Both the position numbers and the translations under genes were made by a program. Shown here piece by piece: positions 1-64,000 of a stretch of 64,000 bases of DNA. How positions within the stretch are numbered: position 1 is the first letter of the stretch; each line of letters opens with the position of its first letter. Origin of the DNA: an uncultured Nitrososphaerota archaeon (GTDB lineage: Archaea > Thermoproteota > Nitrososphaeria > Nitrososphaerales > Gagatemarchaeaceae); contig OY969807.1 of assembly GCA_963703285.1 (NCBI GenBank), forward strand, positions 2,080,001-2,144,000, given 5' to 3'. The notes under the pieces were generated by a model. That model did not search any database. It was not told the DNA's origin and was given only the letters and a program-made list of their open reading frames with translations.

Positions 1-1048
1 CCGTGATGGCCCAGATGCCGGTGCTTGTCCCCGTGAATTCCTTCCCCTTCTCCCGGGAACCGTATGAGGTCCTCTCGTACAGGACCTCGCCGAAGCCATA
101 CTCTCCCTTCTCGGTCGTCTCGGTTATGCCAAACATCAGGTCCTTGAATTCTCTGATGTAGTCCATGTCGTCGTTAGTCGCGATGAAACCACCCTGGCCG
201 CCGCCGGCCATCATGGGGATGCCCAAGGGGTGGAAATCTCCGCAGGCGATCGTAGCACCATACTGAGATGGAGGGGCGAGGACGCCGAGCGATATCGGGT
301 CGGCGTACACGATGAACTCCGCCCTGCGCTCGCGTGCGATCTTGCCAATCTCCTCGGCCTCGCTCTCCAGGACGCCCAGGTAAGAGGGATTTTCTATGAG
401 AACCGCGGCTGTCTTTGACGTGACGCTAGCCCTCAGGGCTGCGAGGTCCACCAGCCCGGTTGCCGGGTCGAATGCGACCTCCTTGACCGAGATGTGGGGC
501 TTCAGGTAGTTCTTCAGGACCAGCTTTATCTCGGGGTTCAGTTGCCTCGGGATGACGACCTCGTTGCGCCCGGTCATGCGGGAGGCCATGCGAACGGAGG
601 TGGCGGCCGCCTGTGCGCCGTCGTAGAGCGGGCAGCTCAGGATGTCCATATCGAGGAGCTCACCCATCAGGCTGCAGTATTCGAACAGAGCCTGCCATTT
701 CCCGTGGTCTGCGTAGGACTCGCCGACGTACGCCGTGAGGAATTCCCCCCGCCCGTTGATCTCGTCGCACACCGCAGGGACGAAATGCTGCGCGCATCCC
801 GCCCCCAGGAAGTTGAGGTACTCCTCGCAGTTCTTGTTCTTCTCGAGCAGGCCCTCCACGTGCCTCTTTATCGCATACTCGCTGGTGATGGGTTGAGGCA
901 GCTTCAGCTTTCGCTTGAACCTCAGGCGTTCAGGTATCTCGACGTACAGGTCCATCACGTCTCGCGCACCGACCTCCTTCAGCATCTGCGCCTTGACCTC
1001 GGGTACCGAGTTTGGTATGTAGGGGAAAACCGTCCTTTCCTTCACCAT
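1..1048 (-). CDS. gcvPA: Glycine cleavage system P protein subunit 1 (3' end runs off the window)
   Basis: Manual translation from ATG 1048: MVKERTVFPYIPNSVPEVKAQMLKEVG...FLGAGCAQHFVPAVCDEINGRGEFLTAY...ALFEYCSLMGELLDMD...LYDGAQAAA, typical GcvPA motifs. Absent from the ORF track because it is truncated. Confidence 0.9.
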   Translation of the reverse strand, partial: MVKERTVFPYIPNSVPEVKAQMLKEVGARDVMDLYVEIPERLRFKRKLKLPQPITSEYAIKRHVEGLLEKNKNCEEYLNFLGAGCAQHFVPAVCDEINGRGEFLTAYVGESYADHGKWQALFEYCSLMGELLDMDILSCPLYDGAQAAATSVRMASRMTGRNEVVIPRQLNPEIKLVLKNYLKPHISVKEVAFDPATGLVDLAALRASVTSKTAAVLIENPSYLGVLESEAEEIGKIARERRAEFIVYADPISLGVLAPPSQYGATIACGDFHPLGIPMMAGGGQGGFIATNDDMDYIREFKDLMFGITETTEKGEYGFGEVLYERTSYGSREKGKEFTGTSTGIWAIT

Positions 1049-1215
1049 GCCCTTGGATTTGATTGTCGATATCTCATAACCCTTTCTAAGTAGGTCTCCG
1101 CAGGTCCTGACTCTCCGGTTAGCAAGGCGAACCACGATCGTGAGCAGTCCGTCGGACGGTCCATCCTGAGCGGGAAATCCCTTAAGTGTCGCCGTTTTTC
1201 GGACCCAATCTAGCG

Positions 1216-2772
1216 ATGAAGTGCAGCGAGGTGAGGGGGTTCCTTTCCGATATCTTCTTTCACAGGGAGCCCGCCCCCATCCCCCCGTTCGACCTGAACT
1301 ACCTTGTGGTCAACGGCTACGTCCAGAGCACCTCCCAGGAGGACCACGACAAGGTCGTCGCCGATGTCTCCAGGCTCACCCAGCTGACAGCCGACGTCGA
1401 CGCAGAGAGACCGGTAGAGGAGCAGGCGCTGGAGGCTCTCGCGAAGGACCAGGAGAAGGAGCACTCCTTCTTCTTCCACTTTCAGGGTAAGGACGAGAAG
1501 GATGCTCTCAGCCAGAGGATCCAGGAGGAGACGACGGCCGCCTCGGGCGAGAACGCCAAGCTAAGCTCTCTGGAGGCCAACGTGAACGCCCTGCTCCAGG
1601 AGACGAGCACCGTCGACCGGATGGTCGCCTACGGCGGAGCGTACCTCTCCCTCACCGGCGTCGGAAGCGTCGTCCTGAACGACCTGAGCGTCAGAGACTA
1701 CAGGGTCGCTGACGAGGAGTTCCCCGACTTCGTCGCCGAGACCATAGCCACCTACGCGGAGTTTCGCTCGATAGCGGACCGGGCCAGCTACTACGTCAAC
1801 CTGTTGCGGCCCCTGGCCCCGCTGATAACGGACCCCTCGACCGGGGCCGACCGCTCCCTGCCAGTGCTGTGGGGCACGGCCCTGGGTCTGGGCAAGCTGG
1901 AGGGCGACCCTTCCCAGATAGGAGAGAGAGTCACCCAGGCCCTCTCCGTCCTCCAGAGCTTCAAGTCCACCACCCCCAACAAGCTGATGGCCGCGGAGGT
2001 CATGACAGCTCTCAGCAACCAGGACATCGAGAGCCTCGGGACGGTCCTTAAGGACCTGGACCACCAGCTGAGGAGAAAGCACGTCCCGAAGGAGCTCTCG
2101 GCCGGGATTGCCGCCGCGTTGATGGCGGGGAGGCGATACGACGGTACCTATCCCATAGACACTTTCTTGGAGTTCAAGGCGGTGACCATGTCGTACGAGG
2201 CCGCGGCGGTGCTCGGGGTCATGAACCTGCCGTTCGTCGACCTTTGCGCCAAGTTCCAGTCGTTCAGGGAGCTCTTCAGCTCCTGGGGGTACACGGCGTC
2301 GGAGGACACCGAGATCGCATCTGCGTTCATGGCGATCGGCGAGCTGAGTGCGGGCGAGGTCGCGGACAAGCTCAAGTATGTGGTGCAGGAGCTGTCGAAC
2401 TACCTTGAGTATCCCTTGGTCGCAGGCGCGATACTGGCCTCGATACCCGTCTTCGAGGCCCACGAGGTCCTCGACCTCATGGAGAAGGCGGTCACCCTGC
2501 TGGAGCACTACATCTCAGGACTGGAGCAATCCGAGGTCGTCGCCCTGGCGGTCAGGATGATTCACGGGGTACGGAACGAGCTCGTCAAGCAGATCGACCC
2601 CACGGCAAAGATTGCCGAGACACCCGTCCAGTTCACCTACGGAGGTTATCCCGGCCTCTGGCTGTGGTACGTGCCCCTGATAGTATCCCACTCGGCCTAC
2701 GCCGCGACGTTCAGCGGGATGAGAGGATTCCATCCGGCTCACAGCCACGGCATCGGAGGCTTTGCGGGTTGA
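1216..2772 (+). CDS. Uncharacterised mostly helical protein (~520 aa) with N-terminal coiled coil and Gly/His-rich C-terminal tail
   Basis: Long ORF with host-like GC3 bias; no family motif recognised; ends SGMRGFHPAHSHGIGGFAG. Confidence 0.7.
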   Translation: MKCSEVRGFLSDIFFHREPAPIPPFDLNYLVVNGYVQSTSQEDHDKVVADVSRLTQLTADVDAERPVEEQALEALAKDQEKEHSFFFHFQGKDEKDALSQRIQEETTAASGENAKLSSLEANVNALLQETSTVDRMVAYGGAYLSLTGVGSVVLNDLSVRDYRVADEEFPDFVAETIATYAEFRSIADRASYYVNLLRPLAPLITDPSTGADRSLPVLWGTALGLGKLEGDPSQIGERVTQALSVLQSFKSTTPNKLMAAEVMTALSNQDIESLGTVLKDLDHQLRRKHVPKELSAGIAAALMAGRRYDGTYPIDTFLEFKAVTMSYEAAAVLGVMNLPFVDLCAKFQSFRELFSSWGYTASEDTEIASAFMAIGELSAGEVADKLKYVVQELSNYLEYPLVAGAILASIPVFEAHEVLDLMEKAVTLLEHYISGLEQSEVVALAVRMIHGVRNELVKQIDPTAKIAETPVQFTYGGYPGLWLWYVPLIVSHSAYAATFSGMRGFHPAHSHGIGGFAG

Positions 2773-3878
2773 AGCTCCAGGCGTTGGGGGGTCGCGGCGA
2801 AGGCGTCTGCGGAGCATTGCTGCTGGCGCTTCTGCTCTTGTCCGCGACCGCCGTGGGCGCGCTCCACGCCTCTGCCTACACTCCGCGGGCCGGCGACAGC
2901 TTCTCCTACTCCGAGACGATGACCGTGAACAACGGTGGAGGCTCCTACTCTGGCTACACCGACCAGACCCTGGTGACGGGGACGGAGAATATGAACGGTG
3001 TGAGCGGAGGGATCGTCTCATCCTCCTATGACTACTCCTACCAGTACTCGAGCAACCAGGGGAGCTCGACCTCGGGCTCCAGCTCGGGACCGTACATGTG
3101 GTCGGCGGACAACTTCACCTACGTGAACGGGACGGACGACCAGGTCGGGTATACTGCGCCGATTTACGTCTGGTTCGCCATGAACGCCTCGCTCCCGGTA
3201 GGAGGCACGTTCTACTCCCTGAACACGCAGTTCACCGTGCTCTCGAAGGACTACAGCTTCCACCTGCCCGCCCTGGACGAATATGTCCAGACGATCGAGA
3301 CCGAAGGGACAGGCCAGTACCAGCGCGACGACTCGTACGGCGTCTTCTCGGCGTCGTACACCTGGTTCGAGTACTTCGACCCCTCCACCGGGTACATCGT
3401 CGGCTACAACTACGTCGAGCAGGACAGCGGCCAGGGCGCTGCCGGAAGCTTCACCTACACCGACGACCTGTACGTGACGTCCACCAGCTATCCGCTGACC
3501 CAGACGAGCGCGCCTCCCACAACCTCGACCACAACGACCAGCGGCACGGGAGTGCCGACCCTCGATTATGTGGTCGTGGGGGCCATCTTGATTGTGATCT
3601 TGCTGGTGATTGCCTACGCGACAATGCGAAGAAGAGGCAGGAGAAGCTCTCTTCCGGAGCACCCTCCGTCACCACCGCCGACCCAGCCACCAGGCCCGCC
3701 ATCCGCTCAGCCACCCGCCCCGCCTGCAGCCCCATGGGGATCCGGGATCGACCTCGGCTCGAAGCCCCCCGAACAGGTCGTGATAAGGGAGGTCGCCATG
3801 GTCAACTGCAAGTTCTGCGGCGCGCTTATCCCGACCACGGCAGAGACCTGCCCGCGCTGCGGAGCTCCGAACAAGTAG
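2769..3878 (+). CDS. Secreted single-pass membrane protein with cytoplasmic Pro-rich linker and C-terminal zinc ribbon
   Basis: Signal peptide (ALLLALLLLSATAVGALHA), Ser/Thr/Tyr-rich ectodomain, TM helix followed by RRRGRR, poly-Pro, CKFC...CPRC. TTG start overlaps the upstream TGA (start inferred). Confidence 0.8.
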   Translation: MKLQALGGRGEGVCGALLLALLLLSATAVGALHASAYTPRAGDSFSYSETMTVNNGGGSYSGYTDQTLVTGTENMNGVSGGIVSSSYDYSYQYSSNQGSSTSGSSSGPYMWSADNFTYVNGTDDQVGYTAPIYVWFAMNASLPVGGTFYSLNTQFTVLSKDYSFHLPALDEYVQTIETEGTGQYQRDDSYGVFSASYTWFEYFDPSTGYIVGYNYVEQDSGQGAAGSFTYTDDLYVTSTSYPLTQTSAPPTTSTTTTSGTGVPTLDYVVVGAILIVILLVIAYATMRRRGRRSSLPEHPPSPPPTQPPGPPSAQPPAPPAAPWGSGIDLGSKPPEQVVIREVAMVNCKFCGALIPTTAETCPRCGAPNK

Positions 3879-3903
3879 GCGACGGCATGGTGGAGACCTA
3901 GCG

Positions 3904-5139
3904 TTGACGATCGGGGTCACCAAACCTGCGCCGATCAAGCTCAGGGGGATGCCCATCTCCCTCGATGTCTACGAGGGCGCCGGGACGGTAACCAACAAGC
4001 ACTTCAGCCGCTTCGAGATGCCGGAGTTCGAGAGGATATACCTCCCCGAGAGCGTGGGGCCCTTCACCGACGGAGCACCCCTAGGAACCAGGGAGCTCCT
4101 GATCGATGACAACAGGAGCGCCGTCAGCAGCCTTCCGTACATGGCGATCGACGGCACCGAATTCTACTTCTCGGTCAAAGGGATAGGCTCGACGACCAGC
4201 CCATTCAGCCGCCAGTCCTTCAGGAGGGAGGAGGTCTGCAGCCTCCTCAAGAACGACGCCATCAGGAAGAGGATCCTCAACTCCAGGGAGAGGGAGATGA
4301 AGTTCCCGAGGTACCTCACCGGGGAGCTGTGGTCGAGGGGGTGCCCCTACGGGTCGCAGGGCCTCGAGTTCGCCACCATCGCGATGAAGGCGGCAGAGAT
4401 GTCCGGTGCCGGCGCCACGTCGATTCACGGGTTCAGGATAGCCCCCCTGGTGAAGATAGTGAAGCTGCCGAAGGCCCTCCAGGACGCGGTCACCCAGGTG
4501 TACTGGTACCGGAGGTTCAAGCAGGTGATGGTCCAGGAAGCCAGGCTCATCCCGTCCAACGTCAGGATCTACTTCCACTCGGACTGGACCATCGGGGACG
4601 ACACCGGGGAACTCTTCGACTACTTCGGGATAGACAGCGACGAGAAGGCGATGGGTTTCCTGAGGAACTTCGTCAAGAGCGGGATCGCGGTCCTAACGCT
4701 CTTCGTCAGGACCATCAGCGACAACGCCAACGGCACCTACAGCGGGCTGGACTTCTACGACGTCTGGCTCGACAAGGACGCGGTCCTGGCCCCGGACGGC
4801 ACCATCTTCTGGGCCGACCTCGAAGGCCTTCAGGCGATAACCGTCGGGGGGACCGACAGGAAGGAGCTCGAGTTCAACATCGAGGAGACCATGGAGCACC
4901 AGATATACAGGTCGCTCTACGAATTCATGTACGCCTACGAGCAGATAGACAGGGAGCGCATCAAGAGGTTCGGGCATCCGGCCGACCGCAAGACACAGTT
5001 CGAGTACATCCTCAGGGAGGCCGTGAAGGACGATGAGGTCATCGACCTACGTCGCAGGCCCGACAGCCTTGAGCTCGTCATAGGCAACATACTCGGGGAG
5101 CCAAGGCTGACCAAGGAGTTCACAATCCTGGACTGGTGA
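3904..5139 (+). CDS. SelO/YdiU-like protein-kinase-fold protein (putative)
   Basis: DDNRSA...DGTEFYFSVKGIG...SPFSR, RLIPSNVRI and DKDAVLAPDGTIFWADLE resemble SelO motifs GDGR...LKGAGxTPYSR, RVAPSHLRF and the catalytic-loop/DYG region. Confidence 0.55.
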   Translation: MTIGVTKPAPIKLRGMPISLDVYEGAGTVTNKHFSRFEMPEFERIYLPESVGPFTDGAPLGTRELLIDDNRSAVSSLPYMAIDGTEFYFSVKGIGSTTSPFSRQSFRREEVCSLLKNDAIRKRILNSREREMKFPRYLTGELWSRGCPYGSQGLEFATIAMKAAEMSGAGATSIHGFRIAPLVKIVKLPKALQDAVTQVYWYRRFKQVMVQEARLIPSNVRIYFHSDWTIGDDTGELFDYFGIDSDEKAMGFLRNFVKSGIAVLTLFVRTISDNANGTYSGLDFYDVWLDKDAVLAPDGTIFWADLEGLQAITVGGTDRKELEFNIEETMEHQIYRSLYEFMYAYEQIDRERIKRFGHPADRKTQFEYILREAVKDDEVIDLRRRPDSLELVIGNILGEPRLTKEFTILDW

Positions 5140-5185
5140 TGATGGAACTGCACAGACGTGAATCGGAGAGCGTGGCGCGAGGCCC

Positions 5186-5953
5186 ATGAGCGAGGGAATT
5201 CGGGTATCGAAGGTCAGGACCATAGACGAGCAGCTCGCCGACCTGCCGAGGGGGCTGTCGTTCTTCGACCCGATCATCCGCCACGAGGTCAAGGAGGCTA
5301 TCGAGGCGGGGGGTGAGGTCTTCCTCTCCAACGACCCCGAAGGGCACGTGAAAGGCCTCTTCATCTACGACGGGTCCGAGGCGACCGGGACCATCTTCAC
5401 GAGGTCCAGGGAGGTCTTCGACCTCTTCTACAGCATGAAGCCCTCCAGCTACATCTTCTCGGAGCTCGAGGCAGCAGAGCTCCCCAGGGAGGTGTGGAAC
5501 ATCTGGCAGCTGGACGTCGACAAGGCTCCCTCGGAGCACAGGTTCAAGTTCCACGTCAGCATGGAGAGCGACGCCGCCGAACTGGAACGCTTCATGGCGG
5601 CCACTCAGCCCGAGACGAACAAGAAGTGGGTGAGGGTCGCCCTCAGCAACGGGGACAGGTGTTTCGTCGTTAAGATAGCGGACAGGATCGTGGCGGTGGC
5701 GTGGATGTCAGTCGTCGATGGGGTGGCGAGGTCCCACGGCCTCTACGTCCTGCCGCAGTTCCGTAGGAGGGGGATAATGAGGGACAACTTCCAGGCCCGG
5801 CTCATCTATCTGAAGTCGAGACACGTCCACACCCTGATCAACGAGATAGCCGAGTCCAACCTAGCATCTTCGGGCCTTGCCGCGGAGGAGGGGGAGACCA
5901 TCGTGGGTAAGGTCTTCCTTTACACAAGCCCCGCTCCCACCAAACCAGAGTGA
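5186..5953 (+). CDS. GNAT family N-acetyltransferase
   Basis: Acetyl-CoA motif A LYVLPQFRRRGIM and motif B ESNLASS in the C-terminal domain. Confidence 0.8.
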   Translation: MSEGIRVSKVRTIDEQLADLPRGLSFFDPIIRHEVKEAIEAGGEVFLSNDPEGHVKGLFIYDGSEATGTIFTRSREVFDLFYSMKPSSYIFSELEAAELPREVWNIWQLDVDKAPSEHRFKFHVSMESDAAELERFMAATQPETNKKWVRVALSNGDRCFVVKIADRIVAVAWMSVVDGVARSHGLYVLPQFRRRGIMRDNFQARLIYLKSRHVHTLINEIAESNLASSGLAAEEGETIVGKVFLYTSPAPTKPE

Positions 5954-6168
5954 CGGGCTCGCCCGCCGAACGGAGAGATGAACGCAGCACGTCGAGCTGC
6001 TCAAGACTCCCCTTCTCGACCGGCTTCAGCGCCAGCCCGGCCTCATCCGGCAGAGGGGGCAGCGAGCCAGCCGGAGACACTGGGGACTGGCCGAGGCTCC
6101 CGACTCCTGAGAACGGGGGCCTTGAACAAAGTTCGATAGCCGGATAACCTCCCGCACTAAGCAAAGGC

Positions 6169-6432
6169 ATGCGTCATGCAGGCTCCGTCGCGGCGGGCGT
6201 GATCATCCTCCTCCTCCTCATCGCGTTCTTCCTCGTCCCTCTGGTCTCGTACACATTCTCGTCTGTGAACTTCGGCGGCTACTCCGGCAGGGTCTCGGCC
6301 CAGGTCTCCCCGTCCTTCTACGCCCTCGGATGCGGCATAGTGTACAACCCGACCGAGAGCGGCTCGGTGGCCGGCGTCACCGTCAGCCACCAGATCTACT
6401 CGGGCGGCGAGTGGAAGTGCAAGAACGGCTAG
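6169..6432 (+). CDS. Small membrane-anchored/secreted protein
   Basis: N-terminal hydrophobic helix, then Ser/Gly/Tyr-rich region with two Cys. Confidence 0.6.
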   Translation: MRHAGSVAAGVIILLLLIAFFLVPLVSYTFSSVNFGGYSGRVSAQVSPSFYALGCGIVYNPTESGSVAGVTVSHQIYSGGEWKCKNG

Positions 6433-6532
6433 GCCAGGCGTCCCGTCCCCAGGACCCACCAAAGGCGTTCGGGGGAACCGAAATATAGAGGCATCTCCCG
6501 CCTTCGAAGGAGCACAGGAGAAGAGAGAAAAA

Positions 6533-7144
6533 ATGGCGGCCGGGAACGGCGACTACGTCTCTATCATAGTGCTAGCCTTGGGCCGTTCCGTGAGGTCCGG
6601 ACGGAACGCGATGCTCGAGGTCATCGGAGAGAGGACTATGATAGGCCACGTCGTCTACGAGTGCCAGACGTCGAAGGCCAAGCAGGTCATCGTCGTAGTG
6701 GGCCCGGACGCCGAAGAGGTCAGGTCCGCGCTGAAGGACTACCAGTGCGAGGTCGTCTTGGACGAGAGCTTCGAGAAGGGGCAGAGCAGCTCCATCAGGA
6801 AGGGACTCTCGCTCGTGAAGGCGAACGCCGATGCCGTGATGCTCATCCCGGGGGACATCTCGCTCGTCGACCGCACCAGGATCAACACCCTGATCCGCAA
6901 GTACTCTACCTGCTACGCCCCCATCGTAAGCAAGGGCTACCTCGGCAACGCCCTCCGCCCCATCCTCTTCGACAAGAACCTTCTCGGCGAGCTGGGGAAC
7001 CTGAGCGACGAGACGGGGGGCCTCAGGACCCTCGTCGCGAAGTACAGGTCGAACAGCCAGTTCGTCAAGAGGTCGGAGGCGTCGCTCCTCCGCAGGGAGG
7101 CGGACAGGCTCAAGACACGGCTTGGCTTCTCCAAGCGCTCGTGA
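6533..7144 (+). CDS. MocA/MobA-like nucleotidyltransferase, degenerate
   Basis: IIVLALGRSVRSGRNAML (cf. LAAGxSxRMGxxK), GQSSSIRKGL, PGD, PILF; TATA-like AAATATAG upstream. Confidence 0.75.
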   Translation: MAAGNGDYVSIIVLALGRSVRSGRNAMLEVIGERTMIGHVVYECQTSKAKQVIVVVGPDAEEVRSALKDYQCEVVLDESFEKGQSSSIRKGLSLVKANADAVMLIPGDISLVDRTRINTLIRKYSTCYAPIVSKGYLGNALRPILFDKNLLGELGNLSDETGGLRTLVAKYRSNSQFVKRSEASLLRREADRLKTRLGFSKRS

Positions 7145-7156
7145 GCCCTCACCCGG

Positions 7157-8050
7157 TCAGTGCTTGGCTTCGTGCTTCTCGATCGGAGGGGAGACCGGGA
7201 TCCGCAACCCTGCCTGCTTCGCAGCGAACGTGTTCGCCAGATATATGCCCACGAAGATGAGGCCGACTCCGCCCAGCTCGAAGTCGCTCGGGATCGCGCG
7301 GGAGAAAAGCGCCGAGATGGCCAGGGTTATCACCGGCGCGGCGAACGCGAGCGTGGTGATCCTCGATACCCTCTCCTTCCTCAGCAGGGAGATCCAGAGG
7401 TACGCGTTGAACGCGCCCGCCACGAACGCCATGTAGGCCACGTCGACCGCTAGGTCGTAGGAGAATCTGAACTCGAACCCCGGCAGGAGCAGCGCCCAGT
7501 AGGCGACCGTGCTGAAGAGGGACGCCGTTGTCACGGTTCGCACGGGGTCGCGCGCCCCGAGCCGCTTGCTGTAGACCGAGAAGAGCGCCCAGAAGAACCC
7601 GTTCGAGAGGCAGAGGGCCGTCCCGATCAGGGTGAACCCGGAGGAGAGGAACGGGAGGTTGAAGACCGCCACCCCGGCGAAGCCGACGGTCGCGCCTGCC
7701 ACCTCCACCCTGGAGTTCCCCTCCCTGAGCAGCAGCATGGAGAGCGGGACCGAGAAGAGGGGCATCGTGAACGCCAGCACGGCGGAAACGGGCGGCGAGA
7801 CGTAGCTCAACCCGAGGACCCAGAGCGCGCCGCTCAGCCAGAAAAAGAGCGAGAAGACGAGGGTCGCCCTGTCGAGGTCAACCTTGAACCGGGTGACGGC
7901 GAGCAGGGTCAGGGTCATGAACAGGTAGACGACGGCCTGGAACGCGATCGGCGAAGCGTAGGCCAGCCCGTCCTTGACGAAGAAAAACTGGAATGCGAGG
8001 ATGAGGATGCAGAGGATGATGTTCCTTGTCTGTGTCAAAACGCCGGTCAC
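7157..8050 (-). CDS. EamA/DMT family transporter
   Basis: About 10 TM helices in two repeats; FTMPLFSVPLSMLLLRE motif. Confidence 0.85.
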   Translation of the reverse strand: MTGVLTQTRNIILCILILAFQFFFVKDGLAYASPIAFQAVVYLFMTLTLLAVTRFKVDLDRATLVFSLFFWLSGALWVLGLSYVSPPVSAVLAFTMPLFSVPLSMLLLREGNSRVEVAGATVGFAGVAVFNLPFLSSGFTLIGTALCLSNGFFWALFSVYSKRLGARDPVRTVTTASLFSTVAYWALLLPGFEFRFSYDLAVDVAYMAFVAGAFNAYLWISLLRKERVSRITTLAFAAPVITLAISALFSRAIPSDFELGGVGLIFVGIYLANTFAAKQAGLRIPVSPPIEKHEAKH

Positions 8051-8149
8051 CCCATAACTTCAGGCGCATATAATCACCACTCGAGAATTTAGCGTTCGTC
8101 CGGCGATGCGCCACCCCCCCGGGCGAGTTGCGCCACAGCTCGGGCGGGC

Positions 8150-8473
8150 CTACTTCCATCTGGCGAGCGTCTCAGCGGCGTAGTGGCCCCTGAGGAACTC
8201 GATGGACTCGCAGAAACCTGCGACCCCGGCGGATTGAAGCGGTCCTATCGCCTGCAGCTTCCTCTCCATCCGCCGTATCACGCTCGCCCTCCGATTCCCC
8301 AGCAGCGTCTCCAGGACCGAGAGGTATGTTCGCGGATCCTCCAGCGCCACCCGGGTGTCCAAGCAGACCCTCGTCGCCAGCGCTATCGTCTGGCCCAGCA
8401 TCTCCCTGAGCGATTCCTCGATTGCGTCCTGGAGCAGGCGGTCGAACCTGCCGTCTCCACGACGGGACTCCAC
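8150..8473 (-). CDS. Hypothetical protein
   Basis: 107 aa helical ORF (LLQDAIEESLREMLG); no motif recognised. Confidence 0.45.
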   Translation of the reverse strand: MESRRGDGRFDRLLQDAIEESLREMLGQTIALATRVCLDTRVALEDPRTYLSVLETLLGNRRASVIRRMERKLQAIGPLQSAGVAGFCESIEFLRGHYAAETLARWK

Positions 8474-8547
8474 GGCCCTTCCCGGGGTCCGCCAGTCCCT
8501 TTGGGTCCCCCTCGTGGCCAGGGTCTGGTTCGCCCTTCCTCCGGCCT

Positions 8548-8817
8548 TCAGTCCAGCGAGGTCGTCTTGACGGTGGAAGGTGTCTGAAGGTGCAGCATCC
8601 TCGAGACGGCGCTCAACAACAGGCTCCTGTCGCCCTGAGTCAGGCGGGAGTCAATCCTCACCTGGCGTTCAATGTCGCCGATCGACACGAGGCTTGTGGT
8701 CTGCCGAAGGGCGTGCTCGTAGCCGAGCCTCTTCACAACCGATATCTCCTCCCTCAGGTCGCGGTCGAGCATCCGCATCAGCTCTCGCTTCTGCAGCGGT
8801 GAGATCATCCAATTCAC
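8548..8817 (-). CDS. Hypothetical protein
   Basis: 89 aa ORF with a TATATA element about 25-30 nt upstream. Confidence 0.5.
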   Translation of the reverse strand: MNWMISPLQKRELMRMLDRDLREEISVVKRLGYEHALRQTTSLVSIGDIERQVRIDSRLTQGDRSLLLSAVSRMLHLQTPSTVKTTSLD

Positions 8818-8855
8818 GACCTCTTCTTCGCACAGGAGCCTATATACCGGATTTC

Positions 8856-8942
8856 CGAGATTGTTCTAGAATTGTTAGAGAATCTCGTCCCAATCTCGTT
8901 CGCCCCGCCCTGTGACAGGTCCGCCCCCTCCCCCAACGAGAT
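8856..8942. promoter_or_regulatory. Cluster of four CGAGAT(T) motifs in a divergent promoter region
   Basis: CGAGATT 8856-8862, AATCTCG 8881-8887 and 8892-8898, AACGAGAT 8935-8942. Confidence 0.4.
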
Positions 8943-9026
8943 ACTTGAACCTCGCACCTCGTCGCGAACCGTGGCGTCGTCAAGATTGAGACATTTTTAT
9001 ATAGTCACCCACCGAAAATATAACAT

Positions 9027-9668
9027 ATGAAAATTAATCCCGCTTTGACGATAGCGCAAACGCTGGACCCGAAGCCCCTCAATCACATCAGCGAGCTTTA
9101 CGGCCGAGCACGGTCCAGGGCCACGGCCTACAGGATTATGAATTCGCTCGAGCGACTCGGCTTCCTAGAGAGGAAGGGAGGCGGGTACTTCACAGTGAGG
9201 GACTCCCTCTTTCAGCCCTATCACGTCTGGGAGCATCTCGTCCCCTCGCTGCAGTCGCTGAGTCAGGTGAGATACTTCGGAAAGACGTACAAGAGGAGCG
9301 ACGCAACGCTGGCGTCCGAGCTGCTCAAGGGGATGGTGACGCTGGACTACCGCGCCTACGAGCTGACGCGCCTCCAGACTCCGGGCCGTCTGTTCATCTA
9401 TGTCGACGACCTCGACAAGGCAGCTGCCCGACTTACCGCGGCCGGTTTCTCGGAGGGAGAGAAGGGCAAGGTCGCGATCCTGCCGGCGCTGGGGGACTTC
9501 GAGAACGAGATTCAGCGGGTGTATCTCGACTGCCTGGCGTTCGGCGGCCGGAGCTCCCTAGACGCGATAGCGATCGAGCTCAAACACGGCAACAGGCTGG
9601 CGAAGAGGGGTGCGTTCCCGGCCCACCTGGTGGCGAAGGTGTCCGAGGACCTCGCGGAATCGTCCTGA
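9027..9668 (+). CDS. Winged-helix DNA-binding protein (AbiEi-like architecture)
   Basis: SRATAYRIMNSLERLGFLERKGGGYF wHTH; TTTTATATA box about 30 nt upstream. Confidence 0.6.
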   Translation: MKINPALTIAQTLDPKPLNHISELYGRARSRATAYRIMNSLERLGFLERKGGGYFTVRDSLFQPYHVWEHLVPSLQSLSQVRYFGKTYKRSDATLASELLKGMVTLDYRAYELTRLQTPGRLFIYVDDLDKAAARLTAAGFSEGEKGKVAILPALGDFENEIQRVYLDCLAFGGRSSLDAIAIELKHGNRLAKRGAFPAHLVAKVSEDLAESS

Positions 9669-9819
9669 ATACGCCACACCGATTTCGGCTCCGTAGAGCA
9701 TCGAGACGCGGACCCGCTCACCTGAGTTCAGGCAAGCAAGGCCCGCTCCGATTCGCCCCGTGGTGACGTCGGAGGGGAGAAATCATAAAGACCCCCCCGC
9801 CGCTGTAGAGAGCATCGCA

Positions 9820-11295
9820 TTGCAGACACAGATACGGGAAAACTACGGCAAGCTGAAGCTCCTGATCGACGGCGACTGGATTGAATCGAGCTCGTCAGAC
9901 CTCGGCGAGGCCTACGACCCCGGAAAGGGCGCGAGGCTGGCGCAGGTGCCGTTCGCCCTCCCAGAGGAGGCGGACCGCGCGGCGGAGGCCGGAGCGGGGG
10001 CCTTCGAGAAGTGGCGGAACGTCTCGATACTCGAGCGCGTCAAGTACCTGTACAGGCTGAGGGACACCCTGGAGCGGCACTCCGAGGAGCTCGCGACGAT
10101 CAACACCCAGAACCACGGCAAGACACTTGAGGAGAGCCGCGGGGAGTTGAAGCGCTGCGTGGAGAACGTCGAGGTCGCCATCGCAGCAGCCTACACCCTT
10201 GCGAAGGGAGACACGCTCGACCAGATAGCCGAAGGGATCGACGTGAGCTTGTCCAAGGAGCCCCTCGGCGTCTTCTCCGTCGTCTGCCCCTTCAACTTCC
10301 CGGTCATGGTCCCGTTCTGGTTCATCCCCTACGCACTGGTCCTGGGGGACACCGTCGTGGTCAAGCCCAGCGAGCTCACCCCCGTACCGATGCAGCGCGT
10401 CGCCGAGCTGATACAGGACGAGGTCGGGCTGCCCCGCGGCGTTCTCAACGTCGTCCACGGGGGGAGGCAGGTCGTCGAGCGCCTGATAGCCAACAGGGAG
10501 GTGAAGGGCGTCACCTTCGTCGGGTCGACCCCGGTGGCCCGTCAGATCTACCGGATGGCGGGAGAGCACGGGAAGCGTGCCATCGCCAACGGCGGCGCCA
10601 AGAACAGCGTCCTCGTGATGCCCGACGCGGACCTCGACGCATCGATGTCAAACATGGTCTCATCCTTCTTCGGGAACACCGGACAGAGGTGCCTGGCTGG
10701 GGCGAACCTAGTCTCGGTAGGGGACGTCCACGACGTCCTCCTGGACAAGTTTGCAAGGGCCGCCCTCTCGCTCAAGGTCGGGTACGGCCTCGACGCTGGC
10801 GTCCAGATGGGGCCGCTCGTGACGGAAAAGGCCCGCGCCCGCGTCTCGGACTACGTCGAGGTGGGGGTGACAGAGGGAGCCAAGCCGGTCTCGGACGGGA
10901 GGACGCTCAGGGTCCTCGAGTATCCCAACGGATTCTACCTGGGGCCGACGATCCTCGACAAGGTCAACCTTGACATGAGGATAGCCCGGGAGGAGATATT
11001 CGGTCCGATCGCGAGCGTGTTGAGCGCCGAGACGCTCGATGGCGCCATCGAGATGATAAACGGCTCGACCAACTTCGGCAACATGGCGTGCATCTACACC
11101 TCCAGCGGGAGGTCCGCCCGAGAGTTCAGGAGGAGGATAGACGCGGGCAACATCGGCATCAACATAGGAGTGGCCGCGCCCTCGGCGTACTTTCCCTTCG
11201 GGGGGCGCAGGGACTCCTTCTACGGCGTGCTGCACGCGCAGATTGACACCATCGAGTTCTTCACGGACAAGAAGATCGCCATCTCAAGGTGGTAA
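9820..11295 (+). CDS. mmsA: CoA-acylating (methyl)malonate-semialdehyde dehydrogenase
   Basis: PFNFPVMVPFW, KPSELTP, FVGSTPVA, GGAKN, GQRCLA, EEIFGP, GNIGINIG. Confidence 0.9.
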   Translation: MQTQIRENYGKLKLLIDGDWIESSSSDLGEAYDPGKGARLAQVPFALPEEADRAAEAGAGAFEKWRNVSILERVKYLYRLRDTLERHSEELATINTQNHGKTLEESRGELKRCVENVEVAIAAAYTLAKGDTLDQIAEGIDVSLSKEPLGVFSVVCPFNFPVMVPFWFIPYALVLGDTVVVKPSELTPVPMQRVAELIQDEVGLPRGVLNVVHGGRQVVERLIANREVKGVTFVGSTPVARQIYRMAGEHGKRAIANGGAKNSVLVMPDADLDASMSNMVSSFFGNTGQRCLAGANLVSVGDVHDVLLDKFARAALSLKVGYGLDAGVQMGPLVTEKARARVSDYVEVGVTEGAKPVSDGRTLRVLEYPNGFYLGPTILDKVNLDMRIAREEIFGPIASVLSAETLDGAIEMINGSTNFGNMACIYTSSGRSAREFRRRIDAGNIGINIGVAAPSAYFPFGGRRDSFYGVLHAQIDTIEFFTDKKIAISRW

Positions 11296-11447
11296 CCGCT
11301 AGAGACACAGGAGTTCGTCGTGCCTGGGGCCGGCCGTGAATCCGCCAACTATCACAAGGACGTGGGCCGGCAGGGGTCCTTGGCCCCCGAAGAAGAACCG
11401 CTCCTGGAACTACAAGTTAAAAGGCGGCCGTTTCAACAGTTCCACCG

Positions 11448-12752
11448 TTGAAGTCCACGCTCTCCAACGAATCCGAGTATCTGATGCGCTGCTTACCGCA
11501 CCAGGAGGACATCACGGTCAAGGACGCCAAGGGGATGACGATAACCGACACCACCGGCAAGAAGTACCTCGACCTCTTCGGTGGGATTGCCGTCAACAAC
11601 GTGGGGCACTGCCACCCGAAGGTGGTGGCCGCGATAAGGGAGCAGGCGGGCCGTTTCATGCACACCTCGAACTACTACCACAACGACGTCCTGCCCGCTC
11701 TGGCCCGGCGCATTGCGGAGGTCTCGCCCCGCGGGCTTCACCGCAGCTTCTTCGCGAACAGCGGAACCGAGGCCATCGATGGGTCGGTCAAGCTCGCCAA
11801 GAAGTTCGCCTACGTCAGCGGCAAGAACGGGATGGGGGTGGTCTCGCTGCAGGGTTCGTTTCACGGAAGGCTATCGCTTACCCTCTCGCTGACCGGCCAG
11901 AAGAAGTACAAGTCGAAGCTCGGAAGCTATGCGTCGTTCCCGGGCATCTTCTACGCGCCCGTCCCCTACCACTACCGATACGGGGGCGACGAGTCGCCCG
12001 ACGACTTCGGTTTGGCGTGCGCGGAAGACCTGAGGGAAATCATCGACGAGTACTCAGAGGGAGACATCAGCGCCGTGATAATAGAGCCGATCCTCGGCGA
12101 AGGCGGGATAATCGTGCCCCCGGACACCTATCTGCCAAAGGTACAGCAGACCTGCAAGTCGAGGCAGATTCCCCTCATCATCGACGAGGTCCAGACGGGC
12201 ATCGGGCGGACCGGAGAGATGTTCGCGTCCCAGATTTGGAACATCCGGCCTGACATAATGGCCTTCGCCAAGGCAATCGGCGGCGGACTCCCCATGGGAG
12301 GCTTCATCGCGACCGATGAGGTGGCTTCCTCGTTCGAGGAGGGCGACCACAACTCCACTTTCGGGGGCAACCCTGTCTGCTGCGCCGCGGCGCTCGCGGT
12401 CCTCGATGTGATGGAAGAGGAGGGCCTGGTCAACAGGTCCAAGAGGATGGGCGACTACGCCCTAAGAAGGCTGGGCGAGCTCGCAGAGAGGTCCGACCTC
12501 ATCGGTGAGGTCAGGGGTCGAGGGTTGATGATAGGCGTCGAGCTGGTGAAGGACCGGAAGAAGACGCCGGCCGAAGCTGCCGCGGTGAAGGCAAAGGACA
12601 GCCTGAGGCGCCAGGGATTTCTTATCGGGGTAGGAGGGCTGTACCACAACGTCCTGAGGCTCGAACCTCCGCTCATAATCACGGAGAACGAGATCGACGC
12701 GAGCGTGGACGCCCTAGACTCCGCCCTGCGTTCGACCGGCAAGTCTGTCTAG
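11448..12752 (+). CDS. Class III PLP-dependent aminotransferase (GabT/ArgD-like)
   Basis: NSGTEA, SFHGR, EPILGEGG, DEVQTGIGRTG, AKAIGGG, STFGGNP. Confidence 0.92.
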   Translation: MKSTLSNESEYLMRCLPHQEDITVKDAKGMTITDTTGKKYLDLFGGIAVNNVGHCHPKVVAAIREQAGRFMHTSNYYHNDVLPALARRIAEVSPRGLHRSFFANSGTEAIDGSVKLAKKFAYVSGKNGMGVVSLQGSFHGRLSLTLSLTGQKKYKSKLGSYASFPGIFYAPVPYHYRYGGDESPDDFGLACAEDLREIIDEYSEGDISAVIIEPILGEGGIIVPPDTYLPKVQQTCKSRQIPLIIDEVQTGIGRTGEMFASQIWNIRPDIMAFAKAIGGGLPMGGFIATDEVASSFEEGDHNSTFGGNPVCCAAALAVLDVMEEEGLVNRSKRMGDYALRRLGELAERSDLIGEVRGRGLMIGVELVKDRKKTPAEAAAVKAKDSLRRQGFLIGVGGLYHNVLRLEPPLIITENEIDASVDALDSALRSTGKSV

Positions 12753-12771
12753 TACATTCTGGGAGTTCCCC

Positions 12772-13605
12772 TCAGCCCGCAGTCCCGCCAGCGCCTAGAG
12801 TCTCCGGCGGAACGAAGGCCCGGTACCTCCGGTTCACCGCCACGACGATCGCGACACAGAAGATGAACCCGTAGGTGATGCTGGCGGCGTGGACCAGCGC
12901 GGTCGGAGGTGGCTGAACGAGTATGGCCGGGGGAGGAGGGATTACGACCGTGGGCGTGCCCCCGTTCCCGGAGACAACGACCTGGTGGGCGGGCAGCGTG
13001 ACCAATCCTGCGAAGAGCAGGAGCAGGAAGACATACGCCGCAAAGGCGCAGACGAGCGCAAGCTGGTCCCTGGGCCGGGACGGCCGGAGCACGGATCCCT
13101 GCCTAGCCACCAAGCGACCCTTCCTCTGCAACGCAATCAGGCCGAAGCAGATTAGGAAGGCCGCGAAGGTGTACCCTATCACGGCGTTGGAGAGACCGGA
13201 CATGCCGTAGAACGAGCAGTAGCTTCCGCAGATTCGGGGGGTCACGTAGACCGACGATATGGCCGTCAGCTGGGCGAACCCCCCGACTGCGACCGCAATG
13301 AGCGGCAGGAGATACGCCGAGGTGACCCGGAGCGCGCGCGGGAGGTACAGGAGCACCATCAGGAGGAAGGCGGAAGACGTCACGACGTTCTCGACGTTCA
13401 CGGACCCGTCGTAGACGAAGTTCGAGGTGAGGAGCCCGAGCGGGTTCCCTGGCGAGCCCTCCACGGAGGGCGCCGGGGAGATTCGGTAGAAGGAGAAGAA
13501 CACCATCACCGAGGAGAGCGCGACTACGGGAAGCGCGACGAAGAGGACGCCGACCGCACGCCTCGCCGAGAAGCTCGACAAGCGACCATGCATGACTTCT
13601 ATCAT
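12772..13605 (-). CDS. Divergent rhomboid-like membrane protein
   Basis: Multi-TM; LLTSNFVY, GMSG (GxSG) and a late-TM His (LVHAASITYG). Confidence 0.5.
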   Translation of the reverse strand: MIEVMHGRLSSFSARRAVGVLFVALPVVALSSVMVFFSFYRISPAPSVEGSPGNPLGLLTSNFVYDGSVNVENVVTSSAFLLMVLLYLPRALRVTSAYLLPLIAVAVGGFAQLTAISSVYVTPRICGSYCSFYGMSGLSNAVIGYTFAAFLICFGLIALQRKGRLVARQGSVLRPSRPRDQLALVCAFAAYVFLLLLFAGLVTLPAHQVVVSGNGGTPTVVIPPPPAILVQPPPTALVHAASITYGFIFCVAIVVAVNRRYRAFVPPETLGAGGTAG

Positions 13606-13906
13606 TGTCTATGAGCCTACTGGGCTCCCCGCCCAACCATGGCCCGTCTCACCAAGCGCTGGATAGTGAATGGCGCTCTAGAAAAATCATACCATCCGCA
13701 TCTCGAGTTCGGAGAACGCAGCAGCAACACCGCTATCTCCCCCGATGACAGCCACACCCCTGTTACGGGTGGACGCCAGGTCGGGCGAAGGGTCCCGCCA
13801 CCAACTCTCTTCTCCTCCGCACGTTCTCATTTTTGATACAAAGCCAAACAGGTACGGGGAATTGGACAAATACAAGAAATATTTCGGTCGGTCATCGGGA
13901 ATTGTG

Positions 13907-14695
13907 TTGACAGAAAATAAGAAAAGTGCGAAAGGCGTTCGGAAGTCAGTTAAACCGAACAAGACATTTGCAAAGAAGGTAGGTGTTTCCGCCGGACCAA
14001 TCGACACGGTCCTGGAGACGAAGGTTACCAAGCGTACCCTCCTCAAGGGTACCATTGCGGCGGGCGCCGTCGTGGGCGTATCCGCCCTGGCGCTGCGAGG
14101 GGGTGTCCTGCAGACCTCCGGGAGCGGCGTACAGCAGACCTCGTCGGTGCCGGCTGCGCCTGCGGCTGCAGCGCCCAACCCGTTCGCCGCCCAGACGGTG
14201 ACGTTCACGGTCAACGGAACCAGCTACACGGTCTCGGTCGAGCCGAGAGACATGCTCGCCAACGTTCTCAGGGACGACCTCGGGCTCGTCGGCACAAAGA
14301 TGGGGTGCAACAGGATGGCGTGCGGCGCCTGCACGGTCCTGATAGACGGCGAAGCCCACGAGGCGTGCCAGTACCCGGCGATAAGGGCAGGCGGCCACAC
14401 GATACTGACGACCGAGGGGGGCGTCCCAACGACGACGTCGACTGGCACAGTCACGGTGCCGGCTGACCCGGTGATCGCCGCTCTTCAGGCTGCGTGGGTC
14501 CAGAACGACGGAGGCCAGTGCGCCTTCTGCGGCGCCGGCAACATCATGGCCGCCGCGGCGCTGCTGAAGCAGAACACGAGCCCCACGGTGGCTCAGATAC
14601 AGCAGGCCCTCTCGGGCAACCTCTGCCGGTGCGGCAACTACCTGGCCATAATCGCCTCCGTGCAGGCCGCGGCGACGGCCCTTGGAGGTGCTTGA
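13907..14695 (+). CDS. Xanthine-oxidase-family 2Fe-2S subunit with Tat-like leader (PaoA-like)
   Basis: GTKMGCNRMACGACTV, QCAFC, GNLCRCG; leader TKRTLLKG plus hydrophobic segment; TTG start inferred. Confidence 0.9.
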   Translation: MTENKKSAKGVRKSVKPNKTFAKKVGVSAGPIDTVLETKVTKRTLLKGTIAAGAVVGVSALALRGGVLQTSGSGVQQTSSVPAAPAAAAPNPFAAQTVTFTVNGTSYTVSVEPRDMLANVLRDDLGLVGTKMGCNRMACGACTVLIDGEAHEACQYPAIRAGGHTILTTEGGVPTTTSTGTVTVPADPVIAALQAAWVQNDGGQCAFCGAGNIMAAAALLKQNTSPTVAQIQQALSGNLCRCGNYLAIIASVQAAATALGGA

Positions 14696-14699
14696 GAGA

Positions 14700-17081
14700 A
14701 TGTCTTCCTCCTACTCACTGGTGGGCAACGCCAGCGTCACGAGACGGGGCCTCATCAACAGGATCAACGGGACGGGGCACTTCACAACCGACATCTCGGC
14801 GAGCGACATCGGGGCCTCCAGCATGGTCTACTTTGGCCTGGTGATGAGCCCCTACCCGAGCGCGCTGATCAAGAGCATCGACGTGAGCAAGGCCGAGGCG
14901 GCGGGATACACGACGCTGACCGCAGCCGACCTGCCTGCATACAACTACGTTAACGAGGGTCGAAATTTCCTGCCCCTGGCGAGGGACTCGGTCCTCTTCG
15001 CCGGCCAGCCGGTGGCGGCCGTCGCCTCGACCGACCCGGACACCATCACGGACGGCATCGACCTCGTGAACGTGGCCTACGAGCCGCAGCCATACGTCTT
15101 CGACGCGGAGGAGGCGCTCAAGCCTGGCGCACCTCAGCTCTACCCGGGAGGGAACAGCCTGACGGGCCCAGAGCCGGTCACGATTTCCTACGGCGACGTC
15201 GAGACGGCCCTCTCCGCGGCTGACGCTGTGGTCACACAGAGGTTCGACTACCCAATCCTCCAGCACTTCCAGATCGAACCGAGCGGCTGCGTCGCCTGGT
15301 GGACGGGAGGCACGCTCTACACCTATCAAAGGTCCAACTACGCCTTCGGCGACCAGTCTAGCCTGGCGAGCTACTTCGGGATCCCGGTCTCGGACGTGGT
15401 CTGCAGGGTGGCCCTCGGAGGCTCAACCAACTCCATGAACGGCGGGATGTTCGGCAACGCCGTGAACGAGAACTCGCTCGTCATCGCTGCTGCGATGTCC
15501 CAGAAGGTCGGCGCGCCCGTCAAGTGGGTTGGCACTCGCTTCGCGGACGCACGCTCGACAAACAGCAGGTTCCCCACTAGGTGCTACTGCGCGTTCGGCG
15601 GGACGAAGGCAGGCCTCCTGACAGCGATGCAGGTGAACATGTACTACAACATGGGCGCCGTCGGAGGCAGCATGACGGACGGCGCTGACGACTTCTACAA
15701 CACGTACGTCGTCCCGAACCTCGAGATCAACCAGTACGTCGTAAGCACCAACGCGTACAGCATGGGCACCCCAATGAGGGACGTCGGAGAGAGCCAGACC
15801 CACTTCGCGATGGAGTCGACCATAGACATGCTCGCGGATCAGCTCGGGATCGACCCCGTCACCTTCAGGCTCAACAACATGAGGACGAGCGCCACAGCCA
15901 CGGACCCCGTGGCCGGCACGCCCTACAGCACTCTCCCCCAGCCGCAGGTCTTCAACTCTGCAACGAGCGCCTTCAACTGGACGTCGCTCTGGAAGGGCTG
16001 GGGCGTCCCGAGCTCGACGAGCGGCTCCATCCGCTACGGCGTCGGCCTGGCTCTCGAGAGCTGCAACAAGGGAGGTTACATGCCTGTCTGCTGGGGCCAG
16101 ATAACCGTCAACCCCGACGGGAGCGTGGCCATCTACAACGGACAGTCCGACCAGGGAGGGGGCACCACCACGACGCTTCCCCTGCTGGCGGCGCAGTTCA
16201 TCGGACTCAGCTCGCTCGAGAACGTGACATACTACTCTGGCGACACGTCGGTCACCTCTGACTCCGGCGGCACCTTCGGCAGCCTGGGCACGATGACCGG
16301 CGGCCTCGGGGTGCTATCCGCCGCCACCGCCCTCGGACGCGCGTGGTTCCCGATAGTGGCGGCAGCCCTGGCCCCCGGCACCAAGGCGTCCAACCTCGCG
16401 TTCGGCGGTGGCATCGGAGCCGGCTTCAGCGGCGTCGGCGGGAGCGTCTCGCCGCAGCCCTCGGGAATAATCTACGACACGACGAACCCCTCCAACCAGA
16501 TGACCTTCCAGCAGGCGGCGGCGCTCCTCAGCGCGCCCCTCACAGTCACCGGGTACGGGCCCCCCTCGGAGTTCCCGGGCCTCGCGTTCACGCACCGCGA
16601 CTCCGGGACGAAGATCGCGATGGTGGCCGTCGACACGCTGACCGCCGACGCCGAGGTCGTGAGCGTCGTGAGCGCGCTGGACATAGGCCGCGTCGTCTTC
16701 GCGAAGGGAGCCCGGTCCCAGCTCGAGGGCGCCTTCATCGGCCTCGGGATGGGCGAGGCGCTCTTCGAGGAGGTGCTCAACGACCCGACGACTGGTCTCG
16801 CCCGTTCCGGAAGCTACCTCAACCCGAACTACCTCGACATGAAGATACCGACCATCATGCAGGCACCCTCCAGCTTCACGTGCCTCCCCTACGAGAGCCT
16901 CGACCCGACGGGCCCGTTCGGGGCCAAGGGGATGGGCGAGGACTCCCTGTGCGCCACCTCGGCCGCGATAGCGAACGCGATGAGCAACGCCCTGGGCGGC
17001 TACAGGTTCACGAGCGTCCCAATGAGGAAGGAGGACATTGTGGCCGCGCTGCAGTGGATGCAGGCGAACGGGAAACTCTAA
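14700..17081 (+). CDS. Xanthine-oxidase-family molybdopterin-binding subunit (PaoC-like)
   Basis: SPYPSALIKSIDVSKAE, GQPVAAV, LGIDPVTFRLNN, SDQGGG, GPFGAKGMGE with catalytic Glu. Confidence 0.92.
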   Translation: MSSSYSLVGNASVTRRGLINRINGTGHFTTDISASDIGASSMVYFGLVMSPYPSALIKSIDVSKAEAAGYTTLTAADLPAYNYVNEGRNFLPLARDSVLFAGQPVAAVASTDPDTITDGIDLVNVAYEPQPYVFDAEEALKPGAPQLYPGGNSLTGPEPVTISYGDVETALSAADAVVTQRFDYPILQHFQIEPSGCVAWWTGGTLYTYQRSNYAFGDQSSLASYFGIPVSDVVCRVALGGSTNSMNGGMFGNAVNENSLVIAAAMSQKVGAPVKWVGTRFADARSTNSRFPTRCYCAFGGTKAGLLTAMQVNMYYNMGAVGGSMTDGADDFYNTYVVPNLEINQYVVSTNAYSMGTPMRDVGESQTHFAMESTIDMLADQLGIDPVTFRLNNMRTSATATDPVAGTPYSTLPQPQVFNSATSAFNWTSLWKGWGVPSSTSGSIRYGVGLALESCNKGGYMPVCWGQITVNPDGSVAIYNGQSDQGGGTTTTLPLLAAQFIGLSSLENVTYYSGDTSVTSDSGGTFGSLGTMTGGLGVLSAATALGRAWFPIVAAALAPGTKASNLAFGGGIGAGFSGVGGSVSPQPSGIIYDTTNPSNQMTFQQAAALLSAPLTVTGYGPPSEFPGLAFTHRDSGTKIAMVAVDTLTADAEVVSVVSALDIGRVVFAKGARSQLEGAFIGLGMGEALFEEVLNDPTTGLARSGSYLNPNYLDMKIPTIMQAPSSFTCLPYESLDPTGPFGAKGMGEDSLCATSAAIANAMSNALGGYRFTSVPMRKEDIVAALQWMQANGKL

Positions 17082-17094
17082 GTGGTGAAGACAG

Positions 17095-18108
17095 ATGAGA
17101 AACGAATTAGCGCAATTCGGATACCTACAGCCAACATCGGTCAGTGACGCGGTCTCGCTCCTGACCAAGTACGGCGGTCAGGCGAGGGTCATCGCCGGAG
17201 GTACCGACCTACTCTACCAGATGAAGGAGCACATCGACCTCCTCACGCCGCAGTATGTCGTCGACATCACCGGGCTCAACCTGAGCGGCATAAGCTACAG
17301 CTCGAGCTCGGGACTCACGATAGGAGCCACCACCAACGTCTCAGACCTGCTCAACAACTCCGACGTCAAGGCGAACTACGGTGCGCTCTACGGCGCGGTC
17401 TCCGGCCATCCCGCGCAGATCGCCAACCAGGCGACCGTGGCGGGCGACATCTCCCAGGAGGTCTGGTGCTGGTACCTGAGGAACAACTACGACTGCTGGC
17501 GCAACGGCGGGAACGTCTGCTACGCACCCAACGGCGACAACCGCTACTACCACAGCCTCTTCGGCGGCAACCTCTGCTACGCAGTGCACGCGGGCGACAT
17601 AACGCCCGCCCTCTTCGCCCTCAACGCCACCGTGACCATCCAGGGACCAGGGGGTTCGACGACCGAGTCGATGGACTCCTTCATGCCCGGCGTCACCATC
17701 GTCGACGGCCGCGTCAAGGAGAACAGCCTCCGATACAACGAGATCGTGACCTCGATAAACGTCCCCGCCCCCGCATCCGGCTCGGTCAGCGCCTTCTACA
17801 AGGCGAGCGATAGGAACGCAATCGACTTCGCACTCGCCAACTGCGCGGTCAGCGCGACCCTGAGCGGGACCACCGCCTCGAACGTGAGGCTGGTCCTGGG
17901 AGGGGTAGCCAACAAGCCCATCCGCGCCACGGCCGCAGAGAGCTACCTGAACGGACAGCAGCTCAACGCGAGCGTGATATCGGCCGCTGCCACCAAGGCC
18001 CTCTCCGGTGCCACGCCGCTGACGACGGGCACGGGGAACGCCTTCCGGGTCTACATCGCTCAGGGGGTCGTGCAGAAGGCCCTCAGCAGCCTGGTCAATA
18101 GTTCATAA
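17095..18108 (+). CDS. Xanthine-oxidase-family FAD subunit with 4Fe-4S insert (PaoB-like)
   Basis: IAGGTDL, QIANQATVAG, CWYLR...C...C...C insert as in PaoB/HcrB, AIDFALA. Confidence 0.92.
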   Translation: MRNELAQFGYLQPTSVSDAVSLLTKYGGQARVIAGGTDLLYQMKEHIDLLTPQYVVDITGLNLSGISYSSSSGLTIGATTNVSDLLNNSDVKANYGALYGAVSGHPAQIANQATVAGDISQEVWCWYLRNNYDCWRNGGNVCYAPNGDNRYYHSLFGGNLCYAVHAGDITPALFALNATVTIQGPGGSTTESMDSFMPGVTIVDGRVKENSLRYNEIVTSINVPAPASGSVSAFYKASDRNAIDFALANCAVSATLSGTTASNVRLVLGGVANKPIRATAAESYLNGQQLNASVISAAATKALSGATPLTTGTGNAFRVYIAQGVVQKALSSLVNSS

Positions 18109-18131
18109 GGCACGAGTGCAGTACTCCCTGT

Positions 18132-18377
18132 ATGAGTTCCAGCAGCGCCCCGGAGCACCTCCCACCGGAGGTGCTCACCATCCCCGAGATGCTCGAGAGG
18201 TACAAGGACCACTGGGTGGGCATCGAGGTCACCGAGAGGGACAAGAGCCTCCAGCCCGTGAAGGGGAGGGTCCTCGCGCACGACCCAGACCGATACGGGT
18301 TGAGGGAGAAGACATCCAGGTACCCAGAGGTCTGTATCTTCTATGCTGGTGAGCCGCCATTTCCTCTGCTCCTGTGA
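18132..18377 (+). CDS. DUF5678-like small protein, copy 1
   Basis: LERYKDHWVGI...GRVLAHDPD pattern; ends FPLLL; stop overlaps the GTG of the next gene. Confidence 0.75.
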   Translation: MSSSSAPEHLPPEVLTIPEMLERYKDHWVGIEVTERDKSLQPVKGRVLAHDPDRYGLREKTSRYPEVCIFYAGEPPFPLLL

Positions 18378-18808
18378 CCGGGGCAGCAACACTCGAGCAT
18401 GCCTTCGGGAAGCTCCCCACGGTTTTCGCTAGGGTCAAGGGACGGAACGGCAAGGTAAGGGAGTACAGTGCGCTGGTCGTCCCTACCTCTGAGTTCTGCA
18501 TACTCCCGACCGTCGACGCCTACAGTTTGGGATACCCTGAGGTCATCTCCAACAACTCGCGCATCCCACCGAAGAATTCGATGGTGCTCGCCACCTACTC
18601 GGGGTACACGAGAGGGCTCCCCATCAGGATACCCCAGGTCGACATCGGCAGCATCTCGTCCAAGGACGTCGAGTTCCTGGTGATCGACCTGCCGCAGGTC
18701 ATCGGCTTCGACATGGTCCTCGGGCAGTCACTGCTCAGGTGCATGAGGGTGGAGATGGACTTCTCGTCGCGCACGCTGAAGATAGAGGGAGCCGCGGGCC
18801 CGAGATGA
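18374..18808 (+). CDS. Retropepsin-fold protein A lacking the catalytic Asp, copy 1
   Basis: ALVVPTSEFCIL in place of ALxDTGA; FDMVLGQSLL retropepsin C-terminal motif. Confidence 0.75.
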   Translation: MTGAATLEHAFGKLPTVFARVKGRNGKVREYSALVVPTSEFCILPTVDAYSLGYPEVISNNSRIPPKNSMVLATYSGYTRGLPIRIPQVDIGSISSKDVEFLVIDLPQVIGFDMVLGQSLLRCMRVEMDFSSRTLKIEGAAGPR

Positions 18809-19248
18809 GGTTCGCGCTGAACAAGCAGATGAGCCTGTTCGCGAAGGTCAAGGGACCGAACGGCCACGTCAGCGAGCTCAACTGCCTGCTCGACCCCAAC
18901 ACACCATTCACGGTTCTCTTCACGCGGGACGGGGTGAACCTTGGCTTCCCGGAGGCGGCCCTCCGTCCACGCGACTGGCAGAAGCTACACCCGGATCGTG
19001 TGGTCTACATCGCCGGGCTCCGGGGCATCGAGATGACGACTGCCCTTGAACTCACCGAAATCAGGCTGGGCGACCTCGTCGCCAGGAACGTGAAGACAGT
19101 AGTGTTGGAGATGGGCCTGCCGCGGATGTTCCCGTTCGAGATGATCCTGGGACGCTCCTTCCTCGACAACTTCAAGCTGACGCTAGACCCGCAGAAGGGT
19201 GTCCTTAAGCTTGCGGAGCCGCGGAAGCCGACGAAGCCGTTCAAGTGA
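18805..19248 (+). CDS. Retropepsin-fold protein B (DPN instead of DTG), copy 1
   Basis: CLLDPNTPFTV, MILGRSFLDNFKLTLD; ATGA overlap with the upstream gene. Confidence 0.75.
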   Translation: MRFALNKQMSLFAKVKGPNGHVSELNCLLDPNTPFTVLFTRDGVNLGFPEAALRPRDWQKLHPDRVVYIAGLRGIEMTTALELTEIRLGDLVARNVKTVVLEMGLPRMFPFEMILGRSFLDNFKLTLDPQKGVLKLAEPRKPTKPFK

Positions 19249-19325
19249 GGAGGACGGTCAGCAACCCAAACCTTCTCGGGCAACAGCTTAACTACGCCGA
19301 CGGTGCTCGACCTGCCGCGGTTGGC

Positions 19326-19781
19326 ATGAAGGTAAGCTCGATCGCTCGCAGTTCGGCCGTCATTGCCGTAGTCCTCGTGCTGGGCTTGGGCCTCTTCCTA
19401 TTCGCGAATCGCACGCAGCCCTATTCGGTCACGCCGACCACCACCTCGACGGTCCCTGTCGCTCCTTCGTCCACCAATGCCGCTGTGATGAGGTTCACGA
19501 GTCCGAACGCGAGTGTGCCGCTCGAGGTCGGCGAGGTCCTCACAATCTCGGGCTTCATCACGCCCGCGCCCTCTCTGCCTGACTACGTTGTCGTCCAGGC
19601 CGGAGAGTCAGACTCCACAACTGCCATTGACGGAGTCGCCGTCCCGTTGGCGCCGGATGGTTCGTTCTCCTACTCTATCGTAGTGAGCCCGCTGTGGGAC
19701 GCAGGCCAGTACCTCATAACGGTCACCGATTCCAGCGGAGTGACAGGAATCTCGAGCTTCTTCATCCTTCCTCAATCTTGA
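19326..19781 (+). CDS. Membrane-anchored secreted beta-rich protein
   Basis: N-terminal TM, Thr/Pro linker, DGSFSYS...GQYLITV Ig-like strand pattern. Confidence 0.6.
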   Translation: MKVSSIARSSAVIAVVLVLGLGLFLFANRTQPYSVTPTTTSTVPVAPSSTNAAVMRFTSPNASVPLEVGEVLTISGFITPAPSLPDYVVVQAGESDSTTAIDGVAVPLAPDGSFSYSIVVSPLWDAGQYLITVTDSSGVTGISSFFILPQS

Positions 19782-19798
19782 CGACAGCGTCGATGATT

Positions 19799-19983
19799 CG
19801 CGCCACGGCCGCAGAGAGCTACCTGAACGGCCAGCGGCTCAACGCGGGCCTGATTTCGAAGGCAGCGTGAAAAGCCCTCTCTGGCGCGACGCCACTCACA
19901 TCGGGGACGGGTAACGCGTTCCGCGTCTTCCTGGCCCAGAGAGCAGCTCGAACGCACTCACGAACCTGACCAACACTTCATAA
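19799..19983 (+). pseudogene. Remnant of the 3' end of a paoB-like gene (copy 2)
   Basis: 19799-19830 is identical over 32 bp to 17923-17954; the rest is similar but has an in-frame TGA and indels. Confidence 0.85.
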
Positions 19984-20006
19984 AGCACGAATCAAGACAG
20001 TCGCAC

Positions 20007-20252
20007 ATGGGCTCAACCAGCGCAACGGAGCGTCCCCCACCAGAGGAGCTAACCCTCGCCGAGATGTCCGCGAGGTACAATGACCGATGGGTCGCCATCG
20101 AGGTCACCGAGAGGGACGAGAACCTGCAGCCGGTGAAGGGGCGCGTCCTGGCAGACGACGTCGACCGTTACAACCTGAGGCAGAAGACCACCAAGTACAG
20201 CGAGGTGTGCATCTTCTACACCGGCGACCCACCTTATCGTCTCCTGCTGTGA
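20007..20252 (+). CDS. DUF5678-like small protein, copy 2
   Basis: 81 aa paralog of 18132..18377 (WVAIEVTERDENLQPVKGRVLA; ends YRLLL). Confidence 0.8.
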   Translation: MGSTSATERPPPEELTLAEMSARYNDRWVAIEVTERDENLQPVKGRVLADDVDRYNLRQKTTKYSEVCIFYTGDPPYRLLL

Positions 20253-20687
20253 AGCAGACACAGACCTCGATCGTCAACCGACTCCAGAGGTTTACCCTGG
20301 GCCTTCGTTCGGCTCACCGGCCGGATGGGGTCGTGAGGGAGTATCAGGCCCTCGTCTCTCCGACATCGGAGTGCAGCGTGGTCCCCAAGGTCGACGAGTT
20401 CCGCCTGGGCCTACCCCCGGAGGCGGTGATAGCCAGCAACGGAGTACTCTCTAAAGGCATGGTGTCCTTGTCAGTTACACTCGTTCGGACGAGGGGCTAG
20501 CTTAAAGATGGCTCGGATTGACATAAGCGGAATGACGTTCAGAGATGTAGAGTTCATGGCCTTTGACCTCCCACCGTCCGCCGCTCATGACGTCGTCCCC
20601 GGACCGACCCTACTGAAGCATCTCCAAACCCACTTGGGCCTCACATCGCGCTCCACTAGGCTTCAGGAGGCTTGCGCCCCTCAATGA
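20249..20687 (+). pseudogene. Retropepsin-fold protein A, copy 2 (frameshifted)
   Basis: VREYQALVSPTSECSVVPKVD in one frame ending in TAG at 20500; the homologous C-terminal half (RIDISGMTFRDVEFMAFDLP) continues in another frame. Confidence 0.75.
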
Positions 20688-21181
20688 AGTTTGAGCTTAG
20701 GGAGCCGATGACGGTCTTCGCCAAATTGAAGGGACCGAAGGGAGCGGTGCGGGAACTCAGAGCCCTGATGGACTTCAACACCTCCTTCTGCCAGATGTTC
20801 ACGAAGGACGCCTTGCAACTGGGGTTCACCGAAGGGGTTCTGCGCCCGCGCGATTGGCAGAGGATTCACCCAACGCAGGTGCCCTACATCTTCGGCTTCC
20901 GAGGTATAGAAAGGGGCATCCTGATGAAGATGCCAGAGATTTCCGTCGGGAGACTCACTGCAAGGGACGTCGACGCGATGGTCACTGACCTCGACCTGCC
21001 GAGGTTGCTCCCCGTCGAGCTGATTCTTGGCCGTTCGTTCTTGGACAACTTCAGGCTGACGGTGGACGGTCCAGAGGGAACCATCTCACTGGACGCTGGC
21101 AAATCGGCAAGCGGCGCCGTTCGGAAGCGCACTCCGCCCAAGTCGGCCATTCAGGGTCGACCCAAGACAGCAGCCCCCTGA
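20684..21181 (+). CDS. Retropepsin-fold protein B, copy 2 (DFN instead of DTG)
   Basis: FAKLKGPKG, ALMDFNTSF, LRPRDWQRIHP, LILGRSFLDNF; clear paralog of 18805..19248. Confidence 0.8.
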   Translation: MKFELREPMTVFAKLKGPKGAVRELRALMDFNTSFCQMFTKDALQLGFTEGVLRPRDWQRIHPTQVPYIFGFRGIERGILMKMPEISVGRLTARDVDAMVTDLDLPRLLPVELILGRSFLDNFRLTVDGPEGTISLDAGKSASGAVRKRTPPKSAIQGRPKTAAP

Positions 21182-21339
21182 GGTAGAGAGGAAGAGCCAT
21201 CCCTGGGTGGCAATGGTCGGCCGGGCGCCCAGGGTCAATAGGTTACCTCGTAGGACTTCGAACGCTTGCGAACTGATAAGAGAAAGTCGATAACAATAGC
21301 CGCGCTCAGTTGAGTACGTCAAAACCGTTAGCGATTCCA

Positions 21340-21421
21340 ACGGGCACCGGCAACGCGTTCCGCGGCTACATAGCCCAGGAGCGGTGAAGAACGCGCTGCG
21401 AGGCCTCCCAACAGTTCATAA
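21340..21421 (+). pseudogene. Remnant of the 3' end of a paoB-like gene (copy 3)
   Basis: ACGGGCACCGGCAACGCGTTCCGC...TACATAGCCCAG...AGTTCATAAGG aligns with about 18025-18110. Confidence 0.75.
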
Positions 21422-21444
21422 GGCGAGCCTTCCCGGTCGACGGC

Positions 21445-21690
21445 ATGAGCCAGACAGGCGCTGCGGAGAGCGCCAAGCCAGAGGAGGAGACGCTCTCCCA
21501 GATTTCCGAGAGGCACAAGGACAGATGGGTGGCGATCGAGGTCACGGAGAGGGACGCGAACCTGCAGCCAGTAAAGGGGCGCGTCGTGGCCGAGGATGTC
21601 GACCGGTACAGGCTCAGGGAGAAGATAGCGAAGTACGCCGACATCTGCATCTTCTACGCTGGCGAGTCGCCATATCGTTTGCTCCTGTGA
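21445..21690 (+). CDS. DUF5678-like small protein, copy 3
   Basis: 81 aa paralog (WVAIEVTERDANLQPVKGRVVA; ends YRLLL). Confidence 0.8.
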   Translation: MSQTGAAESAKPEEETLSQISERHKDRWVAIEVTERDANLQPVKGRVVAEDVDRYRLREKIAKYADICIFYAGESPYRLLL

Positions 21691-21821
21691 CCGCGCCCTC
21701 TCCGCTATACGAGCAGGCATTCGGGAGGCCAGCGCAGTCTTCAGCCCACTACTCTAGAGAAATCACTTTCGGCGACCTCCCCCAAGACTCGATTAGTTTC
21801 AGTCCCCTATGTTCATTATAG
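21687..21821 (+). pseudogene. Retropepsin-fold protein A, copy 3 (internally deleted remnant)
   Basis: VTAPSPLYEQAFGRP matches the copy 1 start (MTGAATLEHAFGKLP); EITFGDLPQ resembles VEFLVIDLPQ. Confidence 0.55.
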
Positions 21822-21968
21822 CCTTGCAGCTGCGCTCTTGGTGTATGACCGAGAAGAAGAACGGCCCTGAACGGAAGCTCAAGCCCGAAGACTACGAGAT
21901 TTACCACGACTCCATTAGGCGTAACCCACTTCCTGCCGCCGAAGAGATGCAAGACGTGTGAGGACTGA

Positions 21969-22211
21969 ATGAACAGCGTAATCCTCGAGTGCCCTAGATG
22001 CCTCAAGATGTTCATGGTCTCCACGTCCAGGGCGATCCAGGTGGGCGAGCGGACTTGGGGCACGAGGTGCAAGTGCGGTCACATCATCGAGTTCAGCTTC
22101 GACTACATGGACCCTATCGAGATTTGGGCGCAGCCGACCGTTGCGAACAGGATGAGGAAGATTGAAGGACACCCGGTGAGGGTGCAGGGGCTGACGTACA
22201 CGAAGGGCTGA
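21969..22211 (+). CDS. Small zinc-ribbon protein
   Basis: CPRC...CKCGH; GAGG upstream. Confidence 0.6.
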   Translation: MNSVILECPRCLKMFMVSTSRAIQVGERTWGTRCKCGHIIEFSFDYMDPIEIWAQPTVANRMRKIEGHPVRVQGLTYTKG

Positions 22212-22282
22212 AATCGGGAGGGCTTGGTCTTCTCTGTGCCCGGTGGTGGAACCCTTATAGAGAACTACGTCCACTTTGAATC

Positions 22283-22789
22283 ATGGCAGGAAGACCGACC
22301 TCCAGCCATTACCCCATACGTTCCCCGAAAATCTCTAGGGTGGACAAAGCGATACTGAAGGTGCTCCTCGAACCGGATGGGAACCTGTCGACCCAGGCCC
22401 TGGCCGAGAAGCTCGGGGTCCCGCTGTCCACCATCCACCGCAGGCGAAAGCACCTCGAGAACATGTACCTCGACATCACCTACTCTCTGAGGCTGAGGAA
22501 CCTAGGGTTCAGGCGGATAGACTTCTTCCTCTTTACGGGAGGAGGCAACACCGCGGACATAGGGCACGAGCTCCTGAAGCACAAGGAGGTCGTCTCCGTC
22601 GGCAGGTCCGTGGGGGAGCACACCATAGACCTCAGGGCGGAGGCGATCATAAAGGACAGCGCCCAGCTGCTCGACCTTCTCGAGGCTATGAAGGCCATGC
22701 CGAACGTGAGAGACGTCATCTGGAGCGAGATAGTGGACGTCATAGGCAAGAAGAGGTCGATCCCGTCCGAAGTCATCGACTCGCTCTAG
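22283..22789 (+). CDS. Lrp/AsnC family transcriptional regulator
   Basis: DKAILKVL...LAEKLGVPLSTIHRRRKHLE HTH plus RAM-like C-terminal domain; CTTATAG TATA upstream. Confidence 0.88.
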   Translation: MAGRPTSSHYPIRSPKISRVDKAILKVLLEPDGNLSTQALAEKLGVPLSTIHRRRKHLENMYLDITYSLRLRNLGFRRIDFFLFTGGGNTADIGHELLKHKEVVSVGRSVGEHTIDLRAEAIIKDSAQLLDLLEAMKAMPNVRDVIWSEIVDVIGKKRSIPSEVIDSL

Positions 22790-23042
22790 GGCCCGACACG
22801 AACTCTATGCTCTAAAACCAACCAAAAATGGGCTGTAATCCCGTCATCTCTCCATTTGGTATTTATAGTCGTTTAGGGCACAAAATCGAGGATTCCTTCC
22901 CTTATCATTCCTCTTTTCGAAACGAGGCCTTTTGTACGTCCGCCGGCTAATGCAAAAGCGTTACAATCTGAGCTTCGGCGTTGCGCCTCGGCCCAACATC
23001 GCGGGGAGGACTGGGAGGAAGACAGCTAGTGTGCTAGCGGCG

Positions 23043-23417
23043 ATGGCGGAACAGACCGGGGATGACACGAGGAGGACGAGGATTCACCTGGACGGGTCCA
23101 CCTCCAACAGCATAGTCGCCGCCCTCTCGCACGAGGTCTCCCGCAGGATACTCGTATCGACCGTGCTCAAGGCCAGGACCGTGCAGGACATCAGCAGCGA
23201 GCAGGCCATCCCCCTCAGCACCTGCTACAGGGTGTCGAACGAGCTGCTCGCCCAGGGGCTGCTCGTGGTCGAGAGGGTCTTTGTCACGGAAGGAGGCAAG
23301 AGGTACTGCGTCTACAGGAGCGCCTTCAAGACCATTGAAATCATTTCGAACTTCCATGGGGTGTACATCTCTGCGGAACTGAACGATGACGTGCTGGAGA
23401 AGGTCCGTTTCAGGTAG
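23043..23417 (+). CDS. Winged-helix (ArsR-like) regulator
   Basis: ALSHEVSRRIL...IPLSTCYRVSNELLAQGLL...GKRYCVYRS. Confidence 0.8.
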   Translation: MAEQTGDDTRRTRIHLDGSTSNSIVAALSHEVSRRILVSTVLKARTVQDISSEQAIPLSTCYRVSNELLAQGLLVVERVFVTEGGKRYCVYRSAFKTIEIISNFHGVYISAELNDDVLEKVRFR

Positions 23418-23452
23418 TTCTAACCCCAACCAAGAGGCGTCGCAGTCAGCGA

Positions 23453-24286
23453 TTAGGTCGTAGCCGCCGCAGCCTCGAACCTGGTCGAGAGCCATGGCAT
23501 CGCCTCGGTTATGAAACTCGGCCCGTGGTGTGCCAGGAAGTCGAGCGGCCCCGGTGTCAGGAAGTACCGGCCACCCTTCATCGCCCCCAACCCCTTCCAT
23601 CCCCTCTTGTCTATCAGCCTCTCAAGGTCCGCAGCGTCGAACTTCGAGTACATCTTCGCCTCGTAGATGAAGACATCGGGCTCGCTGGCGGCTACCTTCG
23701 CCAGGTCCGGCGTCAACCACTCCGAACGGACGTCATCGAAGAGCGTTGAGACCCCAACGAGGTGGAGGGCGTCCGTGATGTAGCTGTACGCACCGAAGCT
23801 GACCGGTCCGCCAAGGTCTATCTCGACGTAGGCGCGCAGCCTCTTGGCAACTGGCGTTAACCCAGCCGCCTCTCTCAGGAGACGGGCGGACAGTCGACGC
23901 GCCTCCGACGCCTCCCCGACGACCAGGCCGACCTTGACGACCATATCGATTATTCCCGAGACGGAGACCGGGAGGGTGATGGGGTAGACCGGAAGGTCGG
24001 AGGAGAGGCGGAGCGCCAGGTCCCTCTGGTAGCCCGTGATTGTGAGGACGAGGTCGGGTCTCATCTCCTTCAGCAGGTCGAGGTTGGTGGTGCTGTAGCT
24101 CCCCACTTTTCGCCGTGCCCTGGCCTCCTGGGGCCTAGCGCAGAAGGCGCTCACCCCGATGACCCGCTCCCCCAGGCCCATCAGGAACAGCGTCTCGGTT
24201 ACCGCAGGGCTCAGGCTCACTATCCTCTCGGGACGATCTGGCGCCACGACCTCCTTACCGAGCACCTCGTTGTAGATGGTCACCAT
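23453..24286 (-). CDS. BtuF-like cobalamin/Fe-chelate binding protein without signal peptide
   Basis: PERIVSLSPAVTETLFLMGLGERVIGVS...PDLVL; likely start MVTIYNE. Confidence 0.85.
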   Translation of the reverse strand: MVTIYNEVLGKEVVAPDRPERIVSLSPAVTETLFLMGLGERVIGVSAFCARPQEARARRKVGSYSTTNLDLLKEMRPDLVLTITGYQRDLALRLSSDLPVYPITLPVSVSGIIDMVVKVGLVVGEASEARRLSARLLREAAGLTPVAKRLRAYVEIDLGGPVSFGAYSYITDALHLVGVSTLFDDVRSEWLTPDLAKVAASEPDVFIYEAKMYSKFDAADLERLIDKRGWKGLGAMKGGRYFLTPGPLDFLAHHGPSFITEAMPWLSTRFEAAAATT

Positions 24287-24430
24287 CTTTCGTCGGTCCC
24301 CCTCATCCGAGAGATGTGCTCGTCGCCGTGCTCGGGAGAAGGTCCGTCGACCGGTCCGTGATTGCGCACATCCCAGACGTCGTTGTAACAAACGTTAAAT
24401 AAACAACGCAGCCTCACCGGGACAATCACC

Positions 24431-25192
24431 TTGGAGTCCAGGGTCGTCGAGCGCAGCGCCTCCTCTGGAGCGTCAGAGGCGTCCGCCGCAGCCGAAGCGT
24501 CGAAGAAGGTGGTCGTGAAGCGCTACGTGAAGTACACCTTCTTCAAGGTCGCCAGAGAATGGAGACTGCTCTCCAACGAGGAGAGGGACTCCCTGAAGCA
24601 GGGATTCCTGCGCGTCATCAGCACCCGGCCGCCCGAGGCCAAGCTGAGCTTCTTCTCCCTTGTGGGGATAAGGGGCGACTCCGACTTCATGATCCTTGCA
24701 GACTCCGAGTCCATAGAGCCGTTCCAGTCGCTCGTCTCTGCGCTCCTCGCCACCTCGCTCGGCAAGTACCTCGAGGTACCCTACTCCTACCTCGCGATGA
24801 CGAGGGAGTCGCCCTACCTCGGGACGCACAGGCACGAGGGTCAGGAGGGTTCCGAAGGCAGCTTCCAGTCGCGCTCCAAGTACCTCTTCGTCTATCCCTT
24901 CGTCAAGAAGAGGGAGTGGTACAGGCTACCCGTCGTAGAGAGACGTCGAATCATGGCGGACCACTTCAAGATAGGCCACAAGTACCCCTCGATCAAGATT
25001 CACACGGCATATTCCTTCGGTCTCGACGACCAGGAGTTCATGCTCGCGTTCGAGGGGGACGACCCCTCGGAGTTCCTCGCCTTGGTGGAGGAGCTGAGGA
25101 GCTCTGAAGCTAGCATGTACACGCAGCTCGAGACGCCGATCTTCACCTGCCTGCGCGCGACCCCGGACAGAATGCTGCAGTTGCTAGGCTAG
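24431..25192 (+). CDS. Chlorite dismutase-family protein / coproheme decarboxylase (ChdC/HemQ-like)
   Basis: YLFVYPFVKKREWYRL...MADHFKIG...YSFGLDDQEF. Confidence 0.88.
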   Translation: MESRVVERSASSGASEASAAAEASKKVVVKRYVKYTFFKVAREWRLLSNEERDSLKQGFLRVISTRPPEAKLSFFSLVGIRGDSDFMILADSESIEPFQSLVSALLATSLGKYLEVPYSYLAMTRESPYLGTHRHEGQEGSEGSFQSRSKYLFVYPFVKKREWYRLPVVERRRIMADHFKIGHKYPSIKIHTAYSFGLDDQEFMLAFEGDDPSEFLALVEELRSSEASMYTQLETPIFTCLRATPDRMLQLLG

Positions 25193-25201
25193 CTCGGGCC
25201 G

Positions 25202-25588
25202 CTACTTCCCTTCCTTGGGTTCGAACATTATCTTTACGTCTTTGACGCGCCGCAGGGTCCTCGACATCGACGGTCTGGGGTGGATGAGCGAGTACGTCTT
25301 CGCCGCCAGCTCTCCCATGGCCTCCGACTTTCTGATCCTGTCCAGGGACGCGTGATTTGGGAGCTCCCACAAATCGTAGCAATCGTAGTCTCCCTCCTCG
25401 TTAGAGGAAGGGATGACGGTCATGTAAGTCTCGAGGTACTTGATGCCTGTCTCTTCCTTCATTCGTTCGCAGATTTTCCTGAACTCCTTGGATCCGATGA
25501 ACTTCCGGTACGCGCCGACCTTGCCTTCCCTGATGTTGTATCCTAGAAGCCAGATCAGAGGCAACGGAGCGTGTAAAGGCGTCCGCAC
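25202..25588 (-). CDS. Hypothetical protein, possibly dimeric alpha+beta barrel
   Basis: YDCYDLWELPNHASLD pattern; adjacent to and co-oriented with the two RAM-domain genes. Confidence 0.6.
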   Translation of the reverse strand: MRTPLHAPLPLIWLLGYNIREGKVGAYRKFIGSKEFRKICERMKEETGIKYLETYMTVIPSSNEEGDYDCYDLWELPNHASLDRIRKSEAMGELAAKTYSLIHPRPSMSRTLRRVKDVKIMFEPKEGK

Positions 25589-26031
25589 TATTTATGCTTG
25601 CGCCGCGTTCTGGCGGTGAGCGGCTTCGCGCTGGGCTCTTCCTCGTGCTTTCCCTCCAGATACTCTTCAGCGCTCTCGAAGGCGTAGCCGCAGAGGTGAC
25701 AGTAGGCTGAACCCTGCCTGTTGAGGCCGTTGCAGCTGGGGCACTGGAACGATATGACGGAGTATGTCTCCGGAGGGGCCTCAGGCTTCTCTTCCGGAGG
25801 GTAGGGTATCGAGACGAGGCACTCGGTGTGCTCGACGTTCGGGTGCTTTTCGATGATGTCGTACATCGTCTTTGAGAGCTCTTCCATGTCCTTCGCCGAG
25901 ATCACCAGCACCGCATCGTATCTTCCGAAGACGCTGCTCGCCATCTGGACCCCCGGAATCTTCCTGGAGGCGATGATCTGATGGGATGTGCCCGGCTTCG
26001 TGCGCAGCAGCACGTAGGCTATCACGGCCAA
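25588..26031 (-). CDS. Lrp/AsnC ligand-binding (RAM) domain fused to a zinc ribbon
   Basis: AYVLLRTKPG...VFGRYDAV...VEHTE, then CPSC...CHLC. Confidence 0.8.
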   Translation of the reverse strand: MAVIAYVLLRTKPGTSHQIIASRKIPGVQMASSVFGRYDAVLVISAKDMEELSKTMYDIIEKHPNVEHTECLVSIPYPPEEKPEAPPETYSVISFQCPSCNGLNRQGSAYCHLCGYAFESAEEYLEGKHEEEPSAKPLTARTRRKHK

Positions 26032-26038
26032 CCTTGCA

Positions 26039-26284
26039 TCACGCCTTGTGCGAGAGTGCGAGTGCGGTCTCCGTGTGGATGACGTTGGGTACCTTCTCTA
26101 TTACCCTGTAGATCATGTCTCCCAGGCTCTCCATGTCGCGCGCCTCGACGGTGACGATGGCGTCGAACCTGCCGTATACGGAATCGACCTGCGTCACCCC
26201 CTTGACCTTGGTTATCTTGTTCAGATATCCCAGCACCTCCTCGGAGGTACCCGGCTTCGTTACGAGGAAGACGTAAGCTCTCAT
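26039..26284 (-). CDS. Stand-alone Lrp/AsnC ligand-binding (RAM) domain
   Basis: MRAYVFLVTKPG...VYGRFDAIV...VIHTET. Confidence 0.85.
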   Translation of the reverse strand: MRAYVFLVTKPGTSEEVLGYLNKITKVKGVTQVDSVYGRFDAIVTVEARDMESLGDMIYRVIEKVPNVIHTETALALSHKA

Positions 26285-26462
26285 GTCACCGTCATGCTTC
26301 TCCCGGCCTCTTATAATCATTGGAAGGGACCCGCCGGGCTCGGCGCCGACGCTCACAGGCAGGGAACACTAGATCGAATCTGTTCCTGTTCGCGCTCCTC
26401 TTCAGCCTCCTCTTAACCATCTAGAATACCGCCGAGCAAGCAAGCGGCGTCCCCCGAACCGG

Positions 26463-27137
26463 TCATGCGGTCGCGTCGCGTCCGTCCGACCCAGATGTCC
26501 CGAGGGTCTCGATTGACGCGATCCTTTCGAGGCTCTCGATCCTCCCTCGTATCGCAGGTTGGGCTCTTGCGCTCGCCTTCGCAGGCGCTCCCCTCCTGCT
26601 CCTGGGCCCGCCCATCGACTCGCCTATGCGGATTGCCTCTATCAGTTCTCGCCCCTGTATGAATGAGGCGGCGAGAGCGTCGCACCTCATTTCCTGCTCC
26701 TGAAAGGGCTCCGCGTTCAGCCTGAAGGCGAGGAAGAGCGACCCGAGGAGCCCGACCAGGGTGACGCACTCCGCGAGCAACAGGGATCCAGTCAGGAGGA
26801 GAGCCACGACGGAGATTGCGGCGGAGACCGCCAAGGACGGGACCACGAGTCTCTTCCTCGCGTACTATCCGTCCTTCCCGAGGATGTGTGCGAACTCGTG
26901 CGCTCCGGCCGCGAGCCTCTGGCTCTCTGTTAGGCGTTCGTAGTATCGGGCCCCGAAGAGGACTTTGTTCCCGAGACTCACGGCGGGGACGCGTGCCCTC
27001 GTCATGTAGTACCTCTCCCTCGGATCGCGACTCAGCAAGTGCAGAGCGTTCATCCGCCCTGCCAGCGTGTCCAGTCCCGGGGACTCGAAGGGCTTCGCGC
27101 CAAAGAACAGCCTCAGGTAAAGGGAACCGGTGTCCAT
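26463..27137 (-). pseudogene. M48/HtpX-like zinc metalloprotease interrupted by an in-frame TAG
   Basis: HEFAH, then TAG at 26865-26867; the same frame continues YARKRLVV-TM-TM-QEMRCDALA...PAIRGRI. Confidence 0.7.
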
Positions 27138-27356
27138 CCGGCTTCCCTCAGGAGAGCGGCTTCCGGAGGCCTGCGCGACCTGGTCGACCGGCGGATGGGC
27201 TCATGGACCTGTTTTGACCGACCCCCTAGTTGAAACTTATGAAAGCCGATTCCATTCTCTACCCCTGCTTTTGTCCAAGCGCCCGGGATGCGCTCTCCCC
27301 GGTTCCTCCTCGCCCGCCGAAAAGGTTGAAAGGCCGCAGCAGGACGCGCCGCCGGC

Positions 27357-28247
27357 ATGGTAGCAGCCGACCCGGCCCTCCTGGAGGTCGCGAGGGAGGG
27401 TGTCGACGACGAGCTCACGGACTACACCCTGTACACCACACTAGCGAAGACCCTCAAGAACGAGGTCTTCGTCAGCGCCTTCGCGAAGCTCGCTTCGATG
27501 GAGCAGAGACACCTCGAATTCTGGCAGAAGTTCGTCCCCGACCACCGCGCGCGGCTGAACTCGTCCCTAATCCGCAGAGCCCTCTTCTTCAGGCGCATCT
27601 TCGGCCTCACCTTCGCGATCCGCTACCTCGAGAGGCACGAGATTAACTCCATAAAGAAGTACAAGTCCGTCGCCCACCTGGTACCCCCGGAGGACAAGGC
27701 GGCCTTCGACGAGGTCCTCGCGGACGAGGAGGAGCACGAGAGCGGACTGAGCGCCGATGTCGAGAGTTCCACGGTCCGATACATCTCTTTCGTCGTCCTC
27801 GGCCTCGCGGATGCGCTCGTCGAGATATCGGGCATCCACGCAGGGTCGCTCGGGATATACAACAGGACTGAGATAGCGGGCCTCGCTGGAATCATAGCCG
27901 GCGCCGCCGCGTCACTTGCGATGGCCTCGGCCGCCTACGCCCAGGCCAAGCAGGGCTTCAAGGGTTCGGCGAGTGCCTCGGCGGCGTACACGGGCGTCTC
28001 CTACTTCATCACCGCCGTGATCCTCGCGACCCCATACTTCCTGACGAAGAGCCAGGTGGAGGCCCTTGGAATATCGCTTACCCTAGCGGTGCTGATAGTC
28101 ACGTTCGCCTCCTACTACGGCTCGGTGATATCGATGAAGCCCTTCAGGAGGGACTACCTCGAGCTCCTGGGGATACTCCTCTCCGTGACCCTCGCGCTCT
28201 ACCTGTTCGGGTACTTCATCAGGATAGAGACCGGGATAACCGTCTGA
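27357..28247 (+). CDS. Rubrerythrin/ferritin-like plus VIT1/CCC1 fusion (MbfA-like)
   Basis: ExxH motifs (MEQRH, DEEEH), then VLGLADALVE and TM helices. Confidence 0.88.
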   Translation: MVAADPALLEVAREGVDDELTDYTLYTTLAKTLKNEVFVSAFAKLASMEQRHLEFWQKFVPDHRARLNSSLIRRALFFRRIFGLTFAIRYLERHEINSIKKYKSVAHLVPPEDKAAFDEVLADEEEHESGLSADVESSTVRYISFVVLGLADALVEISGIHAGSLGIYNRTEIAGLAGIIAGAAASLAMASAAYAQAKQGFKGSASASAAYTGVSYFITAVILATPYFLTKSQVEALGISLTLAVLIVTFASYYGSVISMKPFRRDYLELLGILLSVTLALYLFGYFIRIETGITV

Positions 28248-28255
28248 GGCGGAGA

Positions 28256-28666
28256 CTAGGGGGACGGGGATGTCACCGGCACGCCTGCGAGCCTCTCCAG
28301 CGCGTGCCGCGTGCCCGACCTGAAGTGCGACGCGTTCCAGGGACCGAGGACCCTGAAAGCGCCCCTGAAGTCGACGTTCCACTCGGCCTCGACATCTTGG
28401 TCCGTCACCACAACGGTCTGCCTGCCCCTGATGGGTCCGCCCACGTACTCGATGGTAAGCGTCCTCCCCTTCTCGTCCATCGTCACCTCCGCCCTCCCCT
28501 TGCCTCCGAAGGCGAAGATCACGTCCGCCACGGTCTTGTCACCCTCCTGCCTGACCCTGAACTCCCTCGTCCCGTGCCAGTAGGTCGGGATGGCTCCGAG
28601 GTCTGATACCCTCGCCCAGACTGCGGCGGGGTCGCCCCCGATTTCGCGGCGCTCGGCGAATCGCAT
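28256..28666 (-). CDS. SRPBCC/START-fold protein
   Basis: GDPAAVWARVSDLGAIPTYW. Confidence 0.8.
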   Translation of the reverse strand: MRFAERREIGGDPAAVWARVSDLGAIPTYWHGTREFRVRQEGDKTVADVIFAFGGKGRAEVTMDEKGRTLTIEYVGGPIRGRQTVVVTDQDVEAEWNVDFRGAFRVLGPWNASHFRSGTRHALERLAGVPVTSPSP

Positions 28667-28834
28667 GCTGGCAGGACCAGCGGCCCCAGTTTTATCGCTT
28701 CGGTCCAGGTTCGGACCTCACAGAACCCGAACGTCGCTTCGGAGGTCAGGCCCAGAAGGCCCGTCGGGACCGGGCCGCCGAGAGGGTTCAGCTCCATGCG
28801 AGCGGTCTTCCAACGCACCCGTCGCGGATGGTTT

Positions 28835-29245
28835 ATGAGCGACCCTCGGCTGATGGGGATGGACATGCCTCCAGATGACGGCGCGGCGAGGTCGGACCTG
28901 CTAGACCTCCTTCCCCTTCTCTCGTCCGGAGGAATCACCATCACCGTGGGCGGATATCCCCTCCTCTCCATCAACTCGAGCGAGAAGGTCATGGACATGG
29001 AGGTCCAGGGAGTGAAGGAGGCTGGGCTCAAGCTGTCAACCCTGATAGAGGTGGCAGAGCGCGACTCTCACCTCCTGGGCGCCTCGGCCGCTCTTGCGAG
29101 CAAGCTCTCGCACCTGGGGTGGAGGCTCACCCTCTATGACAAAGGCAGCCGCCTTCTTGCCGTCGGGAGCGGCATCTCGAGGCTGACGGGCCACGTCAGC
29201 GTGAACCCGCTGGATCTGCGGAAGCTTCTCGACGATTTGAGGTAG
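28835..29245 (+). CDS. Hypothetical protein
   Basis: ORF with host-like codon bias; start uncertain. Confidence 0.55.
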   Translation: MSDPRLMGMDMPPDDGAARSDLLDLLPLLSSGGITITVGGYPLLSINSSEKVMDMEVQGVKEAGLKLSTLIEVAERDSHLLGASAALASKLSHLGWRLTLYDKGSRLLAVGSGISRLTGHVSVNPLDLRKLLDDLR

Positions 29246-29255
29246 TGTCCGAAGC

Positions 29256-29519
29256 CTACTTCGCAGGCACGGCCGCCGACAGCATCTCTACGTGCTTGTT
29301 TGCAAGGGCCTTCCTCTCCTCCTCCGTCATCTCCCTCATGTGCACCGAGAGGGTGACCGTGCCGTTCAGCTCCAGGCTCATCCTGACGTTCGGGAGCGTA
29401 ACGCTCACCTTGTCAAAGTTCAGTTCGAGTTTCGAGTGCTTGTTCGCAAGGGCCTCGAGCACGCCGCCGAAGACCCCCTTCTCCAGTCCTGCCATTCCCT
29501 TCTCCTTTTCTTCAGACAT
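29256..29519 (-). CDS. Hypothetical protein
   Basis: 87 aa ORF with TAAATA box about 25-30 nt upstream. Confidence 0.6.
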   Translation of the reverse strand: MSEEKEKGMAGLEKGVFGGVLEALANKHSKLELNFDKVSVTLPNVRMSLELNGTVTLSVHMREMTEEERKALANKHVEMLSAAVPAK

Positions 29520-29569
29520 ACCCTCGAAAGTCGGACGACGGGTATTTACACATTTGGCCGGCAATCTCC

Positions 29570-30703
29570 CTAGAGGTGCCTCGTCTTCCTCCTGACGACG
29601 ACCCCCTTCGACGCGAGCTCGGACAGGAGCCTCCTCACCTCCTTCGCACCGAGCGCGCTCTCGGGAGGGAGGACGCCCGCGCCGGCTATCTCGCCCCTGC
29701 CGAGCATCCTCGCGACCGTGGCTGCGGTGAAACCGGTGGTGCGACCCATCGAGGTTACATTGTTCTCCTCGTCGTAGTCGTCGAGGAGCTCGAAGGAGAC
29801 CTCGACCCTCTTCCCCCGGCGAGTTCCGACCGTTATGACCCTCATCACCGTGAAGTCCTTCGGGTCCCCCCTCGTCAGGAGCTTCTGAAGCACCGCGGCG
29901 GAGACTTCGGAGGGCACAACCGAGACCCCATCCACGTGGACCGCATCGCTGCTGAAGAACCCCGCGTCGAGGAGGAACTTTATCCTCTCGGCGTGTCCCG
30001 GGTATCTCAACGTCCTCTCGTCCAGCTGCTCCAGCCCCTTGAGCGAGTAGATGGAGGATCCGAGGCCGTCGGTGTAGAACGCCTCGAGCGTCCCTATCGG
30101 CTCGCGGAACCTCACCTTCTCCACCTCAGCGAAGGGCCCCACGTACCTCACCTCCGATGACCTCACCACCCTTGCGCTCACGTACTCACGGATGAGCCCC
30201 TTGACCGAGAAGAGCAGCCTGTACGAGAGCGGAGGCTCCGGCTTCTGCGGCAGCCCCCCCACGTAGATGTGGCCCTCCCTGGGCCGGTCCATCGACCTCA
30301 TCCCCTCCGCGACGAGGATGTTGGAGAGACCTGGCGCGACGCCGCACCCCGGCATCAGGACGGACCCTCGCTCCCTGGCCCTCCCGTCCAGGGCCATCTG
30401 TTCGTCCTCGAAAGCGATGTTCACGAGCTTTGCGCCGCAGTCGATGGCAGCCAGGTCTGCCGGATGGACGACTCCGTGGGGAAGCGCGCTGACCGCGGCG
30501 TCTGTCCCCCTGAGGAAGCGCTGGACGCGAGCCCTGTCGGTCACGTCAATCTTGGACGTCACGGCCCCGGACTTCTCCTTCACAGCGGCGAGCCTGTGCT
30601 CGTCGAAGTCTGCCACCCTGACCTCATCCACATCCTTCGACCTGGCAAGGTCCCAGGCTACGGCCGAGCCCATCATCCCCGCCCCGATGACAGCTATCTT
30701 CAT
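29570..30703 (-). CDS. Saccharopine dehydrogenase / lysine 6-dehydrogenase family
   Basis: MKIAVIGAGMMG, GCGVAPGLSN, VGGLP, TLRYPGH, TSMGRTTG. Confidence 0.9.
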   Translation of the reverse strand: MKIAVIGAGMMGSAVAWDLARSKDVDEVRVADFDEHRLAAVKEKSGAVTSKIDVTDRARVQRFLRGTDAAVSALPHGVVHPADLAAIDCGAKLVNIAFEDEQMALDGRARERGSVLMPGCGVAPGLSNILVAEGMRSMDRPREGHIYVGGLPQKPEPPLSYRLLFSVKGLIREYVSARVVRSSEVRYVGPFAEVEKVRFREPIGTLEAFYTDGLGSSIYSLKGLEQLDERTLRYPGHAERIKFLLDAGFFSSDAVHVDGVSVVPSEVSAAVLQKLLTRGDPKDFTVMRVITVGTRRGKRVEVSFELLDDYDEENNVTSMGRTTGFTAATVARMLGRGEIAGAGVLPPESALGAKEVRRLLSELASKGVVVRRKTRHL

Positions 30704-30805
30704 CGCGGCGAGAGGGTTGTCATCCCGATTTAACGGTTGGTTGCCGTGGAGCGGGGACCACGACGACCAAGGGCGCGGTCGTCCGTCCACCGCAACGATG
30801 CCGGG

Positions 30806-31642
30806 CTAGGGCTCCCTCAGCCCGAGCGACTCGATGAAATTTATCGCGTCCTCGACGGACGGCTGAGCGGCGAGGCCGTGCCTTCCCTCCGCCCTGCAGT
30901 AAGCCCAAGTCGACCCCGCCAGGAGAGGGAGGAGCCTGTCGGTACTCAGCCCCGGCCCAACGCTGGTCACGGCGAAGGGCACCGTCGCCTCCCTCTGGAG
31001 CGAGAAGACGCAGCCCAGGACCTCGAACAGGTCCTGCCTCTGAGGCGTGTGCGACATCATGCTGACGAACTTCCCTCCCCTCTTCTCTGCCGCCCGCAGG
31101 ATCCTCCGCGCCTGCGTTTTTCGAAGCACGCCGGGCAAGCTACACGACATCACGACCTCGGCACCCGAGGCCCTCACCTCCTCGGCGAGATTGGACTGCA
31201 GCCTGACGACATCTCGTTCCATCGAGAGACCAGGGAGACTCAGACCAGGGAGACTCCGACCAGGGCCCGGGCCGCGTCCTGGTCTGCGCTTCCCTCCTCT
31301 TCCTGACGGCGAGCTGAAGGTGTCGAGCTCGATGTCGGCCGCGGCGGCTCCCAGCCCCACAGCAAGCTTCAGCGCATCCACCCTCGACTCCTCACTTATC
31401 TCCGGTAGGCGCGGGTAACCGTAGAGCGCCATGTACGACGGCCTTCGGTGGGCTGCTATGCAGGGCTTGGACGTGGAGCGGAAGATGTCTGATAACCCCT
31501 TGGAGCCGAGGGGAGAGAGGTTGACCTCGAACGAATCCACCATCCGATCGTACTTCTCGATCAGCTTGAGGCAATCCTGCACCGTCGGTTCGCTGACGAC
31601 CAGGCACGTGAACGGGACGCGGAGCTGGGAAAGCCCCGTCAG
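30806..31642 (-). CDS. Type I 3-dehydroquinate dehydratase-like protein, catalytic residues apparently absent
   Basis: ADIEL, RLLPLLAGSTWAYC and AAQPSV match the AroD pattern; VMSCS and FVSMM replace the SYH and VKIA motifs; start uncertain. Confidence 0.6.
   Translation of the reverse strand: MTGLSQLRVPFTCLVVSEPTVQDCLKLIEKYDRMVDSFEVNLSPLGSKGLSDIFRSTSKPCIAAHRRPSYMALYGYPRLPEISEESRVDALKLAVGLGAAAADIELDTFSSPSGRGGKRRPGRGPGPGRSLPGLSLPGLSMERDVVRLQSNLAEEVRASGAEVVMSCSLPGVLRKTQARRILRAAEKRGGKFVSMMSHTPQRQDLFEVLGCVFSLQREATVPFAVTSVGPGLSTDRLLPLLAGSTWAYCRAEGRHGLAAQPSVEDAINFIESLGLREP
31227..31265. repeat. In-frame 15-bp tandem repeat (2.6 copies)
   Basis: AGACCAGGGAGACTC twice plus CGACCAGGG; encodes SLPGLSLPGL. 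Confidence 0.85.
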
Positions 31643-31772
31643 AGGACGGCCCCCAGAGGAGACAACTGACTCGAGCGGCCGGCCAGAGGCGGATGAACTT
31701 AAACCCATGGGAAGCGGACCGATTCGGGTGCCTGAGAGGATATCAACCCCCCTACCCTCCCTCGTCCATCGC

Positions 31773-32162
31773 ATGATCCTGATAGACTGTTCCGAGCTGC
31801 CCGTCGACGAGAAGTTGGCTCTCGCGGCCCGGATCTCGGACGAGATGGACGGGAGGGTGATTGCTCTGGTGAAGGGCAGGGACATCGTCCTCGACGAGGT
31901 CTCCGGCGAGACGCCCGCCATCTCTTCCGTCAGGTCCATCGTCGAGGACTTCGTCTCACATCGAAAGGAAGGCTCGCGCTACTCCCTGGATGTCTCCGGC
32001 GACCGGATAGTGGTCCATCCCGCCGATCCCATCCCTGGGCTTAGGAAGGAGCGGGAGAACGACCTTCCGCCCAACCTGAAGCAGTGCCCCTTCTGCGGCT
32101 TCGTCACCGAGTACGACGGGCTGTACATTGTCCACGTGAGGGCGCACGGAGCCGGGTTCTAG
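31773..32162 (+). CDS. Protein with C-terminal C2H2 zinc finger
   Basis: CPFCGF...YIVHVRAH. Confidence 0.75.
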   Translation: MILIDCSELPVDEKLALAARISDEMDGRVIALVKGRDIVLDEVSGETPAISSVRSIVEDFVSHRKEGSRYSLDVSGDRIVVHPADPIPGLRKERENDLPPNLKQCPFCGFVTEYDGLYIVHVRAHGAGF

Positions 32163-32171
32163 GGACAGTCC

Positions 32172-32678
32172 CTACGGGACGACCAATACCGGGCAGCTGG
32201 CGTGTCGCATCACGCTGGTCGACACGCTGCCCTCCAGGAACCTCCTGAGCCCCCCCGTCCCGCTCGACCCCGTGACTATGAGGTCGACTCCCTCCCGCTT
32301 GGCCCTCTGGACCACCTCGTCGGCTACCGCCGCGTCGGGCATAGCAACCTCGGGGTGGGCGTTGACGCCGCTCCCCTCTAGGGACTCAACGAGTCTAGAT
32401 ACCCATCTCTCATCCTTCTTCTTCATCTGGTCGAAGGATGCCAGACACTGGGCCGAAGCCAGCTGGTACGGGACGACGAAGCCCGGGGGTGAAGGGATGA
32501 TGGGGGGAACCGAGGGGGAAAGCACGTGGAGGATGACCAGCTCTGCCCCGCTTAGCGACGCCAGAGCCGCGGCCAGCTCGAGCGGCTTCTCGGCCTTCTC
32601 TGGACTCTCTACGGCGACCATGATCTTCCTGAATGCCCTCGAGCGCGGAACAGTCTGCGTTCTGGCGGCCCTCTTCAT
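32172..32678 (-). CDS. Universal stress protein
   Basis: FRKIMVAV, DLIVTGSSG...GSVSTSVMRHASCPVLVV. Confidence 0.92.
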   Translation of the reverse strand: MKRAARTQTVPRSRAFRKIMVAVESPEKAEKPLELAAALASLSGAELVILHVLSPSVPPIIPSPPGFVVPYQLASAQCLASFDQMKKKDERWVSRLVESLEGSGVNAHPEVAMPDAAVADEVVQRAKREGVDLIVTGSSGTGGLRRFLEGSVSTSVMRHASCPVLVVP

Positions 32679-32765
32679 GATGATTCTCTACATCGGGGAG
32701 GCAAACTTAAGGTGGCCGCGGGAAACGTACTGTAAACTCCTCTGAAACCCTGACCCACAGCCCGC

Positions 32766-34253
32766 TCAGGCGCCGGTCTTGGCCTTGTCCTGGCTCTGCC
32801 ACGGCGCGGCAGGCCTGGCCGTCCTCGCCTCCTTTCCCCTGAATATCGAGAGGAGGAGGGCGACCGCCAGAAGGGCGATCGAGCCAGCGAGCGCGGAGTG
32901 CATGCCCTGCAGGAACGCCGCCGAGAGCTGAGGCGTCAGGTTGTTCTTCAGGCCGCCCTCCCCCAGGAAGATCTCGAATGCGAGGTACCGGGGGACGGAA
33001 AGAGAAACGATGAGAAGGGCCATCGCGAAGCTTCCCACCGTCCCTATGTTGGAGAACGTGCGGAGCAAACCCGAGGCGACGCCGTAGGCGTTGCGCGGAG
33101 CGCTGGCCATCACGGCGCTGTTGTTCGCCGGGAAGAACGAGCTGCTACCCGACCCCGAGACCACGGAGCCCAGCACCACCACGTAGATGGAGGAGTCGAG
33201 CGAGAGCGTGGAGTAGACGAGTATTCCCAGGATCTGCAGGACCAAACCTATCGACGCGATTATGCGGGCGCCGTGCCTGTCCGCGAGCCGCCCCGAGAAG
33301 GGGGCGATCACCGCGCCCAGGACGTACCCAGGTACGAGGAGAACCGAGGCGTTGAATGGGGAGAAGCCCCTCGGCCCCTGCAGGTACATGATCACTAGGA
33401 AGAGCACCGCGAAGGTCGCAAGCGCCTGGAAGAAAGCGGCGAAGACCCCCGTCGTCAGGACCCGCTCCTTGAGCATGCCGAGGTCGATCAGTGGGGACTT
33501 GACGCGCCTCTCGCAGAGGACGAATGCGAGCACCGCGACGAGGCCGCTCACGACCTCGGCCCCGTAGGTGGTCGACCACCCCGAACCGGTGAGGTTCGTC
33601 AGCCCCAGGAGGACCAGGAACAGGCCCGCGCCAAGGAGGCCCATGCCGATAAAGTCGAGCTTCGCCTTGATCTTCGGGGACCTCTCCTTGAGGATGAGGA
33701 ATCCCGCCGTGGTGGCGACGACGCCTATCGGGAGGTTGATGAAGAAAATGTACCTCCAGCTGAGGTACGTGACGAACGCCCCCCCGATTAGGATGCCAAG
33801 GATCGCGCCCACGGACCATCCGACGCCCGAGAAGCCGTACGCCTTACCCCTCTCGTTCGCAGGGAACGTGTCGGCGATCACCGCGCCGCTGTTCGAGGAG
33901 ATTAGGGCCCCTCCTACCCCCTGGACCACCCGGAAGGCTATCAGCTCGTTCCCCGTCTGCGAGATTCCGCAGAGGAGGGAGCCGGCCGTGAAGACCGCGA
34001 AACCGAGGTTGTAGAGCCTCGCCCTGCCGTACATGTCGCCGAACCTCCCGACCTGGGTCCCGAGGACGGTTATGACGAGCAGGTAGGCCATTATCACCCA
34101 GATCATGCTGATGATGTCGGAGTGAAGGTCGGTTACCATGACAGGGAGCCCGAGGATGACGGCCGTGGTGTCGATGGCGCTCATCATCACGCCCGTCATG
34201 ACGATTGCGAGGGCTGCGGCGCGGTAGCGTCCCTCGGACCAGGTCTTGGACAT
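32766..34253 (-). CDS. MFS transporter, DHA2 (14 TM)
   Basis: GRFGDMYGR, RVVQGVGG, SWRYIFFINLPIG. Confidence 0.92.
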   Translation of the reverse strand: MSKTWSEGRYRAAALAIVMTGVMMSAIDTTAVILGLPVMVTDLHSDIISMIWVIMAYLLVITVLGTQVGRFGDMYGRARLYNLGFAVFTAGSLLCGISQTGNELIAFRVVQGVGGALISSNSGAVIADTFPANERGKAYGFSGVGWSVGAILGILIGGAFVTYLSWRYIFFINLPIGVVATTAGFLILKERSPKIKAKLDFIGMGLLGAGLFLVLLGLTNLTGSGWSTTYGAEVVSGLVAVLAFVLCERRVKSPLIDLGMLKERVLTTGVFAAFFQALATFAVLFLVIMYLQGPRGFSPFNASVLLVPGYVLGAVIAPFSGRLADRHGARIIASIGLVLQILGILVYSTLSLDSSIYVVVLGSVVSGSGSSSFFPANNSAVMASAPRNAYGVASGLLRTFSNIGTVGSFAMALLIVSLSVPRYLAFEIFLGEGGLKNNLTPQLSAAFLQGMHSALAGSIALLAVALLLSIFRGKEARTARPAAPWQSQDKAKTGA

Positions 34254-34270
34254 CTCGGACACCCGCGAGC

Positions 34271-34576
34271 CTATCTCGCTGGGGCCTTCTTGGACCCCTT
34301 CTGTACGTAATCGAAGAACCTCTCGACCTCTGACCCCGAGCTCCACTCCGCCCTGATGCGCGTCTTCTTGACGGCCCTGCGCATCTCCGACAGGAGGGCG
34401 CGGTTCAGATCCTTGGCGCTCTCGCCCTCGAACTCACCGCTCACCTCGAATCCGCCTTCGACCGGCTTCGCCGTCCCGTGCCCTGCGAGGGCCTTCTCCA
34501 GAACGGGCCCTATCGAGGAGGGGTTGTCACTGCTTATGCGCGCGAACAGCATAAAGCGCTTTCGCACCGGTGCCAT
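34271..34576 (-). CDS. Hypothetical protein
   Basis: GESAKDLNRALLSEMRR...ERFFDYV; function unknown. Confidence 0.6.
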   Translation of the reverse strand: MAPVRKRFMLFARISSDNPSSIGPVLEKALAGHGTAKPVEGGFEVSGEFEGESAKDLNRALLSEMRRAVKKTRIRAEWSSGSEVERFFDYVQKGSKKAPAR

Positions 34577-34601
34577 CGGCTGCAGGATTTCGTCAGTTCC
34601 T

Positions 34602-34991
34602 TTAAGACTTCGCGCTGGGGCTTGCATTCGACTTCGGGTCATCGTTCGCGACCACCGACCCTGGTGGTCCTTCTTGGGTTAAGGGCGGCTCCCCTGGCGC
34701 CGCTTCGCCGCCTTCCTCCCTATTCTTCATCGCCGCCTCTGCAGCTCTGGACCTGGAACGTGACCTCCTGACCGCGTACTCGGCTATGGCTAGGTTCAGT
34801 ATCAGGAAGATGCCCGAAAGTGTCTTGTGGACCACGGCGGACCAGGACCAGTACCCGATGAGAAACAGCGGCGGGTACTCCAGGAAGAAGAGAGCGAAGA
34901 ATATTGGGGCCGCGACGGTCAGGTAGAGGTTGAGGTCGGTCCTAGGCCGTCCCGCTCCCTTGGGCTGGATGCCATCGGAGGATTGGTCCAA
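34602..34991 (-). CDS. Small two-TM membrane protein
   Basis: Two hydrophobic segments; TTATAT upstream. Confidence 0.55.
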   Translation of the reverse strand: MDQSSDGIQPKGAGRPRTDLNLYLTVAAPIFFALFFLEYPPLFLIGYWSWSAVVHKTLSGIFLILNLAIAEYAVRRSRSRSRAAEAAMKNREEGGEAAPGEPPLTQEGPPGSVVANDDPKSNASPSAKS

Positions 34992-35041
34992 ACCTCAGTG
35001 TCCCCGGGGATCCCTGCATATAACCTGAGAAATCCCGCCTT

Positions 35042-36136
35042 CTAGCCGCGAGCCTTTCTGCCCGGTCCTTCGAGGTCGGCCTCCCAACTGAGGATGTAGA
35101 CGGCAGCTATCGCAAGGCCCCCTCCGATGGCGACGTCGATTATCCTCACTATTGCGAACTCCCAATTCCCGGGAAAGATGATGTTCAGCAGGATTATGAG
35201 GAACGGCGTCACGAAGGCCTGGAAGAGAGCAGGGCTGACCAGCCGCGACGAGTTCATCGCGAAGGCAAAGATCGACATAAACGCGACGAGAACGGCAAGG
35301 TTAGAGGTCTCGAGCGTTATCGCCGCCGCAATCACCGAACCGATTGCAGTACCTGCGACGAGGACCGCCGTCGAATCGATAGTGGGACCTATCCCCTGTC
35401 TTATCGCTATGATGACCGTAATCAGAATCCAGATGTCCCTCGGCAGATGGAGCGCCAGTCCTATTGCGAGTCCTGTCGATGCGGCGATGCCTGTCGCAAG
35501 CGCCTGGCGAACGGCCTCGGAGTGCACTAGCTGACCCATCATGAGGGGATGCACGTGACGAGAGCCGACCGTCGTCTTCTGAGCTCCACCTTCAAGAGGT
35601 ACCTTGGAGGTCGGACGGAACGCCATCTGAATCCCTACACCCAGCAGGATCCAAAGGGCCCCGGCCATGGATGTCCATAGCCTCTCGACGGCGGCCGCGG
35701 TCGATGCTCCGGGGAGCCCGATTCCTACCGCAAAGATGATCGCCGCCATCAACCCGACCTGCGACCATCCCTGGTAGGTCCTGATGGTCAGAAACGCGAA
35801 GATTCCCAAGCCTACGAGGGGGATCGCCAGCAGCCCCACCGTCCCGCAGAGGGTCCCAGCGGCAAAGACCGCCGGCTCGAGTACGCAAGCCAGGGCCAGC
35901 ATCCTGAAACGGGTGGCGCCGGGACCGCTTCCCTCCGTACTGGTGAGAAAGTTCGCTCCGAGCGTAGCGTAAAGGCCCTGGAAAAGGTAGCCTGTGGCCG
36001 CCCCTAGGATGACGGGCGTGACCACGAAGAAGCCGGCTCTGAGTCCTGTGATGGCATCGAACCGCGACCAATCTGCACGGAGGATTTCGTGCAGCAACTC
36101 AGCTCTCCGCGGCGACGTGTGGGCAGAGCCGTCCAA
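35042..36136 (-). CDS. FUSC/YccS-like membrane protein
   Basis: GLRAG, WILITVIIAIRQ, GTAIGSVI, VRIIDVAIGG. Confidence 0.8.
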   Translation of the reverse strand: MDGSAHTSPRRAELLHEILRADWSRFDAITGLRAGFFVVTPVILGAATGYLFQGLYATLGANFLTSTEGSGPGATRFRMLALACVLEPAVFAAGTLCGTVGLLAIPLVGLGIFAFLTIRTYQGWSQVGLMAAIIFAVGIGLPGASTAAAVERLWTSMAGALWILLGVGIQMAFRPTSKVPLEGGAQKTTVGSRHVHPLMMGQLVHSEAVRQALATGIAASTGLAIGLALHLPRDIWILITVIIAIRQGIGPTIDSTAVLVAGTAIGSVIAAAITLETSNLAVLVAFMSIFAFAMNSSRLVSPALFQAFVTPFLIILLNIIFPGNWEFAIVRIIDVAIGGGLAIAAVYILSWEADLEGPGRKARG

Positions 36137-36569
36137 TCGAAGCGGAGCATCTCCGTTTCCCAGATATTAGAGCGCGTCGCTCTCGGTCGGACGACCCAGT
36201 GAACATCCTCTCGCGTGGAGGCCGAGTCGCTTGGAAGATGCGTCGCTATGAATCAGCGGGCCAGCCCTTGAGTCCCGGGCCCCGCTCCATCGCATGAGCG
36301 AAGAGGTGGCATCGAACGAGGTCTCCCGCGACAACGTGGAGCGGGGTCCTTGGAACGCCGTGGATGCAGACCGCAACGACGACGAGGAGGGTCGTCTGCA
36401 CAACTGGAGCAAGGGCTACGCTTGCACAGGAGCGAACGAAGCCTTCCCATCGATGAGGAAGTCAGAGACACGCAAGAGGAGATGGCGTTAGTCGACTGAC
36501 GCGAGGCGAGACACGACCTATCCAGCTCACTGCGGTGCTGAGCCATCCGAATCAGACTTATCTTCCTCG

Positions 36570-37166
36570 TTGCGGATACGACAGGCCGCTTTGAAGAAGG
36601 CAACGAAGAGGGGCCAGCTCGCATTCGTCGTCCAGAAGCACAAGGCCACCTCCCTGCACTATGATTTCCGGCTCGAGATAGGCGGCGTGATGCCCTCGTG
36701 GTCGGTTCCCAAGGGCCCGTCGCTCGATAGCGCCGTCAAGCGCCTCGCGATGCCCACCGGCGACCACAATCTGGAGTACAGGCACTTCGAGGGGGTCCTC
36801 CCTCCCGGGTACGGGGCGGGGCCAGTTATGATCTGGGACGAGGGTACCTACAATCCTGAAATCGAGATAGAGAAGGGGGTCAGAGAGGAGATCAAGGACA
36901 GGAAGGAGGCCGAGGCCCTGGCATCAAAGAGCCTAAAAGATGGGAACATCAAATTCACGCTCTACGGAAAGAAGCTTCACGGCTCGTTCGCCCTCGTCCG
37001 AACCAAGGGGTTCGGGGGGAAGGAGTCCTGGCTCCTCATAAAGCACAGGGACGATTTCTGTGTCCCCGGTTACGATGCAAACAAGTTCGACTTGTCCGCC
37101 GTCTCCGGCCGTTCGATGGCGAAGATACAGGCCGAAGACCAGCCCGGAATTCAGTCCTTTGCCTAG
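36570..37166 (+). CDS. Stand-alone LigD 3'-phosphoesterase (PE) domain
   Basis: FVVQKHKATSLHYDFRLE, SWSVPKGPS, KRLAM, IWDEG, WLLIK; start uncertain. Confidence 0.9.
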   Translation: MRIRQAALKKATKRGQLAFVVQKHKATSLHYDFRLEIGGVMPSWSVPKGPSLDSAVKRLAMPTGDHNLEYRHFEGVLPPGYGAGPVMIWDEGTYNPEIEIEKGVREEIKDRKEAEALASKSLKDGNIKFTLYGKKLHGSFALVRTKGFGGKESWLLIKHRDDFCVPGYDANKFDLSAVSGRSMAKIQAEDQPGIQSFA

Positions 37167-37271
37167 GCCAGTGGAATTTCGGGTCACAAGACTCGCTGAC
37201 GCCCGTGCGAAGGACCGACCTGCATGCTCCCTCCAGCCGATAGAAAGGCCGTACTAGGACTGTCTGCAGTA

Positions 37272-37288
37272 TACAACCGCGGGTTGTA
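37272..37288. promoter_or_regulatory. Palindrome upstream of the TATA box of the GMC operon
   Basis: TACAACC-GCG-GGTTGTA followed by TATATA about 30 nt before ATG 37327. Confidence 0.45.
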
Positions 37289-37326
37289 GGTGTGCGTATA
37301 TAGGCATATAACATACGTTTTGGACT

Positions 37327-38556
37327 ATGGCCGATAGCAGCAAGCCAATGAACAAGGAAGGAGACCGAAGGACTTTCCTCAAGATTGGTGCCGGCGTGGT
37401 GGCCGGTGCCGTCGTAGCAGGCGTCGCAACGGACGCCTACCTTAGTAGCGTGATCGGAAGCAACAATAGCAGCTCGAGCAGCACAGTCTCATCCCTCTCC
37501 AACCAGCTCGCGTCGACGCAGAATGATCTCTTGTCGACTGCATCCCAGCTGTCATCCGCACAGGCGCAGGCAGCGTCTCTGAGCGGCCAGCTGAGCTCTA
37601 CCCAGGCGCAGCTCACCAGCGCGAACTCCGCGCTGACCAGCGTCAGCTCGCAGCTCACCTCGACCCAGCAGCAGCTTGCGAGCGCCAGCGGGCAGGTCAC
37701 ATCGCTGAACGGCCAAGTGTCGACGCTTAACTCGGAGGTCACATCTCTGAACTCGGCGGTCTCGAGCGCGAACGCGCAGGCCTCAGACCTACAGACCTCA
37801 CTCTACCAGTCGCATGCGTTCCAAATCCTCACTCCGGCGGAAGTTACCCTCGTAAACGCCATCGCCGACACGATAATACCGACGGACAGCAATGGTCCCG
37901 GAGGCGCCAGTGCCGGATGCGCATATTTCCTCGACGGCCAGCTGGCCAGCAAGTACGGTGTGAGCGGTCACATGTACATGCAGGGACCTTTCATCTTTCA
38001 CGACCTGACGACACCTGTCACGCCGAGTGAGACGCCTCGCATATGGACTGCCGCGAATGGGCAGGCCTACACAGTGGGGACGAACACAACATTCTCGGCT
38101 GGCACCATGAAGACTGCCCCGGACAACGGCATGCGCTACCAGTACAACTTCAACCTCAGATACTTCTGGCACCTCGGGCTGGAGGCGCTCGAGACGTACG
38201 CGAACACCGCCTACGGTGGCAACTTCGAGACCCTCTCAGCTGCGGACCAGCTCAAGTGTCTGCAGGATCTCTACAACAACGTGCCGACGCAAGCCAGCTT
38301 CAGCGATATACTCCCCTCCGACTTCTTCTACGAGCTCTTCTTCATCTTGGTCAGCGGCTACTTCGTGGACCCGATGTACGGCGGGAACATCGGCATGGTT
38401 GGTTGGACCCTAACAGGCAACAACGGGGTGAACATGGGCAACTTCTACGGCGAAGGATACACGACCAAGCAGATAATGGTCATGACCAATCCCCCGATAC
38501 TAAAGCCCGCCAGCCTCGGCCAATTCCAGCAGGCAAACTTTTCGGAGGGCTATTGA
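37327..38556 (+). CDS. Gluconate 2-dehydrogenase subunit 3 (gamma)-like protein with Tat signal and coiled-coil stalk
   Basis: DRRTFLK, Ser/Gln/Leu heptads, IADTIIPTD..GPG, GYFVDPMYGGN..MVGW. Confidence 0.85.
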   Translation: MADSSKPMNKEGDRRTFLKIGAGVVAGAVVAGVATDAYLSSVIGSNNSSSSSTVSSLSNQLASTQNDLLSTASQLSSAQAQAASLSGQLSSTQAQLTSANSALTSVSSQLTSTQQQLASASGQVTSLNGQVSTLNSEVTSLNSAVSSANAQASDLQTSLYQSHAFQILTPAEVTLVNAIADTIIPTDSNGPGGASAGCAYFLDGQLASKYGVSGHMYMQGPFIFHDLTTPVTPSETPRIWTAANGQAYTVGTNTTFSAGTMKTAPDNGMRYQYNFNLRYFWHLGLEALETYANTAYGGNFETLSAADQLKCLQDLYNNVPTQASFSDILPSDFFYELFFILVSGYFVDPMYGGNIGMVGWTLTGNNGVNMGNFYGEGYTTKQIMVMTNPPILKPASLGQFQQANFSEGY

Positions 38557-38557
38557 G

Positions 38558-40372
38558 ATGTCAACCACAATTACAGAACCGAGCGTGGACGTAGTCGTCC
38601 TAGGCCTCGGAGTGATAGGCGGGCTTGCGGCAACGCAGCTGGCGGTGGACGGCTACAAGGTCGCGGGAATAGACAAAGGCCCATTCTGGGAGTACTCCCA
38701 AGACTTCATCCAGACGAAGTACGACGAGTGGGGGAATACGATCATGAAGAAGTTCGACCACCCCCTACCGCTCTTCACCACCACAATGAGGAACAACATC
38801 AACCAGTTCGCCCTTCCAATCCGTAGGTACTCGGTCAGCCAGTTCCCTGCAAACGGTCACGGAGTAGGCGGAGCGGCGCACCACTACAGCGCTAGCTTCG
38901 GCCGGACGGGCGCCTGGAACTACACAGAGGCCTCGTCGACCGCTAGCCGTTACGGACCGGACTTCCTGGAACCCACGGTTCCCAATGCAGACCTGTTCGA
39001 CTGGCCGTACACCTACGAGGAAATGGAACCCTACTACAACACAGCCGAGGCAGCCTGGGGCGTCGCGGGCACCAACATGGGACCGCTGGTCCCGATGACC
39101 AAGAACTTTCCTGTCCCGCCGCACCCGGAGACACCGTCCGCCATGGTCTTCCAGGCAGCGGCAGAAGCGTTGGGCTACACCCCATATCCCTCTCCATCGG
39201 CCATCTCGTCGGCACCATACATGAACTCGTACGGCGTAGCGGTGAACGCGTGCATCTACGACGGATGGTGTAGTTGTTTGCCTTGCTATCAATGCGAAAC
39301 CGGGGCGAAGGCCAATTCTGCAAATCGTGCCGTGACGGCTGGTGTGGCAACGGGGAACCTCAGCCTGGCACTCAACAGCTACATCTTCAGGATCAACCTC
39401 GACCAGACGACGGGCCTAGCGACGGGGGTCAGCTACTACGACCCCGCCGGCAATGTCCATGTGCAGCCAGCGGCGGTCATCATGTCGGGGCTGTGGCCGT
39501 TCAACCAATACGCTATACAGGCCAAGTCGGGCATCGGGGTGCAGTACAACCCCACGACCGTGACGGGCGCGCTCGGGAGAGGTGCGGTCGACGCCGCTAT
39601 CGGCTCAGGTACCACACAGAGGGTCACGGGGCCTAGTCTTCCGATCGGCTACGCAAGCTACCAAGCGGGGAACGGTGCAGGCGGGGGTTACTCGATCTAC
39701 GACTTCGCGGACGACAACATAGACCACGCCGGCATGGCGCAGCCGGGCATAGGGGGACCGGTCATCTCAATGGGATCCTACACGGGGAATGCTCCTAGCA
39801 ATGTCTCAACCGCTGTGGCCGGAACGGCGAGCACGATAGGCAGCGCGTGGAAGGCGACGCTGAAGAACAAGTACATCCACACCTCGACCGCGGTCAGCCT
39901 ATCGGCCAGTGGTGTGGCAGTCCCCACGACCGACCTGCTCACAGACCTGGACCCCTTCTACAGCGACTACTACGGCGACCCAATCGTGAGGTTCCTTGAA
40001 ACCGCCAACAACAACTCCGTGGGCGTCTCCAACCTCATCACCCCCTTGCTCGCGCCGTTAGCAGCGAAGATAAGCGGCGGCACCGCGACGCTCAGTGCAC
40101 CCGCGGCGAACGGCACAACGCTGCCCAGCAGCTACAGCATCCACATCAGGGGAGGCGGACGAATCGGGGCGAACCCCTCGTACTCTTGTTACAACCTCTG
40201 GCACCAGTCCTGGAGTGTGGAGAACGTCTTCGCGGCCGGTGAACAACAGAACCCGACGGGAACGAATGTAACAGCGGGCACGCACGCGATTCTACCGATG
40301 GCCTACGTGGCGGTCGACGGCATCGAGCAATACCTCAAGAGCCGAGGACCTCTTGCGGATATCCCGATGTAA
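38558..40372 (+). CDS. GMC oxidoreductase flavoprotein (gluconate 2-dehydrogenase alpha-like)
   Basis: DVVVLGLGVIGG, GVGGAAHHY, DWPYTYEEMEPYY, CIYDGWC...CETGAK Cys cluster, HIRGGGRIG. Confidence 0.88.
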   Translation: MSTTITEPSVDVVVLGLGVIGGLAATQLAVDGYKVAGIDKGPFWEYSQDFIQTKYDEWGNTIMKKFDHPLPLFTTTMRNNINQFALPIRRYSVSQFPANGHGVGGAAHHYSASFGRTGAWNYTEASSTASRYGPDFLEPTVPNADLFDWPYTYEEMEPYYNTAEAAWGVAGTNMGPLVPMTKNFPVPPHPETPSAMVFQAAAEALGYTPYPSPSAISSAPYMNSYGVAVNACIYDGWCSCLPCYQCETGAKANSANRAVTAGVATGNLSLALNSYIFRINLDQTTGLATGVSYYDPAGNVHVQPAAVIMSGLWPFNQYAIQAKSGIGVQYNPTTVTGALGRGAVDAAIGSGTTQRVTGPSLPIGYASYQAGNGAGGGYSIYDFADDNIDHAGMAQPGIGGPVISMGSYTGNAPSNVSTAVAGTASTIGSAWKATLKNKYIHTSTAVSLSASGVAVPTTDLLTDLDPFYSDYYGDPIVRFLETANNNSVGVSNLITPLLAPLAAKISGGTATLSAPAANGTTLPSSYSIHIRGGGRIGANPSYSCYNLWHQSWSVENVFAAGEQQNPTGTNVTAGTHAILPMAYVAVDGIEQYLKSRGPLADIPM

Positions 40373-40417
40373 CAGAAGGGATAACTACTACCCCTTCTGC
40401 AAAATCGGGGGATTACG

Positions 40418-41077
40418 TTGTCGAGCCCGTCGAAGATGCTCGTGAACATCCCGGGGAGACAGAACCTAGACATACCTGTCTACGATAGCCACGTTCCGAA
40501 GGCCGACGAGATTGCATACATGACCCAACCGCTCCTAAAGGGGCTCATCTTCCTTGGGGGCGCGCTCAAGGACCTGCACGCCAAATGGGCGATATGGGGA
40601 GATGCCGGCGAGCTCATCAAGGGGGTCAACATAATGACCGACCACCTCGAAATCCTGACGACGGAGGAGGGTTGCGAGGAGATCTGCAAGCTCCTGGCTA
40701 CCCATGTGACGCTGGCTCCAGCGATGAAGGAGATGAAGCTCCCAAGAGACGCCGACGTGGATGGCAAGCCGTATCCCGTCTACGTGAGGAGCCACTACGC
40801 GGAGCTCACGATAGACCAAGCCAGAGTAGAGGTGTATGGCGACGAGCAGATCAAGGTCGGCGAGTGGGAATGGGGCGACCCGCTTGATTATCAGCCTGAA
40901 TACTCGTACATAACGTCAGCGAAGGTCCCGGTCGTTCCCCTCCGGCTGAAGCAGGAGCTGGACCTAGGTCTAGGATGGCTTGACAGGCTCGAGCTCATCT
41001 CGATAGCGCTCGAGTCAGGTAAGCACCACTTGGCGCAGGGCGGAGTCAGGGGAAGACCAGTAACTCCTCCAGCCTAG
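40418..41077 (+). CDS. Pol-beta-type nucleotidyltransferase-fold protein, degenerate
   Basis: WAIWGDAGELIKGV...TDHLEILT (cf. WAxxGSxxxxxQG...DIDI), RSHY, VEVYGD. Confidence 0.55.
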   Translation: MSSPSKMLVNIPGRQNLDIPVYDSHVPKADEIAYMTQPLLKGLIFLGGALKDLHAKWAIWGDAGELIKGVNIMTDHLEILTTEEGCEEICKLLATHVTLAPAMKEMKLPRDADVDGKPYPVYVRSHYAELTIDQARVEVYGDEQIKVGEWEWGDPLDYQPEYSYITSAKVPVVPLRLKQELDLGLGWLDRLELISIALESGKHHLAQGGVRGRPVTPPA

Positions 41078-41150
41078 TGTAAAGGAAGTCCGAAACCACT
41101 TGTTCCGTTAGAGGCTGGCGCCGCCAGCGAAACCTTATCCGGCGCCTTCG

Positions 41151-41591
41151 ATGCGGCCAAAGCCGAAAAGCTCTTTGGGTCTTGGGATTCGCATCCTGAA
41201 CTCATTCGTCATGACGCTCTACAAGGCGAGCGGCGGGCGCGTGGCGGGCCACCTCGGCAAGGCTCCCATCATGCTGCTGACGACCACGGGGAGCAGGTCG
41301 GGGCGGCTCCATACCAACCCCGTGCTGTACGTCACGGACGAGAGCGGCTTCGCAACCGTCCCGTCCGCCGGCGGTTCCGAGAGGAACTCCTCCTGGTTCA
41401 TGAACCTCATGCACGACCCCAACGCGGTCGTCCAGGTTAGGCGGGACAAGATCAGGGTGAGGGCCGAGAGGGCATCACCGGAAGACAGGAGGAGGCTCTG
41501 GGCGCTCCTTGCAGACGTCTACCCGACCTACAACGACTACGCGCAGAAGACGAACCGCGAGATACCCGTGGTCGTCCTTCGTCCGGTCTGA
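41151..41591 (+). CDS. Deazaflavin (F420H2)-dependent nitroreductase (Ddn family)
   Basis: LLTTTGSRSG, SAGG...WFMNL..DP, YAQKTNREIPVVVL. Confidence 0.9.
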   Translation: MRPKPKSSLGLGIRILNSFVMTLYKASGGRVAGHLGKAPIMLLTTTGSRSGRLHTNPVLYVTDESGFATVPSAGGSERNSSWFMNLMHDPNAVVQVRRDKIRVRAERASPEDRRRLWALLADVYPTYNDYAQKTNREIPVVVLRPV

Positions 41592-41691
41592 GACCCGCGC
41601 CGTCCCTTGTGGACGGGAGTTGGCTTGTTGCTAAAATCGTAATCACCCGTCCCCTAATATCAAGGGTAGACCGCGATAGGTCAGATAATCG

Positions 41692-42540
41692 TTGACGTTG
41701 ACGACCCTAGAGAAGTCCCCGCGCGGGACCGACCGTGACGGTTCCTCCACAACCGGGGCGTTCACCCGGATCATCGCAGTCGCAAACCAGAAGGGGGGCG
41801 TCGGTAAGACGGACCTCACCGTCAACCTCTCCTGCCAGCTTGCCTCTCTGGGCAAGAGGGTGCTGCTGATCGACCTGGACCCACAGGCCAACGCGACCGA
41901 CTACCTCGTGAGCCCGGAGACGCACGTCTCGAAGACCACGGCGGACCTCCTGCTGGAGGATGACGTATCTCTCGGCGACGTTCTGATAAGGGACTGCAGG
42001 GAGAACCTCGACGTAGCCCCTGCGGGCGGAGACCTGAGCGCTTGCCAGATCCGCCTCGCCAACGACATCAACATGCAGTTCAAGCTAAAGAAGAAGCTGA
42101 AGGAGCTGCGGGAGGACAAGGAATACGACTTCGTCGTAATGGACACGCCTCCTTCTCTTGGAATCCTCACCGTCAACGCGCTCACGGCCGCAAACCAGGT
42201 CCTGATCCCCGTCCAGACCCAGTATTTTGCCATGGAGGGTGTGGTCCAGCCCCTCGAGACGGTCCGGAAGATCAGGGAGGACATCAACCCCGGGCTCGAG
42301 GTTCTGGGCGCGGTCCTTACGCTCTACGACAGGCGGACGCTCATCGCGAAGGAGGTCGAGGCCAAGGTCCGGGGAGGATTCACCGACGGGACCGTCTTCG
42401 CCACCGTGATACCGGTCAACGTCAGACTTGCGGAGGCTCCGAGCTACCACAAGTCCATATTCGAGTACGACTCCGACTGCAACGGAGCAAGAGCTTACGG
42501 GAAGCTGGCGGAGGAGATCTTGGGTTGCCTCGAGGCCTAG
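41692..42540 (+). CDS. parA: ParA/Soj family ATPase
   Basis: ANQKGGVGKT, IDLDPQANAT, DTPPSLG, YDRRT, NVRLAEAPS. Confidence 0.92.
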   Translation: MTLTTLEKSPRGTDRDGSSTTGAFTRIIAVANQKGGVGKTDLTVNLSCQLASLGKRVLLIDLDPQANATDYLVSPETHVSKTTADLLLEDDVSLGDVLIRDCRENLDVAPAGGDLSACQIRLANDINMQFKLKKKLKELREDKEYDFVVMDTPPSLGILTVNALTAANQVLIPVQTQYFAMEGVVQPLETVRKIREDINPGLEVLGAVLTLYDRRTLIAKEVEAKVRGGFTDGTVFATVIPVNVRLAEAPSYHKSIFEYDSDCNGARAYGKLAEEILGCLEA

Positions 42541-43034
42541 GAGAAGACCCCCTCTCCCGTCAGAGGAAGAGAAGCGTCCGGACCCACCAGCCGGCCGAAG
42601 GTCCCTCGAGCCTCCCGGGCGGCGCCCAATTCGCTCTCCCCGGCGCAAAGGGGGGGATTTCTCACAACGACGTCTTCTTCAAGAAGAGGTCCGAGGCGGC
42701 CTCCCTAGCGACCAGCCCGGTTGGCATCGGCGGCTCGGCGGAACGCGCCCCGGCGGTGTCCGTTGCCGTCCAGGAGTCGCCCGAGACCCCGGCCGTCCAG
42801 GCCTTTCTCCCCAATCCCGTAGTCGCTCACGCCTCCGAGACGCAGTCCGTCGTGCCGCCCGCCGCCCCCGCCACCACACAGGTCGTCGCCGTTCATGATA
42901 CACCCCCCGTTGCCGCGGCGCCCGAGCTCGCCCCTGTCAAGTCGGAGCCCGCAATTCCGGACGTCCGGCCCGCCCAGGCGAAGGACAAGGAGGGAGGGCT
43001 CCTCAAGGGGCTCTTCCGCCGGTTCCGCAAGTAG
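42525..43034 (+). CDS. ParA partner: N-terminal GLGEDPL peptide, Pro/Ala-rich linker, C-terminal amphipathic helix
   Basis: TTG at 42525 preceded by GGAGGAG and overlapping the parA end; MPRGLGEDPLSRQRKR...EGGLLKGLFRRFRK. Confidence 0.65.
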   Translation: MPRGLGEDPLSRQRKRSVRTHQPAEGPSSLPGGAQFALPGAKGGISHNDVFFKKRSEAASLATSPVGIGGSAERAPAVSVAVQESPETPAVQAFLPNPVVAHASETQSVVPPAAPATTQVVAVHDTPPVAAAPELAPVKSEPAIPDVRPAQAKDKEGGLLKGLFRRFRK

Positions 43035-43109
43035 TCGGAAGCCGCAGAGGGCAACAGAACACTCTTGCATTACCGGTATAGCGGGCGATCGGGACCCCCA
43101 TCGGGGAAT

Positions 43110-43340
43110 ATGAAGCTGTTCGCGCTGGAGGCGCTCATCTCCGTCGTCTACGTGTTCGACGTCTCCGCGTACCCGTTTGTCCACGTGCCCTTCGTCTTCC
43201 TCACGCTCCTGTACTTCGGGTCGATGGTCGAGCTCTTCGGTCTAGTTCGCATCCTCCGCTTCATGCGCCTGCGCCTGGCCCGGGCCAGCGGGCGCGGGAG
43301 GACGTACCTGCTCAGAGCGGGGATTCCAACGCCGGTCTGA
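43110..43340 (+). CDS. Small membrane protein
   Basis: Two hydrophobic segments and a basic tail. Confidence 0.5.
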   Translation: MKLFALEALISVVYVFDVSAYPFVHVPFVFLTLLYFGSMVELFGLVRILRFMRLRLARASGRGRTYLLRAGIPTPV

Positions 43341-43396
43341 CGGCTGCGGGACGTCCCCAGAAGGATTCTTTAGGCTCGCCGGTGGCGGCGGGGCGT

Positions 43397-43690
43397 ATGA
43401 GGAAGAGCACGATACCCGAGTGGGCCATAGCCAGAGGGAGGCTTCAGAAGGTCGACTCGGGGGACGAGGTCGTCCAGGACATGCAGTTCATCAGCTACCT
43501 CGTCGTATTCGGCTCATCGGTAGACTACGGCGGTCTGACGCCGTCCGAGCGGACGACGACCGACAGGCTGCTCCGCATGGGAGTGCTGGTCGAGGCAGAG
43601 TCGGACGCAGGCAGCAAGAAGGTGAAGCTCGCCGAGGCCTGGCGCAGGGCCATCGAGAACCGGAGGAAGAGCGCGGACCAGCGTCCCTGA
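43397..43690 (+). CDS. Hypothetical protein, possibly winged helix
   Basis: DRLLRMGVLVE...KKVKL wing-like pattern. Confidence 0.5.
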   Translation: MRKSTIPEWAIARGRLQKVDSGDEVVQDMQFISYLVVFGSSVDYGGLTPSERTTTDRLLRMGVLVEAESDAGSKKVKLAEAWRRAIENRRKSADQRP

Positions 43691-43692
43691 AC

Positions 43693-44253
43693 TCAGCCGT
43701 CCCCCCAGACTCTCCTCAGCACCTCGCGGAGGTCCTCGTCCACGATGGTCTCGCTGGCGGTCTCGAGAAACTCGCGGGTCGCCGTCCCCCATCCCGCCCT
43801 CCTGTACTCGACCGCCTGCAGTGCCATCTCCAGCTTGTCGACCTGCCTCACCAGCCGGGCCTCTCGCGACCTCCCCCGGCTGAACTCCCCCCATACCCCG
43901 AGGTACTCGCTGCGCTGCCTCTCTGGCAGGTCGTCCAGAATCTTCCGGATGGCCGCCGACTCGCTCTCACGCTTCCGCCTCCTGGTGACCTCCCCGGGGG
44001 TGCGGTCCCCCACGATGGCCTCCGGCAGATCGTGTATCAGCGCCATCTTCATGACCTTCTCCGTGTCGAGCAACCTGGCATCGGCGTAGACCATGGCGAT
44101 GAGAGCCGTCCGGTATGAGTGGTCCGCGACCGACTCAGGATCCCTCACTCCGAGCTTGAGCACCCAGCCGCGTCGGGGCTCGCTCTTCAGACGCCCTGCC
44201 GTTGCGAAGAAGGCGAGAAGGGACCCGGAGGCGCTCTTTGGGCGTCTTGGCAT
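43693..44253 (-). CDS. HD-domain 5'-deoxynucleotidase (HDDC2/YfbR-like)
   Basis: RRGW, ESVADHSYR, IHDLPEAIVGD, DKLEMALQA. Confidence 0.9.
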   Translation of the reverse strand: MPRRPKSASGSLLAFFATAGRLKSEPRRGWVLKLGVRDPESVADHSYRTALIAMVYADARLLDTEKVMKMALIHDLPEAIVGDRTPGEVTRRRKRESESAAIRKILDDLPERQRSEYLGVWGEFSRGRSREARLVRQVDKLEMALQAVEYRRAGWGTATREFLETASETIVDEDLREVLRRVWGDG

Positions 44254-44331
44254 GAAGTTTCCCGTCTCCGCTCCGACTAATATCTGCTATCTCCGGATCT
44301 TGGCCGGCTAGCGGGCTGAGAATGCTGGCTT

Positions 44332-44703
44332 TCACGCGTCGGGGGCGAGAGCTTCGCCCAGATAGTCGTCCCTCTCTGGCGTGAAGAAATCGATGAGGAC
44401 CGTTGGGGCCTCGCCGTCCGTCTTTAGCTCGTGGAAGACGCCGGGAGGGATGAAGTAGCCGTCCCCCGGCTTGGCCCTCCACTCGGACTCGCCGACCCTG
44501 AACGTCCCTCCGCCCTCCAGGATCACACCGAACTGTGCGTGGGGATGGTTGTGCCAGGCGAAGACCCTCCCCGGTTCGATCCGGTACCACACCATCATCC
44601 CCGAGGAGGCGTGGTTCACAACCCTCCGCTTCACCCCGGGCATGATTTCGTGCCAGGCTCCCTCCTTTTCGTGCCACACAGAGGCCGTGGAGTAGGAATC
44701 CAT
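44332..44703 (-). CDS. Cupin domain protein
   Basis: HNHPHAQ...GDGYFIPPGVFH, DFFTPERDDY. Confidence 0.88.
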   Translation of the reverse strand: MDSYSTASVWHEKEGAWHEIMPGVKRRVVNHASSGMMVWYRIEPGRVFAWHNHPHAQFGVILEGGGTFRVGESEWRAKPGDGYFIPPGVFHELKTDGEAPTVLIDFFTPERDDYLGEALAPDA

Positions 44704-44859
44704 GAGAACTCCTCCCGGATACCCACCATCGGGTATTATCCGTTGCGGCGAACCCTCGGGGACGGATGAGGCTCCTCCCAAAGCGCTTCGCAGGCGACCG
44801 ACCGGCCCCTCCGCCAAACGCTTTTTAGGGGAAACCTTGACGCGGTGCTCAGAAAGCGC

Positions 44860-45480
44860 ATGAAATGCTACGTCCACCAGAACACCGACGCCATAGGCGT
44901 CTGTTCGACGTGCGGGAGGGGCGTCTGCAACGTCTGCGTGGTGAAGATAGGCGGTCGGTTCTACTGTAAGGAAGATGCGGACAGGGCCTTCGGGACGAGG
45001 CTGCGCGCGAGGGGTGCCTCCGGCGAACCAGAGAGGGAGACGGTCGTGATGGCGGGCTCCATCCTAGCCTACCTCCTCGGCACGGTCGCGCTCGTGCTCA
45101 GCTGCTTCGTCCTGTTCGCCGGCATCATGGCCGGGGACTTCGCAGGAGGCTTCTTCTCGAACATCTTCAGGCCCGACTTCGCCTTCCTCGGACCGATACT
45201 CACCTACTCGCAGGCGACGATAATCTACATCGGGATAGGGGTTATGGTCTTCGGGAGCATCGGCATAGCCGCGGGATTCTACCTCTGGAAGCGGTCGATG
45301 GGCGGCGCGCTGATCGCAATCGTCTTCGGGGTGCTGGGGCTCATCGTGGGGTTCGGCCTCGAGTCAATCTCCGCAAGCCCGATACTCGTTGACGCCTGGT
45401 TCGTGGCCAACATCGTGGCGATCGCCCTGGGCCTCATCGGACTCCGCGAGCTGATGCTCCACCCGCTCAGCCCCGAGTGA
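44860..45480 (+). CDS. Membrane protein with N-terminal B-box-like zinc finger
   Basis: MKCYVH...CSTCGRGVCNVC...YC followed by four TM helices. Confidence 0.8.
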   Translation: MKCYVHQNTDAIGVCSTCGRGVCNVCVVKIGGRFYCKEDADRAFGTRLRARGASGEPERETVVMAGSILAYLLGTVALVLSCFVLFAGIMAGDFAGGFFSNIFRPDFAFLGPILTYSQATIIYIGIGVMVFGSIGIAAGFYLWKRSMGGALIAIVFGVLGLIVGFGLESISASPILVDAWFVANIVAIALGLIGLRELMLHPLSPE

Positions 45481-45536
45481 CGCATTAGAGTTCGCAATCT
45501 TAATTAGATGAACCACACATCAAGGGGGTGATACCG

Positions 45537-46004
45537 ATGTCACTGAAACTCGGAGACCTGAAAATCAAGAGCTCAGCCTTCGGGCCGTCGGGCCGAATCC
45601 CCAAGCGGAACGCCGGTGACGGCGAGAACCTCTCGCCCCCGCTCGAGTGGAGCGGAGCGCCCAAGGGGACGCGGGAGTTCGCCCTCGTCTGCCACGACCC
45701 CGATGCGCCGCTCGTCCACGGGTTCACGCACTGGGTCCTCTACGGGATACCTTCAGGAACCACGAAGCTCGCGGAGGGCCAGAAGACCGATGCCTTCACG
45801 GCCGGGCTGAACAGCACGGGCAAGCCGGGCTACATGGGCCCCTATCCTCCGAACGGACACGGCACGCACCACTACTTCTTCTGGATCTACGCCCTCGACT
45901 CCAACCTTGACCTTAAGCCCGGACTCAAGCTCGAACAGCTCCTGCAGTCAATCGATGGCCACGTCCTCGAGCAGGCTCGGGTGGTCGGAACCTACGAGCG
46001 CTAG
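45537..46004 (+). CDS. YbhB/YbcL (PEBP) family protein
   Basis: SPPLEW, DPDAP, FTHWVLY, YMGPYPP, HHYFF. Confidence 0.92.
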   Translation: MSLKLGDLKIKSSAFGPSGRIPKRNAGDGENLSPPLEWSGAPKGTREFALVCHDPDAPLVHGFTHWVLYGIPSGTTKLAEGQKTDAFTAGLNSTGKPGYMGPYPPNGHGTHHYFFWIYALDSNLDLKPGLKLEQLLQSIDGHVLEQARVVGTYER

Positions 46005-46028
46005 GCGCGGGGCCCGCGCGGTATTGAA

Positions 46029-46217
46029 TTGAGCAAGCCCAGGCTGAAGAGCAGCCGGCTCGCTCGCTCCGCTACCTTGCTGATGATACTCCTGGGAATC
46101 TTCTCAATCCTGGTCAACACTACCCTTGCGGTCGTGCTGATCGTCCTGGGGGTGGTGATGTACCTCTTCGAGCGGGGCGTCACCCGGAGGATCCAGAAGT
46201 CGGTCGAGGAGGACTGA
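46029..46217 (+). CDS. Small two-TM protein
   Basis: Hydrophobic hairpin. Confidence 0.5.
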   Translation: MSKPRLKSSRLARSATLLMILLGIFSILVNTTLAVVLIVLGVVMYLFERGVTRRIQKSVEED

Positions 46218-46218
46218 C

Positions 46219-46503
46219 CTACTTCCTCGTGGCCATGAGCGTCTTGGCCCTCTGCTGGCACTGGATTGCCCGGTCCGAGTAGCCCTTCCAGACGCTGTAG
46301 TTGTCCTGACCCTTGGCGAGGAGCAGGAGGACATCGGCCGCGTTCAGGTAGAGGACTATCGCCTCCTCCACGCTGCCGGCCTTCTCCTTCGCCGCGGCGT
46401 CGGTGATCAACTGACCTGCGTACCACTCCACCTTCTTCAGCTTGGACATTCCGGCGGCAGGCTGGGCCTGACCCGGTTGCGCCTGCAGCTTGGGTGCTGA
46501 CAT
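46219..46503 (-). CDS. Stand-alone MIT-domain-like protein
   Basis: A..LITDAAAKEKAGSVEEAIVLYLNAADVLL...YSDRAIQCQQRAKTL three-helix MIT pattern. Confidence 0.65.
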   Translation of the reverse strand: MSAPKLQAQPGQAQPAAGMSKLKKVEWYAGQLITDAAAKEKAGSVEEAIVLYLNAADVLLLLAKGQDNYSVWKGYSDRAIQCQQRAKTLMATRK

Positions 46504-46631
46504 GGTCCACACCCTCGCCTCCCGCCCGCAAAAGAACCCTTGTCATGAATTGTAAACAAAGACACAAATCCGCGGCGCGGCCATCCAGGCGAAACTCCTA
46601 AAGCCGACCCCGCGGGCGGCCTGGCAGGAAG

Positions 46632-47231
46632 TTGACCCAGCCGGCAGGCAAGCCTGAGAGGAGGATAGGCGGGGGCGTCCTGATGATTTTCCTCATCGTC
46701 GGGGCCGTCGCAGGCGTGGCGCTGACGGGTGCGTCGATCTACCTGAACGGCGCCCCCTCGAAGACGGCCTCGATGACCGGGACGCTGTTCGTGAGCAGCT
46801 CGGGGCGGCTCACCTCCGGCCCGTCCGGTGCGGCGTACACCGCCGAGTACAACGTGACGCTCTCGGCCTCCTCGGGGATGGGGACGATGAACCTCACCCT
46901 GGTGAGCAACACCACGGACCTGCTACAGCAGCACGACTTCGCGGTCAGCGACTTCGTCGTCTCCCCGAACAACCTCACGATGGTCTTCGCCGGCAACAGC
47001 GTGAACCTTGGATGGATTAACAACAGCACGGTCCTGACGTCGGCCAACGGGACCTACACAGGGTCCTGGGGTCCGAACGCACCCGCCAGCGAGCTCTGGG
47101 GCTCGATCAGCCCGTCTGACTTCCCCGGTATCCCGTCCGGCTACTACGTCCTCCTGAGCGTCACGGTCCCCTCGCAGCCGGTCGACACCATCCCCTTCGT
47201 CCTGGGCCCCGTCACGACCAGGGAACCCTAG
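46632..47231 (+). CDS. Membrane-anchored secreted Ser/Thr/Asn-rich protein
   Basis: N-terminal TM; several NxS/T sequons. Confidence 0.7.
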   Translation: MTQPAGKPERRIGGGVLMIFLIVGAVAGVALTGASIYLNGAPSKTASMTGTLFVSSSGRLTSGPSGAAYTAEYNVTLSASSGMGTMNLTLVSNTTDLLQQHDFAVSDFVVSPNNLTMVFAGNSVNLGWINNSTVLTSANGTYTGSWGPNAPASELWGSISPSDFPGIPSGYYVLLSVTVPSQPVDTIPFVLGPVTTREP

Positions 47232-47276
47232 GGGTCGGCCCCGCGCTCAGTTAATATCGCCCCCCGCCATAGACCT

Positions 47277-48639
47277 GTCACGAACAGCGACGAGCCGGGG
47301 CTCGAGGGATACCGCGAGGCCGTCCTGACGGGTAAGACGACCTGCGAGGAGCGGACGTCCGGAGAACTGAAGCGGGTGGAATCCTACAACGGGGAGCTCA
47401 ACGCGTTCATCACGGTCTTCTCCGGCGAACACGGGCTTGCCATCTCCCGCGAGGGAGCTCGACGCGAGGCTCTCCCGAGCCCGCTCGGGGCGCCCGCCGC
47501 CGCTCCTGGGTGTCCCTCTGACGATCAAGGACAACATCTTCCTGGCGGGGTTCCCCGCGACCGACGGGTCGGCGGCGTTCAGGGAGTTCGTCCCCGCCGT
47601 CAACGCCGGGATCATCGACCTCCTCCTCGCAGCCGGGTGCGTCCCCCTGGGCAAGACGAACCTCCACGAGCTGGCGCTGGGCGTGACCGGGACGAGCGCC
47701 AACGGGGGCCCGATCCGCAACCCCGCGGACCCATCGCGGGTCTCGGGGGGCTCGAGTGGCGGGTCGGCGGCATCGGTCGCAAGATCCGAAGGCCCGATCG
47801 TCAGCGTGGGGAGCGACACGGGCGGGTCGGTGAGAATCCCGGCCGCCCTCTGCGGCGTCTGCGGATTCAAGCCGTCCCAGGGACTCCTCCCAACCGACGG
47901 CGTCTTCCCCCTGAGCCCGTCGCTGGACCACCTGGGTCTATTCACGAAGACGATGCCCGACATGTCCGCTGCCTTCCGGGCGCTGGCCGAGACCCGGCCG
48001 CTCCGGAGGGAACGCCTCCGGCTTGGCGTCCCCACCAGGTACTTCACGGACGACATGGACGAGACGGTCTCCAGTGACTTCCACCGCGCCCTGGACTCGC
48101 TGAGGGCGAGCGGCTTCGAGCTCGTCGACGTGCCCGTCGAGGCGAGCTACGCCAGATACTCAAGGGCCCGGGCGACGGTGATGCTGAGGGAGGCGTCGTG
48201 GTTCTTCGAGCAGGTTCTCCTCTCCCCCGAGTCTAGGGAGGCGATGCACAGCGACGTCCTGGCTCTCATGGAGAGGGGGCTGAAGACGGGGATGATAGAG
48301 TACCTCCTCGCCGCAGGCGTCCGGACGGACGCGATCAGGGCGATGTCGGCGCTCCTGAAGGAGCCCGACGCCCTCATCATGCCGACCTGCCTCATCGCGG
48401 CGCCAAAGGTTGAGGAGGTCCTGGGTAAGGAGACGGGACGGCTCCGGTCCCTGCTACTCAGGAACACCGAGCTCTTCAACATGAGCGGCCTGCCGGCCCT
48501 CTCCGTCCCGACCACGCGGAGGAGGTCCTCGACGCCCACAGCGCTGCAGGTCGTCGGCAGGCACGGCGAGGACGGCGCTGTCCTCTCCGTTGGAGAGCGG
48601 ATCTGGGCGACCCTGAATCCCCGCCGGTCGAACCGGTAA
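47277..48639 (+). pseudogene. Amidase-signature family gene with a frameshift near 47450
   Basis: The N-terminus (ELNAFIT) is in a different frame from ARELD...IKDN, GGSSGGS, GSDTGGSVRIPA. Confidence 0.75.
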
Positions 48640-48691
48640 AATACAGGTTCCATGCCGGCCAATCCCGAGCGGGGAGGAAGTAGGCGAATCT

Positions 48692-50140
48692 TTGCAATAC
48701 AAGTACGTGGTCCTGACCAACACTACCATCGGCGCCTTCATGTCCCAGCTGGACGCTAACATCGTCCTCATCTCGCTCCCTACGATTCTCAAGCCGCACG
48801 AGCTGGCTGGCACCACGACGTTCGACGGCATCTGGATCATAATGGGCTACACGCTCGTCACGGCCACGACGCTCCTCACCATAGGCAGGCTCGGTGACGT
48901 CTTCGGGAGGGTCAAGCTGTACAACCTCGGCTTCCTGGTGTTCACGGTCGGTTCGGGCCTCTGCAGCGTCGCGCCCGACGGCACGTTCCTGGTCTTCATG
49001 CGCCTCGTCCAGGGGCTCGGCGCGGCCCTGATCTGGTCCAACAACGCCGCGATCCTCACCGACGTCTTCCCCGCGACGGAGAGGGGGAGGGCGCTCGGGA
49101 TCAACCAGGTCGCCGGGGTCTCCGGCTCGATCCTCGGGCTCGTGATCGGCGGTGTGCTGACGACGTACCTCGGATGGCGCTCGATTTTCTGGATCAACCT
49201 CGCCCCCGGGGCGTTCGCGACGGTCTGGGCCTACCTCAAGCTAAAGGACATCAACCCACACCCCAGGGGCGAGAAGCTCGATCCCCTGGGGAACGTCCTC
49301 TTCGGCGCCGGCCTCACGGCCTTCTTGGTGGGTCTCACCCTCGGGGCCCTGCAGGGATACGACGCAACCGACTACGCGCTCATGGTAGCGGGGGGCATCA
49401 TGCTCGGGGTCTTCGCGCTCGTAGAGGTACGCGCCCGGAACCCCATGATGGACGTCCGCCTCTTCAGGATCCGCGCCTTCGCCGCGGGGGCTCTCGCCAA
49501 CCTCCTGACTTCGATATCTCGCAGTTCGCTCTCCTTGATACTGATCTTCTACTTCCAGGGGGCCCTGCTCTACGACCCGCTCAAGGCGGGGCTGCTGCTA
49601 CTCCCCTTCTCCGTGGCCTTCGTGATAGTCGGTCCGATTAGCGGGGCTCTCTCCGACAGGATAGGGCCGCGGGTCTTGGCGCCGACCGGCCTGGTCCTCT
49701 CCGCCGCGGCGCTCTACTGGTTCTCCACGATGCCCTACGGCGTCTCCTACCTCACCCTCTCGCTCGCGATGGTGTTGGCGGGGGTGGGTGGAGGCATGTT
49801 CTTCGCCCCCAACGTCGCAGCGATAATGAACTCCGTCCCACCGGCGAGGCGGGGCGTCGCGTCCGGCGTCTCGTCGACCCTCTTCAGCGCGGGTTCCCTG
49901 GTCAGCCTGGGGCTCATATTCGTCATCTTCAGCCACAGCGTCCCCCTCGGCGCGCTCGAGTCTATCTTCGCCGGCCTGTCCCCTCCGTCCGGGACCATTA
50001 GCATACAGCTCTTCGTGGGGGCGATGCACCAGGCGTTCCTCATCTTCGGGGTGATCAGCCTGCTGGCTGCCATCCCTGCGACGCAGACGCGCAAAGCCCC
50101 AAAGGAAACGATTATCTATCGCGCGGGAGAATCAGCCTAG
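48692..50140 (+). CDS. MFS transporter, DHA2
   Basis: GRLGDVFGR, RLVQGLG, GWRSIFWIN. Confidence 0.92.
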   Translation: MQYKYVVLTNTTIGAFMSQLDANIVLISLPTILKPHELAGTTTFDGIWIIMGYTLVTATTLLTIGRLGDVFGRVKLYNLGFLVFTVGSGLCSVAPDGTFLVFMRLVQGLGAALIWSNNAAILTDVFPATERGRALGINQVAGVSGSILGLVIGGVLTTYLGWRSIFWINLAPGAFATVWAYLKLKDINPHPRGEKLDPLGNVLFGAGLTAFLVGLTLGALQGYDATDYALMVAGGIMLGVFALVEVRARNPMMDVRLFRIRAFAAGALANLLTSISRSSLSLILIFYFQGALLYDPLKAGLLLLPFSVAFVIVGPISGALSDRIGPRVLAPTGLVLSAAALYWFSTMPYGVSYLTLSLAMVLAGVGGGMFFAPNVAAIMNSVPPARRGVASGVSSTLFSAGSLVSLGLIFVIFSHSVPLGALESIFAGLSPPSGTISIQLFVGAMHQAFLIFGVISLLAAIPATQTRKAPKETIIYRAGESA

Positions 50141-50142
50141 GG

Positions 50143-50571
50143 ATGGTCCTATACGCCAAGGACATCGCCGAACCCGTGATCTTCTATCTCCCCAGAGAGA
50201 CCAACGCGTTCGAGGCGGCCGTGATGATGAAGGAGAAGCGCCAGGGTTTCGTGATAGTCTCCAACGGTCTCCGCCCCGAAGGCATCGTGACCGAGTGGGA
50301 CTACCTCTCGAAGATAACGGCCGCAGGGAAGGACCCCGCGACGGTCACCCTCGGGGACATAATGACGGCAAGCGTCATAACCGTCAAGGGCGGCGACGGG
50401 GTGGAGTCCGTCGCCAGGACGATGACGGAGCAGGGCGTGAGGAGGGTGCTCGTGGTAGAGGGCGACAAGATTGTCGGCGTGATAACCTCGCGGACCATCC
50501 TCGCGAGGCTCGAGGAGTACGTCGACAAGGTCTCCACCACCATAGCGCGGCTCCAGGCGCCCCCCTCGTGA
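50143..50571 (+). CDS. CBS domain pair protein
   Basis: GIVTEWD, GDIMT, VGVITSRT. Confidence 0.9.
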   Translation: MVLYAKDIAEPVIFYLPRETNAFEAAVMMKEKRQGFVIVSNGLRPEGIVTEWDYLSKITAAGKDPATVTLGDIMTASVITVKGGDGVESVARTMTEQGVRRVLVVEGDKIVGVITSRTILARLEEYVDKVSTTIARLQAPPS

Positions 50572-50613
50572 GCCAGAAAACTATAAACCGCCAACCCCGC
50601 GGGTTCCCGCGGG

Positions 50614-50835
50614 TTGTCCCAGAAGGCGAGCGGGAGCGCCCCTCCCCACAAGCATTGTCCGGTCTGCGGAATCTCGATAGCGCCCTCGAAGGACTACTGC
50701 TCCACAGAGTGCCAGGAGCTGGACGAGAACAACCAGAAGAAGGTGAGGAACTTTCGGAGGGTGACCCTGGTCCTCATGGTGGCCGCGATGGTTGTACTGA
50801 TAGCCGTCTCGCTCTTTGTCCGGGCCCACGGCTGA
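50614..50835 (+). CDS. DUF2116-like zinc-ribbon membrane protein
   Basis: PHKHCPVCG...YCSTEC plus C-terminal TM. Confidence 0.8.
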   Translation: MSQKASGSAPPHKHCPVCGISIAPSKDYCSTECQELDENNQKKVRNFRRVTLVLMVAAMVVLIAVSLFVRAHG

Positions 50836-50842
50836 GGCGTCT

Positions 50843-51844
50843 CTAGGGCTCCCGCGAGCCAAGCAGCTTCCACAGCTCGTCCGTAGGAGGTTCGCCCACG
50901 CGTTCCCTTCTCCCGTCGCTTCGCACGAGCACCCTCCGGCCCCTGCGCAGCCTGCCGATGGCCGAGACCCTCGAACCCGCGGCCCTGACGGCTCTCGTGA
51001 CCTCCTCCTCCCCGCCAGGCTCTACGGCGAGCAAGAGCGTCCCTGAGCTTATGAGCTTCAGCGGGTCCAGACCGAGCCTCGAGCAGACGTAGGCCGTCTC
51101 CCGCGCCACGGGGACCTCGCTCTCCCTCAGCTCGAACCCCAGCTTGGAGGCGAAGGACATCTCATAGACCGCCCCCAGAACCCCGCCCTCCGTGCAGTCG
51201 TGCATGGCGTGGACCCTCCCCGTCTCGAAGGCCGCCTCCGCCTCCCCGACCACGCTCAGCTTCCGGTAGAAGCCCCTCGCCCGCCTTATCATGAGGGGGT
51301 CCGATTCCCCCCCGAACCTCGACGCCTCGGACGCGCAGATGGCCGTCCCCTCGACTCCCGCGCTCTTGGTCATCATGATGGTATCGCCGTCCCTCGCGTC
51401 GGCCGCCGTGACGTAGGTCTTCGCGAACGAGAACGCGGTCGTCACCACGATGGGCCTCCTGAGCCCCGGGGTGAGCTCGGTGTGTCCGCCCACGACAGTG
51501 ATACCAAGGTTCGCCGCCGTCGCCTGCATCTCCTTGGAGATCCGCGCGATCGTCCCGATGGTGGCGTCTTCCGGGAGGAGAATCACGGACTGGAGGAACC
51601 TCGGCCTGTTCCCGCTGGTGGCGACGTCGTTGGCGCTGACGTTCACCGCGTACCAACCGATTCTCTCCTCGACCCCGGTGACGGGGTCCGACGAGACCAC
51701 GAGGCAGCCTTCGCCATCCCTTACCACTCCGAAATCGACGCCTATGGAAGGGGGCACGATAAGATCGGGGGACGGGGCGCCCGTCATCCCGAGAAGGTAC
51801 CTCCGAAGTATCTCGGGCGGAAGCTTCCCCAGAGACAGCTCCAT
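50843..51844 (-). CDS. AIR synthase-related (PurM/HypE-like) protein
   Basis: GKLPPE, SDPVT, NDVATSG, VGGHTE, MHDCTEGG, LISSG. Confidence 0.88.
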   Translation of the reverse strand: MELSLGKLPPEILRRYLLGMTGAPSPDLIVPPSIGVDFGVVRDGEGCLVVSSDPVTGVEERIGWYAVNVSANDVATSGNRPRFLQSVILLPEDATIGTIARISKEMQATAANLGITVVGGHTELTPGLRRPIVVTTAFSFAKTYVTAADARDGDTIMMTKSAGVEGTAICASEASRFGGESDPLMIRRARGFYRKLSVVGEAEAAFETGRVHAMHDCTEGGVLGAVYEMSFASKLGFELRESEVPVARETAYVCSRLGLDPLKLISSGTLLLAVEPGGEEEVTRAVRAAGSRVSAIGRLRRGRRVLVRSDGRRERVGEPPTDELWKLLGSREP

Positions 51845-52026
51845 CCTGCTTGCTCACTTCGCTCCATTCGGCCGGCTCGCCGCGGAGCCGAGCACCTGAC
51901 GCACCGTGGGGTGAACCATCTGGGTCGTAGCGACCGATTCTCCGAACGCCAGCCTCGGCCTGAATCTTAACCTGACCAACGCTGCCGTGTTGGCGCCTCA
52001 TCAGCGATTTATTAGTCTAGAGCCTC

Positions 52027-52470
52027 TCAGGACTGCCGGTCCTCTTCCTGTTCCGACTCGAGGAGGGAGCGGTGTAGCATTATCGGCGCCTCGTAGAGGA
52101 TTGCAAGCGCGATGGCGTCGGAGGCCCTGTAGCCGGGGAGGAGCAAATCCTTCCCCCTTCCTATGAACTGCAGCTCCGCTCGCAGCACCTGGCCCGCGGG
52201 GTACACCTCGACGCCCGCAAGGTGCAGGCCCTCTGTGTCCGCGAGCTCCTCGAGCATGTTGTAGAGCGAGGGGACAGAAGACCTGTCTCCCTGGCTGAAT
52301 CTCTGCATGTGCATTGCGCTCTCGCCCGAGAACGCCCTCATCGCGAACGTCCTTCCGTCATCCGACCTGAGCCAGAGGAGCCCCTCGGCGCCGGTCTCGT
52401 CAGCGAACCCGACCTGGGCGACCTTCACCTCGACGTAGTCTCCCACCTTCTTGCCTTTCAATGTCAGCAA
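52027..52470 (-). CDS. Bifunctional nuclease (DUF151) family protein
   Basis: RASDAIALA...API. Confidence 0.75.
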   Translation of the reverse strand: MLTLKGKKVGDYVEVKVAQVGFADETGAEGLLWLRSDDGRTFAMRAFSGESAMHMQRFSQGDRSSVPSLYNMLEELADTEGLHLAGVEVYPAGQVLRAELQFIGRGKDLLLPGYRASDAIALAILYEAPIMLHRSLLESEQEEDRQS

Positions 52471-52485
52471 AACCCTCCTCTCGAT

Positions 52486-52836
52486 TTAAATCCCTTCTGG
52501 AACCATCTTCTCATCCCGGGCCCCGCGAGGCGCGACAGCCCAGGCCGCCTTGACCCTCTCCAGGCATGCGGAGGCCCTGGCGAGACCCTCCGCCGCCTCC
52601 GTTGGTCGGTTCTTCTTGATCTGTATCGTGGTGAAGTTCACCTCGAGCTGCAGGTCGCGCAGGACCGGCCTGGTCCAGGCGAAGCTCCTTGCTATCCTGC
52701 CGACCTCTTGGTTGACCCTGAACACGTGCTCGAGCGCCACTCGGCTCTCTGACCCGTCTTCCCCCAGGGTCGCGACGCAGCTGCGGAGCGCGTGGAGGGC
52801 GTCGTCGAGGCGACCCAGGTCGGGGGCGTCTGTCAG
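52486..52836 (-). CDS. Hypothetical helical protein
   Basis: The track ORF frame stays open upstream to a CTG at 52836 (LTDAPDLGRLDDALHAL). Confidence 0.45.
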   Translation of the reverse strand: MTDAPDLGRLDDALHALRSCVATLGEDGSESRVALEHVFRVNQEVGRIARSFAWTRPVLRDLQLEVNFTTIQIKKNRPTEAAEGLARASACLERVKAAWAVAPRGARDEKMVPEGI

Positions 52837-52854
52837 GGAAGGCCCACCAGGGGG

Positions 52855-53193
52855 CTAGCTGCCCGGGGGCTGGGCCGCGGGCGCTGCAGGCGGTGCGGGC
52901 TTGTTTACCTGCCTGTTCACGGCGTCGGAGAGGTAGTGTCCGCTCACGGTGACGCGGACGCTCTTGACCCCCTTGACCTGCTCCACGCTCGACTTCATGT
53001 CCTGCGAGATCTTCAGGGCGAAGATTGGGGGGCAGTATGGGGTTGTGGCGTGATACTGAATGTCGACGCTCCCGTCCTTGATGTCGAGCTTGTCGATCAG
53101 GTTCATCTCCACGATCGGCATGCCTATCTCCGGATCGATCACCTTGGAGAGTTGGCGCTGAATCTCCTTCATGTCTACCTCTTCAGAGGACAT
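52855..53193 (-). CDS. DUF59/SufT-like Fe-S cluster assembly factor
   Basis: VIDPEIGMPIVEMNLI, TTPYCP. Confidence 0.88.
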   Translation of the reverse strand: MSSEEVDMKEIQRQLSKVIDPEIGMPIVEMNLIDKLDIKDGSVDIQYHATTPYCPPIFALKISQDMKSSVEQVKGVKSVRVTVSGHYLSDAVNRQVNKPAPPAAPAAQPPGS

Positions 53194-53237
53194 TGGCGGT
53201 ATGCTCACTCCGTTCTATTTATCGCTTTATCCCGTGG

Positions 53238-54473
53238 GTTCTTGTGACTTTCTTCGGCTCGTGGCGCTTAATTATCCAGAGGAACCAAGAATATGTGCGA
53301 GCCGTCAGGGCCGTCCGGTTCAGGTACGCGTGCTCCGAGGAGCTGAACTCTCTGCTGGACGACTTCCGTCTGATGTGCAACGACGCCATCAAGATCGCAT
53401 TGCAGGAGAAGCCGAAGAACAGGTTCGCGCTCATCAGGCTCGCGTACCCCCGCCTGAAGGAGTACGGTCTCCACACGCACTACATCCTTTCTGCCTGCGA
53501 GGTCGCGTTCTCGATATATCGCAACAAGGAGAGAAGGTCTAGACCGTATGTAAGACGTGCGTTCCTCAAACTCGGCAGCCCGGCCTACATCCTGAACCAC
53601 ATGGTGCTGAGGATTCCTACGAAGCCGAGACGCTTCATCTACCTCGTCCTGCAGGGCTCTAGATACCACCTCTCGTTCGTCGATCATCCCGGCCTGAAGA
53701 GAGGCTCCATCACCCTTACGCCACAGGGTCTCTCGATCGCGTTCTCGAAGGAGGCAGCGCTTATCGAGACTGGAGGGAAAATCGGAATCGATTTGAACGA
53801 GAGGAACGTCACGACGTCAGACACATCAGGACGCATCGTAAGGTACGATACCTCCGAGATAGCCGAGCTCAAGGAGCGGTACAGGGACATAAGGGCGAAG
53901 ATAGGCGAGCGGACAAGACAGGACAGGCGAATCAGCCAGCATCTCTACCACAAATACGGAAAGAGGGAGAAGGACAGGACGGTGCAGAGGCTTCACCTGA
54001 TCACTAAGTCGATCGTCCAAGGAGTGAAGGAGAAGCGGCTCGGCATCGTCATGGAGAACCTGAACGGCATCAGGAAGCTCTACCGGAAGGGGAACGGACA
54101 GGGTGCAACTTTCAGGGGCAGGATGAACTCCTGGACCTTCCGCGAGGTCCAGAGGCAGATAGAGTACAAAGCACGATGGGAGGGTCTCCCCGTCAGCTAC
54201 GTGAGCCCGCGCTACACGTCCCGAAACTGCTCAAAGCGTGGCTCCTCTCAGAGATACGAGGGACGGATGGTGATCTGTCCCTCATGCGGGAAATCAGAGG
54301 ACAGGGACGAGAACGCATCAAAGAACATCATGATGGCCGCGCAGGTTCGTGCGGCTCGGCCACCCAGAGGAAGCGGTGAAGGGGAATCCCGGAGGCAGGA
54401 GACGGCGAGCAATCCCCCGAGCGGATGGGTGGAAGTTGACTCCGACGGTGATGAGCCGAAGAGTTGACAGAAC
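53238..54473 (+). mobile_element. Non-autonomous TnpB-only insertion element (IS1341-like)
   Basis: Only tnpB lies between host genes; ends GTTC...GAAC in imperfect inverted repeats; the right end abuts the PAC2 stop codon. Confidence 0.7.
53295..54467 (+). CDS. tnpB: RNA-guided endonuclease TnpB
   Basis: RuvC motifs GIDLNE, VMENL and DRDENASKNI; QIEYKARWEG; zinc finger CSKR/CPSC. Confidence 0.92.
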   Translation: MRAVRAVRFRYACSEELNSLLDDFRLMCNDAIKIALQEKPKNRFALIRLAYPRLKEYGLHTHYILSACEVAFSIYRNKERRSRPYVRRAFLKLGSPAYILNHMVLRIPTKPRRFIYLVLQGSRYHLSFVDHPGLKRGSITLTPQGLSIAFSKEAALIETGGKIGIDLNERNVTTSDTSGRIVRYDTSEIAELKERYRDIRAKIGERTRQDRRISQHLYHKYGKREKDRTVQRLHLITKSIVQGVKEKRLGIVMENLNGIRKLYRKGNGQGATFRGRMNSWTFREVQRQIEYKARWEGLPVSYVSPRYTSRNCSKRGSSQRYEGRMVICPSCGKSEDRDENASKNIMMAAQVRAARPPRGSGEGESRRQETASNPPSGWVEVDSDGDEPKS

Positions 54474-54493
54474 CTATCCGTAGACTCCGTTCC
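54333..54493 (+). ncRNA. Putative omega RNA (reRNA) scaffold plus guide
   Basis: Hairpin GCCGCGC/GTGCGGC and nested stems CCACCCA/TGGGTGG and GGGGA/TCCCC after the last RuvC motif; guide predicted from the flank after 54473. Confidence 0.6.
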
Positions 54494-55223
54494 TTCCCGG
54501 TTTGCTCTCGGGGGCGGCGGGCGACTGGACTTCCAGGGCCATCTCCTGAGCCTTGGTCTCGAGCTCGTCCTTCGGGAGGCTTATGCCCGCCATCTTCTCG
54601 AGCACCCCGAGGAGCTGAATCACGGACAGCGGGTGCGGGACGGGTTCCCCGTGGTCGACCGAGATCTTGTATCCCCTGATGCCGTACTTCTCGGCAAGCC
54701 CGACGATGAGCGAGGCGAAGAAGGGCGCCGGCTCGTCCCTGACTATCTCCACACCGTGGCCCCTTAGGACCTCCACCCCGGCGTCGTCGTTCGCGAATCC
54801 CGTCACCTTCGGCACCGCGGTCGGGGGGGCGACCTGTTCTGTCCACCGCGTCCCGATAGAGATGATTTCGTTGATCCCGAGATCCCTCGCGTACCTGAGC
54901 ACCGCCTCGGAGAACTCGTACTGCTCGTCCTGGGGGGAAGAGTCCCCCGCAAGAAGGACCACATCGCGCTGGCCCGAATGGCAGTAGAACTCCGCAGAGG
55001 TCAGGCGGACGGTCCCCTCCTTGGATATCACGGCAACGGGTGGGAGTGCCGAGGAGTAGATGGTGGCTATCTTCGTGAACTCCGTCTCCTTCAGCATGTA
55101 GCTCGCGAGCTCCCTCGCTTGGGAGTACATCGCCCTGTACTGGGAGAGACTGGTGGAAAGCGAGACTATGAGGATCGGGTCTGTCAGCACCCGCCTCCCC
55201 TCCGAATCTATTCTTTCCCACAA
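54474..55223 (-). CDS. PAC2 family proteasome assembly chaperone
   Basis: KIATIYSSALPP, VVLLAGDSSP, EIISIG; TTG start inferred. Confidence 0.75.
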   Translation of the reverse strand: MWERIDSEGRRVLTDPILIVSLSTSLSQYRAMYSQARELASYMLKETEFTKIATIYSSALPPVAVISKEGTVRLTSAEFYCHSGQRDVVLLAGDSSPQDEQYEFSEAVLRYARDLGINEIISIGTRWTEQVAPPTAVPKVTGFANDDAGVEVLRGHGVEIVRDEPAPFFASLIVGLAEKYGIRGYKISVDHGEPVPHPLSVIQLLGVLEKMAGISLPKDELETKAQEMALEVQSPAAPESKPGRNGVYG

Positions 55224-55273
55224 GGGCCGTTCCCCGGCGAGCGGTGTCGCAGGCGATAAAAGGTCATTGGTCG

Positions 55274-56074
55274 TTATCTGCCCGGTCGGCCCGAGACTAT
55301 GGTGTAGTGCCTGCCGTTCACCGTCTCCAGCCGCACTCGTACGCCGAAGCAGGCGCTGAGGTTCTTCCCCGTGAGAGTCTCGCCGATCTTCCCAGACGCG
55401 ACGACCCTCCCTGCCTTCAGCAGGAGCGCGTGGCTGAAGCCTGAAGGGATCTCTTCCGTCCTGTGCGTGACGTAGACCATCGCCGTGGTCCGCCGTCGGG
55501 CGAGCCTCGAGAGACCCTCGAGGAACTGCTCCCGCGCCCCCAGGTCGAGCCCCTCGCACGGCTCGTCGAGGAGGAGAAGTGAAGCGTTCGCCATCAGCGC
55601 CCTCGCTATCATCACCTTCTGCCTCTCGCCCTGCGAGAGCTCCCTCACCGTCTTCCCGGCGAGGCCCCCGCAGTCCAGGTCCTCAAGCAGCGCCGCCGCC
55701 CGCCTGGCGTAGGTCCCGGGGGGCCTCCTCCAGACCCTCGTCGATCCGTATCTTCCGCTCACGACGAGGTCGACCACACGCTCGTCGCCGGGTATCCAAC
55801 CCCCGAGGTAGGCGCTGACCATTCCGAGCCGCGTCCTCAGCTCCCTCAGGTCGGTCTCGCCGAACCTCTCCCCCAGGACCTCGGCCTCTCCCCTGGTGGG
55901 CCAGACGTAACCGTTGATTATGCTCAGCAGGCTGGTCTTCCCCGCCCCGTTCGGTCCGATGACCGCCCAGCTCTCCCCCTTCCGCACGGTCCAGTCGATC
56001 CCACGGAGAGCCGTAAACCCTGGATATTCCAGGACGACCCCCTTGAGCACCACAGCGCGCTCCATCCCTCGCAT
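55274..56074 (-). CDS. ABC ATPase (ModF/YlmA-like)
   Basis: GPNGAGKT, LSQGERQK, LLLDEP, VTH. Confidence 0.9.
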   Translation of the reverse strand: MRGMERAVVLKGVVLEYPGFTALRGIDWTVRKGESWAVIGPNGAGKTSLLSIINGYVWPTRGEAEVLGERFGETDLRELRTRLGMVSAYLGGWIPGDERVVDLVVSGRYGSTRVWRRPPGTYARRAAALLEDLDCGGLAGKTVRELSQGERQKVMIARALMANASLLLLDEPCEGLDLGAREQFLEGLSRLARRRTTAMVYVTHRTEEIPSGFSHALLLKAGRVVASGKIGETLTGKNLSACFGVRVRLETVNGRHYTIVSGRPGR

Positions 56075-56124
56075 CGCGACGGGTTTCGTGCTATAACCTT
56101 ACGGGAGCCATGGATGCGCCTCAC

Positions 56125-56916
56125 TCAGACGAAGGCGGAGGCGCTCCCGATGGCGAACAGGAGCGCGGCCGCCGCTGCCCCGACGAGCATGGTCTCCAGG
56201 CCGCTCCTCCAAGCCTCCCTGTGGACTATCCTCCCCTTCCAGGCCCCGGCAGCGAAGAGGAAGGCGAGCGAGAAGATGACGGAGAACGCGACAGACACGG
56301 TCTTCTCCGCGCTCAGGTAATAGGGGACGAGGGGGACGAACGCTCCCAGCAGGAAAGAGAGACCGATCACCAGCCCTATCTTGTAGGGCTTCTCCAGGTG
56401 GGACTTGTGGATGTGGAGTTCGTTGACCAGCATGTCCTCCAGGAACTTCTCTTTGTCCGCCGAGACCCTGGAGACGACGGTCTCCGCCTCGCCCTCGGTC
56501 AGTCCCTTGTCCATGTAGAGCGTCTTCAGCTCCTGAAGCTCTTCGTCTGGCTCGTTCTCTATCTCGAAGGCCTCCCTGTTCGAGTCGGCCCTGAAGAGGT
56601 CCAGCTCCGAGCGCGCGCTGAGTATCCCTCCGAAGAACATCGAGACGGCCCCGGCGATCATCGCCGCGAGCCCGGCGAACCTGATTACGCCGATGCTGCT
56701 CTCGGCACCTCCGAATCCCGTCAGGAACGCGAGGTTGGTCACCAGCCCGTCGGCAAGCCCGAGCGCTGAGGACGAGATCAGGTCCCTCCCCCGGATGTGC
56801 TGGTGCTTCTCCTTGTACCTCACGCCTAGGCGTCCCTTGACGGGTCTTGGGGCATCGTCCGCCCGGACGTCCTTCCCCGTAGCGGCGGGACTGGCTGAAG
56901 ACGGCTCGTCGCTCAT
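56125..56916 (-). CDS. VIT1/CCC1 family transporter
   Basis: LGLADGLVT, AGAVSM, FLLGAFVPLVPY. Confidence 0.9.
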   Translation of the reverse strand: MSDEPSSASPAATGKDVRADDAPRPVKGRLGVRYKEKHQHIRGRDLISSSALGLADGLVTNLAFLTGFGGAESSIGVIRFAGLAAMIAGAVSMFFGGILSARSELDLFRADSNREAFEIENEPDEELQELKTLYMDKGLTEGEAETVVSRVSADKEKFLEDMLVNELHIHKSHLEKPYKIGLVIGLSFLLGAFVPLVPYYLSAEKTVSVAFSVIFSLAFLFAAGAWKGRIVHREAWRSGLETMLVGAAAAALLFAIGSASAFV

Positions 56917-57026
56917 CAGAAGCGGACGATTTTCCTTCGGACGGCTTATAGGCGTTTTCACCGTCCGGGTCCGGACGAGCGTCGCCTCAGATTTATAACC
57001 CCTGAACCGGCCCGAGCCCTCCAGCC

Positions 57027-57587
57027 ATGTCTCTGGTGAACCGGAGGAGCGAATACACCTGGGGTGGGACGCAGCTGGTGGACCTGAGCCTGATTCCCGA
57101 GTCGAGGACGTACAAGGTCGACGAGTCCGTGAGGATCAACCTAGGCTTCAGAATAATCGGGGGGATGCGGGAGTCGTTCATCCCGGACGTCTGGACGGTC
57201 GCCTGGGAGGACAACGACAAGATGGTCAGGCTGACCATGGAGGCGGCCCTTCGGAGGGCCGGGGTGGGAGGGGGCAAGCTGGCCACCACGGGCAAGGAGG
57301 TCAGGAGGGCGAAGTTCTACTGGAGCCGCGACCCCGACCTTCCGTACAGGATATGGGCCGCGATCCTCCACGAAGACGGGAGCGCGCCCATCATCCCGGA
57401 GAGCGTCGAGGACGCGAAGTCGAAGTTCCTCGACGTGGTCAAGCTCTTCGAGATACCGGCCTCGTCCCTGGGGAGAGGGTCGCACAAGATCATAGGGTCG
57501 GTGGAAATCGGGTGGGGGCGGAGGAGCTACATGGAGAAGGGCTCAGGCTCGGGGAAGACGGCGCCGGTCGTGTTGAAGATTGAGTAA
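57027..57587 (+). CDS. Hypothetical protein
   Basis: TTTATAA box about 30 nt upstream; overlaps the osmC-like gene. Confidence 0.65.
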   Translation: MSLVNRRSEYTWGGTQLVDLSLIPESRTYKVDESVRINLGFRIIGGMRESFIPDVWTVAWEDNDKMVRLTMEAALRRAGVGGGKLATTGKEVRRAKFYWSRDPDLPYRIWAAILHEDGSAPIIPESVEDAKSKFLDVVKLFEIPASSLGRGSHKIIGSVEIGWGRRSYMEKGSGSGKTAPVVLKIE

Positions 57588-58008
57588 GCAAGCCTCGGAC
57601 GTGGTCGTCGAATGGGTGGACGGGTACACCTTCATCGGAACCGACGGGCCCGGCCACACGCTGGTCTTCGACGCTCCGGAGAAGGGCATCCCCCGAGGGA
57701 TGACCCCCATGAACGCTCTCCTCGCCTCCCTCGGCGCCTGCTCCGGGATGGACATCGTGGCCGTATTGGGGAAGAGGAAGCAGCACGCGACCTCTATCAG
57801 GGTACTGGTCAGCGGTGTCAGGCCGGAACTCGGCTACCCCAAGCCCTTCACATCCATCAGCGTGAAGTACGTCCTGACGGGCTCGGGGCTCGAGAGGAAG
57901 TACGTCGATGAGGCGGTGAGGGGAAGCATCGAGAAGTACTGCAGCGTGGCCGCGACGGTCAACGCCCGGGCGAAGATCGAGTTCAGCTACGAGATTGTTG
58001 AGGGTTAG
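57580..58008 (+). CDS. OsmC family protein
   Basis: TPMNALLASLGACSGMD, EKYCSV. Confidence 0.9.
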   Translation: MSKQASDVVVEWVDGYTFIGTDGPGHTLVFDAPEKGIPRGMTPMNALLASLGACSGMDIVAVLGKRKQHATSIRVLVSGVRPELGYPKPFTSISVKYVLTGSGLERKYVDEAVRGSIEKYCSVAATVNARAKIEFSYEIVEG

Positions 58009-59033
58009 ACCTTCAGCACGATCTTCCCGAAGTGCTCGCCCTTCTCCATCCTCACCTGAGCTTCGGCGGCGGCGCTCAGCGGGAACTCCCTGTCGACTAC
58101 GGGCCTGAGCCGCCTCTGCTTGAAGAGCTCGAGGACCCTGAGCAGCTCCCCCGCGCTCCCCATGAAGCTGCCGTAGACGGAGATCTCCTTGCTGTAGACG
58201 TACCTGAGGTCGGTCTCTGCGTCGAACCCGGTCGTGGCTCCGCAGGTCACGATGCGCCCGCCCTTCGCCACGGACTTGACGCTCTTGTCCCACGTCGCCT
58301 TCCCGACGTGCTCGACGACGACGTCCACACCCCTCCCCCCGGTGAACTTCTTCGCCTCGGTCACGATGTCCTGGGTGTTGTGGTTGATGACGCTGTCCGC
58401 CCCGAGCTCCACGGCCCTGCGGAGCTTGTCGTCGGTCCCAGCCGTGGCGATGACGTTCGCGCCGAACGCCTTGGCGATCTGGACGGCGGCCACCCCCACC
58501 CCTGAACCGGCCCCCAGGACGAGGACCGTCTCGCCCGGCTGGATAGCGGCCCTGCTGGCGAGCATGTGGTGCGCCGTGAGGAAGACCAGGGGCACCGAGG
58601 CGGCCTGCACGAAGTCCATCCTCTCCGGCTTCTGGATTACGTTCCTCCTCGGGACAGAGACGAGCTCGGCGTAGCCTCCGTCGAACTCGCTCCCGATTAT
58701 CCCGTAGTACCGGCACTGATTGTCCTTCCCCGAGAGGCACTTCTCGCACCTCCCACAGCCGACGCCGGGGTTCACTATGACCTCCGAACCCCTCTGCAGC
58801 TCCTTCTCCCCGGCCGGAGCCTCCTCCACGACCCCAGAGACGTCCGACCCGGATATGTGGGGCAGGCTGACCTTTGTCCGCGGAGGGCCCACCCTCTCCC
58901 AGATGTCCAGGTGGTTGAGCGCGCACGCCCTGACCCTCACCAGAACCTCCTCCGATTCGCGAACGGGATCGGGGGCGTCCTCGTAGACCAGGACCTCCGG
59001 ACCTCCGTACTGGTGGAAGCGGACCGCCTTCAT
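58005..59033 (-). CDS. Zinc-binding MDR dehydrogenase / quinone oxidoreductase
   Basis: GGPEVL, NHLD, CGRCEKC, GAGSGVG, HFGKIVL. Confidence 0.92.
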   Translation of the reverse strand: MKAVRFHQYGGPEVLVYEDAPDPVRESEEVLVRVRACALNHLDIWERVGPPRTKVSLPHISGSDVSGVVEEAPAGEKELQRGSEVIVNPGVGCGRCEKCLSGKDNQCRYYGIIGSEFDGGYAELVSVPRRNVIQKPERMDFVQAASVPLVFLTAHHMLASRAAIQPGETVLVLGAGSGVGVAAVQIAKAFGANVIATAGTDDKLRRAVELGADSVINHNTQDIVTEAKKFTGGRGVDVVVEHVGKATWDKSVKSVAKGGRIVTCGATTGFDAETDLRYVYSKEISVYGSFMGSAGELLRVLELFKQRRLRPVVDREFPLSAAAEAQVRMEKGEHFGKIVLKV

Positions 59034-59081
59034 GCTAGGTGTCCGCCTCCGCGCCCTTTATAGGGTATCGAGGGGCGCGCG

Positions 59082-59645
59082 CTACGCCTCCCGTGACCTG
59101 TTCCTCGAGACGAACAGGAGCCCGAGACCAAACCCGGTCAGGACGCCGAAGAGGTGGGCGAAGACGTTCACCCCGGGCCCCGAACTGTCGATGAAGATGA
59201 GGGTGGCGTAGAGCGCAGCCACCACCAACCCGATTCCCTTCCTCTCCATGGCCACGTACGCCCCGATCACGCCGAATATCGCGCCTGACGCGCCCCCGGT
59301 GGGTGCGTTAAGGGGTATGAGGAAGAGCGAGGCGATGTTCCCCACGAGCCCCGCGCCGAAGTACACGGCGAGGTACTGCCTCCTCGAGTAGCTGCCCTCG
59401 ACCACCGTCCCGAAGTAGACGAGCGCGAACATGTTGAGGAGGATGTGCAGGATGTCGAAGTGGACGAACATGGCCGTGAACGGCTGCCAGAAGAACCCGG
59501 CGAAGAACAGCTCGCCGGTCTGCGCCAGCAGGAGGACGGCGTCCTCGCCCCCGACCAGCGTCAGGATGAAGACCGCCACGTTGGCGACGACCAGGGCGAG
59601 GGTGATGGACTCCCTCAGACCGTACCCCCTCGGAAGGTAGCCCAT
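59082..59645 (-). CDS. Rhomboid intramembrane serine protease
   Basis: TAMFVH..HILLNM, GASGAIFG, AHLFG. Confidence 0.92.
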   Translation of the reverse strand: MGYLPRGYGLRESITLALVVANVAVFILTLVGGEDAVLLLAQTGELFFAGFFWQPFTAMFVHFDILHILLNMFALVYFGTVVEGSYSRRQYLAVYFGAGLVGNIASLFLIPLNAPTGGASGAIFGVIGAYVAMERKGIGLVVAALYATLIFIDSSGPGVNVFAHLFGVLTGFGLGLLFVSRNRSREA

Positions 59646-59773
59646 CCTTCGGCCGCGGCGGACCCTTGCTATTTAAAAGGCGACGGAACAGTTTCAGTCT
59701 ACCCACCCCGCCGCCTCCGCACGAGCGGTGTGTCATGGTTATATACAGAAAATCGACCTAATTCTAGTTTGGA

Positions 59774-60946
59774 ATGAGCCAGCGCCACTCGGTCCTCAGG
59801 AACGAGAGCGTGCTCGTCCCAGAGTTCATCCCGCTCTCCACCCCCCACAGGGAGGACCAGATGAAGGTGCTGGAGGCGTACTTCCGGGGCGTCGTCGAGC
59901 GCTCCGAGCAGATGAGCCAGACCGTTATGCTCTCAGGCCCGAACGGCGCGGGGAAGACGATGCTGGCTAAGAAGCTGGGCGCGACGCTCGAGAAGAACGC
60001 CCTGCTCTACGGCAACCGCGTCAAGTTCTTCCACGTGAACTGCCGGATCGACCGCTCGCTCCAGGCCATCCTGACAAAGTGCCTGCGCTTCCTCGGCCAC
60101 GGGTACCCGTCCAGGGGTTTCGGGTTCGAGGAGTTGCTCCAGACCTTCTCCGAGTCGCTGACCAGCGACAAGATACACCTGATCGTGGCCTTCGACGAGG
60201 TCGACTCCCTGGTCACCTCCGACCCCTCCTCGCTCTACACCATAACCCGGCTCCGCGAGATCTCCCAGGGCTCCCAGATCTTCTCCTCGCTCCTGATCTC
60301 GAAGACGCTCGACTACCTCAAGGCGGCCGACCTGAGCACGCTCAGCTCCCTCCAGTGGAACTCGATTTCCCTCGACCCGTACTCCTCGCAGCAGCTCTAC
60401 GACATCCTGTGCTCCCGCTCCCAGGACGCGTTCAACGACGGCTGCATGGAGGACGACTCACTCGAGCTGGCGGCCGAGATAGCGAGCACCTATGGGGACG
60501 CGCGCTACGCCCTCGACCTGATCTACAGAGCCGGCAGGATGGCCGACCTAGCCGACTCTCCGAGGGTTACGCCCGAACACGTGCGGCGCGCCAAGGCCTC
60601 GCTGCCTCCGCAGTTCAAGAAGGAGGAGCTGGTCTACCTCGGCGGGCACCAGAGGCTGATCCTCGTCTCGATCTCCAACCTGCTCAAGAAGAGCGGCTCG
60701 GCCTATATCACGATAGGCGAGGCGGAGAAGAGCTACGAGGCGCTCTGCGAGAGCATGGGGGTGGCGGCCAACCATCACACGCAGGTCTGGAACGACATCA
60801 ACGAGCTGTCGCGCAAGGGGATCATAGAGACCCAGATCTCCGGGAAGGGCGTGCGCGGAAGGACGACCCTCATCGGGCTCTCGCTCGTCTCGGCGGAGCA
60901 GTTGATAGACGAACTGAGGGGCATGGTCGCCGATGTTAGAAATTGA
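59774..60946 (+). CDS. cdc6: Orc1/Cdc6 replication initiator
   Basis: PHREDQ, GPNGAGKT, HVNC, FDEVD, GDARYALD, GVRGRTT winged helix. Confidence 0.92.
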   Translation: MSQRHSVLRNESVLVPEFIPLSTPHREDQMKVLEAYFRGVVERSEQMSQTVMLSGPNGAGKTMLAKKLGATLEKNALLYGNRVKFFHVNCRIDRSLQAILTKCLRFLGHGYPSRGFGFEELLQTFSESLTSDKIHLIVAFDEVDSLVTSDPSSLYTITRLREISQGSQIFSSLLISKTLDYLKAADLSTLSSLQWNSISLDPYSSQQLYDILCSRSQDAFNDGCMEDDSLELAAEIASTYGDARYALDLIYRAGRMADLADSPRVTPEHVRRAKASLPPQFKKEELVYLGGHQRLILVSISNLLKKSGSAYITIGEAEKSYEALCESMGVAANHHTQVWNDINELSRKGIIETQISGKGVRGRTTLIGLSLVSAEQLIDELRGMVADVRN

Positions 60947-61232
60947 GGACGTCTTCTCGTCCTACGGTCGAGTCAAGGTGATGGCCGTCATCATGGAAAG
61001 CAACGAGCTGAACATCTCCGAGATAACCAGGAGGTCAGGCATATCCCACTCGTCCGTCGAGGGGCACCTCGCGTTCCTCGTAAAGGAGGGCCTGGTCACC
61101 GAGAAGCGGTTCAACAGGATAAGGATATTCAAGGTGAACCCCTCGAGCCAGCGCGCCTCACTGCTGCAGCGCTTCCTGGTCGACTGGAGGTCCCTCTCCT
61201 CCGCCCAGGTGGCCGGGATGACCTTCAACTAG
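60933..61232 (+). CDS. ArsR-like winged-helix protein coupled to cdc6
   Basis: ELNISEITRRSGISHSSVEGHL...EKRFNRIRIF. Confidence 0.85.
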   Translation: MLEIEDVFSSYGRVKVMAVIMESNELNISEITRRSGISHSSVEGHLAFLVKEGLVTEKRFNRIRIFKVNPSSQRASLLQRFLVDWRSLSSAQVAGMTFN

Positions 61233-61572
61233 CCAGTGTCTCGGAGAGCGCCCTGACGTAGTCTGCATAGACGCCCTTCTCCGGGCCGTGGTCGGCGCAC
61301 AGGCACATCGAGGAGACCCTCCGCCTGTCGCAGACCTCGACGTACGGGCACCCTCCGCAGGATTCCTTCCCGCAGACGAAGCAGCGAAGGGTCAGCTCGA
61401 CCTCCTCGCCGGTCGCCAATCTTATGGCCCTGACCGCGGCATCCAGGTCCGTCCCGGGCTCTATCCTGAAGCCGAGCGCCCTGTCGTACTTCACTCCCTG
61501 CCTCATGAGGAAGAGGAACTCCTCCCTCCCGAGCCTGGGGAGAGTGAACCACCCCCCGACGAGGACCTTCAC
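61225..61572 (-). CDS. Cys-rich hypothetical protein
   Basis: CFVC..CGGCPY..C...CLC..H; coupled to rfcL by a 4-bp overlap. Confidence 0.7.
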   Translation of the reverse strand: MKVLVGGWFTLPRLGREEFLFLMRQGVKYDRALGFRIEPGTDLDAAVRAIRLATGEEVELTLRCFVCGKESCGGCPYVEVCDRRRVSSMCLCADHGPEKGVYADYVRALSETLAS

Positions 61573-62744
61573 CGGCCCGCCTCCTTCTGGAGGAACTTCT
61601 CAAAGGATTCGTCCAGGTCGAGGTCGCGCTCCAGCCGCTCCCTGAAGTCCTTCGAGGAGCACAGGGCGAAGAGGTACGGGAGGTCCTCCGTCAGCGCGCT
61701 CGCGCCGCTGGTCGAGGTGTGCCTCGCGTACCTCAGCGCGAGCTCCTTGATCTTCCTCGAGTCGTTCCAGATCCTTACGAGCAGGGGGAACGGGAGGTCC
61801 TCCGAGACGCGCCTCACGTTCTGTCCCTTCAAGACCGGGAAGAGCTCCTGGGAGAGCATGGCGTCGAGGTAGCGGAGCAGCCTCCAATCGCGGGAGGCCC
61901 CTATCTCCCCCATTATCACGTCGGCCCTCGAGAGGACCTCCAGGGCGGCAGCCGTCTTCTCCGGCGTGAGGTTCGCCTTCACGATGCACGTTAGAATCTC
62001 GCGCAGCTTCTCGACGGGAGGAAGGTCGACGCTCCTCAGCGCCACCAGCGCCGACTCGGGGTCGGGCGCGTCGAAGAAGGCGTTCAGACCCTGGGCCACC
62101 GAGGGTGTCACGTCCTTGAACGACGACTCGCCGGTCTCGCCCCCGCTCTGCATCAGGTTGATCGCGTGCCTGAGGTCCCCGCCAGCGCGCCTGACGTAGC
62201 TCTGGAACGACCCCGGCGAGACCTCGAGGCCCTCCGCCTCTGCAATCATCCTCATGTACATCTCGACCTCCCGAGGTGGCGGGGGCCTGAACCTGACGGT
62301 GACGCAGGACGAACCGAGCTTCCTTATTTCGTCGGCGTCTTCGTCGTTCGCGGCCATAATGATCGGGTTTTCCGACGCCTTGACGGCTTCCTTGATGAAC
62401 TCCACGCCCCCGTAGTCGGACCTCCCCAGCAGCCCGTCCACCTCGTCGAGGAAGATGAGGGACCTCCCCCCGAAGAGGTCGACCGTCTTCATCGCCTCGC
62501 CGATCTTCTTCTCGAGCTTGTCCTTCGTCCTAACGTCGCTCGCGTTGAGGTCGATCAGGCTCATCCCCGACTCCTTGGCCAGCAGGGAGACCATGGTCGT
62601 CTTCCCCGTCCCGGGTGGGCCGACCAGCAGCATCGCCTTCTTTCCTGGCTTCCACCCCTTCAGCCAGAGCCCTACGGCGATCCTAGCCTCCTCGTTCCCG
62701 ACCATCTCTGAGATTCTCTTCGGCCTGTACTTCTCGACCCACAT
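61569..62744 (-). CDS. rfcL: Replication factor C large subunit
   Basis: WVEKYRP, GPPGTGKTT, LNASDVR, LDEVDG, GDLRHAIN. Confidence 0.92.
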   Translation of the reverse strand: MWVEKYRPKRISEMVGNEEARIAVGLWLKGWKPGKKAMLLVGPPGTGKTTMVSLLAKESGMSLIDLNASDVRTKDKLEKKIGEAMKTVDLFGGRSLIFLDEVDGLLGRSDYGGVEFIKEAVKASENPIIMAANDEDADEIRKLGSSCVTVRFRPPPPREVEMYMRMIAEAEGLEVSPGSFQSYVRRAGGDLRHAINLMQSGGETGESSFKDVTPSVAQGLNAFFDAPDPESALVALRSVDLPPVEKLREILTCIVKANLTPEKTAAALEVLSRADVIMGEIGASRDWRLLRYLDAMLSQELFPVLKGQNVRRVSEDLPFPLLVRIWNDSRKIKELALRYARHTSTSGASALTEDLPYLFALCSSKDFRERLERDLDLDESFEKFLQKEAGR

Positions 62745-62745
62745 T

Positions 62746-63591
62746 CTAGAAGGCTCCGCCGATGAAGACGAGGAGGCCTATTAACATGCCCAGGAGCGCC
62801 TGCCTCTTGACCTTGAGGGCGCGCTCGGCCGTCGGCCTGCTCAGCGTCAGATAGGCGAGGTAGACGAAAATGACGTCGGGGATTATCACGCCGTATCGGT
62901 AGAACGTGCTGACGGTCAGGAGGAGGAGCGGCAGCAGGCTCGACACCACCGCAGCCAGGAAGAACGCCGCCCCCACCGCCGAAGCCGACTTCAACCCGTG
63001 CACCCTCGCGAAGGATCTTATGCCCCTCTTCTCGTCGCCTACCGTGTCCGCCATCGCCTTCACGATCTCCCTCCCGACGCCCGAGAGGAACGCTGTCCCG
63101 GCCATGAAGAGGAGAAGAGAGCTCGTGACGCTCCCGCCCGCCACGACCCCTCCGTAGATGAAGGGGATAGCGAGGGACGAGGCCACTATCAGGTTCCCGG
63201 AGATCCCGTACTTCTTGGCCCTGTAGTTGTAGAGCCAGGAGAGGAACGCGTAGAGTAGCGCCACCCCGACGGCGGCCCAATTCAGGAGTACGACGGACGC
63301 GACGACGCCCACCGCCAGCATCGCGAGGGCGAGCGTTACCGCCCACCGCCTGGTGGCCGCGCCGCTCGGCAGGGGCCGGTCGGGCTGGTTGAGCCTGTCA
63401 ACCTCGATGTCGTAGTAGTCGTTTATCACCATGGAGTAGGCGCAGATTGCGAACCCCGTGACGAAGCCCAGGGCCAGCGCGGCACCGTCTACGGACGCGG
63501 GCTTCGAGACGAACGCCCCGACGATCACTGCGAATCCTATCATCGCGCAGTTGACAGGTCTCAGGATCGTGAAGTAGGCCCGGAGGCTCAA
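62746..63591 (-). CDS. Digeranylgeranylglyceryl phosphate synthase (UbiA family)
   Basis: RPVNC, INDYYDIEVDRLNQPDRPLPSG, REIVKAMADTVGD. Confidence 0.9.
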   Translation of the reverse strand: MSLRAYFTILRPVNCAMIGFAVIVGAFVSKPASVDGAALALGFVTGFAICAYSMVINDYYDIEVDRLNQPDRPLPSGAATRRWAVTLALAMLAVGVVASVVLLNWAAVGVALLYAFLSWLYNYRAKKYGISGNLIVASSLAIPFIYGGVVAGGSVTSSLLLFMAGTAFLSGVGREIVKAMADTVGDEKRGIRSFARVHGLKSASAVGAAFFLAAVVSSLLPLLLLTVSTFYRYGVIIPDVIFVYLAYLTLSRPTAERALKVKRQALLGMLIGLLVFIGGAF

Positions 63592-63599
63592 GTGTCACA

Positions 63600-64000
63600 C
63601 TACTTGTGGAAGCTCGCCCTGCTGACCTTGTAGTAGATTACCTCTCCCCTCCGCTCGATCACGGCGACTATCGCCTCCTTCCCCATCTTCACTATCTGCC
63701 GCACCGACTCGCTCAGGGCCTCGACCTCGGTCTCGGTACCTTCGTCGAGGGCGAAGACGACGAACCTCGCCGCCTTGTCCGGGAAGTCTCCCCTCTCGTA
63801 GACCCGCAGGTCGGTCCCGAAACCGAACCCGTCCTTCACTATGTATCCCCTCGACCTGAGGTCCCTGAAGATGATGAACTTGGTCCAGGCGTCTTTGGCG
63901 CGCGCCTGGCACATCTCCGCCAGGCGGTCGAAGGTCACCCGCCTCCCTCGCTCGTCTTCGATGCTCAGCCGGTCGGTGAAGATGAGGTAGAGCGCCTCGT
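63600..64000 (-). CDS. endA: tRNA-intron endonuclease (5' end beyond the window)
   Basis: EALYL...FRDLRSRGYIVKDGFGFGTDLRVY...VIYYKV. Confidence 0.88.
   Translation of the reverse strand, partial: EALYLIFTDRLSIEDERGRRVTFDRLAEMCQARAKDAWTKFIIFRDLRSRGYIVKDGFGFGTDLRVYERGDFPDKAARFVVFALDEGTETEVEALSESVRQIVKMGKEAIVAVIERRGEVIYYKVSRASFHK

Follow-up and report, generated by a model that had tools for sequence, protein, structure and literature searches.

What are three small genes doing behind the operon of a predicted exported molybdenum enzyme, and why does their neighbourhood recur in tandem? The question is raised by a 64,000-nt stretch of contig OY969807.1 from an uncultured Nitrososphaerota archaeon, which is called here the window. 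A sequence-only reading had described three diverged units, each beginning with the paoB 3′ end and carrying an intact DUF5678-like small gene, together with two retropepsin-fold partners (A and B) that are not intact in every unit, and had seen in them an antitoxin-like or substrate/adaptor array, an accessory system of exported molybdoenzymes or the relics of ancestral pao operons. The present analysis suggests that the trio is an undescribed helper module of one kind of exported molybdenum-enzyme operon.

Organization of the locus

Self-BLASTN confirms three diverged tandem units that begin with the 3′ end of paoB. Positions 17920-18377 match 19796-20252 (74.7% identity over 459 nt, E 4e-82), 19899-20252 match 21338-21690 (73.4% over 357 nt, E 2e-53) and 18025-18413 match 21340-21729 (71% over 396 nt, E 2e-42), and a separate repeat search of the window returned the same repeat families. 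Units 1, 2 and 3 share 71-75% DNA identity, and in each of them a 3′ end of paoB is followed by an 81-aa gene that is intact (Table 1). The three states ascribed earlier to partner A are found as well, namely intact, frameshifted and deleted (∼39 nt are left after small3), and partner B is intact twice. The proposed coupling of the genes is visible directly in the window as GTGA overlaps (small1/A1, small2/A2 and B1/next gene) and ATGA overlaps (A1/B1 and A2/B2).

Unit 1 is a complete six-gene operon, paoA-paoC-paoB-small-A-B, that extends from 13745 to 19248 and perhaps to 19781. The gene after B1 (the fourth gene in Table 1) has no Pfam or NCBIfam match and is optional: in one relative B is followed by a homologue of 40% identity, and other copies occur in the genome.

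An assembly artefact as the source of the repeats was considered and rejected, since short-read contigs from four soil-metagenome DNA runs of one study, possibly the source sample, cross the unit junctions. One contig spans 19740-20200; another, of 1928 nt, spans 20289-22197 without indel, so that the A2 frameshift is present in the reads.

Table 1. Features of the unit 1 operon and of the tandem units (positions in the window)
Feature	Position	Strand	Description or evidence
paoA-like 2Fe-2S subunit	13745..14695	+	Pfam Fer2_2, Fer2
paoC-like molybdopterin-binding large subunit, xanthine-oxidase family	14682..17081	+	Pfam MoCoBD_1, MoCoBD_2, Ald_Xan_dh_C
paoB-like FAD subunit, Cys-rich insert	17095..18108	+	Pfam FAD_binding_5, CO_deh_flav_C
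Tail 1 of the repeat, last 63 codons of paoB	17920-18108	+	
small1, 81-aa DUF5678-like, hydrophobic C-terminal tail PFPLLL	18132..18377	+	ORF, profile match, AF2 model
A1, retropepsin-like paralogue A, intact	18374..18808	+	Weak PF13975/PF13650 matches below cut-off
B1, retropepsin-fold paralogue B, intact	18805..19248	+	AF2 model and Foldseek
Fourth gene, membrane-anchored or secreted protein	19245..19781	+	N-terminal hydrophobic helix, T/S/P linker, beta-rich domain
paoB tail relic 2, pseudogene fragment from paoB codon 276	19796..19985	+	In-frame TGA and 1-nt deletion
small2, intact 81-aa gene	20007..20252	+	ORF
A2, partner A pseudogene, GTG start overlaps small2 stop	20249..20687	+	+1 frameshift between 20498 and 20508
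B2, intact partner B, DFNT, ATGA overlap to A2 frame	20684..21181	+	ORF
paoB tail relic 3, ∼28 codons, frameshifted	21338..21422	+	Repeat similarity
small3, intact 81-aa gene	21445..21690	+	ORF
Remnant of third partner-A gene, 5′ end	21687..21729	+	Unit 1/unit 3 similarity runs 39 nt past small-gene stop

The pattern of divergence upholds the view that relics of ancestral pao operons are at hand. Over 47 codons, tail 2 has diverged from tail 1 of paoB mainly synonymously (dS 0.72, dN 0.094, dN/dS 0.13), which argues that units 2 and 3 are what remains of further operons. For small1, small2 and small3 alike, closer relatives occur outside the window than inside it: the nearest relative of small2 is 84% identical to it, against 68% for small1, and that of small3 78% identical, against 60-67% for its window neighbours. 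Units 2 and 3 would go back to two additional paralogous operons in tandem that worked until recently; deletions would then have removed paoA, paoC and the larger part of paoB and left the 3′ ends.

The Pao-like enzyme and its predicted export

The predicted product of paoA, paoC and paoB of unit 1 is a molybdenum hydroxylase of the xanthine-oxidase family, heterotrimeric and exported by the Tat route. Pfam domains of the 2Fe-2S, FAD and molybdopterin-binding subunits all score above cut-off. None of the NCBIfam equivalogs for the window Pao proteins reaches its cut-off (NF008514, 108 bits for a cut-off of 322; NF041671, 173 for 1180), and the best NCBIfam match of PaoB, 4-hydroxybenzoyl-CoA reductase beta, also lies below cut-off. 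In the longest ORF of the window paoA, residues 95-102 form a Tat-type TKRTLLKG, with K-R in the motif, and an S/T/P-rich linker comes next; Pfam TAT_signal falls below cut-off (E 0.029). The true start of paoA is probably further downstream than that of the longest ORF. In PaoA paralogues of the genome the motif reads SRRxLxKG and is preceded by about 40 residues; TIGR01409 is above cut-off in two of the four other paralogues, while a third misses by 0.3 bits.

The periplasmic aldehyde oxidoreductase PaoABC-PaoD of E. coli offers a parallel (PMC4273604). This xanthine-oxidase-family enzyme has three subunits, the 2Fe-2S subunit bears a Tat signal, and accessory gene(s) close the operon at its 3′ end; export is by Tat hitchhiking, in which PaoB and PaoC ride on PaoA. 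In contrast, the gene order in the window is A-C-B, matches to the NCBIfam Pao equivalogs all stay below cut-off and the accessory genes are not XdhC/PaoD-like. Genes for XdhC/PaoD-type chaperones exist elsewhere in the genome (two matches), so that the Moco-insertion role is not vacant.

Association of the trio with pao-like operons

The proposal of an accessory system of exported molybdoenzymes gains its support from gene linkage. All six PaoABC-like operons of the 2.25-Mb genome are followed by a small gene, and five of them also by A and B. Across this genome and 40 sampled relatives, a small gene follows 15/15 testable paoB genes at identities of at least 61%, with A/B in 14 of these cases. 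The search of archaeal genomes that had been recommended for the triad and its xanthine-oxidase-family neighbours was likewise positive: in named Nitrososphaerota genome records (Nitrososphaerales, Ca. Gagatemarchaeum, Conexivisphaerales and Ca. Caldarchaeum titles), a set that probably overlaps that of the 40 relatives, paoC-paoB lies upstream in 23/23 testable loci and A then B downstream in 24/24.

Linkage is still seen at PaoB identities as low as 54% and small-protein identities of 42-45%; within 1.5 kb of Pao-like operons at 34-46% PaoB identity the trio is absent (0/13). PaoA was read in four of these distant trio-less operons and has a Tat-type signal in all four; Tat export in general therefore does not require the trio. 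Part of the conservation in gene order could stem from a single ancient insertion passed on vertically.

Descent from a DUF5678 and retropepsin cassette

The three intact small proteins of the window are 60-68% identical and share, as first noticed, a conserved core (IEVTERD..LQPVKGRV and CIFY) and a terminal LLL. The selection postulated for their genes is apparent from dN/dS ratios of 0.26-0.42, not near 1, and the ratios range from 0.09 to 0.48 over all computable small-gene pairs in the genome. An AF2 model of small1 (pLDDT 84.9) displays a beta-alpha-beta-beta-alpha-beta arrangement that matches no solved structure, and hence the fold offers no functional hint.

The DUF5678-like assignment holds at the level of profiles. 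Comparison by hhalign of 82 small-family sequences with 24 true DUF5678 proteins gives 92.5% (E 4.7e-7, 45 columns) and reveals an 11-residue insertion in the small family. The Pfam model itself (PF18929, gathering score 23.2 bits) misses 8/8 genome copies even at E ≤ 10; genome-wide it retrieves two other genes, and it weakly matches 4/54 distant relatives.

True DUF5678 genes keep comparable company. A retropepsin-like gene adjoins 18 of 30 such loci in the phylum, and in a natural fusion (P0303) a small-like domain is joined to a DTGA protease domain. In window units 1 and 2 and in 24/24 related loci, the small gene has a retropepsin-like gene immediately behind it. The two arrangements share gene order and 4-nt overlaps; in both, a clan-AA-fold protein is encoded behind a small alpha/beta protein that has a W-[VI]-A motif and ends in a hydrophobic tail. 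What sets the pao-linked version apart is that its small protein has the insertion and escapes the Pfam model, that its protease gene exists as two copies devoid of D[TS]G[AS], and that its context is fixed behind paoB instead of being variable. A literature search returned no published function for the DUF5678 and retropepsin cassette, the one paper that mentions DUF5678 being unrelated. A and B would be duplicates of the cassette protease gene that arose in this lineage and both lost the canonical D[TS]G[AS], and the cassette would have become fixed 3′ of one clade of pao-like operons.

Fold and catalytic motif of the partners

The retropepsin fold attributed to the partners is found in the AF2 model of B1 (pLDDT 92.7), for which Foldseek lists 194 PDB matches at E ≤ 0.001, led by Rickettsia APRc (E 2.3e-7), DDI1/2 and HIV-1 protease. 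With APRc of Rickettsia conorii (PDB 5c9b/5c9d/5c9f), the DDI1/2 RVP domains and HIV-1 protease, B1 shares its fold at E 2.3e-7 to 8e-5 (TM to target 0.6-0.75), and the conserved C-terminal L-G motif is shared as well. Unlike in these enzymes, DTG/DSG is missing from A1, B1 and B2, and sequence HMMs stay below their cut-offs (best scores: PF13975, 24.0 bits for 28.2; TIGR02281, 22.8 for 57.95). A is 28-34% identical to B, and the sequence of A1 points to a retropepsin-like protein.

At the catalytic position A1 has VPTS (no Asp), B1 DPNT and B2 DFNT. D[TS]G[AS] is kept by 18/18 proteases paired with stand-alone DUF5678 genes and, at pao-linked loci, by 0/24 A and 0/24 B. The Asp itself is kept in 16/24 pao-linked A and in B at most loci (D-[FP]-N, with D-F-N in most relatives), and one A copy elsewhere in the genome still reads DTGA. 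Given its conserved Asp, B may retain some catalysis.

B1 and B2 diverge with a dN/dS of 0.26. Among the genome copies, small is intact in 8/9, whereas A is intact in 4/8 and broken in 4/8 beside intact-looking operons, so that A may not be needed, or may work in trans. In other genomes a single-piece match is found for A at 24/24 loci and for B at 22/24. The idea that partners decay while the small protein is preserved does not extend to the module: since A is unbroken elsewhere, decay is peculiar to this genome with its many paralogues.

Proposed role of the trio and alternatives

We favour, with a probability of roughly 55%, a reading in which the trio is a domesticated, probably non-catalytic protease cassette that serves as a cytoplasmic accessory module of the exported molybdoenzyme. 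Small, A and B would be cytoplasmic proteins derived from the DUF5678 and retropepsin-like aspartic protease cassette. The existence of two paralogues suggests a heterodimer of A and B, putatively a retropepsin-type pseudo-dimer whose cleft would hold a peptide uncut; the likeliest ligand would be PYPLLL, the hydrophobic tail in which the small protein ends. The complex would act on the enzyme while this is still in the cytoplasm, assisting its assembly, cofactor loading or Tat escort ahead of export. Such a role would be analogous to that of NapD, TorD or PaoD, by function and not by ancestry. The presumed likeness to NapD, TorD and DmsD is that of small proteins of the cytoplasm whose genes belong to an exported molybdoenzyme's operon, but no sequence or fold similarity to them was detected in the trio. 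A bolder version, to be taken as tentative, makes small and the A/B pseudo-retropepsin heterodimer a class of their own among the factors for maturation or export escort of Tat-dependent molybdoenzymes, new and without homology to the others, built from a domesticated protease cassette. Until enzyme assembly is complete, the dead protease cleft would clamp a peptide, either the small-protein tail or the signal region of PaoA, which is unusually long.

The antitoxin-like array invoked earlier finds its fullest form in a selfish, toxin-antitoxin-like cassette, with the DUF5678-like protein as antitoxin and the retropepsin-like protein as toxin, that landed once behind an ancestral pao operon and was then inherited and duplicated, orphan small genes being antitoxins that outlived decayed toxins. 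Stand-alone DUF5678 and protease pairs do sit among PIN-domain, integrase and transposase genes, their proteases weakly match the PADLOC defence-candidate models PDC-M08B and PDC-M52B, and in this genome small genes outlast A. We nevertheless hold this explanation unlikely: mobile cassettes vary in context whereas this one is fixed behind paoB (23/23 and 15/15), and the presumed toxin has lost its active site in A and altered it in B, yet both are largely intact elsewhere. In PADLOC the small protein has no match and A and B match PDC-M08B at E 6e-4 to 0.016 only, while a literature search linked no retropepsin-like protein to an antitoxin.

Slightly less credible still is that B, as a homodimer or with an Asp-bearing A, remains an aspartic protease that processes a Pao subunit, for example in the long Lys-rich region before the PaoA Tat motif, with the small protein as inhibitor or pro-segment. 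The retained Asp residues, the DTGA copy of A and the stretch of about 40 residues in PaoA paralogues would fit, as would the fact that the small protein ends where its fused relative runs on into the protease domain. Clan AA catalysis needs the Thr/Ser and Gly of the catalytic loop, both missing from D-F-N, and the Asp of A is not conserved, being absent from A1. That the three proteins are extra structural subunits leaving the cell enzyme-bound by Tat hitchhiking is the least probable alternative, for although they are co-encoded and translationally coupled with subunit genes, and E. coli PaoB and PaoC hitchhike on PaoA (PMC4273604), several operons of the genome keep intact subunit genes beside a broken A. 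Moreover, no xanthine-oxidase-family enzyme is known to have subunits of this kind.

Biological significance

Bacterial helpers of exported molybdoenzymes (TorD, DmsD, NapD and PaoD) have been studied well, archaeal ones hardly at all. The operon-fixed trio shows no similarity to any of these helpers and accompanies an enzyme family that has expanded to six or more copies in abundant, uncultured soil Nitrososphaerota. Its linkage to pao operons provides the first constant functional context for the unstudied DUF5678 and retropepsin cassette, and it constitutes a clear case of protease-fold proteins retained after loss of the canonical catalytic motif. If the trio does act on the enzyme, production of these archaeal oxidoreductases in laboratory hosts would probably need it.

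Organization of the repeat units

In the window, a complete operon of a xanthine-oxidase-family enzyme (paoA, paoC and paoB for the 2Fe-2S, molybdopterin-binding and FAD subunits) is followed by a trio of genes coding for a DUF5678-like protein (small1) and two retropepsin-like partners (A1 and B1). Two further units retain only a paoB tail in front of small2-A2-B2 or small3. In the raw sequence, consecutive genes of this plus-strand run are joined by GTGA or ATGA overlaps.

Features of the plus-strand run carrying the three units
Feature	Position	Strand	Source
2Fe-2S subunit gene	13745-14695	+	ORF listing, raw sequence
Molybdopterin-binding subunit gene	14682-17081	+	ORF listing, raw sequence
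FAD subunit gene (paoB of the sequence-only reading)	17095-18108	+	ORF listing, raw sequence
small1, 81 codons	18132-18377	+	ORF listing, raw sequence
A1, 144 codons	18374-18808	+	ORF listing, raw sequence
B1, 147 codons	18805-19248	+	ORF listing, raw sequence
Membrane-anchored protein gene	19245-19781	+	ORF listing, raw sequence
paoB tail 2 (last 48 codons repeated; in-frame TGA, then frameshift)	19796-19939	+	
small2, 81 codons	20007-20252	+	
A2, frameshifted	20249-20687	+	
B2, intact	20684-21181	+	
paoB tail 3, shorter	21338-21422	+	
small3, 81 codons	21445-21690	+	
Third A gene remnant, ~39 nt	directly after small3	+	

In self-BLASTN the unit pairs align over 459, 357 and 396 nt at 74.7%, 73.4% and 71% identity (E 4e-82 to 2e-42), in agreement with a separate repeat search of the window. 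Identity among the small proteins is 60-68%, and all three share a conserved core and a terminal LLL. The unit junctions are spanned by contigs of four soil-metagenome DNA runs, all from one study whose sample is possibly the source; these contigs contain the A2 frameshift and show no indel difference. The three-unit cassette described by the sequence-only reading is thus confirmed and is not an assembly artefact, and the selection it had presumed on the small genes is seen in the pairwise dN/dS of the three window copies (0.26-0.42). One 297-nt contig from one run passes from 17922 (paoB codon 275) to 19799 (tail 2) through 32 identical bases and leaves out 1876 nt. It reflects either a true recombinant without unit 1 or a k-mer (de Bruijn graph) assembly artefact.

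The gene at 19245-19781 shares a GTGA overlap with B1. Its product combines a hydrophobic helix at the N terminus with a linker rich in T, S and P and a beta-rich domain, and has no family match. Relatives of its C-terminal domain are encoded in at least six other places in the same genome; two of these lie immediately after the two small-A-B units near 1.22 Mb, in the opposite orientation. In one relative B is followed by a 40%-identical homologue. Downstream of unit 3, at 21969-22789, lie an 80-codon ORF that weakly matches a zinc ribbon and a gene for a regulator of the Lrp/AsnC type.

The sequence TTCATAAGGC is conserved ~25 nt upstream of the small-gene ATG in all three window units. The idea that the retained paoB tail serves as a small-gene promoter was rejected, since the motif is missing upstream of the other six genome copies. 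TTCATAA(G/A)GC spans the paoB stop codon in each of the three units (18102-18111, 19976-19985 and 21414-21423), ~25 nt ahead of the small-gene ATG, and is likewise missing upstream of the six other genome copies.

Linkage to molybdoenzyme operons

Searches by tblastn with all parts as queries identify six paralogous paoA-paoC-paoB operons in the genome (2.25 Mb, single contig). A small gene follows all six, accompanied by A and B in five cases, and at one locus the small-A-B unit occurs twice. In the sixth operon, a copy 95-99% identical to that of the window, the small gene is frameshifted and A and B are missing. This copy, on the minus strand at ~964.8-969.3 kb, suggests that the operon was recently duplicated or underwent gene conversion (PaoC and PaoB 95-99% identical, PaoA 87%). 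At ~772.7-775.0 kb, the paoC of another operon lies in two reading frames, apparently through a frameshift, and its small, A and B genes seem intact. Genome-wide, eight of nine small, four of eight A and seven of eight B copies are intact.

The linkage extends to related genomes, as was examined by a PaoB search of 40 sampled relatives, each locus being scanned with the small and A/B family profiles. Where paoB is at least 61% identical, a small gene lies downstream in all 15 testable cases (6 in the own genome, 9 in relatives), with A/B in 14 of them; next to paoB-like genes at 34-46% identity, no small or A/B gene is found within 1.5 kb (0/13). Scanning one genome per prokaryote species with an eight-row small-family alignment yields 24 loci, with record titles of Nitrososphaerota, Nitrososphaerales, Ca. 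Gagatemarchaeum, Conexivisphaerales and Ca. Caldarchaeum. In this set, drawn from a collection overlapping with that of the relatives so that counts are not additive, paoC-paoB lies directly upstream in all 23 loci with upstream sequence, and A then B downstream in all 24, as a single unbroken match in 24 (A) and 22 (B) loci. The link of the triad to these operons, for which the sequence-only reading had proposed a search of archaeal genomes, is present in both collections. Gene order across operon and trio is conserved down to 54% PaoB identity, and this is the chief reason to think that trio and enzyme function together.

Remote homology of the small protein to DUF5678

The small protein matches no Pfam, NCBIfam or PADLOC model, and PF18929 (DUF5678) fails to match any of the eight genome copies even at E <= 10. 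Comparison of the small-family profile with 24 aligned true DUF5678 sequences is positive (92.5% probability, E 4.7e-7), so that the label ‘DUF5678-like’ given by the sequence-only reading holds for remote homology but not for family membership. The small family differs from DUF5678 by an 11-residue insertion, T-x-R-D-x-x-x-Q-P-x-x-G. At E <= 0.001, a set of 5.8 billion proteins contains 295 small-family members, none with a Pfam domain and the named ones all ‘hypothetical’. A HMMER pass over 1.84 billion representatives retrieves 130 proteins; among the 54 scanned against Pfam, four have weak DUF5678 matches, one at 23.7 bits (cut-off 23.2), and one, P0303, is a small-like domain fused to a retropepsin domain with DTGA. 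Screening 8000 candidates for longer, fused relatives was negative, a result of little weight. Some distant relatives (P0211, P0287, P0288 and P0297) are tandem fusions of two small-like domains, and P0242 has a weak HicB-family match.

The AF2 model of the small protein (pLDDT 84.9) has a beta-alpha-beta-beta-alpha-beta order without convincing match among solved structures (Foldseek PDB best E 1.3; VIA-align wide best Z 3.8, deaminase-like and FdhD rows being no better than chance). In the Protein Atlas it scores 0.88 to a cluster auto-named ‘putative DUF5678’, a lead only.

Origin and decay of units 2 and 3

Between tail 2 and the tail of the living paoB, 47 codons show 18 synonymous and 9 non-synonymous changes (dS 0.72, dN 0.094, dN/dS 0.13), and this dS matches that of small1 and small2 (0.75). 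Tail 2 was therefore coding for most of its history, and its parent operon was lost recently. Other genomes or metagenomes hold relatives of small1, small2 and small3 (at 72%, 84% and 78%) that are closer to them than their window neighbours, which makes the triplication old.

At least four disabling lesions fall in the recognisable pseudogene parts (tails 2 and 3 and A2; ~714 nt), against none in the 990 nt of small2, B2 and small3, where ~5 would be expected at equal rates. This suggests that the three orphans are still under selection, although the estimate is rough given small numbers and a bias from pseudogene recognition. An interpretation of the whole as a fossil toxin-antitoxin cassette appears unlikely.

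A retropepsin fold without the canonical motif

A and B are paralogues (28-34% identity) with only sub-threshold matches to retropepsin HMMs, and their profile finds nothing significant among PDB sequences (DDI1/2 E 0.23-0.36). The retropepsin fold of B1 is established on its predicted structure (pLDDT 92.7), which matches Rickettsia APRc, the RVP domains of DDI1/2 and HIV-1 protease (194 PDB matches at E <= 0.001). The large protein set contains 80 proteins of the A/B family. The canonical catalytic motif D[TS]G[AS] is absent from all 24 A and all 24 B of the pao-linked loci; an Asp is present in 16 of the 24 A, and B reads mainly D-[FP]-N (in the window, A1 VPTS, B1 DPNT and B2 DFNT). A processing protease that is still active is an unlikely reading.

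Ordinary DUF5678 loci offer a likely point of departure. Matches to true DUF5678 occur in 53 of 301 genomes of the phylum, a retropepsin-like gene follows in 18 of 30 loci, and all 18 of these partners keep D[TS]G[AS]. The genes around these loci vary, with PIN-domain, integrase and transposase genes among them. Two ordinary DUF5678 genes lie elsewhere in the own genome, and the one examined precedes a DSGA protease gene. An intermediate form exists in a distant relative from another family, where a small gene and a single protease-like gene reading DPAA lie ~9.5 kb from a non-adjacent pao-like operon.

A putative cytoplasmic accessory module

The trio occupies a constant operon position, is under purifying selection and has non-canonical active sites, and most PaoA paralogues carry Tat-type signals. 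On inspection of the sequences, no signal peptide or hydrophobic segment is found in small, A or B. The reading as an accessory module, in which a probably non-catalytic protease cassette serves an exported molybdoenzyme in the cytoplasm, is given a probability of about 0.55. That the three proteins are extra exported subunits is improbable.

A specific escort or maturation mechanism is more tentative. A and B may pair like retropepsin monomers, and their asymmetric cleft would hold a single peptide and leave it uncut. The prime candidate for this peptide would be the hydrophobic tail of the small protein, positioned where the fused relative P0303 runs on into its protease domain. The complex would act on the enzyme in the cytoplasm, ahead of Tat export. 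Prediction of an A1, B1 and small1 complex (score 0.47, control 0.78) counts neither for nor against binding. Against this mechanism count distant Tat-type pao-like operons that do without the trio (PaoA is Tat-type in 4/4 where it was read; SRRNFLK, RRKFLG), the XdhC-type chaperones elsewhere in the own genome, and the frequent breakage of A there.

In PaoA proteins (13745-14100 and paralogues), the Tat motif is preceded by ~40 residues rich in Lys, and an S/T/P-rich stretch follows the hydrophobic region. The window PaoA and its near-twin have K-R in place of R-R; in the distant operons without the trio, PaoA signals are short and canonical.

Literature searches on DUF5678, and on retropepsin-like proteins with antitoxins, returned nothing relevant to the arrangement and nothing, respectively, and the main text of a Gagatemarchaeaceae genomics paper (PMC10640624) does not contain xanthine, aldehyde, molybd-, carbon monoxide, aspartyl or Tat. 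The pao-linked trio would represent a domesticated form of the DUF5678/retropepsin cassette. What is new is the duplication into A and B, both lacking the canonical catalytic motif, and the fixed position behind one clade of exported molybdoenzyme operons.
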